DNA from: a virus
Lineage: Duplodnaviria > Caudoviricetes
DNA length: 24,750 bases
Reading direction: 5' to 3' (one strand)
IMG/VR virus record: IMGVR_UViG_3300050195_000279
Coordinates: 1-24,750 of that record
Made by a program: the position numbers and the translations under genes. Under the pieces are notes generated by a model. The model had not been told where the DNA came from and ran no database searches. It saw only the letters and a list, made by a program, of their open reading frames with translations. The number at the start of each line of letters is the position of its first letter. Positions within the stretch are counted from its first letter, which is position 1. Of the stretch, positions 1-24,750 are shown piece by piece.

Positions 1-259
1 CAGCCAATTCTCGGCTCACCGGATGAGTGCTGTAGAGGAAATCGTGCAGAGCAGCTGCCTCCCGGCTTGTATCTCCCACCAGCAGAAACACCAGCGGCAA
101 GCGTGGCACCGATGCCAGATCGGTCTGAAAACCGGCCGGAACATAAAACGTCCGGCCGGCCACATCTGACTGGTAGATCAGTGGTGCCGTCAGAATCCAT
201 TGCCCGTCGTCAATGTCACTTGCGACCTTCAGCGCCAGACGCGTGAGAAACTGACTCAT
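1..259 (-). CDS. DUF1353-family protein (3' end runs off the window)
   Basis: My translation from ATG 259: MSQFLTRLALKVASDIDDGQWILTAPLIYQSDVAGRTFYVPAGFQTDLASVPR...AAALHDFLY; the VPxGFxTDLASVP and AAxxHDxLY motifs are typical of DUF1353. Not in the ORF track. Confidence 0.8.
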   Translation of the reverse strand, partial: MSQFLTRLALKVASDIDDGQWILTAPLIYQSDVAGRTFYVPAGFQTDLASVPRLPLVFLLVGDTSREAAALHDFLYSTHPVSRELA

Positions 260-263
260 GCCG

Positions 264-689
264 TTACTGCGCCAGAACGGCAGACAAGGCGATCTGCGCG
301 ACGGTCAATGCAGCAGAGGCGGTTGTCTTGCTGGCCGTGTCGATCGGTGCCGCATTGACCACTTTGATCACCACCGGGAAAGCCGCGGTCAGAAAATCCG
401 ACACGCTTGCGACTTCAACCGTCGAATCAGCCGAGGCGGCGGCGGTGCATACCTTGTCGGCCAGCGCCGAGGCCGTATCCAGATCGGCAATCTGATCAGC
501 GGTCAGAATGGCGGTTTGGGCCTGCAAAGAGAGGATGGTCGGCTGCACCACAGCGCATGCCTTCTTGACCTGAGTGACGAGCTTGGCAGCGGCGGCGGCC
601 GGATCGACGGTAGTCGTGGTACCGGTGGTGACGCAGGCAGACAGCAGGAATGCGGCGGCCAGCGCCGCCATGATGGCGAAACGTTTCAT
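264..689 (-). CDS. Lipoprotein of the lysis region (spanin candidate)
   Basis: MKRFAIMAALAAAFLLSA-C signal peptide with lipobox LSAC; Ala-rich helical body and hydrophobic C-terminus; lies downstream of the endolysin. Confidence 0.65.
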   Translation of the reverse strand: MKRFAIMAALAAAFLLSACVTTGTTTTVDPAAAAAKLVTQVKKACAVVQPTILSLQAQTAILTADQIADLDTASALADKVCTAAASADSTVEVASVSDFLTAAFPVVIKVVNAAPIDTASKTTASAALTVAQIALSAVLAQ

Positions 690-749
690 TGTTGATCCAA
701 TCAAGTGAGGTTGGCCGGAATGGCCGGGATGGGTGCTACGGGAAACTGC

Positions 750-917
750 TTATTGCTTGGGACTGGTCAGAACAGCTTTGTAAACACCCAGGCCGATCAA
801 GGTGTCACGCAAAACGCTGACATACTCAGCGGCCGGCGCGTAGCCGGCAATCACCATGCCGCCCCATCCGATCAGGATCAGGGCACCAGCGATAAATTTT
901 TGGTCGATGTCTTTCAT
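750..917 (-). CDS. Small membrane protein, holin or antiholin candidate (55 aa)
   Basis: My translation: MKDIDQKFIAGALILIGWGGMVIAGYAPAAEYVSVLRDTLIGLGVYKAVLTSPKQ; ATGA overlap with the endolysin stop; two hydrophobic segments. Below the ORF track length cutoff. Confidence 0.6.
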   Translation of the reverse strand: MKDIDQKFIAGALILIGWGGMVIAGYAPAAEYVSVLRDTLIGLGVYKAVLTSPKQ

Positions 918-1378
918 GATTTCTCCGGAAGTTTGTCAAAGTCGGCGAGCTTGCGCGCGCGGATCGTTGCGATGACCTTCGCGGCATAGTTCGGGTCGGT
1001 GGCATAGCCGGCGGCGGCAATGGCCAGCGTGAATTGCTCTGCGTTGTCGCTATGCAGGAACGCCGGTGCATAGCGCTTGTTGGTCAGTAGGAACTTGCCA
1101 CGGTCAACCAAGCAGTCGGCCCAATTGGCATAGGCGCGGAATTTCGCGGTGACCGGCACCGACTTCCCTTTTACGACCTCGTGCGTTTTGAACTCGACTA
1201 CAGGGCCAGTCCACGACTTGTCCGCCTTGATGCCGAACAGGTTGTTTCCCGGGGCCTTGGTACCCCACCCGCTTTCGAGAGCCGCCTGTGCGATCGTGAC
1301 GCTGGCCGGAATCTTGGTGACTCGCATGCACTCCTGCGCGCCCGGCACGATCTGCGCGATAAACTCATCTGGCTTCAT
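914..1378 (-). CDS. Endolysin, GH73 glucosaminidase/FlgJ-like muramidase
   Basis: AQAALESGWG, NNLFGIKA, FRAY and GYATDPNYA motifs characteristic of GH73. Confidence 0.9.
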   Translation of the reverse strand: MKPDEFIAQIVPGAQECMRVTKIPASVTIAQAALESGWGTKAPGNNLFGIKADKSWTGPVVEFKTHEVVKGKSVPVTAKFRAYANWADCLVDRGKFLLTNKRYAPAFLHSDNAEQFTLAIAAAGYATDPNYAAKVIATIRARKLADFDKLPEKS

Positions 1379-1656
1379 GGCTTATCTGCCTTCATATCCA
1401 GCTTGTCCTCGATGCGCTCCAGCTTCATGAAAACGGCATCAACAGAGCGACTGAACTGCTCAATCGCTTTGGTGAGGTCATTCTTTGTGCTGAAATTCTC
1501 AGAGACATGCAGCTTGTAATCAGCCAATGCGCGCTCAAGATCACGCACATCAGCCACCAACTTGCGAAGCATCCACCAAAGCACGCAGGCAAGAGGCGTT
1601 ACGAAAACAGTAACTAGCAATTCGACCACCAACTTGATAGTTTCCAGATCGATCAT
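1375..1656 (-). CDS. Holin-like single-TM protein with coiled-coil C-terminus
   Basis: N-terminal hydrophobic helix (LVVELLVTVFVTPLACVLWWML) followed by a charged coiled coil ending in IEDKLD; ATGA-coupled to the endolysin. Confidence 0.55.
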   Translation of the reverse strand: MIDLETIKLVVELLVTVFVTPLACVLWWMLRKLVADVRDLERALADYKLHVSENFSTKNDLTKAIEQFSRSVDAVFMKLERIEDKLDMKADKP

Positions 1657-2018
1657 GCAGACGCCTCCTCATGCAGGGGCCGGCGTGCGATCTTCTCAGC
1701 CCAGGCTGCCGCATCTGTCACAACCGCAGTATTGAAGCTGCGATAGGAGCCAAGGTGGCCCACGAAGAGATGGCAGTTAACGCCCGCCTTCTTCGCCTCG
1801 CACAAGGTGACCAAGTTATCCGGATCAAGCTCCAGCTCGGGATGCAGATGAAACGGCCGAATGTGATGCACTTCCAATGACTCAGCGCCACCGCAGACGG
1901 CGCACACTGGATGCGCCTCAAGGTGATGCTTGCGCACTGTCGGCCATTTCCCCGAACGTGCGGTTCCGATCGGATGCTTCCCCTTCGTCGCATCAATCAG
2001 ATGTTTGACTATTGCCAT
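1653..2018 (-). CDS. HNH endonuclease
   Basis: CAVCG...EVHHI...NLVTLC...CHL..GH HNH/Zn motif; GGAGA RBS upstream of ATG 2018. Confidence 0.85.
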   Translation of the reverse strand: MAIVKHLIDATKGKHPIGTARSGKWPTVRKHHLEAHPVCAVCGGAESLEVHHIRPFHLHPELELDPDNLVTLCEAKKAGVNCHLFVGHLGSYRSFNTAVVTDAAAWAEKIARRPLHEEASA

Positions 2019-2033
2019 AGAATCTCCAGGCGT

Positions 2034-2077
2034 AAAAAAGCCCGCGCGCGGCGGGCGTAAAAAAACCACCTCGAGGG
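2034..2077 (-). terminator. Two tandem intrinsic terminator-like hairpins between the tail genes and the HNH/lysis genes
   Basis: Minus strand: CCACC-CTCGA-GGTGG-T7, then GCCCGC-CGCGC-GCGGGC-T6. Confidence 0.7.
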
Positions 2078-2109
2078 TGGCCCAGACTTAGTTAGATGTG
2101 AAGCAGGTA

Positions 2110-2601
2110 TTACCAGACGATGGCCTGCGCAGCGGCGACGGTCTTTGCGGCAGCGACCTTGGCCTTGAGCGTGGTCAGCTTCTGAAACGCGACCCATCCC
2201 TGTGCCAACATCGCGGCATACAGGCCATTGAGATCAGCAAGTGCGAACGGCACAAGTACATTGTCCGCCGATTTCCAGTAGAAGCCTGACGGTACGGCTT
2301 GTTGCGTGTTGTAGCCGGTTACTGCCACCAGCAGCACATCCTGGCTATTGCTATCAGCCTGAAATGTTGCTGCAACACCAGCAGCAGTCGTAAAGCTGAC
2401 CGATGCCTGAACAGCGGCTGAATACGCTGTCGTAAGCGTTGTGATCTGAGAGGCTTGTGCCTGCGCCAACGTCGGGGCCTGTATATCCTCCACCTGCTCA
2501 TTGGTCAACTGCGTCATACCTTGTGGCCATGATGGCAGCGATAGCGCTAGCCCATCCATATCATCATGCAAACCACCATTTTCATCTCGCCAAATAGTCA
2601 T
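2110..2601 (-). CDS. Tail fiber assembly/chaperone protein (DUF4376-like)
   Basis: Immediately after the fiber gene; FQAD..S..W..ADN...P pattern and a terminal ...AIVW, typical of this family. Confidence 0.7.
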   Translation of the reverse strand: MTIWRDENGGLHDDMDGLALSLPSWPQGMTQLTNEQVEDIQAPTLAQAQASQITTLTTAYSAAVQASVSFTTAAGVAATFQADSNSQDVLLVAVTGYNTQQAVPSGFYWKSADNVLVPFALADLNGLYAAMLAQGWVAFQKLTTLKAKVAAAKTVAAAQAIVW

Positions 2602-2610
2602 ATTTCTTCC

Positions 2611-4293
2611 TTATTTTGTTGCGATGGGAAGCCCAAAACTCGCCCCCCCAGTGAGCGTTACGGAATAACTCTGATAAGGCGATATGAGCTGTGTGTAGTG
2701 GTACGTTCCCGTGGAATTCCCATCTGAAATGATTGTAGAGGTGCCTTTGACGAAGGTCACTGAACCAGTTGATGAGTAAGCCACGCTGAAGTCCACGACA
2801 ATCGGCTTTGCGGACGGGTTGTAATACGTAGTTCCAGATACCAGCGTTAAACTTTGAGGTGTTTGCCCATATCCCAAAGACTGCATTGCCGCCATAGCCA
2901 TGCCGCCGCATGGCTGCACCTGCGTTAATGTCCAACCGACACCACTCGTCCATGTGGCGTTGAGATAGCCCTCCACGCGATACGGAGAATTAGCCGCAAC
3001 CGCCGAGGCCGAATAGATCGTGCTTGCAGACGTTGAGCTTGAGCTGATCGTGGTCGGGCTGATCAGACCCGTTTCGCTGAAATCAATCCCACCAGAAATA
3101 TTTGCAAAGCAAAGCACTGGCACGCCGGCGTTGTAAGCAACCAGCACGATCAGTTGCGTGGCAACTCCTGTAGTCGCCCCCAGAGAAGCGGCAATGTTCG
3201 GGATAGCAATTGACAGCGCACCTGTATTGATTGCGATCCCGCTGCCAGTGGTCAGCGTTGCATTTCTGAACATAAGCGGCATTGCTGCCAGGTTCGCCGT
3301 AATCAAATTCGATGAAACGCTTGCGGTCAGAGGCGTCAGTTGTGGAGCAACCCCCGTTGCCGGATTCAACATCACCAGCGTGCCGGCGGTGGGATTGTAG
3401 GCATATTCTCCTGGATACCCTGCTCCCGGGATGTCACCGGTGGCAAGAGCCACGCCCGCCCCCTTTGTCACCGAAATAGAGGTTTGAGCCACGCCACCCA
3501 AGGTGAGCACAGCAGTAACCGGCCCAGTATTGGCGGCCGCAGCAACGATAGTGAATGGCTGGCCGGCCACATAAGCGCTCGGACTGAATGGGAATGCGGC
3601 AGTAATTGCATTGGCAGCGCCGCCGGCGGTGGCCGTGCCGAGCGAACCAGATGCGATCTGACCTGCTGCCACGGCATGCTGACTAGCCGTAGCATTGGCG
3701 ACCTGCATAGGCGCTCCAGAGCATTCGATGAGAATCCAGCACAAAGATCCTGAATTCAATAGCGAACCTACATATGAAAACAGTGTTGCACTGCCATTCA
3801 AGAGCATCTCACCGCCCTGCAGGGCTTTGCCACCAACACCGAATATCGGAGATGCGCCAAGGCCATCAGGATTAAACGTAGAAGCACCTGTATTGGTATG
3901 TCCAACAAAAAGGCGTTGCACAACACCGGTTACCGTGGGCAGCGACGATAGCGGTACTGCGTTTGTAATTGCATATGCGTTCACCGCCCCCGAGTCAGCC
4001 TGGATGGATTGCTGCCGCATCAATGCTTTGACGGAAGCTGTAAAATTTGTCAGCAAGGTATTTGTCGTGCCGTCATCAATAGCTGGCTGCCCGCTATTTG
4101 AGACAATGAATTGGCCGATCACAGATGAAATAATGCTCGACTGGCGAAGAATTTTGTTCAACTGCACAGACGGGACAATTCCTGATGTCAGACCATTTTG
4201 CAGAAGCGCAGTCAGGGCAGCATAAGTCTCCTGACTCACTACATTGGCCCCACTACCTACCGCATACGGAAGGAAGTCCTGTTCAACGCTCAT
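2611..4293 (-). CDS. Tail fiber protein
   Basis: N-terminal baseplate-anchor motif FLPYAVGSGANV...GIVPSVQLNKILRQ; Gly/Ala/Thr-rich beta segments; follows the wedge genes. Confidence 0.85.
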   Translation of the reverse strand: MSVEQDFLPYAVGSGANVVSQETYAALTALLQNGLTSGIVPSVQLNKILRQSSIISSVIGQFIVSNSGQPAIDDGTTNTLLTNFTASVKALMRQQSIQADSGAVNAYAITNAVPLSSLPTVTGVVQRLFVGHTNTGASTFNPDGLGASPIFGVGGKALQGGEMLLNGSATLFSYVGSLLNSGSLCWILIECSGAPMQVANATASQHAVAAGQIASGSLGTATAGGAANAITAAFPFSPSAYVAGQPFTIVAAAANTGPVTAVLTLGGVAQTSISVTKGAGVALATGDIPGAGYPGEYAYNPTAGTLVMLNPATGVAPQLTPLTASVSSNLITANLAAMPLMFRNATLTTGSGIAINTGALSIAIPNIAASLGATTGVATQLIVLVAYNAGVPVLCFANISGGIDFSETGLISPTTISSSSTSASTIYSASAVAANSPYRVEGYLNATWTSGVGWTLTQVQPCGGMAMAAMQSLGYGQTPQSLTLVSGTTYYNPSAKPIVVDFSVAYSSTGSVTFVKGTSTIISDGNSTGTYHYTQLISPYQSYSVTLTGGASFGLPIATK

Positions 4294-4311
4294 CTAAAAT
4301 CCTTTCAGGCG

Positions 4312-4334
4312 AAAAAAAGACCCCGAAGGGTCTT
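4312..4334 (-). terminator. Intrinsic terminator-like hairpin
   Basis: AAGACCC-TTCG-GGGTCTT followed by a T run on the minus strand. Confidence 0.7.
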
Positions 4335-4353
4335 GAGTATTGTTGAATATCAA

Positions 4354-5028
4354 CTATGAGCCGACTATCGTTGCTATAGCTCCGGCATCCAGTCCAGCAA
4401 TGCTGTCGTTATTGGCGTCGAGCCCAAATATCGGCACACCCACTACGGATGGCTCAAAATAAAATGCAATCCCGACGCCAGCAGGTATCAAATTGAGATA
4501 GCCTCCTTTGAACAAGGCCAAAGTGACGGCATCCGGTTTAGGCCCGACCAGAGCCAACGATATCGTCATGTCCTGATTGTCTTGAATCAACATCTGATAT
4601 CCCAGTGGCTCAAATACCGTATTGAATGCGGTATAGGCTCCGGGTATCGAGCCATCCCAATAGTTCGCAGAGATGACGGCATACAGCAGCGTGCGATAGG
4701 CCTCGTCGGGTAGCGATACGAGTCCGCTAACGGGGTCGTAAGGCCCCTGAATAACGCCTTGATCCAAACCCAGCCCCGTCGAATCAAGGCTGAAATAGAC
4801 ATCAGTCAGGGGGATCGATAAATTGCGCGTCTGCCCCACCCACTCGCCCACTGCATCCTGTTGGCTACTGATCGCCACATCAATGTCATACAGCTCGGGT
4901 ATCGATGCCAGCATGTTCTGCCGATCGACCGCCCATTGAGCCAACAGCGACACCATGGCCATGAACTTAGGTTTATCAGCATGCTGAGATGTGATCAGCG
5001 ATGTGTACTGAGAAATATCGACGGCCAT
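4354..5028 (-). CDS. Baseplate wedge protein (DUF2612-like)
   Basis: YTSLITSQHADKPKF, D.VGEWVG..R, L.D..YR..L..ANYWDG and IQDNQDM motifs; start overlaps the baseplate J stop (TGATG). Confidence 0.8.
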   Translation of the reverse strand: MAVDISQYTSLITSQHADKPKFMAMVSLLAQWAVDRQNMLASIPELYDIDVAISSQQDAVGEWVGQTRNLSIPLTDVYFSLDSTGLGLDQGVIQGPYDPVSGLVSLPDEAYRTLLYAVISANYWDGSIPGAYTAFNTVFEPLGYQMLIQDNQDMTISLALVGPKPDAVTLALFKGGYLNLIPAGVGIAFYFEPSVVGVPIFGLDANNDSIAGLDAGAIATIVGS

Positions 5029-6461
5029 CAGGTCACCAGCGTAATGTTGGACGCGCTGCACTGCGCGCCCTCATTGAAGGCGATCACCAAGTCCCCATTT
5101 ACCAGAACCTGGGCACCCGTTGCAATCGTCTTACCTGTAGCAATTGCAGGCGTGAAGGTCACGGCATTGCCAGACACGCCAGTGACAACAGCCGTCTGTT
5201 GCGACCCGTCGCTTTGTTCTACGACGATCGTGCGGCCAGCCGATATGCTGGCCACATTCGCAACATGGATAGCCACAGCACCTGCTGCATACGGTCCGTC
5301 AGTGACAAGCATGTCGCCACGTCCCTGATAGATATTGGCGACCGGCAGGTTGTAGGTGCCGCTCAGCACATCTAGCGCTGCCTGCGTCAAACCAGAGCTT
5401 GACGTGGCGGCATCGCCTGACAGGTTTGCCGGGCCAAACAGCTTACCGAGTAACGAAGCCTGGCCAATCGCGAATCCAGAGAGGTACGAAACCACCGCAG
5501 CGACCACAGCATCACCTGTTGTTGATACATACCCGGACAATGGCACTATATTGATCTGGGCATAAACATCAACTTCCGTCATCTCAAAGAAATTAATCGT
5601 CACCGGCACTCCCGATGGATCTGCTACGACTACCGCAGTAGTGCCATACGTTCCCGTTCCAGGGGCCTTCTTTTGCGAAATAACCTCTGCAATCGTTGTG
5701 ACGTCACCACCTTCAGCAACAACAGCAATTGAATTGCCTGGCACGCCATTTTCGTCAGTTATCTTCGTCGTATTGTTATAAATTGCCGAACGACCGATTC
5801 CAGAGACGCCAACCACGTTCGCAATAATCGCCTGCAGTGGAGTTTGTGCTGATGCAGAAGTTGATGCCTTTTGCTTTTTTCTCACCGCAGCATCGCTTTG
5901 CGCTGCGATTCCAGGCGTTGCAGCAGCAGGATTATTCACTGACTGCCAACCCTTCACTGGTGTATTGATCGTGGAAATGGCACCTGCAATCGCCGTAATT
6001 ACCCCTGCCGTCTGCGCCGTTGCAGTGACCGGAATCGTTCCTGCCCCCGGAATCGTCACGGAGGATGGCAAGCTCCACAAATTGCTGTTCGTATCGGCAA
6101 CCACGCCACTGGTGATGACAGTACCAACAGTGCCGACGATATCAACCACGGCGGTGCTATTGCTGGAAGCACTACGTCGGATGCCGTTGATTTTCACCTG
6201 ACTAGACAAGGCTGTTCCCTGCGCATAGGAAGGGGAATAGCCTTTGTAAACAGTGACGTCAGCCTGGTTGCCGTCATATATGGCCTGGGCAAACAAAGCC
6301 AGCAATTGACCATCCTGCGAATCCGGATCGATGTAAATATCCGAGCCATAAATCGACTGAAAACTGGCCTCCAGTGAACTCAGAATATCCGAGTATGTCG
6401 GCCCGCTAATGCCGGCATCATTGATTGTGCATGCCAGCGTTGCAAGTGGGTATGTTGCCAT
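5028..6461 (-). CDS. Baseplate J/gp47-like protein
   Basis: IYGSDIYIDPDSQDGQ, INTPVKGWQSVNNP and KAPGTGTYGTT motifs; synteny. Confidence 0.85.
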   Translation of the reverse strand: MATYPLATLACTINDAGISGPTYSDILSSLEASFQSIYGSDIYIDPDSQDGQLLALFAQAIYDGNQADVTVYKGYSPSYAQGTALSSQVKINGIRRSASSNSTAVVDIVGTVGTVITSGVVADTNSNLWSLPSSVTIPGAGTIPVTATAQTAGVITAIAGAISTINTPVKGWQSVNNPAAATPGIAAQSDAAVRKKQKASTSASAQTPLQAIIANVVGVSGIGRSAIYNNTTKITDENGVPGNSIAVVAEGGDVTTIAEVISQKKAPGTGTYGTTAVVVADPSGVPVTINFFEMTEVDVYAQINIVPLSGYVSTTGDAVVAAVVSYLSGFAIGQASLLGKLFGPANLSGDAATSSSGLTQAALDVLSGTYNLPVANIYQGRGDMLVTDGPYAAGAVAIHVANVASISAGRTIVVEQSDGSQQTAVVTGVSGNAVTFTPAIATGKTIATGAQVLVNGDLVIAFNEGAQCSASNITLVT

Positions 6462-6820
6462 CAGGTACTCGAAGTCGTTGAGGTAGTTGTGCTGCCGTAC
6501 TTGGTATCTACAGTTACCGCCACACTAAATTTGCGCGTGGTCGGGTCCACATAGCTCGCATACTCCGTGATTTTTGAAACGCCAGTGGTTTTCAGAATCT
6601 CTGTCTGAAATGCCAAGTCGCGTGTCGCCGCTTTATTGGTGCCAACAACGTCAGTGTCATAGGGCATTCCTTGCGTGCTATCCAAAAACCACTCCCCCTG
6701 TCGCAATTTCAATCTGGTCTGAATGGCCTGCGCCACTGCGGCAGGCGAATCCACCAACATATTTGCGCCGTTCTGGCCAAAGGTAAAATCACCATCTGCA
6801 TCAAGCGCCCTATATCTCAT
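6461..6820 (-). CDS. Baseplate wedge/sheath initiator (gp25/gp46-like)
   Basis: MRYRALDADGDFTFG...AVAQAIQTRL..GEWFLD..G motif; lies between spike and J. Confidence 0.8.
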   Translation of the reverse strand: MRYRALDADGDFTFGQNGANMLVDSPAAVAQAIQTRLKLRQGEWFLDSTQGMPYDTDVVGTNKAATRDLAFQTEILKTTGVSKITEYASYVDPTTRKFSVAVTVDTKYGSTTTSTTSST

Positions 6821-6821
6821 G

Positions 6822-7622
6822 TCACCCACCTTTTACCGTGTTTGTCAGTTGATCGCTTGTCATCTGAAGATCGGAAACTGAGGACAACGCACCGACCGTA
6901 TTAGTCGTGTGCTTGTGGCCGTTGAATATCGACATGAATGCCGACGTGACGAAGCTCAGCAAACTCTGCCCAGAAGATCCCAACGTTATCGCCGGCGCAG
7001 TCACCGAAGCCGACTCAGTCGCCGCCACCATCACATTCGCCGCTGAAATATTGGCATTCCCCGTCACATTGATATTCACTGCGCCACCGATAGTGGCATT
7101 CCAGTTCCCGCTTGTTGTGATATCAATATCGTGCAATGACGGATTCAGACCGATAAACGCCGCCCCATCATTGCTGCGCAGTTGCACAGAATCCCCGCTC
7201 CAACCGCTGATTTTGGTGGCCTGCGAGAACGGCCCGGGAATGGCAAAGCCATCAGATAGGTCATGCATCCGCAGCTCTGATTGCACCTGCACATCACCAC
7301 TCTGCCACCATGCATCAATACACCGCGATGAGAAAACCACCAGGCACTCATCACCTTTGGCGATCGGGAAAGTCAGCGTACAGCCACCGCCGCGCGGAAA
7401 TGTGACCGGCACATCAAGCAGCAACGGCAACGCTACCCATTGCGTACTGCCATCCGGGCTACGGACATTCGCCTTAATCGCCGGCTGCACAGTGCAGGTC
7501 AACGCATCAGCATTAAAACTCTCGACAATGCCTGGGAGTGCAGTCCACATTCTGGCTTGACGACCGTCCAGCGCAGATCGCAATCCCTCTTCAAAATCAT
7601 TATGCAGTTCTCGTTGATCCAT
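6822..7622 (-). CDS. Baseplate central spike (gp138/gpV-like)
   Basis: ALPGIV, LLDVPV.FPRGGG, GDECLVVF..RCID.WW and RMHDLSD motifs plus a C-terminal HxH (GHKH) iron site; GGAG RBS before ATG 7622. The longer ORF-track start runs into the RNA array terminator. Confidence 0.85.
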   Translation of the reverse strand: MDQRELHNDFEEGLRSALDGRQARMWTALPGIVESFNADALTCTVQPAIKANVRSPDGSTQWVALPLLLDVPVTFPRGGGCTLTFPIAKGDECLVVFSSRCIDAWWQSGDVQVQSELRMHDLSDGFAIPGPFSQATKISGWSGDSVQLRSNDGAAFIGLNPSLHDIDITTSGNWNATIGGAVNINVTGNANISAANVMVAATESASVTAPAITLGSSGQSLLSFVTSAFMSIFNGHKHTTNTVGALSSVSDLQMTSDQLTNTVKGG

Positions 7623-7642
7623 AATCCAGTCTCCATAAAGAC

Positions 7643-7668
7643 AAAGGGCTCCATTTCTGGAGCCCTTC
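7643..7668 (-). terminator. Terminator-like hairpin closing the array
   Basis: AAGGGCTCCA-GAAA-TGGAGCCCTT followed by TGTCTTT. Confidence 0.6.
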
Positions 7669-7999
7669 GAATGCCATTTCTGGCCCATGCCTCACCACAC
7701 CGGGCCTTAACATGCCGGGCCGTACCCCGCCGAACCACGCCACACCAAAGCGGACTGGGCCGTACCCTTGATGCTATTCGCATCGGTCAGCCCGAAAGCT
7801 GACCGCTGAAAACAGCCCATGCCCTGCCTAAGCCAACCTCGGCTCAGCCCACCTCGCCGCAGCGCACACAAACATAGCTCGCCACAGATGCTTACCGCAT
7901 CAGATAGCAACCTCTTCGAAGATGCTACCTGCTGTTGTCAGCCCCTACCAAGCCAGACCGAAACGCACCTAATCACAGCACAACATGGCACGCCAATCC
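7643..7999 (-). ncRNA. Putative guide-RNA array: three period-5 G(G)Y-NN tracts separated by conserved hairpins, ending in a terminator-like stem
   Basis: Tracts at 7999-7945 (11 units), 7883-7819 (13 units) and 7766-7687 (16 units). G at unit position 1 in 38/40 units, pyrimidine at position 3 in 39/40, exact GGY in 24/40. Each tract ends in GG plus a 4-bp hairpin. Confidence 0.8.
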
Positions 8000-8467
8000 T
8001 TACTTCAAGCCTTTGCGATACATCCCCTTCATCGCCGCCATCTTTGCAACAGCATCAACATTCTCACGACGCTGCTCATCGGAAAGTTCAAACACCCGAA
8101 TGTTTCGCAGCTTATTGCCGGCACTGCGAAATGCTCGATTTGCATCCTTCTGAAATGCATCCTCAGCTATCCGAGTCTGCTCCTGAGGGGGAACCCAGCG
8201 AAAGCCCTCTCCGCGAACTGACTGAAGCAGAACTGAGTGATCCCGCAAAAGCTCATTCTTAAACGACTCGATGTTAGACAGCCATTCAAATTGATGACTC
8301 CGAAAGTCTTGCGCTGTCATTTCCACTTCATCGCCCATTGTCGGCATACCGAAATGCTCGGCAAGCCAAGCATGACTAATCATGTCGCCATACTTGAACT
8401 CTCGCAAGCAGTCCTGCACCGCCTGCCGCCACGATGGATATCGAGATAATTCCACCTCGTCACTCAT
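8000..8467 (-). CDS. Hypothetical protein (155 aa) between the RAMP-like gene and the array
   Basis: ATG 8467 overlaps the end of the upstream gene; its stop abuts the first repeat tract; helical protein with a SVRGEGFRWVPP segment. Confidence 0.75.
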   Translation of the reverse strand: MSDEVELSRYPSWRQAVQDCLREFKYGDMISHAWLAEHFGMPTMGDEVEMTAQDFRSHQFEWLSNIESFKNELLRDHSVLLQSVRGEGFRWVPPQEQTRIAEDAFQKDANRAFRSAGNKLRNIRVFELSDEQRRENVDAVAKMAAMKGMYRKGLK

Positions 8468-9029
8468 ACTCCACCTCGAATCGACCGAAGCGCGGGCGGA
8501 ATTCGCAAGTGCCAATCAAAGAGCCGGCATCTGAGATTGTTTTTTTGATTTCGTTCAAATCCAGCACTTCGGGATTGAACGCCACAGTCAGGTGGGCGGA
8601 CCAGTCCATGAATACCGGCCGATACCGCATCAGCTTGCTGGCACCAATCTTTACGCCCCGACAATCAACAAACCGAGAGTCCGCCCAAAGATCTTCTGGA
8701 CTGTCTGGGCCATCAAACATTAATTTTGCCCGGTCTGTCTGAACAAGCGCACCCCGTTTCCATGCTGTGCCAAGTTTTTGCAATTTCGCGCCGGCCAGAA
8801 AAGTCGCATCAAGATTTTGTCCTGGAATAAAGAACCCGACTTTCTTATCCCAATACGCCCCAGCAATGAACTCTGATTTTGCGATCGCGAGGTGATCCTC
8901 ATCAGTCTTCTTGCGCTTGCCAGTCAATTCTTTGTGTAACTTTGTTTCCGCCGCCAATGGGTTAGCAAGGCGGTCCGAGTGCATCATCAGCGGCGATGTG
9001 CCGGTAATTTTCAATTTCAGCAGTTCCAT
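8460..9029 (-). CDS. Stand-alone RAMP/Cas7-like RNA-binding protein (Vipr-like)
   Basis: N-terminal beta strand LKITGTSPLMMH, central FIPGQNL, RPVF..W strand and C-terminal Gly-containing loop AGSLIGTCEFRPRFGRF, matching the RAMP layout; TAATG-coupled to Rha. Confidence 0.7.
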   Translation of the reverse strand: MELLKLKITGTSPLMMHSDRLANPLAAETKLHKELTGKRKKTDEDHLAIAKSEFIAGAYWDKKVGFFIPGQNLDATFLAGAKLQKLGTAWKRGALVQTDRAKLMFDGPDSPEDLWADSRFVDCRGVKIGASKLMRYRPVFMDWSAHLTVAFNPEVLDLNEIKKTISDAGSLIGTCEFRPRFGRFEVEYE

Positions 9030-9727
9030 TACATCCCTCCGTGAATTTTTACTAAAGCGGCCTCAAGCGTCGTCTCATGATATGCGTTCACAACTCCATA
9101 TCTAGCATCCCGCACCTTGTCGATCGGGATACTTTTTTCCCGACTCAAGGTGCCGGCCGCCCGGCCAAGCCGCTGCATATCACGCATAGCTAACTTGATA
9201 CCGCGCAACGCACAAAAACCCATCACGGTGAAGAAAGAATGCCCCTCCTCAAAAGCTGATTGCTTTGCCTCGATACGCTTAATGCTCTCTTGTTGAATTG
9301 CCTGCTCAGCTTCTAACTCAGCCTGCTTCGCTTTTATCTTGACGTTATCGACCATCAAAGCGACAAGTGCTTGCTGCTCTGGGGGCAAATCAGCGAGTGG
9401 ATCTGGTGCATTCAATTTTGCGCGCATTTCAAAGAAGCCTTTCACCAGGGCAACTTTGAAAGATCGAACTATTTCGCTGTTCCGCATAAATGCAATCACC
9501 AAAGCAGATTGCTGCTCGTTCAGTACCGCGAACTCGATATCCGCACCACCATGTTGACCTACCTGTCTTGGTTGGATTTCAAATCTGACCAAGCCAAACG
9601 ACTCCAAATCGGCTCGATGCTTGCGCACCAGCTTAATTACACTTGCATGATCATTTTTTGTGCCAGCAGCAATTGCCAACGATGTCGTGACAGCTTCGCC
9701 GTCTTTGATAGTAATCAAATCGCTCAT
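9029..9727 (-). CDS. Rha-family phage regulatory protein
   Basis: VTTSLAIA...HASVIKLVR...LNEQQ...MRNS..V..FKVALVK.FFEMR N-terminal domain; coiled coil, then a C-terminal domain ending YG.VNAYH. Confidence 0.8.
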   Translation of the reverse strand: MSDLITIKDGEAVTTSLAIAAGTKNDHASVIKLVRKHRADLESFGLVRFEIQPRQVGQHGGADIEFAVLNEQQSALVIAFMRNSEIVRSFKVALVKGFFEMRAKLNAPDPLADLPPEQQALVALMVDNVKIKAKQAELEAEQAIQQESIKRIEAKQSAFEEGHSFFTVMGFCALRGIKLAMRDMQRLGRAAGTLSREKSIPIDKVRDARYGVVNAYHETTLEAALVKIHGGM

Positions 9728-9900
9728 GCTCTACCTCCACGCATCGCAGGTGTCACTGCCGCCGATTTAGACTTGTACTGTGCCACCAACATCGCCAACT
9801 CTCGCTGATCTAGCGATAGATACAGGGACAACAGACTTGATTCGTCGAGCGTCAATCTGTTGGGGTTCAGATATTGCGGTCGCAGGAGGTGATGGCTCAT
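9724..9900 (-). CDS. Small hypothetical protein (58 aa)
   Basis: My translation: MSHHLLRPQYLNPNRLTLDESSLLSLYLSLDQRELAMLVAQYKSKSAAVTPAMRGGRA; ATGA overlaps at both ends tile the operon exactly. Not in the ORF track. Confidence 0.65.
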   Translation of the reverse strand: MSHHLLRPQYLNPNRLTLDESSLLSLYLSLDQRELAMLVAQYKSKSAAVTPAMRGGRA

Positions 9901-10286
9901 GCTGCACCTCCAGCCACCAAACGAAGCGATGGGCGGGTGCGCTCTTTGGCAAAACGTGCGACCATTCTAGGCAACTCTCGTGACAGGCACGCCTGATCAC
10001 GCGGATCAATTTTCTGAAAATCTCGGGCGATATGAATGCCTGAATACGCTTTCGTACCCGCCTCGATGGCATCATTTATTGCAAGATCGTAAATGAATAT
10101 GCGATTCGAACCACTCATGCCCCTGTAGGCACGCACCAAACGCGCCTCTTCGGCTGTCAAGGCGACAACTTCGGTCGATTGGCTGACCAAAATAGGCTTT
10201 TTCGCATGCGAAATTTGTTGCACTTCCGCTGATGAAGCGCCATTTATAGATTGCCCAGTAATGCATAACGGCTTATCATTCGCCAT
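9897..10286 (-). CDS. Hypothetical protein with repressor-CTD-like LTxEExxLxxxYR motif
   Basis: AGGAAGG RBS; LTAEEARLVRAYRGM motif; C-terminal RPSLRLVAGG. Confidence 0.65.
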   Translation of the reverse strand: MANDKPLCITGQSINGASSAEVQQISHAKKPILVSQSTEVVALTAEEARLVRAYRGMSGSNRIFIYDLAINDAIEAGTKAYSGIHIARDFQKIDPRDQACLSRELPRMVARFAKERTRPSLRLVAGGAA

Positions 10287-10318
10287 AAATCACCTTCCTT
10301 TTGCTAGGGTTGTTGATT

Positions 10319-10359
10319 AAAACCCCGAACCCAATCCGCCAAGATCTGTTCGGGGTTTT
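10319..10359. other. 12-bp inverted repeat (attenuator, terminator or processing stem) inside the Arc-Rha operon
   Basis: AAAACCCCGAAC (10319-10330) pairs with GTTCGGGGTTTT (10348-10359). Confidence 0.7.
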
Positions 10360-10363
10360 TCGT

Positions 10364-10525
10364 TTACTGCACCGCATTTCGCGCACCTTCTTGCTGCACC
10401 TTCTTTTCCTTCAATACCGCGACGATCTGACCGTTCAGAGAACGTTCACTATCTTTCGCAATTTCTTTCATCCAATTCGCCAGTTCGATAGGCATTTTCA
10501 GTGTCATGCGATGGAACTCTTCCAT
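10364..10525 (-). CDS. Arc-like ribbon-helix-helix repressor (53 aa)
   Basis: My translation: MEEFHRMTLKMPIELANWMKEIAKDSERSLNGQIVAVLKEKKVQQEGARNAVQ; beta ribbon plus RSLNxQIV Arc signature. Not in the ORF track. Confidence 0.85.
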   Translation of the reverse strand: MEEFHRMTLKMPIELANWMKEIAKDSERSLNGQIVAVLKEKKVQQEGARNAVQ

Positions 10526-10540
10526 TTTTCACCCTTTCTC

Positions 10541-10592
10541 GACACTGTTTTAGTGTCATGAGCAAAGTATCTTACGACACTGAAACAGTGTC
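10541..10592. promoter_or_regulatory. Two 17-bp palindromic operators
   Basis: GACACT-GTTTT-AGTGTC (10541-10557) and GACACTG-AAA-CAGTGTC (10576-10592). Confidence 0.8.
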
Positions 10593-10594
10593 AA
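10566..10594 (-). promoter_or_regulatory. Sigma70 promoter for the arc-rha-RAMP-array operon
   Basis: TTGACA (10594-10589), 17-bp spacer, GATACT (10571-10566). Confidence 0.75.
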
Positions 10595-10631
10595 TCATTT
10601 TTTGACATATTTTTCGTGCTATCTTCCGACC

Positions 10632-11132
10632 ATGGAAAAAGACCGCTACACACGAATTACTCTTCGCATCCCATCTGACCTGTATGGAAAACTGGTGTAC
10701 GAGGCTGATGTCACGAGCAAATCCACGAATGCCGAAATCGTGGCGCGCTTAAATGACTCATTTTTAACCGACGATCCATCGGGGCGCCTTCGCGAACTCG
10801 AATTAACTGTCGAGCACAATGAAATCATTGTCACTGCACTCACCAATGAGTTAGAACGATGCCGCCAGGTTATTAGCACCCAAGAGCAACTTATTGCGAT
10901 GTTAGGCGTACACCTTCGCATAACTGCTGAGCGCGTTCCCACCTCCGACGACCAGACGTCCAATTCACTAATGGCTGTCATGAAAAACTTTGGTAATGCA
11001 ATTGCTCATAACGATCTAAAAAGCGCAGCCATCCCAATGATGGAATTACTTAAACTTGGAACTGACCTCGGGATTTTTAACGAGGATGGCACTCCTGGCC
11101 CAAACCATCCCAATGCCCGCAATAAGCCCTAA
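10632..11132 (+). CDS. Arc/Mnt-family DNA-binding protein with coiled-coil C-terminus
   Basis: RITLRIPSDL...KSTNAEIVARL RHH signature; divergent from the small Arc gene. Confidence 0.85.
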   Translation: MEKDRYTRITLRIPSDLYGKLVYEADVTSKSTNAEIVARLNDSFLTDDPSGRLRELELTVEHNEIIVTALTNELERCRQVISTQEQLIAMLGVHLRITAERVPTSDDQTSNSLMAVMKNFGNAIAHNDLKSAAIPMMELLKLGTDLGIFNEDGTPGPNHPNARNKP

Positions 11133-11755
11133 CTCTCCTAATCAACACCCTCACCTTCCCACGAAACGCAAAATCCAAATAATTGTTTCGTGGGCTATCG
11201 CAAATCTGCAACACCACCAATTTACCGGTTCCTGTCAGGCGTGGTTGCACCGCAAAGATAATCACATCTCCCGCAAAAGTCGTGTGACATGAATCGCACA
11301 ACGCCCTTGAAACCCACAGCCACTCTACCTGCCCCCGCAAACAGATCAACCATAAGGAATTCAAAAACGTTGTGATTGACAATCGCACATGCGCCTAACT
11401 GTACGTAGCCAAGCGAAATATACACCCCCGATAAACCGCCGTTCATGGCCCATTTCGAGGGTCTTGCCATTTACCCGGCCCCGTCAGTTCGATGCATCCA
11501 TTTTGCAACAAACATCTAGGCGCGGTTGCACAATGAAAATGAACAACGACATTTTCTTCCAAGCCAAAAATTTTTCACAGGCTGGAAACGTTTCCCGCGT
11601 TGACACGAAATAACTATCCGCCAAATTCTTGGCGTTATATGCAATTTCCCCGGGGAGAGTCATGCACCGCCAAAACTCAGAGCAACTATACTTCGTCGAT
11701 CAGTCACGAAATGGTCACGCTGAGGGGTGTTTTGGGGGTTTATTGGTATAGGCGT

Positions 11756-11782
11756 AAAAAAACCCGCCTGAGCGGGTTTTTT
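11756..11782. terminator. Bidirectional intrinsic terminator
   Basis: A7-CCCGC-CTGA-GCGGG-T6 between convergent transcription units. Confidence 0.8.
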
Positions 11783-12402
11783 TATTCATCTTTTTCTTGT
11801 TCCGACCTTGATCTATCTGGTCGATCTGGCGTCCCTTGTCGAATTGCCTCTATAACTCGTGGCCCCAAAAAAACAGCGCAGAGAACGCCAAGATCAAGGC
11901 CCGCGATAACACCAGCAACTACGGGGCTATAGGCGGCGACGATCCCGGCCGCAACCAAAGCTGCGACTGCGATCGCAAACGCAAGATATTGCCCCCGTTT
12001 ATCTTTGGCAATTGCTCCATCCAAGGCTTTTTGCTGAATAGCATGCGAGTGCTCTTGGGCCTTTACCGCCATCTGCAAAATGGATTGACGCACGTCAGAT
12101 GGATATGCGTTGATCACATCGGGCGGCGGAAGGGGTCCCGAAAACGTTCTTCGCTCCGTTACCTCCATACGTACAACTTGGAGCCCAATAAGCTGCGCCT
12201 CAATCACTTCAGGAGAAAATCGCCCCTTCAACTCACGCAGAATCTGTGCACGCTGCTGCATCGGCAAATTTTGCTCCAAAACTGGAGTCAATGCCGCATC
12301 CAACTCTGCTTCGTCAGGCAACTGAGGATCAGTTTTTTGATGACTATTAGCTTGCGCTTGTGGCTGCAAATGTCCGTTTGGATCTTCTTGCTGGGTCGTC
12401 AT
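11782..12402 (-). CDS. DUF2335-family membrane protein
   Basis: FSGPLPPP...Y...I..MA...Q.H...RGQ motif followed by two TM helices. Confidence 0.8.
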   Translation of the reverse strand: MTTQQEDPNGHLQPQAQANSHQKTDPQLPDEAELDAALTPVLEQNLPMQQRAQILRELKGRFSPEVIEAQLIGLQVVRMEVTERRTFSGPLPPPDVINAYPSDVRQSILQMAVKAQEHSHAIQQKALDGAIAKDKRGQYLAFAIAVAALVAAGIVAAYSPVVAGVIAGLDLGVLCAVFLGPRVIEAIRQGTPDRPDRSRSEQEKDE

Positions 12403-12647
12403 TTATAATACTTCTTCGAGTTCCATTCACTCTTAGGCAAGAGATGTTCAATGCACACGCCAGAATGTTTGTTTTTTGAAATGTATGCATCGGAAAAGTG
12501 AACTGCTGCCTCGTCAAAATAGCTACCAATGCGCTGCACTGTAGTACCGCGTGGCATGTATTCCAAATAACTTCCAAGAGGAAAAACATCCACAACGCTT
12601 CCAACCACTTTGGCTGCGGACGCGCGACGGCTAGATTTTTCGCTCAT
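12399..12647 (-). CDS. Small hypothetical protein coupled to DUF2335 (82 aa)
   Basis: GGAGAG RBS before ATG 12647; its end overlaps the DUF2335 start. Confidence 0.6.
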   Translation of the reverse strand: MSEKSSRRASAAKVVGSVVDVFPLGSYLEYMPRGTTVQRIGSYFDEAAVHFSDAYISKNKHSGVCIEHLLPKSEWNSKKYYK

Positions 12648-12857
12648 TACAACTCTCCAGCTTGAATTAATGACTGCATATAAATGATAAGAATTCTTAT
12701 CTACAACTTCTGTATACGCAAACAATAGCATGAATTAATGTAGTACATAAATTATCTAGAGTTTGAACAGTTGGCGCTATAAAACATACCCACATCGGTC
12801 TGACATTAATCTCAGATATCAGTTGCGCTATAGTTACCCCCTCACAGAGGAATAACT

Positions 12858-13334
12858 ATGAAAAAAATACTGATTAGTATTTTTCTATCAGCAAGCGCCA
12901 CCGAGGCACTTGCGCAATCTGCCGCCGCTGAGACAGCCCCGTGGTTTCCAATAACCAGCGCAATGTATGCACTCTCCCCACTGGAGGACAAAAAAATTGC
13001 ACTTTCTGCCTCGATTGATACAAATACCCATTTGGTTGCAATAAAACTGATAGATTTTGGTGGTGCCTACTGCGCTGTTCGTGAAACGTCTGCACCAAGC
13101 TCGATATCCCCAATTTCCGTTGATGGACAATTTTTGAAATTTACGCGTGGCTGCATAAATGGCACAGGGATCGTTCAGCCGGAATCAGAGCAAGGCAAAA
13201 AATTCCTATTGGATAAAGTGCAATCAGAGAAGCCATTTTTAATCGATGCTGGAGCTAATGGAACGCTACCATTTGCATCTAGAAACTTCTCCTCGGTAAT
13301 CAAAAAATTACAACAAGTTCAGAATGCTTTTTAA
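12858..13334 (+). CDS. Secreted/periplasmic hypothetical protein (moron)
   Basis: GAGGA RBS; Sec signal MKKILISIFLSASATEALA; one Cys pair; AT-rich. Confidence 0.7.
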   Translation: MKKILISIFLSASATEALAQSAAAETAPWFPITSAMYALSPLEDKKIALSASIDTNTHLVAIKLIDFGGAYCAVRETSAPSSISPISVDGQFLKFTRGCINGTGIVQPESEQGKKFLLDKVQSEKPFLIDAGANGTLPFASRNFSSVIKKLQQVQNAF

Positions 13335-13335
13335 T

Positions 13336-13767
13336 ATGAAAAAAAAACTGCTCGGGATGTTTTATTTGCTTTTCTGTTTGGGAATGACTGTAGCAGCTGA
13401 TGCTAGGTCTCAAGCCAAAGGCCTTGAATCTTTGGAGCGTCAACCGGCATTACTGCCCGGCCTTCCCGATCTCACAAAAAATGTGTACCTGTCCAAAGAC
13501 TCATTGGCGTGCGTGAGTAGATACGAAATCGTTGGCACATCAAAAGCATTTCCACAAAGAATTGAAGACCCTCAAATAGTCGCTGCCCTGCGGAGTAGTG
13601 GATGCGCTTTTTCAGACAAGGAGATGAGGGTAGTTGTTGAATTACCCGACGCATCTTCTGAACTTTACCTATCAGAGAAATATGCACAATACGTTGGCAT
13701 ATTTTGGCGAAATCCGAGTGGTCAAATTTGGCGCGGATACACAATGATTTCCAATCTGCATAACTAA
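13336..13767 (+). CDS. Secreted/periplasmic hypothetical protein (moron)
   Basis: Sec signal MKKKLLGMFYLLFCLGMTVAADA; mature Cys pair; stop overlaps the convergent hub stop. Confidence 0.65.
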   Translation: MKKKLLGMFYLLFCLGMTVAADARSQAKGLESLERQPALLPGLPDLTKNVYLSKDSLACVSRYEIVGTSKAFPQRIEDPQIVAALRSSGCAFSDKEMRVVVELPDASSELYLSEKYAQYVGIFWRNPSGQIWRGYTMISNLHN

Positions 13768-14726
13768 GCGCTAATCGGTACTGATTTGCTCTGATCTGGG
13801 GCTGTAATATCGACGCCCAAACAGGTCAAATCAACATACCAAGCCCCCCCGCGAGAATCGCCTGAAAACTCGCTGACAAGAACGCGATAAAATCCCTGCG
13901 CAGTAGTTGGCACGGCCGATAGAACTTCAGCGCCAGTGAATCCCTGTCGCTGCATCGTTATGTGGGTTATATTTTCTTGGTCAATTTGAATCAATCGACC
14001 AATACGAATCGCAGGATTAAGTAATGAGCGAACCTTAAGTCCACTATCGTTAATGGCCTCAGGCGTGCCAACAAGACCGCTCGCAGAAGACAAAACAACT
14101 GCCTCACCAGGGCGATATCCAGTGTTTTTGACTACTGAAAACTTTCCATTTTCAATATTCCATCGATAGCCGTACTTTGCGGCCCAATCTCGAGAAAAAT
14201 CACGGGCGAGTCCAAATTTAGCTACGCCTCTTATCGTTTTTACTACGCCCAACCCACTGCCCTCGATCAGGCCTGTCGCATCATTCGCAAGAGGAAGTGC
14301 ATTGACGCCATTTACCGACTGTACTTTCACAATAGACTCAATAACCTGCTGTGGCGTCTGTCCAGACTCGATAGATTGGCAAATTACTGCCCATGCATAC
14401 CATTGATCACCATCGCTTGCCACGATATCGAGAAATGAATCAGTATTTCGCTCCCGTCCCGTCATGACTTGGACAATAGTCCCGGAAAAAATTATTCCAA
14501 AGTTACCGCTCTCATATCCTGCTTGCAGAGAAACTGTTGTGAATTCCCGTTTCCGGAGAGCCTCCGCAGTCTCTCTCTTAACGTTATAGATTCTTAGGTG
14601 CATTTTATTCGGCGTCTGCGCATCGCTAGCCTTGGTCTTGAACGTAAATCGCAGCTCAGAAAGATCAAGCCCTTCCGTGCCAGAGCTCACGATCAAATTT
14701 GCCCGGCGAATCCATTGATCACTCAT
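13764..14726 (-). CDS. Baseplate hub protein
   Basis: DLSELR..F, RIYN, LQAGY, IFSG.I, DGD..Y, GLVG.PE, LLNP.I and GDSRG..WY motifs; position after tape measure and plug genes. Confidence 0.8.
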   Translation of the reverse strand: MSDQWIRRANLIVSSGTEGLDLSELRFTFKTKASDAQTPNKMHLRIYNVKRETAEALRKREFTTVSLQAGYESGNFGIIFSGTIVQVMTGRERNTDSFLDIVASDGDQWYAWAVICQSIESGQTPQQVIESIVKVQSVNGVNALPLANDATGLIEGSGLGVVKTIRGVAKFGLARDFSRDWAAKYGYRWNIENGKFSVVKNTGYRPGEAVVLSSASGLVGTPEAINDSGLKVRSLLNPAIRIGRLIQIDQENITHITMQRQGFTGAEVLSAVPTTAQGFYRVLVSEFSGDSRGGAWYVDLTCLGVDITAPDQSKSVPISA

Positions 14727-14732
14727 ACATCC

Positions 14733-15044
14733 TCACGAAACGATTGCATATAGGTGGCTTGTTGTACCGAGGCTGGCGTAGCTTGGTACGACGTCTGGAG
14801 CGTTGTCTGTTTGCGCGACCAGTTGAAACCCGAAATCAAGATAGTCGAACTGATCAAGTAGATCGACGCCCGTCACCATCGGTATGCCCGACACGATGGC
14901 ATTGCCACTTGCATCAGCAATATCGATCATCCAAGACACGTTGATCGCGTTCCACGTCACTGTGAACTGATACGTTGTGCCGGCCAGTGCGATGCTGAAA
15001 GACTGCGCGCTGGCTGTAAGTGGAATTTCGTAATACGAACTCAT
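14733..15044 (-). CDS. Small baseplate protein (plug-like)
   Basis: YEIPL...QSFSI.L.G..Y...W..DI...GIPMVTGVDLL.Q pattern; synteny. Confidence 0.7.
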   Translation of the reverse strand: MSSYYEIPLTASAQSFSIALAGTTYQFTVTWNAINVSWMIDIADASGNAIVSGIPMVTGVDLLDQFDYLDFGFQLVAQTDNAPDVVPSYASLGTTSHLYAIVS

Positions 15045-15727
15045 GGCAATGCATTTGTGTTGATGTTGCTGGCGGTCTTCGCATTGACAGTTCCACGATT
15101 CACAGTGGCTCCATTGCTTTCAGGATTGGCCATCAACGATGAATCAGGGACCGTCACCGTTTGCGTCTTCGCCATCAGGATCTGCCGGCAGGTAACTCGA
15201 ACCAGCATGGAGTTCTCGGTTTGCTGGTTCGTCGTCAAGCCAATGCTTTTGATGAGCATGTTCAGATAAAGGCGTCGGCCTGTCTGAACATCGAACAGAA
15301 TTCTGTTCTGATACGCATAAAGCAATTGGGTATAGGCATCATCGATCGTACTGTCACCGTTCGAAAAATTCACATACCCTTGATACGCCTTCGCTGCAGC
15401 GACGACAGCCTGGATTGCGGGGTTGGAATTTGCCGCGGCTCCCAGAATCTGATTGCTCAGCCCTGTTTCATTTGGGCTGTTTGACCATCCCAGTGTCAAA
15501 ATAACTTCTGACGGCCTAGCGAACGCATGATCAGCTATCACGGAGCCCTGCTCTACCGGATGCTCCGTGATTTCCATTTCATCGCTATGCACCTCCTCAA
15601 TTGTTGCCATCGCAGCAATCGAAAAGTTAGACCCATCCGAAGCTGTCATGCCTCGCTGAGCCTTAATGACGAGCAATTGCAGCGCAAGCTGCGCCGTTGT
15701 CTGGGCAAGATTGGTAATTGCGCTCAC
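15041..15727 (-). CDS. Tail tube initiator / Dit-like baseplate protein
   Basis: EE.H.D..EITEHPVEQG..IADHA and TG.R.Y.NMLI motifs; directly after the tape measure. Confidence 0.75.
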   Translation of the reverse strand: MSAITNLAQTTAQLALQLLVIKAQRGMTASDGSNFSIAAMATIEEVHSDEMEITEHPVEQGSVIADHAFARPSEVILTLGWSNSPNETGLSNQILGAAANSNPAIQAVVAAAKAYQGYVNFSNGDSTIDDAYTQLLYAYQNRILFDVQTGRRLYLNMLIKSIGLTTNQQTENSMLVRVTCRQILMAKTQTVTVPDSSLMANPESNGATVNRGTVNAKTASNINTNALP

Positions 15728-17652
15728 GAAACACCCCCTGCAAAATTGCGCATCATGTCGCTATTCACCCGATCCTGCTCACTAGCAATGGCGCGCGCGG
15801 TGCTCTGCGAATCGCCTGCTGCGGCCACATGGATATCGGTCTTTTGAGTCAGCGTGATGTTATTTGCTGCCTGCTGCTGGGCTCCGAGTCTCGTTCCTTC
15901 CAATGCCTGAGCCATCTGCGCGGCCGAGATTGAAGCCTTGTTATTGGCAATCCCTGCGTAGTGGCTCATTCCCGTTTCTGGGTCAGCTACGCTTGCCCAC
16001 TCCTTTGACGCGGCTTTGATGGCGGCCTGCAAGTCATTGCTTTTTCCGGTGATGTAGTCGCCTATGGCTTTTTGCTTTTTCCCGACGAGATATTGTTCGA
16101 ATATCTTGTCTTGGGTTGCCTTGTCAAACTTCTCATTACCTGACATTCCAAGCGATTTGACCGCATCAGCTAGCGTTGATGGAATGACCTGATATCGGCC
16201 TGCAGCATTGAATTTCTTTGCCTTTTGAGCCGCCATCACCTCTAAAACTGTCATCTTCTCAAGGTCTTCAGTACCTGCCTTATTTCCCCCTGCCTTTCCA
16301 CGATTCACGCTGTTGTAGCCGCCCTCGCCTCTGGAAATCAACGCCCCAAGTGGCGAATCAGCGAGAGAATTGGCGTTTGCTGAGATATCGACTCCACTTG
16401 CGGGAAAATCTCTCCCCTCCCAGCGGCCGCCGCCTGCCCGACTACCATGAACATAGTGCCGATACAGCCCGCCTTCTGGAATCTGCCAGCTACCGCCACG
16501 CCCATTCGTACCGGGCACCCATACCATCCCGGTCTTGGGATCGATATCGCCGCGCTTGTGATTTGGCATCAGCCATTGCAGAAACTTGGTCACGCCCCAT
16601 GTCGCTGCACCTACGCCGGCAGCGCCCAGCGCTAGTGCCCCAGCTCCTGCGACAGCGGTACCAGCCGCTGCCGCACCGGCCCCAGCACCGGCAGCAGCGG
16701 CACCACCGCCGAGGCCGGCAGTGGCGATTCCGATCTTGGCGATAGCGCCAACCAAGCCCAAAATGCTTCCGATCACTCCCGAAAAGCTGATGAGTGCAAT
16801 GCCGGCCAAGACACCCTTAGCGCCGCCGAGGGCATCGACAACCTTATCAATTCGATCAGCAGTTTTATCCCAGTCGATGCTGGCGATCCAATTTCCCAGC
16901 TTCTCAACTGCCTTTGCAATAGCTTCGGCGGTATCAGCGGCATGACTTCTGGCCCATCGCTCAAATCGTTCAATCAGCGGGATCATCACCGGAACGAGCT
17001 TTGACTCGATGACAACCCACAGCAATTCGAAATCCGCTTTCACGCTGCGGATGGCGTTATTGAAATCCTTGCCGGACGCAGCCGCTTGCTCAGGATTGAT
17101 ATTCCACGCAGCTAGCCGCTCGATGTATTTCTTTTTCTCTTCCTCAAGCTTCGGCAGGCCATTTTCCAGCATCAGAAGCGTGTCCGGATCAATTCCGAAC
17201 AAGGCGGCATACTGAGCCGCGACGTATGGCTGCAATTCCTTCATCTTGCCGATGAAGCTCTCAAATTTCTGCTCTGGGCCGTCGCCTTTCACGCCCAAAG
17301 AAGACAATAGGCTATCTGTCCCTGGATTCAGGCGCAGCGTTCGCGCAAAGCCCTCCAGAGAAGATTGTGCCTGGTCAGCAGTCAATCCGATCTGGCCGGC
17401 AGCGTGGCGCAACGCCATGATATTGCCGACGGACTCGCCACTGCGCTGGCTGGCGTAATACAGCCGCTCCATCTGCGACGAGATGACGCCAACGCCGGCG
17501 ACGATGGCGGTGGTAGCTGCAGTAACAGCTAAACCTGCGCTCATCACGCCCTTGGTGATGCCCTCCACCGCCAGCGTGAACTTCTTCATGGACGCTTCAT
17601 CGACCTTGAAGCCGAGCGACACCATAAAGTCACGCAACACTTCATCGCTCAT
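15724..17652 (-). CDS. Tape measure protein with C-terminal lysozyme-like domain
   Basis: L.DF.VSLGF.VD N-terminus, helical body, Gly/Ala hydrophobic stretch, then EGGYN...AAGRYQ...TQD...EWAS. Confidence 0.85.
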   Translation of the reverse strand: MSDEVLRDFMVSLGFKVDEASMKKFTLAVEGITKGVMSAGLAVTAATTAIVAGVGVISSQMERLYYASQRSGESVGNIMALRHAAGQIGLTADQAQSSLEGFARTLRLNPGTDSLLSSLGVKGDGPEQKFESFIGKMKELQPYVAAQYAALFGIDPDTLLMLENGLPKLEEEKKKYIERLAAWNINPEQAAASGKDFNNAIRSVKADFELLWVVIESKLVPVMIPLIERFERWARSHAADTAEAIAKAVEKLGNWIASIDWDKTADRIDKVVDALGGAKGVLAGIALISFSGVIGSILGLVGAIAKIGIATAGLGGGAAAAGAGAGAAAAGTAVAGAGALALGAAGVGAATWGVTKFLQWLMPNHKRGDIDPKTGMVWVPGTNGRGGSWQIPEGGLYRHYVHGSRAGGGRWEGRDFPASGVDISANANSLADSPLGALISRGEGGYNSVNRGKAGGNKAGTEDLEKMTVLEVMAAQKAKKFNAAGRYQVIPSTLADAVKSLGMSGNEKFDKATQDKIFEQYLVGKKQKAIGDYITGKSNDLQAAIKAASKEWASVADPETGMSHYAGIANNKASISAAQMAQALEGTRLGAQQQAANNITLTQKTDIHVAAAGDSQSTARAIASEQDRVNSDMMRNFAGGVS

Positions 17653-17840
17653 TTTTGGTTCCGTTCTGTAAATTCACGAATACGAACTTCATTCTCGAAT
17701 TTCACGTCCAACGCTTCGTTCATCACGGCGACATCCTCAAGCGAAAGCGCCCCATTGACGATGGACTCGTATTGGCACAGGCCTTCGATCACTGGTCGCA
17801 GCAGCCAATCCTCGCCATCTTGCATGGAAGCCAGCACCAT
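17649..17840 (-). CDS. Tail assembly chaperone, frameshift extension (gpT-like)
   Basis: EDWLLRPV..G.C.YES...G.L.L.D...MNEALD; open in the -1 frame from the slippery site in the upstream gene. Confidence 0.75.
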   Translation of the reverse strand: MVLASMQDGEDWLLRPVIEGLCQYESIVNGALSLEDVAVMNEALDVKFENEVRIREFTERNQK

Positions 17841-17848
17841 GCCGGGAT

Positions 17849-18250
17849 CTACGCGCCCTGCGGCAATTGGCCGGCTGCGACGAGAAAAAAACCTTTCATA
17901 TTTCCTCGTATCACGCTAATGGTCAGTTGGACCATTTCTGTCATTTCGATGTCCTGAAACATCAGTCCGCCTGCGCGTGCGACAACTGGGGCATACTCAC
18001 CGCTCGCCTGTGCCCTGAGACAAACGGCCAAACATGTATCGAGAACATAATCGACATCCTCTTCGGACATCTTGGAAAGTGCCTCCGCAATCGGCGCGAT
18101 CTGTTCCATAGGGTTTTCACTCTTCGTAGTGGCGCCCTTTCCCATTCCGGCGAGGATAGGAGCAATACGACGAGCAACGTGGAATTGCTTCTTCGCATCA
18201 AGGTGCCCGATGCGATAACGGTGACCGCCAACTTCTACTTCTTCAAACAT
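17849..18250 (-). CDS. Tail assembly chaperone (gpG-like)
   Basis: YRIG.L.A..QFHVARRIAP; lies between tube and tape measure; ends ...GFF at a T7 run. Confidence 0.8.
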   Translation of the reverse strand: MFEEVEVGGHRYRIGHLDAKKQFHVARRIAPILAGMGKGATTKSENPMEQIAPIAEALSKMSEEDVDYVLDTCLAVCLRAQASGEYAPVVARAGGLMFQDIEMTEMVQLTISVIRGNMKGFFLVAAGQLPQGA

Positions 18251-18253
18251 CGC

Positions 18254-18697
18254 TTATCCTCCTGTCGCTAATGCTGGGTCCATAACGCCAACGTCAAAGG
18301 TCCACTCCAGTGCGCCGCCTTCGATTGCATAGGTATTACTAGGGAATTTGGTAAATGCAACCGTCTGACAGGCATACTGATCGCCACGCGTGATATCCGC
18401 AGCAGAAAGCACGTTCTGCCCCCAGTTAGCCGGATTGGCGCGCTGATAGTTATACATAGCACTCAGTAGGCCGTTAGTGGGCGACGCTTTTTGCAAACGG
18501 ATTGTGACCTTTCCACCCTTGCCTGGATTCAGGCTATTCATAGGCGTTCCATCAGCGCCAATTGACATAGTGTTGGCGTTCTCGTTCATCTCGAACGTCA
18601 CGCCGCCCTTGTCATTTCCAGAGCCATAGCCAAGCGAAATCGATCCACCTGGCCCTGTAATTGTCATGGTGAAACTTTGAAACGAATATGTGCTCAT
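18254..18697 (-). CDS. Tail tube protein (DUF3277-like)
   Basis: TYSF...GPGG, M.IGADG, SPTN..LS and W.F motifs; follows the sheath. Confidence 0.85.
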   Translation of the reverse strand: MSTYSFQSFTMTITGPGGSISLGYGSGNDKGGVTFEMNENANTMSIGADGTPMNSLNPGKGGKVTIRLQKASPTNGLLSAMYNYQRANPANWGQNVLSAADITRGDQYACQTVAFTKFPSNTYAIEGGALEWTFDVGVMDPALATGG

Positions 18698-18708
18698 CTA
18701 TGTCTCGC

Positions 18709-20205
18709 TTAGGAGTTGACGGTTACAGCAAAATCCACGGTATGCACGGCACCCGCGAGCTTCACAGCGATCTGAAATGAAACGCTCTTTCGTGCGGCGC
18801 GATCAGCGGCACTCTGCGACGCAACGGTCGGCTGGTAGATGTAGTAGCCCTTGTCCAAGTAATCGCCCTGACTGAGCGTGCCGAAACCGGCGCTCGTCCA
18901 TGTGCCCGGAGCAAACAAGCCATTCGAAACGTACTTCTGGCAAACACCCTCGATCGCCGTCGCCAGAATGTGCATACCAGCATCTGTCTGAGGAATTTTT
19001 GTCGTGCTGGTGTAAAGCGCATTGAATAATGCTGTTTGAGCATCAACGCAGAAAGAATCCATGCCGATAATCGTGTCGATGAATTCCCCTGACGCGACCT
19101 TGGCAGGCTCAATGATCGTGGTGTCGTTGTTGTACGCCACGTACACGTTGCAATTCTTCCCCTCCAGCGCAGTAATCTGAGTGGCATTGATAGTCTCGGC
19201 CGTAACGCCAGGCTCTTCTTTCCACATCAGAGTGATAGTGGTGTTGTTGCCGGTGTAATCTACGGTGAGTTGACGGCCCAGCAGCGAGCAGACCGCATAA
19301 GGGCTGCTGCTCGAATACTGCGCGCAAGTCTTGTTGTATCCGGCCGCCTTCAGCTTGTAGGCAATGTCATCGGTGGTCACCGAGGTCAGTACGCCTGCTT
19401 CCTGCGTCGTGACACCATAGAAGTGCTTGGTATCGGTAGCCTCAATATATGCGGCTACGGCCAAGTGGTCGGAATCACTGGCACCGCAGATTTGCAAGCC
19501 ATACCACTGCTGGCCATACATCGAATCGAATAGAGCGGCAGCAGTGACGGCCGATTCTGCGGCAACACCATTGGATACGTAGGCACCAGACGACGATGAT
19601 GTCATGCCCAGCATAGTCGAAATATCAGTCCCGCTTGTCGGCGCACTGGCGAAACTGAGGGTTGATGTCGCCCCGGCACTGCCAAGTGTAATTTGGAATT
19701 GCTGAAAACTCGCATTCCAGACGCAAGTTGTCCCGGTCAGTGCGGCGGCAAGCGCCGTCTGGATCAGTGCAGCGATACCATTGATATTGACCGCATCGGC
19801 AAAACTGGCAGGTGCAATCACATGGGCGGAGCCATCAATGGTCAAACTGAAAGCCGGCGTAGTAATGGCATTCCACATGGTCAGCGCCTGTTCTGCCGTG
19901 GACAACGTTGCGCCGATCAATTGCGCGGACGTGTCTGTCTTCGCCCATCGCCCGATATACAGACTCGGCGGCTGCGGCGACTGACCGAACCAGTTCACTG
20001 CCGCCAGGTATTCCGGCGCGGTAGTGCCAAAGTCAGCGGCTACGGCCGATGCGGAAAGATACTCGCGCATGCGCGCAGTCGTATCGATCACATTTGACGA
20101 TCCAAGTATCAACAAATCGGATAGGTTCTGCGCTTGTGCGGCGCTAGGTGAAAGATTGATCGATCCGCTGATCAATCGAGAAATTGGTAATTGACTTGTC
20201 GCCAT
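18709..20205 (-). CDS. Tail sheath protein (DUF3383-like)
   Basis: V..DFG...PEY.AA..F.Q.P.P..LYIGRW, KIPQTD.G and KLAGAVH motifs; GGAG RBS before ATG 20205. Confidence 0.9.
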   Translation of the reverse strand: MATSQLPISRLISGSINLSPSAAQAQNLSDLLILGSSNVIDTTARMREYLSASAVAADFGTTAPEYLAAVNWFGQSPQPPSLYIGRWAKTDTSAQLIGATLSTAEQALTMWNAITTPAFSLTIDGSAHVIAPASFADAVNINGIAALIQTALAAALTGTTCVWNASFQQFQITLGSAGATSTLSFASAPTSGTDISTMLGMTSSSSGAYVSNGVAAESAVTAAALFDSMYGQQWYGLQICGASDSDHLAVAAYIEATDTKHFYGVTTQEAGVLTSVTTDDIAYKLKAAGYNKTCAQYSSSSPYAVCSLLGRQLTVDYTGNNTTITLMWKEEPGVTAETINATQITALEGKNCNVYVAYNNDTTIIEPAKVASGEFIDTIIGMDSFCVDAQTALFNALYTSTTKIPQTDAGMHILATAIEGVCQKYVSNGLFAPGTWTSAGFGTLSQGDYLDKGYYIYQPTVASQSAADRAARKSVSFQIAVKLAGAVHTVDFAVTVNS

Positions 20206-20215
20206 CGACAGCTCC

Positions 20216-20277
20216 AAAAAAAAGAAAAAGCCGCAGAAGGCGGCCCAGAAACGAGAAACCCGGCGCTGGGCCGGGTC
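20216..20277 (-). terminator. Two tandem hairpins after rha, the second with a long T tail
   Basis: ACCCGGC-CCAGC-GCCGGGT, then GCCGC-CTTCT-GCGGC-TTTTTCTTTTTTTT. Confidence 0.6.
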
Positions 20278-20791
20278 AGTGAAGTAACAGTGATGGTTGT
20301 ATTTCGGCTTCCAGCCGGATCCGCTCATGCTGCAGCGGCGGAATTTCCTTCTTTCGCTGCAGCATCAGGTGTGAGCCGAATGACGCCCGGACCTTCGATT
20401 CCACCTCTTTTGCGATCAGTGCCTGCATCTGCTGCCAGAGGTTGGAATTGCGATGATTCAATGTGTCGCGCATCCTGAAGAACTCTTTCACCAGCGCCAC
20501 TTTGAAATCGATGACCTTTTTGCTGTTGCGCATCAACGACAATAAGAGTGCCGCCTGATGTTCATTCAGCATTGCAATTTCCCGGGACTGCGTGCCGCCA
20601 TTCGTCACAAAGGGTGCAATCTGAAATTGCACCCCTCCAAGTTCGCCCAGTGATCCACTATGCTTGCGAACTAGCTGCATGACGGCCCGGTGTTTTTGCC
20701 CCATTTCTTGGGAAATGACTTCGGTTGAGGTCAGCGGTTCACCGTCAACGGCAACAACAAACCGAAAATTCCCAAAACTAATATCGTTCAT
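20276..20791 (-). CDS. Rha-family phage regulatory protein (second copy)
   Basis: TSTEVIS...HRAVMQLVR...LNEHQA...MRNS..V..FKVALVKEFFRMR. Confidence 0.8.
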   Translation of the reverse strand: MNDISFGNFRFVVAVDGEPLTSTEVISQEMGQKHRAVMQLVRKHSGSLGELGGVQFQIAPFVTNGGTQSREIAMLNEHQAALLLSLMRNSKKVIDFKVALVKEFFRMRDTLNHRNSNLWQQMQALIAKEVESKVRASFGSHLMLQRKKEIPPLQHERIRLEAEIQPSLLLH

Positions 20792-20804
20792 TCGAAACCC
20801 CAAT

Positions 20805-20834
20805 AAAAAAGGGCGGATCCCGAAGGAACCGCCC
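20805..20834 (-). terminator. Intrinsic terminator-like hairpin just upstream of rha
   Basis: GGGCGGTTCC-TTCG-GGATCCGCCC-T6. Confidence 0.7.
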
Positions 20835-20923
20835 TACATGGAAATTTCAAAACTCGCACCTCGCGGCCCGGCATCTGCCGATTTAAGCGTGTCAGGAAGA
20901 AACTTATTAATTGAACAATTGCA

Positions 20924-21505
20924 TTAAACCGAAACCGAACTTTCCTTTAGGCCATCATCGGCTTTAATGCCAACAGTAGCTGTTTCCACATTCTGCACCG
21001 CATAGGTGCGCAACACCTGCCTGCGAAGGCGCAAAGTGATGTCATATCGCTTGATCCATTGTTGGCTCACCAGCTCAGGGGCCGAGATGATCCGGTCACT
21101 GTCCACAAAAGCAAGGCCGCTTTTCGCGATCACCTCCTGATTCTGCGGAATTTGAATGCCATCAGCGAAGAGTGTTGCGCATCCCTTCGCTCCGGGACCG
21201 TAGAAACTGGCAAGGATATGCATTACCTCATTACGATAGAGGGTGTCGTTACCATCGCCATCACCGCTATGAATCACGGCTGCAACAGGATCACGATCTG
21301 TTTCACTGACTCCGATCGCACACCAATTCACGTCTGGCGCAGGCTGTTTTGGCACAGTTTGCTGCCAACGCGGTCGCACATACATACCGAGCAAGCCCGT
21401 CACGCCGACCACATATTTTTGCAGAACCGTATCTAGCTCTGCATCATCAACCGGCGGCGCACCTGCCGGCAAAATATATCCACCGGCGGTTGATTCGTTC
21501 GCCAT
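20924..21505 (-). CDS. Neck/tail terminator protein
   Basis: VRPRWQ...P...WCA.G, SFYGP and IPQN motifs; precedes the sheath. Confidence 0.7.
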   Translation of the reverse strand: MANESTAGGYILPAGAPPVDDAELDTVLQKYVVGVTGLLGMYVRPRWQQTVPKQPAPDVNWCAIGVSETDRDPVAAVIHSGDGDGNDTLYRNEVMHILASFYGPGAKGCATLFADGIQIPQNQEVIAKSGLAFVDSDRIISAPELVSQQWIKRYDITLRLRRQVLRTYAVQNVETATVGIKADDGLKESSVSV

Positions 21506-21508
21506 GAG

Positions 21509-21880
21509 TTATCCTGTCAGTTGCTTCAGCGTACATATTGCCGAGACGAAGCCACGGCCATAGGTTGAATAATCATTGACGTTGGTGACCGTCCACTGCA
21601 ATCCCGACCACATTACGACATCGGCGTCATACCCGGCCTGGCCATCGATAAGTCGAAACGGCGTATGAATAGCAATGGTATTTGTGATCATCGAGCCTTC
21701 TGCGGCACGCTGAAGCAACGATCCGGTCAGACTGGTAACGACCCCGCAAAACGTGATCTCGGTGGCGGAATCCACCGCCATGCCATCATCATTTACAGCC
21801 TGGGCATTGCGCGCCACCGTCAGCGTGGCATCCAAAAAATCGGGATCGAGCAACACGTCGGTAACATCAAGAAGTGCCAT
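21509..21880 (-). CDS. Head closure / head-tail adaptor protein
   Basis: LDVTDVLLDPDF...YG.GFV.A.C; synteny. Confidence 0.7.
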   Translation of the reverse strand: MALLDVTDVLLDPDFLDATLTVARNAQAVNDDGMAVDSATEITFCGVVTSLTGSLLQRAAEGSMITNTIAIHTPFRLIDGQAGYDADVVMWSGLQWTVTNVNDYSTYGRGFVSAICTLKQLTG

Positions 21881-21897
21881 GTTCGCCCCTGCATACG

Positions 21898-21918
21898 AAA
21901 AAGCCCCTTGCGGGGCCA
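21898..21918 (-). terminator. Terminator-like hairpin
   Basis: GCCCC-GCAA-GGGGC-TTTTT. Confidence 0.55.
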
Positions 21919-21921
21919 GTT

Positions 21922-22398
21922 TTACTTTGATCGAATCACATGCGTGACTGAATTTCTGAGTTCGCCTGAATCGACAAGCGTATTCTCTCGCGTTACTCCC
22001 CGCGCGCGCCGCTTGTCGAGCGTGGATTCAGCTAACGAGGGTTGAATATTGCTGTTAATTTTCGCTTTTACTGAGGTTTCTGCAATCAGTCCAGCATGGG
22101 TCAGCGCCCGCATCGCCCCTGATTCATTGCCATCGAGAGCTGCTTTGGCTGCCGCCCCCAGTTTATCTGCGCATTGTTCCTGAACATCACGAATTCCCGG
22201 AACAAGAAAATGACGTGCAGGAATATTGTTGGCCGGCGATCCCTGGTCAAGAATGTATCCGATCTGAGCCTTAGAAATTGGCTTCCCAGTATCCTCGGGC
22301 GATCCATCTGGAATGCCGACCATTACGTCTTTCTTAGTCAATGCGTTGATCGTGCGAATCAGGTCTGCAAGCTTATCCGTTGTCATCACAGCGCTCAT
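21922..22398 (-). CDS. Neck / tail completion protein
   Basis: V.VGIP, GSPANNIPAR.FL.PG and L.D.G.LRNS.T motifs. Confidence 0.7.
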   Translation of the reverse strand: MSAVMTTDKLADLIRTINALTKKDVMVGIPDGSPEDTGKPISKAQIGYILDQGSPANNIPARHFLVPGIRDVQEQCADKLGAAAKAALDGNESGAMRALTHAGLIAETSVKAKINSNIQPSLAESTLDKRRARGVTRENTLVDSGELRNSVTHVIRSK

Positions 22399-22409
22399 AG
22401 CAGCTCTCA

Positions 22410-22793
22410 CTAAAATTGCATTCCGCCAGCACCCATATGGCGTGCCAACTTCAAATAGCGCATCCCATAACTGGTCATATTCCAAAATCCAGCATCATCT
22501 AAGGTGATGGCCGAGGTATCGTTGCTTTTGCTGACCTTATCTACCGACTTAGCTGTCACCGGACCGCTAGACTGGCCGGGGATTCCGCCGACCACAGCAA
22601 CAGCAGCATCGCTTGCGGCAATCGCTAAATGATGTGCAGCAACAAGGCTGATCCCGATGTCAGTGAGCTCCATCCAGCGAGCCTCATTCACCAACGACTT
22701 TCCAACAGTCAGCCAAATTTGCACTGACACATCCGGATAGGTTGATGTGTTTGAAAACTCTGGAAAATTAGTTCTGAACCCACTGACATCCAT
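22410..22793 (-). CDS. Head-tail connector (DUF4054-like)
   Basis: FR..FPEF...YPD, L..AH.L, SKSV..VS and WN.T.YG motifs. Confidence 0.8.
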   Translation of the reverse strand: MDVSGFRTNFPEFSNTSTYPDVSVQIWLTVGKSLVNEARWMELTDIGISLVAAHHLAIAASDAAVAVVGGIPGQSSGPVTAKSVDKVSKSNDTSAITLDDAGFWNMTSYGMRYLKLARHMGAGGMQF

Positions 22794-22802
22794 GGAATTA
22801 TC

Positions 22803-23147
22803 CTATTTGGTTGTTTTCGATGACTTGGCCGTAGCGTCCTCTTTCACCTTTACTGCAGCCTCTCGTGAAGAAATCTCCGATTCCTTTGCTTGCACTGCAA
22901 CCTCGCGCTCATCCAGCGCAGACTTGGCGAGAGCCAGTTCGGCCGATTTGGTTTCCAGCTCGCTCAACAGAGCGTCAGCAGCCTCATCGTTATCGAATTT
23001 ACCGGCCTCAGGCTCCGCACCAATGTGCAGCAGGGCATACCAGTGACCAGCGACATCCTGATCGACCGTATATACGCCTACACCGAACTCCAGTGTTTGC
23101 TCCCCATGCTTCAGTGTGAATGGGGAATGAACATAGATTTTAGCCAT
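22803..23147 (-). CDS. Phage protein downstream of the major capsid (coiled-coil C-terminus)
   Basis: I.VH.PF.L...F..G...V...VA.HWY N-terminus; acidic coiled coil. Confidence 0.65.
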   Translation of the reverse strand: MAKIYVHSPFTLKHGEQTLEFGVGVYTVDQDVAGHWYALLHIGAEPEAGKFDNDEAADALLSELETKSAELALAKSALDEREVAVQAKESEISSREAAVKVKEDATAKSSKTTK

Positions 23148-23158
23148 TTCCCCTCCCC

Positions 23159-24226
23159 TTAGATACCATCGCGATAAGCGAGGGTTGTTCCATAGCGGAA
23201 CTCAATCTGACCGAAGCGCGCCCAGTACGTGGTGATCTGGAACAAGGAGCGGTATTCCAGCGGAGTGCGCTGCAGATCGGTCATTGGGAACTGAACGTAC
23301 TTCTTGTCCTTGTTGTAGGCGACCATGCGGTCAACTGTGCCGAGGGTGCCCAACGTGCCGCCAGTGCCACCGCCGATCAGCCACTTCAGCGGCAAAATAT
23401 CCAGCTTTGTGCCTGACTTCGTGCAGATGTTGTTCTCCAGTACGTAGGTCAGGATCGACTGGTTACCAGCACTACTGACCAAAGTGGAGGCCAGATAGCC
23501 ATACTGCGCCGGCGGCAGCAGCAGGCGATTCGGCATTACCTTCCAGCCGGCATTCTGCCAGGCAGTCGTCAGGACTTCGTTGACGTCTTTCAGGATCTCG
23601 TTCGGAGTCTTGGTGTTCCATTGCGGCGTTCCAGCAGCGCCGTTGGCCACGTTGGAGACGCTTCCCACCAAACTGGTGGAGTTGACCAGTCCAGTGAAGC
23701 CCATGCCGCTGTCACCGATATAGACAATGTTGTCCAAATCCATGTTGCGCTTGAGGTTCATACCCTCAACCTTTTGCACATCGACAGGCATGCCGAGTTT
23801 TTGAGCTTTAACCAGCTCGGGCACGGTGTACTTAACCTCGGCACCCCACAAACGCATGGGCTGAGGCGTCTTGCCGATGTCCAGCGACGGGCCGGCCAAA
23901 GCATTACCCTCGTTCGAAATCCAGTTCAGGCCGCCCGGATTGATGCCGCCGGACATGGCGAAGGCGGAGTTGGTGAACGAGGCAATTTCATCAGCGGCCG
24001 ACACATCGGTGCGGATTTCAATGTCGCGCGACCAGGTGAATTCCACCAGTGGCTCGTTGAGCGTCTGATCCAGACGTTCCAGCTGACCGACCAGAAAGGC
24101 ACCGGTAGAATCCACGGTGGCCTGGTCGTAGGTATATTGCTGATCCTTCGTGAATGCGCGAGCAATCTTGCCAGAGGCGATCACAATTTCCCGGCGCTTC
24201 AGGTGCTTCTGTACTGACATATCCAT
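23159..24226 (-). CDS. Major capsid protein (DUF2184-like, HK97 fold)
   Basis: GAFLVGQLERLD..L..PL, YT..EL..A...G.P.D, Y.GD...GL.N and DRMVAY motifs; GGAG RBS before ATG 24226. Confidence 0.88.
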   Translation of the reverse strand: MDMSVQKHLKRREIVIASGKIARAFTKDQQYTYDQATVDSTGAFLVGQLERLDQTLNEPLVEFTWSRDIEIRTDVSAADEIASFTNSAFAMSGGINPGGLNWISNEGNALAGPSLDIGKTPQPMRLWGAEVKYTVPELVKAQKLGMPVDVQKVEGMNLKRNMDLDNIVYIGDSGMGFTGLVNSTSLVGSVSNVANGAAGTPQWNTKTPNEILKDVNEVLTTAWQNAGWKVMPNRLLLPPAQYGYLASTLVSSAGNQSILTYVLENNICTKSGTKLDILPLKWLIGGGTGGTLGTLGTVDRMVAYNKDKKYVQFPMTDLQRTPLEYRSLFQITTYWARFGQIEFRYGTTLAYRDGI

Positions 24227-24301
24227 TTGTATGGCTCCAAAATGCAAAACCCCGCCAATGCGGAGTTAGAGGGTTGTTGATGCGCTTATCGCGCCGGGGA
24301 G

Positions 24302-24750
24302 TTAGATATTGACTGCGATCTCGGTGATGCCATAAGCATCGGCCGGGCCAGTGAAATACCAATTCGATGCCAATGCCACGGTGTTGGTGCCGTCAGCAGC
24401 CCCCTCGAAACCACCCAAAGGCTTGCCGGTGGCAGCGCCGGCCACGCGAACATAAACGGTACCGCCCTTGGCAGCTGCGGCGGTACCGCCGAGAACCACA
24501 TTGACATAGCCGCGCTTCAGGACATCAGTCACGCCAGAGGTCGGAGGAGTGGATGTGCCCAGCGGGTCGGTGCCGTTACCCTGGATCGGATACGCACGCA
24601 GGTTGACGCCGCACACCAGCGCGGCGGTATCCGCCGCGAGATTGATAGGCTGCACCTTGCCGGAAACCAATTTCACGGCGACACCAAAAGAGGTTGGAGG
24701 AGCAGCAGAATCGATGATCTGTGTTTCTACCGTCGCAACTTCGGCGCGCT
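24302..24750 (-). CDS. Capsid decoration/cement protein (5' end outside the window)
   Basis: Frame is open to the window edge (RAEVATVETQIIDSAAPPTSFGVAVKLVSG...); VL.RGY..V, GG.VYVR and EI..NI motifs; directly upstream of the capsid gene. Confidence 0.75.
   Translation of the reverse strand, partial: RAEVATVETQIIDSAAPPTSFGVAVKLVSGKVQPINLAADTAALVCGVNLRAYPIQGNGTDPLGTSTPPTSGVTDVLKRGYVNVVLGGTAAAAKGGTVYVRVAGAATGKPLGGFEGAADGTNTVALASNWYFTGPADAYGITEIAVNI

Follow-up and report, generated by a model that had tools for sequence, protein, structure and literature searches.

The locus described here raises the question of whether an accessory cassette that lies beside the gene it appears to target serves to exclude competitors, to promote its own homing-like spread, or both. 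It is found in a window of 24,750 nucleotides (the whole stretch of DNA that was analysed), where, according to the original prediction, an accessory block separates the hub and spike genes of one baseplate module. This is borne out: both genes were confirmed by profile, and the 6.1-kb block between them measures 6142 bp. At 94 non-redundant homologous loci with both genes, the corresponding gap, taken as the distance between tblastn ends, is no more than 100 bp in 34, 101-1000 bp in 59 and more than 1000 bp in one. The flanking genes, and the occupants of the block nearest the hub, are as follows:

6822..7622, minus strand: baseplate spike gene (PF18352, E 1.7e-40).
11754-11785: hairpin terminator that follows the moron pair on the next line.
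11782..12731, minus strand: moron pair, a 110-aa ORF and a DUF2335 membrane protein (Pfam, PHROGs).
12858..13767, plus strand: two small ORFs of 158 and 143 aa, each with a signal-like N-terminus, morons downstream of the hub and outside VIPR; the 158-aa ORF matches phrog_22446.
13764..14726, minus strand: baseplate hub gene (phrog_196, E 1.8e-55; PF22759 weakly).

The block is composite, the moron at 13336-13767 being distinct from VIPR. This moron is present at the same place downstream of the hub in three cassette-free loci (L106, L157, L208), where the homologs of its 143-aa ORF stand at 47-48%.

The block holds a predicted type II VIPR system, comprising Vipr, a homolog of Vap1 and three GGY-NN guides. 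Its proteins and regulatory region are:

8000..8467, minus strand: vap1 homolog (155 aa), with 27% identity to the product of the gene that follows vipr in SUSP1 (E 4e-19; hhalign 98%).
8460..9029, minus strand: vipr (189 aa), a RAMP-like guide-binding protein (PDB 36pp, SUSP1 Vipr, E 3.2e-45 over residues 1-187; phrog_4652).
9029..10525, minus strand: arc-like gene, two small ORFs and a Rha-family regulator, the upstream part of the predicted cassette operon (Pfam, PHROGs).
10541..10594, minus strand: Sigma70-like promoter TTGACA-17-GATACT; the 22-bp inverted repeat that it overlaps is a candidate operator.
10632..11132, plus strand: divergent Arc-like repressor (PF03869 weakly; several Arc PHROGs).

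Vipr stands at approximately 42% to SUSP1 Vipr. The model of Vap has a predicted winged-helix-like domain and a helical hairpin, and a fold search returned generic helical hairpins as its sole matches. The divergent repressor likely regulates the cassette. Promoter-like sites in the region are no more numerous than in shuffled sequence, and the function of the promoter at 10541..10594 is therefore putative. With this Vipr query, no homolog was found in 49 hub-kin and sheath-family records (the control, L007, was positive) or in 5 host genomes. Type II VIPR is reported to repress without cleavage and to bind by a 1-nt skip code (VIPR preprints).

All guides lie downstream of vipr and the vap1 homolog, on the minus strand like both:

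7945..7999, minus strand: vr1 guide, 11 GGY-NN units; match, the tail sheath gene predicted in an unrelated family of myophages.
7884..7944, minus strand: vr1 structured tail (fold z -3.3).
7819..7883, minus strand: vr2 guide, 13 units; match, the hub of relatives, sense strand.
7767..7818, minus strand: vr2 structured tail, sharing 95% identity across 60 nt with one of the tails of L025.
7687..7766, minus strand: vr3 guide, 16 units; match, the hub of relatives, antisense strand.
7642..7686, minus strand: vr3 tail with a terminator-like hairpin, a short distance 5' of the spike.

The vrRNAs accordingly have 11, 13 and 16 GGY/NN units, within the 9-16 that characterise type II VIPR, with structured 3' tails folding at z -3.3 to -5.6. 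The terminator after vr3 ends about 20 bp ahead of the spike start, and "beside" the hub here denotes a shared intergenic slot, in which the guides abut the spike and vipr lies about 4.7 kb from the hub; the spike has no match to any of vr1, vr2 and vr3. The claim that the guides target the hub holds for two of them. Among the hub alleles of 25 close cassette-free kin, 20/25 match vr2 and 21/25 match vr3 at 80% or better, with the skip aligned to wobble positions, and the window's own hub scores lower than all 25 for both guides. The sites concerned are conserved core motifs, at the 85-90th percentile of conservation among the kin. The third hub site, assigned to vr1, was rejected: this guide reaches at most 13/20 on close hubs and at most 15/20 on 74 distant hubs, against 20/20 on the predicted sheath. 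It would either be left over from an earlier stay in a phage of the sheath family or serve simply as an anti-competitor guide. A scan of IMG/VR with the exact 11-unit vr3 pattern returned 0 matches; the vr2 and second vr3 patterns were picked after the kin alleles had been seen, so that hits in those kin were assured, and the scans covered more than hubs.

The equivalent sites in the window's own hub are:

14392..14429, minus strand: vr2 equivalent, beginning at codon 100 on the sense strand, with the skip at wobble positions; 17/26.
14041..14087, plus strand: vr3 equivalent, covering codons 214-229 on the antisense strand, with the skip at wobble positions; 19/32.

The latter carries a one-codon insertion relative to kin. 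With 14/22 for vr1, all three self scores in the window fall below 80%. Shuffled guides match the window equally well or better in 61% (vr2) and 87% (vr3) of cases, a self-scan stays at chance level at every skip, and the matches of vr2 and vr3 are significant only on the hubs of relatives. The own hub is nested inside the targeted clade (support 1.0), at 55% identity to kin as against 71-72% among kin, and it is the gene in which the window lags its kin most. Accelerated evolution of this hub was significant in none of the comparisons (21:14 to 27:16), and placement of vr2 and vr3 at the sites of greatest self-divergence was not supported (84th and 65th percentile). A close cassette-free sister of the window's phage was not found, the best 250-bp bins reaching about 61-82% nucleotide identity, and co-transfer at this locus is consequently hypothetical.

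A wider view is afforded by other VIPR carriers, for which a whole-record scan covered 84 records and 120 guides with carrier sequence at a threshold of E<0.01. At a skip of 1, 33 of the 120 guides have a significant target, compared with none when units were shuffled, one at skip 0 and none at skip 2; the other 87 have no significant target. A homolog of the target is present in the carrier for 23 of the 33 (the remaining 10 have none that could be mapped), and in 21 of these 23 it lies within 8 kb of vipr, which upholds the expectation that the targets of homologous arrays track the insertion site. The median distance percentile between target and vipr is 0.21 of the shared coding sequence, and with vipr-targeting guides excluded 14 of 15 carriers fall below 0.5 (p ~0.001), the p values being optimistic because guides and carriers are related. 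Self matches number 12 at 80% or better and none at 90% or better among the 120 guides; as anticipated, no carrier has a perfect self target.

The tie also follows the module in which the cassette resides. Three tail architectures occur within one Vipr clade (support 0.97). The matches of tail-inserted cassettes fall mostly in tail genes: L010, L012 and L043 match a chaperone-region gene, tape measure, hub and spike. Cassettes of Pseudomonas siphophages match tube, chaperone, tape measure and minor tail genes. Cassettes adjacent to cI match genes of their own slot (3/3 significant guides), and for one such cassette 2/2 perfect matches in 401 genomes fall in the same slot. The guide of another (L366) has 5/12 near-perfect matches in the slot and 7/12 outside prophage slots, 6 of them in one permease-like motif. 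In L367, guide 1 matches an allele of the ORF that immediately follows vap, and some guides are aimed at vipr itself or at regulators next to it. Head and lysis genes are rarely matched; far-off targets include the portal 14.8 kb away (L012), primase/helicase (L025) and head morphogenesis (L064). The best match of the first L010 guide, on G125, probably tied by chance; with the larger set this guide points to the gene before the tape measure. The environmental Vipr clade (L372-L408) is uninformative because none of its guides has a target at E<0.01. Solo guides away from vipr were absent from the first 359 loci, and one is present in CF140a.

Near-identical sisters with an empty site permit a comparison of alleles, and these cassette-free relatives carry the better-matching allele in 7/8 guide-sister comparisons in which a homologous site was scored. 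Empty L185 against carrier L043 gives 20 v 16, 18 v 16 and 16 v 16; empty L140 and L138 against carrier L012 give 23 v 20; and empty L126 against carrier L010 gives 16 v 14, 20 v 14 and 19 v 16. Sisters more than 90% identical still differ at the guide sites. Differences at read positions are enriched relative to nearby codons at 3/4 sites (p 0.011, 0.0009 and 0.027; spike 0.25), an enrichment that would arise from self-avoidance alone, since surviving guides must sit where self differs. In the hub of the sister comparison, the cassette-proximal ~300 nt are more divergent than the remainder. Two loci (L199/L200) have L012-like escape codons with no cassette at that locus.

What the analysis shows directly are the parts, the guide matches, the weaker match to self and, across homologs, the link between where a cassette is inserted and what it matches. 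The explanation that we prefer, with slightly less than even confidence, is linkage selection, which would resemble marker exclusion but act through silencing: the cassette would spread with its resistant neighbour without cutting DNA. The cassette would be expressed from its own Arc-regulated promoter, in the lysogen or early in infection, and its guides would silence the hub or sheath genes of rival tails while the mismatched own hub escapes; with its late operon blocked, the rival would run short of tails. The cassette could move to a new phage via recombination in its flanks, after which only guides whose resistant allele co-travels would avoid self-silencing, and a rival escaping via the carrier's allele would tend to gain the cassette too. 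Joint inheritance would probably keep the cassette and its resistant neighbour linked, and marker exclusion would here proceed by silencing and selection, not by cutting and repair. Counting against linkage selection are the target gene of vr1, which has no homologous site in the window; the portal, primase/helicase and head targets, and the satellite target of SUSP1; and the own hub, which is not significantly accelerated and whose vr2 and vr3 sites are unexceptional in self-divergence, together with the escape codons of L199/L200. So do the 10 significant guides whose target has no mappable homolog in the carrier, the 87 guides with no significant target, the L366 matches outside prophage slots, the failure to find a close sister of the window's phage and the position of the SUSP1 cassette between ligase and small genes. 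A more tentative possibility is that temperate-phage VIPR constitutes a nuclease-free, RNA-programmed drive, which would silence the flank alleles of rivals, leave survivors carrying resistant flank and cassette, have its guides re-aimed at new neighbours after each jump, and push core tail genes to amino-acid change because wobble escape is closed. The wobble-escape argument has already been published (10.64898/2026.04.26.720920 Discussion; 10.64898/2026.10.15.759431).

Proximity could instead record how guides originate, if new guides were copied mainly from those parts of a rival's DNA that are homologous to the cassette flanks (e.g., in a recombination intermediate), and not what selection later retained. 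Several targets are indeed the very next gene, as for guide 1 of L367, guides are directed at vipr itself and its adjacent regulators, and the parts of the VIPR literature searched describe no acquisition route; distant and foreign targets exist, however, and none of the block's ORFs was recognised as an acquisition enzyme (Pfam, PHROGs). We regard local acquisition as unlikely. Somewhat less probable still is that cassettes insert where kin differ most and that self-avoidance confines guides there, with proximity a by-product that has no effect on spread. The flanks of the hub are moron hot spots (the 59/94 gaps of 101-1000 bp), the window's hub lags kin most (55 v 72%), and resistant codons occur in cassette-free phages as well, but the targets are core motifs conserved at the 85-90th percentile in kin, and the sisters differ at guide sites despite identity above 90%. 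We give similarly little credence to position setting the time of cassette expression, with guides retained against whichever genes are then worth blocking (tail late, regulators early). Target class does follow module, with tail targets for tail-inserted cassettes and regulators for those adjacent to cI, and lysis-lysogeny regulators are the reported targets of the P. fulva clade (10.64898/2026.04.26.720920). With a predicted promoter, a divergent repressor and a terminator of its own, however, the window's cassette need not share the timing of the late operon; late genes also include those for head and lysis, yet these are rarely matched.

Least probable by far is true homing, in which the complex or a partner would cut the rival hub and repair would copy the resistant allele and the cassette, as for T4 free-standing endonucleases. 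The geometry is the same as in intronless homing (PMC12724721), and the divergent hub tract beside the cassette resembles a co-conversion tract. Against this, no nuclease family was matched among the 10 block ORFs, Vap included (Pfam, PHROGs), which leaves cleavage-driven homing without support; Vap is a homolog of SUSP1 Vap1, classed as DNA-binding in the discovery paper, where nucleases are named only for types III and V; and the reported activity of VIPR is repression.

VIPR itself is an already known system, and its linkage of target to insertion appears to be the new element. The accessible VIPR literature gave no account of such linkage, although the positions of targets may already be documented in the discovery preprint (Data S3 and Fig. 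S15); our literature search found no publication joining VIPR with homing or marker exclusion, nor with prophage and tail. Linkage selection would provide a positional rule for predicting natural VIPR targets and a handle on how vrRNA guides are gained and kept, and it suggests a homing-like selfish element acting by silencing, not cutting. Conserved tail proteins of phages could be diversified by such a force, and mosaic boundaries shaped by it.

The type II VIPR of Escherichia phage SUSP1 resembles that of the window in its Vipr and Vap1, its GGY-NN guides with structured tails (10.64898/2026.04.26.720920; 10.64898/2026.04.26.720927; 10.64898/2026.10.15.759431), its 1-nt skip code on wobble, its matches to either strand, its viral targets and its poor self match. 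SUSP1 differs in being lytic, in carrying the cassette in a DNA-metabolism region (between ligase and small genes) and in targeting a satellite, on which 18/20 targets of its clade fall (10.64898/2026.04.26.720920). In the window, by contrast, the cassette lies in a baseplate module behind an arc-rha operon with all guides downstream, two of which target kin alleles of the flanking gene. Similar, too, is the P. fulva VIPR clade, which is prophage-borne and targets other prophages with a focus on one locus, some guides being directed against other VIPR systems (10.64898/2026.04.26.720920); its reported targets are lysis-lysogeny regulators, and the accessible text of that preprint reports no link to cassette position. 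We infer that LESphi2-type loci, which have three guides upstream of vipr beside cI, are this clade.

With the free-standing homing endonucleases SegF/SegG of T4 and their marker exclusion, as outlined in PMC12724721, the window shares an element near, not in, the attacked gene, a resistant allele in the carrier and neighbouring markers expected to co-travel. A target in the neighbouring gene of relatives combined with a resistant carrier allele is found for two of the three guides and in the sister pairs. The window departs from SegF/SegG in its programmable RNA recognition, in the several genes per cassette and in the lack of any nuclease found, and any spread would come from silencing and selection, not break repair. 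Lambdoid morons and the arc/ant genes of P22 immI are self-contained units with promoter, Arc-type regulators and terminator set among structural genes. The cassette is likewise a self-contained unit with a predicted promoter, Arc-type regulators and a terminator, but its payload, unlike theirs, is an RNA-guided silencer aimed at the genes of rivals.

The window is a 24,750-base virus record whose minus strand encodes the tail module of a myophage, and two genes of that module frame the block considered here:

13764-14726, minus strand, hub (phrog_196)
6822-7622, minus strand, spike (PF18352)

The original prediction that an accessory block splits these two genes is borne out by comparison, as they lie 6142 bp apart in the window against at most 1000 bp in 93 of the 94 non-redundant homologous loci holding both (no more than 100 bp in 34 loci, between 101 and 1000 bp in 59, larger in one). 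The block is composite. Small morons adjoin the hub, one of them with homologs at the equivalent position in three cassette-free loci. Beyond them lie, in order towards the spike, a divergent Arc-like gene, the predicted promoter, arc and rha, genes of 189 and 155 aa, and three pentamer arrays; a terminator immediately precedes the spike. The predicted promoter, close to consensus and set between the divergently oriented Arc-like genes, overlaps a 22-bp inverted repeat (window 10541-10592). A second Rha-family gene (window 20276-20803, minus strand) is inserted upstream of the sheath gene, and a related insert lies behind the spike in locus L012.

The 189-aa protein resembles the SUSP1 Vipr, the guide-binding protein of VIPR silencing cassettes (PDB match, E 3e-45), the 155-aa protein resembles the product of the gene that follows vipr in SUSP1 (E 4e-19), and the arrays comprise 11, 13 and 16 GGY-NN units, each with a hairpin tail. 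Judged by sequence, the cassette is a type II VIPR system. VIPR itself is already known, and the 1-nt skip code, type II repression without cleavage and the wobble argument are reported in the VIPR preprints (10.64898/2026.04.26.720920; 10.64898/2026.10.15.759431; 10.64898/2026.04.26.720927; 10.64898/2026.10.21.760802). The SUSP1 system targets a satellite, whereas two guides of the window cassette match hub alleles of kin. Neither tail-module insertion with kin-allele targets nor a tie between slot and target was found in the VIPR literature searched; Figure S15 and data S3 of 10.64898/2026.04.26.720920 may bear on both.

Guide matches inside the window itself are all at chance level. Three hub sites had been proposed; those of guides vr2 and vr3 stand in kin hubs, while vr1 has no hub match. 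With patterns picked only after the kin alleles were known, nine units of vr2 gave 24 hits in IMG/VR (22 in hub genes; 22-24 of 26 positions matched) and three in 401 genomes of one Burkholderiales family, all hubs (control 0); an 18-base pattern from vr3 hit 25 times, always antisense in a hub (22-26 of 32 matched). A longer exact vr3 pattern gave no hit. When the final unit, which is mostly constant, is left out of the score, vr2 matches its own hub at 17/24 against 19-23 on 25 close kin (20 of them at 80% or more), and vr3 at 19/30 against 22-26 (21 of 25); among 74 distant hubs, one reaches 80% for vr2 and none for vr3. A search for Vipr in 49 records of hub kin and of the sheath family found none. 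The window hub falls inside the targeted clade; its branch is long (55% vs 72%) but shows no significant acceleration, and no sister near enough for tract mapping was found among the relatives compared. At about codons 160-175, where kin are ~90% conserved at codon positions 1-2, the window hub is only ~38% matched and more divergent than at both present guide sites, which may reflect escape from a guide now lost or of foreign origin.

The vr1 pattern gave 14 hits, each at 20/22 and each also matching the first unit, which the pattern left out; all lie antisense in the same gene, which belongs to an unrelated myophage family. Where this gene lies, together with a weak match to Pfam and its Atlas neighbours, predicts that it encodes the tail sheath. 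In L025 and L477, VIPR carriers of that family whose sheath lies 3-6 kb from vipr, vr1 scores only 15 and 14 of 20. Over 60 nt, the vr2 tail of the window shares 95% identity with an L025 tail, and the window's arc region is 78% identical to that of L025; vr1 may have been left over from a sheath-family host such as L025, although the window does not group with L025 in the Vipr tree. The cassette proteins of L001 are 100% identical to the window's, L235 is a 20/20 vr1 target, and their contig names have a dataset prefix in common, a hint that the carrier and its sheath-family target occur together.

Vipr loci were collected, guides extracted and 84 records extended to near full length. Among the 120 guides with a carrier record in the set, 33 have a significant non-self target (E<0.01; controls: shuffled units 0, skip 0 one, skip 2 none). 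That the target relates to the insertion site, as had been proposed, holds across homologous arrays: for 23 of the 33 the target has a homolog in the carrier, and 21 of these homologs lie no more than 8 kb from vipr. Ranked by distance among shared coding sequence, the targets have a median percentile of 0.21; once guides against vipr are set aside, 14 of the 15 carriers score under 0.5. The p values are optimistic because guides are related, and the window's own record is partial in this analysis. Cassettes of L010, L012 and L043 sit between gp18 and hub, and their guides match the gene before the tape measure, the tape measure, hub and spike; Pseudomonas siphophage cassettes likewise occupy the tail module, and their guides match either vipr or the tube, chaperone, tape measure and minor tail genes. 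In the contrast group, LESphi2 and seven relatives, the cassette adjoins cI, and three significant guides match a sigma/LuxR gene, a small ORF and an Arc gene that occupy the same slot in F10, D14L and CF140a. Searched against 401 Pseudomonas genomes, a fourth guide hits perfectly twice, each time in the allele of the ORF directly after the carrier's vap, and a fifth matches at 19/20 in 12 places (five just past the sigma gene beside cI, six in one permease-like motif, one elsewhere). One Vipr clade (support 0.97) contains three tail architectures; target class therefore follows slot, not Vipr ancestry. Exceptions to neighbour targeting are a portal 14.8 kb away, a primase/helicase, a head gene, vr1 and SUSP1 with its satellite.

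Perfect self targets, sought in the carriers, were absent: no guide of the 120 reaches 90% and 12 reach 80%. L043 and the empty-site L185 are 90-96% identical over aligned stretches, and guides score 20 v 16, 18 v 16 and 16 v 16 on L185 and L043, 23 v 20 on L140 and L138 against L012, and 16 v 14, 20 v 14 and 19 v 16 on L126 against L010. Differences at read positions exceed those of nearby codons at three of four sites, and the cassette-proximal 300 nt of the hub are more divergent than the remainder. On the other side, the escape codons of L012 also occur in L199 and L200, which lack a cassette at that locus, and purging of self-matching guides would by itself explain the site enrichment.

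Our leading interpretation, held tentatively, is that the cassette represses tail genes of rival phages and that selection would maintain its linkage to a resistant neighbour, because only nearby resistant alleles would travel with it and escape recombinants would tend to acquire it. Tail parts of a carrier could complement a coinfecting rival, and the effect should therefore be strongest from a lysogen. That VIPR cassettes of temperate phages act as nuclease-free drive elements we regard as possible, with somewhat less confidence. Guide acquisition biased to local sequence is an unlikely source of the pattern, and shared hot spots or expression timing are each a little less probable still. 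True homing is very improbable, as no nuclease family was recognised among the block ORFs scanned against Pfam and PHROGs. A fold search with Vap, the accessory protein, matched only generic helical hairpins.

Several other loci deserve mention. Guides at L037:11076, L040:11073 and L064:11065 match other phages' vipr at 20-21 of 20-22 positions and their own less, a kind already described in the VIPR preprints. A large environmental Vipr clade (L372-L408) carries 1-8 arrays per locus, with no guide target in the records searched. Very long guides of 17-29 units near 11083 in L056-L061 hold internally duplicated unit runs, which suggests array slippage. CF140a (L492, MK510974.1), a perfect target of two LESphi2-type guides, has a solo vrRNA with a typical tail in the cI-adjacent slot (26813-26867, minus strand); the short ORF that follows it (26134-26400) may be what is left of a cassette.

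Follow-up and report, generated by a model that had tools for sequence, protein, structure and literature searches.

The locus described here raises the question of what a pentamer tract in a tailed phage reads, and how a phage can carry such a tract while encoding a similar sequence itself. In the window, i.e., the whole stretch analysed (positions 1 to 24,750 of IMG/VR record IMGVR_UViG_3300050195_000279), 13 pentamers lie on the minus strand at 7883-7819 with the dinucleotides (NN) GA AT TG GC GC GA GG GA GA TG TA AG AT. The first-pass annotation had read this string as codon positions 1 and 2 of a baseplate hub gene with wobble positions skipped, and had proposed that the true target is the homologous hub of a related phage, the self copy being mismatched enough to escape. 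Our analysis places the tract, very probably, as the second of three type II-like VIPR guides, of which units 1-11 match the hub of kin phages and through which a Vipr-RNA filament likely binds and blocks the tail operon.

The tract proved to be as annotated, and so did the segment of the phage's own hub to which it had been compared (14429-14391): the quoted letters are correct, the gene is a baseplate hub (phrog_196, E 1.8e-55), and 8/13 dinucleotides match in codon register, the top window site by whole dinucleotides when one base is skipped. The accompanying binomial estimate was also reproduced (2.25e-7 per site; 0.011 for both strands; 0.033 for three tracts). When the order of units in tract 2 was shuffled 2000 times, the 8-dinucleotide score was reached in 2.15% of shuffles (p = 0.0215). 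Counted by bases the site scores 17/26, which 68.6% of 2000 order-shuffles reached (p = 0.69) and which two further window sites share for this tract at the same skip. Taken alone, the self match is marginal and a lead rather than proof; the weight comes from the homologues.

The tract belongs to an array of three, each followed by a tail, that lies next to two protein genes on the same strand (Table 1). The window Vipr is 42% identical to the phiSUSP1 protein over 189 columns (E 1e-55), and its sole PDB match is 36pp, 'SUSP1 Vipr protein' (E 3.2e-45), to which we provisionally assign its fold by sequence identity. Functional residues of SUSP1 Vipr are named in passages of one preprint (10.64898/2026.04.26.720927). 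Equivalents of SUSP1 H17, K33, R39, K82, G87, R138 and R179 are retained in the window protein, and the changes are D177 to E, W178 to F, E71 to Q, M72 to N, K88 to T and C173 to I. The likely vap ATG overlaps the vipr stop, although the ORF finder extends the gene to 8515. Over 128 aa the vap-like protein shares 27% of its residues (E 7e-19) with the product of the gene after phiSUSP1 vipr, taken as vap1 from its position. On the array, the tails and the Vipr/Vap homology this is, as far as sequence can tell, a VIPR locus, and Vap homology together with the layout points to type II.

Table 1. Features of the VIPR locus, its surroundings and the partial sites in the own hub; positions refer to the window unless a locus is named.
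Feature	Position	Strand	Remarks
Insert between hub and spike genes, 6.1 kb, carries VIPR locus	7641..13763		From hub-spike spacing in relatives
Rha-family regulator gene, directly upstream of vipr	9029..9727	−	PF09669, phrog_518/2657
vipr gene, putative RAMP-like guide-binding protein, 189 aa	8460..9029	−	phiSUSP1 homology; phrog_4652
vap1-like accessory gene, 155 aa	8000..8467	−	phrog_5926; likely ATG start at 8467
Tract 1 (guide 1), 12 units	7945..8004	−	11 read units 8004-7950 plus one unmatched tail-side unit
3' tail 1, predicted three hairpins	7884..7944	−	Consensus fold with relatives
Tract 2 (guide 2), 13 units	7819..7883	−	Units 1-11 = 7883-7829; units 12-13 unmatched
3' tail 2, predicted three-hairpin plan as tail 1	7767..7818	−	Consensus fold
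Tract 3 (guide 3), 16 units	7687..7766	−	Units 1-14 match kin hub antisense; units 15-16 unmatched
Short tail 3 with intrinsic-terminator-like hairpin	7642..7686; hairpin 7669-7642	−	Consensus match only
Own baseplate hub gene	13764..14726	−	phrog_196; homologue of gene matched by guides 2 and 3
Own-hub site for guide 2	14391..14429	−	17/26 bases; units 3, 5, 9 broken within units 1-11
Own-hub site for guide 3, residues 215-230	14037..14084	−	18/28 bases; one-codon insertion 14045-14043
VIPR insertions before hub in three related loci	L039:11042-11340; L041:11042-11380; L072:11037-11340

Tract 1 was first called at 7994-7945 and is extendable to 8004, its first unit overlapping the vap stop codon. 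Strict GGY trinucleotides make up 5/12, 6/13 and 13/16 units of tracts 1, 2 and 3, respectively, and non-GGY units amount to about a quarter across 160 related tracts. The consensus fold of the tails contains 20 pairs, 11 of them with a double change (11 rows, one mis-registered); folded as a single sequence, tail 2 takes a different, nested structure. The tract search of the window found no additional vrRNA upstream, and Rfam models detected no hammerhead or other family at 7500-8100, with one weak sub-threshold match over the terminator. A promoter scan gave 4 sites vs. 3.0 expected. Of the 24 runs listed, none was an RNA dataset holding the locus, which speaks neither for nor against expression. 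There was no repeat-spacer array in the window and no cas family among the scanned ORFs.

Relatives leave little space where the window carries its insert: the hub-to-spike gap is −3 to 759 bases in 31/37 close hub loci reaching the spike. GC is 0.467 at 9727-13764 vs. 0.53-0.54 in the flanks, and in this low-GC part a 22-bp inverted repeat (10541-10592) is flanked by two divergent Arc-like genes (10525-10364 and 10602-11132); the same part also encodes a DUF2335-like membrane protein (12402-11782) and a number of unknown ORFs. A second Rha-family gene (20276-20803) is inserted before the tail sheath. The related locus L030 is 99.4% identical to the window and has identical arrays; all 45 listed differences fall at 1663-2491, mostly in an HNH gene (1653-2069), the rest of the 8-kb overlap being identical, and this clustering suggests a recombined patch. 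Contigs of four other runs, which drop rare variants, contained no substitutions over 6800-15200, and no guide turnover in the population was seen across these contigs.

For guide 2, an exact IMG/VR scan with an 8-unit core (units 4-11) returned 24 hits. Six were hub homologues. Over units 1-11 five of these, all distinct sequences, match at 22/22 and the last one at 21/22; outside hubs, the remaining 18 hits reached 16-19/22. Eight of these 18 represent one unrelated gene in which extension fails at 16/22; an 8-unit core can therefore converge on one family by chance, yet without extension. The same core in reversed order gave 13 hits, none in a hub and none above 20/22. An 11.5-unit pattern had a single hit among 185,579 species genomes, the hub gene in a Janthinobacterium lividum MAG. 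One genome scan left 5 of 401 genomes unscored. On the protein level, guide 2 decodes on the sense strand to D-I-W-A-A-D-G-D-E/D-W-Y, which equals for 11 codons the column consensus of 120 homologous proteins, D-I-W-A-A-D-G-D-E-W-Y-N-F.

An unbiased hub set was then assembled by protein similarity, with 124 hub-bearing loci reduced to 87 after deduplication and to 37 close hubs (at least 50% identity, near full length). Guide 2 matched 37/37 with 19-24/26 bases and a mean best score of 22.0/26 at a skip of one base, vs. 14.76±0.46 (maximum 17.3) for 300 shuffled versions on the same hubs. Skips of 0, 2 and 3 scored 14.4, 14.6 and 13.9, i.e., at shuffle level, and were rejected. Within the hub footprint the majority base has a frequency of 0.92 at read positions and 0.59 at skipped ones, and the bases skipped by all three guides are codon position 3. 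The annotated proposal of hub homologues in related phages as the true target is borne out by the five hubs with 22/22 over units 1-11; the best gapped matches fall in hub genes, and shuffled dinucleotides miss the hubs (14.8 vs. 22.0). Its 13-unit decoding holds for units 1-11 and fails for units 12 and 13, each matched in 0/37 close hubs, and no 13/13 target was found.

The best natural matches of the three guides (22/22 for guide 1, 24/26 for guide 2 and 26/32 for guide 3) are all at least 80%. Target records are full-size phages, two of them (L110 and L123) with a capsid gene, and of ten target records searched, five bear the provirus class. Vipr was not found in 5/5 hub-target records or in genome G001. 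Among the hub homologues the names Paraburkholderia, Caballeronia, Herbaspirillum and Janthinobacterium occur, and these names, the basis for the assignment, suggest a Burkholderiales host common to the phage and its targets.

Guide 3 leads to the same gene independently. Its footprint lies on the hub antisense strand about 375-390 bases downstream of the guide-2 site, and in 2.97 Mb of loci that had been collected without guide 3, its top 12 hits were all in hub genes, antisense and with wobble skipped. It matched 37/37 close hubs at 23-26/32 (mean 24.7; shuffled 17.13±0.50), with skips other than one base again at shuffle level, the best score over 14 units being 26/28, and its weak units were unit 6 (1/37 hubs), unit 12 (4/37), unit 3 (6/37) and unit 4 (4/37). 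No exact guide-3 target was recovered from IMG/VR, where units 5-12 gave 12 hits, none above 22/32, and a relaxed 10-unit pattern gave 0 hits. With neither a 13/13 guide-2 target nor an exact guide-3 target, the true donor phage is not in hand.

Guide 1 reads another tail gene. Its 8-unit core had 24 hits. In 14 of these, at 11 distinct sites, three more units bring the match to 22/22, antisense and in wobble phase; two of the added units fall beyond the original tract call and were included once the hits had been seen. The remaining 10 gain no extra whole upstream unit. The 22/22 sites belong to one tail-sheath family (phrog_23 in L275; L280 without family hit), which has 43% identity to Ralstonia phage sheaths and is unrelated to the window's own sheath (best E 0.81). 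Guide 1 was rejected as a hub guide (12.5/20 in hubs vs. 12.0 shuffled) and as a tape-measure guide (15/20 in a tape-measure homologue). A hub of the window's family was found in none of 5/5 sheath-target records, and a guide-1 site within 3 mismatches in none of 5/5 hub-target records. A single competitor bearing both target types was rejected on these searches, and with hub and sheath targets in separate records at least two phage groups are targeted. One 22/22 target, L288, shares the dataset number in its name with L030, a weak hint of co-occurrence.

The units nearest the tail behave differently from the rest of each tract. Besides units 12 and 13 of guide 2, units 15 and 16 of guide 3 were matched in 1/37 and 0/37 hubs, and the last unit of guide 1 in 0/14 targets. 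Directly before the tail, NN is AT in 66/115 and AA in 20/115 distinct related tracts. Sites of at least 90% were present in the fetched loci for 42/135 related guides vs. 1/135 shuffled guides; among 34 guides ending at the tail motif, for which the last two units were kept out of the search, the last unit matched in 6/34 and the second-last in 18/34, vs. 31-34 for the selected inner units. The last unit before the tail would then be mostly scaffold, and guide-2 unit 12 may pair with the common hub sequence as A plus a G-T wobble. Such unmatched tail-side units bear on guide design. At the other end of tract 2, the adjoining pentamer 7888-7884, within tail 1, has an NN that fits the preceding Val codon in 2/5 distinct perfect targets, which may be chance.

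The phage's own hub is predicted to be spared. The window-best self scores, for a record that is a 24.75-kb fragment, are 13/20 for guide 1 (14/22 when extended), 17/26 for guide 2 and 19/32 for guide 3, and no self target of at least 80% occurs in this fragment, guide 2 standing at 65% of 26 bases and 77% (17/22) over units 1-11. With 17/22 and 18/28 bases at the two sites, the own hub is predicted to be too divergent for binding. The reading that this escape was selected, either by mutation of the own hub at the footprints or by keeping guides where self differs, has several points in its favor and is nonetheless rather unlikely. For the five hub-directed guides, self lies at or near the bottom of the 25 closest hubs (1, 0, 3, 1 and 9 of 25 equally low), the one-codon insertion in the guide-3 footprint occupies a column that is a gap in all 93 aligned homologues, and the L072 hub scores 18/26 vs. 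22 for a 92%-identical hub. When only columns with 85% conservation or more are counted, self is changed at 8/18 positions inside the footprints vs. 27/149 elsewhere (p = 0.015); however, this enrichment fades at thresholds of 70% (p = 0.08) and 50% (p = 0.35). Pseudo-guides drawn from relatives' hubs show an equal self deficit (window p = 0.54 and 0.31; others 0.55, 0.18 and 0.22; Fisher 0.35), and the own hub is 41-45% diverged throughout, with 55-59% identity to the 25 closest hub genes among the fetched loci. Selected escape is not supported because the self score is no lower than overall divergence predicts, and the simplest reading is that the phage, as a divergent member of its family, can for that reason carry such guides. 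Two hub homologues with the N-terminal type of the window hub, P0001 and P0004, each have 9/24 conserved footprint columns changed, by different substitutions.

The other alternatives concern whether the guides act on rivals at all. Autoregulation, in which the guides weakly bind the own hub and damp the own late operon, e.g., in a lysogen, could draw on two partial own-hub sites about 345 bases apart, the guide-2 site being the window's best by dinucleotides, and on the four loci that sit inside the operon type their guides match. Yet other phages fit far better (22/22 vs. 17/22; 26/28 vs. 18/28), guide 1 has no self site and its sheath target is unrelated to the window's own, and the discovery preprint saw no self hit of at least 80% (10.64898/2026.04.26.720920); we regard autoregulation as highly improbable. 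We would give only a small chance to a relic array, whose guides were once acquired against kin phages and whose silencing was lost as tracts 1 and 2 decayed. The low GGY content of these two tracts and the lack of an exact target for guide 3 would agree with decay, but the NN of tracts 1 and 2 are still perfect over 11 units, which limits the change to scaffold positions; vipr and vap are intact, the tails keep covarying pairs, and no substitutions in the locus were seen in L030 or four other runs.

Finally, a short gapped pattern might meet a conserved protein motif by chance in a huge database, and 8/24 core hits did fall in one unrelated gene. Those hits stop at 16/22, however, the reversed control fails, the hub was predicted before the search, a second guide falls in the same gene and all three guides are wobble-phased. 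For guides 2 and 3 chance is refuted by the 37-hub scores and the independent guide-3 hits, and its overall probability is negligible. Guides directed at kin tail genes remain the preferred explanation, against which stand the lack of a 13/13 guide-2 and an exact guide-3 target, the low GGY content of tracts 1 and 2, and the changes in Vipr at the GGY contacts D177, W178, E71 and M72.

Under this guide-target explanation, the array would likely be co-transcribed with vipr-vap and then cut into three RNAs. Vipr would coat each RNA, hold the trinucleotides and present the dinucleotides, and the resulting filament would bind rival hub or sheath DNA so that transcription stalls, with a block that is probably polar on the downstream spike and wedge/baseplate genes. 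An active locus would thereby silence competitor tail assembly and spare the own hub. The setting might be either a lysogen facing incoming phages or a lysis facing resident prophages.

The window locus may be one of a branch. Among the Vipr loci examined (best 80 of 166), L039, L041 and L072 carry, besides L030, a VIPR in a complete tail module just before the hub. Their guides decode to kin tail chaperone (16/16), tape measure (17/18), Dit-like (20/24) and spike (17/18) genes, and to kin hubs (20/20 and 19/20; 31/40; 23/26). In 1.18 Mb of hub-bearing loci, a database made up of kin of the phages tested, 9/12 guides from the four tail-module loci scored at least 2 bases above each of their six shuffles, whereas 3/133 other guides did so, two of them, one a known vipr-directed guide, matching L039. 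Two L039 guides match L041 itself. The window Vipr belongs to a ten-member group (support 0.87), in which three of the nine other loci lie in tail modules. Within it L039, L041 and L072 form one weakly supported clade (0.57), by which two insertion events rather than four may be possible; among relatives with a name, the closest found is Pseudomonas phage Medea1 (72.5%). Elsewhere, L069:12166-12215 and L055:6735 are convergence sites for many independent guides in a large related Vipr branch, and L083-L090 have, about 520 bases after vipr, tracts of 17-29 units with internally repeated dinucleotide blocks, which suggests slippage or duplication.

Much of this agrees with what is published for VIPR. 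The 1-nt skip rule and wobble alignment are established in passages of three 2026 preprints (10.64898/2026.04.26.720920, 10.64898/2026.04.26.720927, 10.64898/2026.10.15.759431), in which arrays of other VIPRs are also described as transcribed, Vipr-bound and repressing transcription on either strand without a PAM. The first used a natural-target cut-off of 80%, at which there were no self hits, and reports in its text and the legend of fig. S12 that array-wide GGY substitutions abolished SUSP1 silencing (10.64898/2026.04.26.720920).

The window locus resembles the type II VIPR of Escherichia phage SUSP1 in vipr-vap-array order and in both proteins (Vipr 42% and Vap 27% identical; PDB 36pp), in GGY/NN tracts of 12-16 units, a structured 3' tail, the 1-nt skip, the wobble phase and the use of either strand, and its tracts of 12, 13 and 16 units lie in the VIPR range of 9-16. 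In contrast, SUSP1 guides converge on a satellite (the recombinase was tested) and window guides on tail genes of full-size phages; the window tail is a predicted three-hairpin unit and that of SUSP1 has a pseudoknot, no upstream vrRNA was found in the window, non-GGY units are more numerous and the locus lies between hub and spike. The type II clade of Pseudomonas fulva prophages, likened here by its preprint description, also has three vrRNAs, vipr and vap1, and targets in other (pro)phages, mainly lysis-lysogeny regulators of Pseudomonas prophages; its targets include other vipr genes, and here such guides occur in L066, L069 and L093 (L069:11072, L066:11075 and L093:11064 match other loci's vipr gene at 95-100%, self best 70-78%).

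Solo vrRNAs of SUSP1-family phages likewise target homologues of carrier sequence with a lower self match and wobble-aligned footprints, and for vrRNA-targeting guides the self score is below the rival score, according to passages of 10.64898/2026.10.15.759431. As described there, they target vipr genes, vrRNAs, satellites and REP elements and act without vipr, whereas the window carries the whole system and shares with its rivals a target that is an essential virion gene. The VIPR preprints already contain the decoding rule, the skipping of wobble bases and the low match to self. Small guide arrays for inter-phage targeting are also found as phage-borne CRISPR mini-arrays against competing phages; these carry contiguous spacers between repeats and use host Cas proteins. 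They differ from the window, which has no repeat-spacer array.

What appears new are the assigned targets, the tail-embedded pattern directed against kin tails and the unread tail-side units. The targets described for VIPR in passages of the three 2026 preprints are satellites, lysis-lysogeny regulators, vipr genes, vrRNAs and REP elements. Guides against kin tail genes are absent from these main-text passages, and literature searches brought up no paper that reports them, although the data files may list such guides, the SUSP1 satellite having hub and tape-measure genes. Each of the three guides of the window's VIPR locus now has an assigned target, and the late tail genes of kin phages of full size would add a target class to those named in the passages. 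Passages of 10.64898/2026.04.26.720927 and 10.64898/2026.10.15.759431 hold no mismatch-tolerance data, and the natural site pair of rival (22/22) vs. self (17/22, three units being broken) lends itself directly to measuring such tolerance.

A single guide would reach many competitors, since throughout the clade the hub footprint hardly varies at the positions that are read. On balance, we favor the view that a type II VIPR branch in the tail operon of one myophage family is a kin-directed weapon against virion assembly, with the divergent carrier spared and the tail-adjacent unit or units serving as unread fixed scaffold. If this is true, hub, tape-measure, chaperone, Dit-like, spike and sheath motifs are read by such guides, and a single guide would cover a rival clade.

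Follow-up and report, generated by a model that had tools for sequence, protein, structure and literature searches.

A third guide tract in a myophage type II VIPR locus matches baseplate-hub genes of related phages and probably targets kin prophages

VIPR is a recently described RNA-guided gene silencer that binds dsDNA on either strand and whose guides read NN pairs, skip one base at each wobble position, need no PAM and repress transcription, as described in the accessible parts of the primary reports (10.64898/2026.04.26.720920; 10.64898/2026.04.26.720927). The locus analysed here, in a 24,750-base virus record whose whole length we call the window, is a new member of this system; the opposite-strand, wobble-skipping dsDNA mechanism it points to is already known from VIPR. 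Like the type II system of phage SUSP1, it carries vipr-vap1 and, next in order, three vrRNAs, each made up of 10-16 GGY/NN units and a hairpin tail (10.64898/2026.04.26.720920; PDB 36PP), and it shares the 1-nt wobble skip, targets on both strands and, within the accessible part of that account, the lack of a self-target at 80% (10.64898/2026.04.26.720920). Unlike SUSP1, no upstream vrRNA was seen in the window and the Vipr is 42% identical, and whereas the targets reported for SUSP1 belong to a satellite (recombinase shown), those predicted here are tail genes of other myophages (10.64898/2026.04.26.720920). The locus also resembles the VIPR clade of P. fulva prophages, which is prophage-borne, of type II and aimed at other prophages; the targets described there are mainly lysis-lysogeny regulators (one prophage locus), whereas here they are predicted to be structural genes homologous to the carrier's own (10.64898/2026.04.26.720920). 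The solo vrRNAs of the SUSP1 family likewise carry guides against relatives with a self-match consistently below the non-self match, the lower self-match among relatives being reported for vrRNA-targeting guides; these lack Vipr and are directed at vipr genes, vrRNAs, satellites or REP elements in the part of the report available, in contrast to a full system matching kin tail genes (10.64898/2026.10.15.759431).

The window, which may be a fragment, covers a myophage's late region. It encodes capsid, sheath, tape measure, baseplate hub, spike, wedge, fibre and lysis genes, and an insert between hub and spike holds a Rha gene, a 189-aa gene, a 155-aa gene and, on the minus strand, three GGY/NN tracts. 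Individual features are listed below.

7634..7686, minus strand: vrRNA3 3' tail, a 4-bp hairpin and then an intrinsic-terminator-like 12-bp hairpin (7669-7642)
7687..7766, minus strand: vrRNA3 guide tract (tract 3), 16 GGY/NN units, with predicted pairing to the coding strand of baseplate-hub genes in kin
7767..7818, minus strand: vrRNA2 tail, three predicted hairpins
7819..7883, minus strand: vrRNA2 guide tract (tract 2), 13 units, sense to the hub coding strand, with predicted template-strand pairing; motif DIWAADGDEWY
7884..7944, minus strand: vrRNA1 tail, three predicted hairpins
7945..7994, minus strand: vrRNA1 guide tract (tract 1), 10 units, of which 9 inner units match 18/18 a tail-sheath gene from a different family of myophages (phrog_23)
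8000..8467, minus strand: vap1-like accessory gene (phrog_5926), homologue of the gene adjoining vipr in phage SUSP1
8460..9029, minus strand: vipr, RAMP-family effector (phrog_4652), matching SUSP1 Vipr (PDB 36PP, E 3.2e-45)
9029..9727, minus strand: Rha-family regulator, overlapping the vipr start
13764..14726, minus strand: own baseplate hub gene (PF22759, phrog_196)
14041..14087, minus strand: own counterpart site of tract 3, mismatched (19/32), with a one-codon insertion
14392..14429, minus strand: own counterpart site of tract 2, mismatched (17/26)

The Rha-family regulator is likely co-transcribed with vipr. At 10541-10602 an inverted repeat with 22-bp arms overlaps a sigma-70-like site at 10594 on the minus strand, which faces the Rha-vipr genes and lies alongside a divergent Arc-like repressor gene; this region is possibly a control region. 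A second Rha-family gene (20276-20803) is inserted before the tail sheath gene. Named close relatives of the hub come from Paraburkholderia, Caballeronia, Herbaspirillum and Janthinobacterium, and the listed runs containing the locus were all leaf-litter metagenomes (24/24). The genes and tails of the locus are intact, and the array was identical in contigs of 4 runs.

Judged from sequence, the tracts, vipr and the vap1-like gene together are a type II VIPR locus. The 189-aa protein aligns with SUSP1 Vipr over residues 1-187 (E 3.2e-45, 42% identical) and keeps H17, K33, R39, K82, R138 and R179, which are contacts named for the SUSP1 structure in the accessible part of its description (10.64898/2026.04.26.720927), while carrying the substitutions D177E, W178F and K88T; a single-sequence AlphaFold model was unusable (pLDDT 29). 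The product of 8000-8467 is 26.5% identical to that of the gene adjoining vipr in SUSP1 (E 4e-10), and vap is present in 76/81 vipr loci. The tracts of 10, 13 and 16 units, each with a structured 3' tail, fall in the range of 9-16 YNNGG repeats given in the published account as available. Two related VIPR loci, L055:11083-11212 and L060:11083-11227, carry tracts of 26 and 29 units, beyond that range. Tails of related tracts open with a perfect 4-bp stem in 130 of 154 cases, the tail hairpins being predicted from nested folds only; tails of the SUSP1 clade are characterised by a pseudoknot. All three tracts have predicted targets at 80% or above in other mobile elements, on both strands (tract 1 antisense, 18/20; tract 2 sense, 24/26; tract 3 antisense, 26/32), and none has a self-target at that level in the window, the best sites reaching 13/20, 17/26 and 19/32, respectively. 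A class 1 CRISPR-Cas array was considered and rejected: no direct repeat-spacer family was found in the window and no Cas family among the 18 proteins scanned. An Rfam search of 7500-10700 gave no match.

The first-pass annotation had read tract 3 antisense as a hub motif (GLxGxPE) landing in the carrier's own hub gene. Its description of the tract is accurate: 16 five-base units run along the minus strand from 7766 to 7687, 13 of them GGY and 15 GNY, the NN string, once reverse-complemented, agrees letter for letter with the one given there, and the own hub at 14087-14041 matches 19/32 bases, including 5 full dinucleotides, in codon frame. The match had been called weak on its own, rightly so, since a score of at least 19 is reached by 93% of 400 order-shuffled guides anywhere in the window and by 9.5% of 1000 when only the hub gene is considered, and tract 3 itself has four further window sites at 19. 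Given that 19/32 is background and lies under the 80% level used in the VIPR papers, the guide is predicted to aim at the hubs of other phages and not at the own copy. At 60% identity to the clade consensus (mean 80%), the own hub has diverged throughout, so that its mismatch gives no evidence of site-specific escape; such escape was unsupported by the excess-divergence ranks of the tract 3 and tract 2 windows within the own hub (45/304 and 156/307). Of two indels specific to the own hub, one is the one-codon insertion in the tract 3 footprint, which is found in no other hub protein (1/120) and lowers the match by about one base.

At the level of the hub family, by contrast with the self-match, the link holds. 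Scored against a profile of 119 hub homologues from which the own hub was excluded, the decoded tract 3 peptide gave 31.5 bits at STTGLIGVPEATQDGV, above 20,000/20,000 shuffles, and tract 2 gave 31.2 bits at DIWAADGDEWYNF, with 0/20,000 shuffles reaching its score. The decoded peptide thus does correspond to a conserved hub-family motif, as proposed, with the exception of its 'I' unit, which is probably scaffold. At the DNA level tract 3 scores 26/32 in 8 of 68 distinct hub genes, two of which (L081 and L082) had been retrieved by the tract 3 pattern itself, and the best of 1000 shuffles reached 23; for tract 2 the scores rise to 24/26, against a shuffle maximum of 20 and 17/26 in the own hub, which puts both tracts in one gene family, on opposite strands. 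With genome loci added, 8/93 hub genes are at 80% or above for tract 3 and 30/93 for tract 2. In five loci that were retrieved with tract 2 only, the hub gene matches tract 3 at 24-26/32. The 1-nt skip on codon position 3 was confirmed for tract 3 against hub genes, where skips of 0, 2 and 3 gave 19-20 only, and conservation under the tract in 34 close hubs is 0.91, 0.96 and 0.50 at codon positions 1, 2 and 3. All 34 of these foreign hubs score 22-26/30 read bases against 19/30 for the own hub, or 24-28/30 against 22/30 if G-U wobble is allowed.

The proposed search for the full tract 3 pattern returned no perfect site among viral, GTDB or metagenome sequences, and the best DNA match was 26/30 read bases. 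The exact 10-unit pattern including the terminal unit had 0 viral matches, whereas a 9-unit sub-pattern had 12 viral loci, 10 of which were hub genes. In metagenomes the near-exact pattern gave 0 matches and a looser one a single match (26/32), and the GTDB scan found two hubs, L088 and L089, at 25/32 each. The closest fit is at the protein level only: among 150 proteins, P0141 has 14/15 read tract 3 codons (the mismatch being Thr to Ala) and 11/12 for tract 2, as does P0153, and in a tree of 33 chosen rows the two are sister (97/96) to a four-row clade containing the own hub. A search of viral contigs with P0002 as the query returned one distant hub. In 4 runs compared with a kin hub, which gave short pieces only and carry no weight here, a non-self hub fragment covered the tract 2 site in 2/4 and the tract 3 site in 0.

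The antisense position of tract 3 had also been taken to imply recognition of dsDNA rather than mRNA. Tract 3 alone is insufficient for this, as an antisense guide could pair with mRNA, and the argument rests on tract 2: a sense tract can pair with the template strand only, so that tract 3 on the coding strand and tract 2 on the template strand together require dsDNA, in keeping with what is published for VIPR.

Tract 1 points to another gene. Its 9 inner units are exact in 14/14 viral matches, all in one tail-sheath family (phrog_23, motif TNSEAYTTMTNF), and the 15 sheath loci (L211-L225) comprise 11 distinct site contexts and lie in full tail modules. The window's own sheath has no match to this sheath family, and no hub was found in 11 records targeted by tract 1. 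In 401 genomes the tract 1 pattern had 2 matches, as did the control. Tract 1 as a third hub guide was rejected, 9282/20,000 shuffles scoring as well against the hub profile. The unit next to the tail behaves differently from the rest of the tract: the last unit of tract 1 fails in 15/15 sheath sites and that of tract 3 matches 0/34 close hub genes. Among 154 related tracts, those of L001-L080, 97 have AT and 21 have AA as the NN beside the tail, which makes it scaffold-like. The unit is probably unread.

We then compared the guides of other VIPR phages, using the best 80 of 166 Vipr-relative loci, of which L001 is a 99.4% copy of the window. Of the other 79 records, 76 were searched for the hub family (three apparent duplicates were left out); a full copy was present in 3/76 whole records (L010, L012 and L043) and a weak partial one in a fourth, many records being fragments. 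Guides were scanned against 53 kin loci with the last unit omitted, keeping only tracts that had at least 8 read units and a GGG-led tail. In the four hub-family phages 10/12 guides beat the best of 5 shuffles by at least 2 bases, against 1/117 in the other loci; the Fisher p of 3e-12 is overstated, since guides from four phages are not independent. The 10 matches are in hub (five), tape measure (two), chaperone, phrog_817 and spike genes, those of L010, L012 and L043 including kin chaperone, tape-measure, phrog_817 and spike genes, and 0/10 are in capsid, sheath, tube or wedge genes. The chaperone-to-spike block makes up 41% of the homologous coding sequence and contains all 10 (1.5e-4, for a block picked post hoc), while the hub makes up 10% and has 5/10 (binomial p 0.002), the kin loci used for mapping being hub-centred. 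Own alleles score below the kin matches for all 10 guides; in L043 two guides have margins of just 1 and 3 bases (own 16/20, kin 17 and 19). Guides at L010:11043-11338 match the VIPR prophage L012 in its tape measure (18/18) and chaperone (17/18), and the L043 spike guide matches the window's spike gene at 7363 (17/20). The cassette sits inside the tail module in 4/4 hub-family phages, adjoining the genes that its guides match in kin: between hub and spike in the window (7623-13763) and directly upstream of the hub in L010, L012 and L043.

We consider it probable that tract 3 is the third type II VIPR guide of this phage and directs a Vipr filament to the coding strand of the hub gene in kin prophages, likely silencing it, while the carrier's own diverged hub is spared. 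The vrRNA would be made and loaded in the phage. One Vipr would sit on each GGY unit, the NN pairs would be read in dsDNA and transcriptional repression would follow, all three points being modelled on the available descriptions of SUSP1 and P. fulva VIPR. The natural targets may be resident or co-infecting kin prophages of Burkholderiaceae, and binding inside the hub gene of a rival, with tract 2 on the other strand, could block tail initiation and the downstream tail genes. Kin prophages are the best reading because the best DNA matches are found within complete tail modules (5/5 checked among the top matches L084, L099, L105, L109 and L131, four with a capsid gene) and because complete prophages in Burkholderiaceae genomes match the chaperone and tape-measure guides of the relatives.

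A satellite that pirates tails and carries its own hub copy may instead be the main object of tracts 2 and 3, with complete kin prophages matching by homology only, which we regard as unlikely. The over-representation of the hub (5/10 matches against 10% of shared genes) could be explained by such an element, and chaperone, tape measure and hub account for 8/10 kin matches. In the accounts as available, the VIPR-targeted satellite of SUSP1 encodes a tape measure as well as a hub that shares 72% identity with that of the helper (10.64898/2026.10.15.759431; 10.64898/2026.04.26.720920) and PLE11 encodes chaperone, tape measure and hub (PMC12987554); the PLE11 and F5 satellites, carrying hub, tape measure and (PLE11) chaperone, thus hold the genes most matched here (PMC12987554; 10.64898/2026.10.15.759431), as possible targets and not as relatives of the system. 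Integrase-bearing lone-hub elements with no sheath or capsid nearby do exist (L155, L201-L204, L209, L235 and L245), and L201 is above background with 23/32 for tract 3 and 23/26 for tract 2. However, sampled lone-hub elements score 19-23/32 for tract 3 against 26/32 in complete prophages, a chaperone or tape-measure homologue was seen in 0/7 mapped lone-hub elements while complete prophages match the L010 tape-measure guide 18/18, and tract 1 matches a sheath gene in full tail modules. As elements in their own right, the satellite-like lone-hub loci (L201:4479-10593, L209:4130-12217, L202, L203, L204, L235, L155, L245 and L254) mostly carry an integrase together with primase or replication genes, and a tail fibre or spike is present in some; the L203 hub (L179) is sister to the hub of the VIPR phage L012, and a tblastx scan of these elements gave noise.

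It is very improbable that the cassette was acquired from an unrelated phage, a past opponent of the hub family, and survives as a relic with guides that no longer matter. Among the searched VIPR records, 73/76 are without a full hub copy, which implies that the cassette moves between phage families; against a relic, four hub-family phages direct different guide sets at kin tail genes (10/12 against 1/117), the genes and tails are intact, and the array is unchanged across the contigs of 4 runs. Slightly less probable again is a weak binding of the guides to the own hub that tunes late tail expression. The best in-gene own sites are in codon frame at homologous motifs (17/26 and 19/32), and G-U wobble raises the tract 3 site to 22/30, yet these scores are background window-wide, 34/34 close foreign hubs outscore the own one with or without wobble, and the available part of the published VIPR account has no self-targets at 80% (10.64898/2026.04.26.720920). 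A chance match, in favour of which only the background level of the self-match could be cited, is refuted by the shuffles, the skip specificity, the 24-26/32 scores for tract 3 in phages picked by tract 2, and the codon fit of P0141.

The kin-prophage reading of tract 3 adds a natural-target class to VIPR, namely tail genes homologous to the carrier's own, together with a kin-directed pattern centred on tail initiation. Guides directed at kin tail genes were not reported in the VIPR literature searched, the accessible parts of which leave room for some in the published supplementary target lists. As VIPR works without a PAM, self-sparing would come from divergence alone, and the matched own and foreign sites (19/30 against 26/30) are useful pairs for defining its mismatch threshold. 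The data further provide evidence for an unread tail-adjacent unit, and leads to lone-hub satellite-like elements in Burkholderiaceae. More tentatively, VIPR may serve this myophage family as a kin-exclusion device, silencing the tail-initiation genes of relatives, or those stolen by satellites, while the own alleles have drifted out of range; the chaperone, tape measure, hub and spike of the tail-initiation block would then be interchangeable, low-copy tail starters. If the kin-hub reading of tract 3 is true, the likely role of the system would be to shut down tail building by closely related phages.
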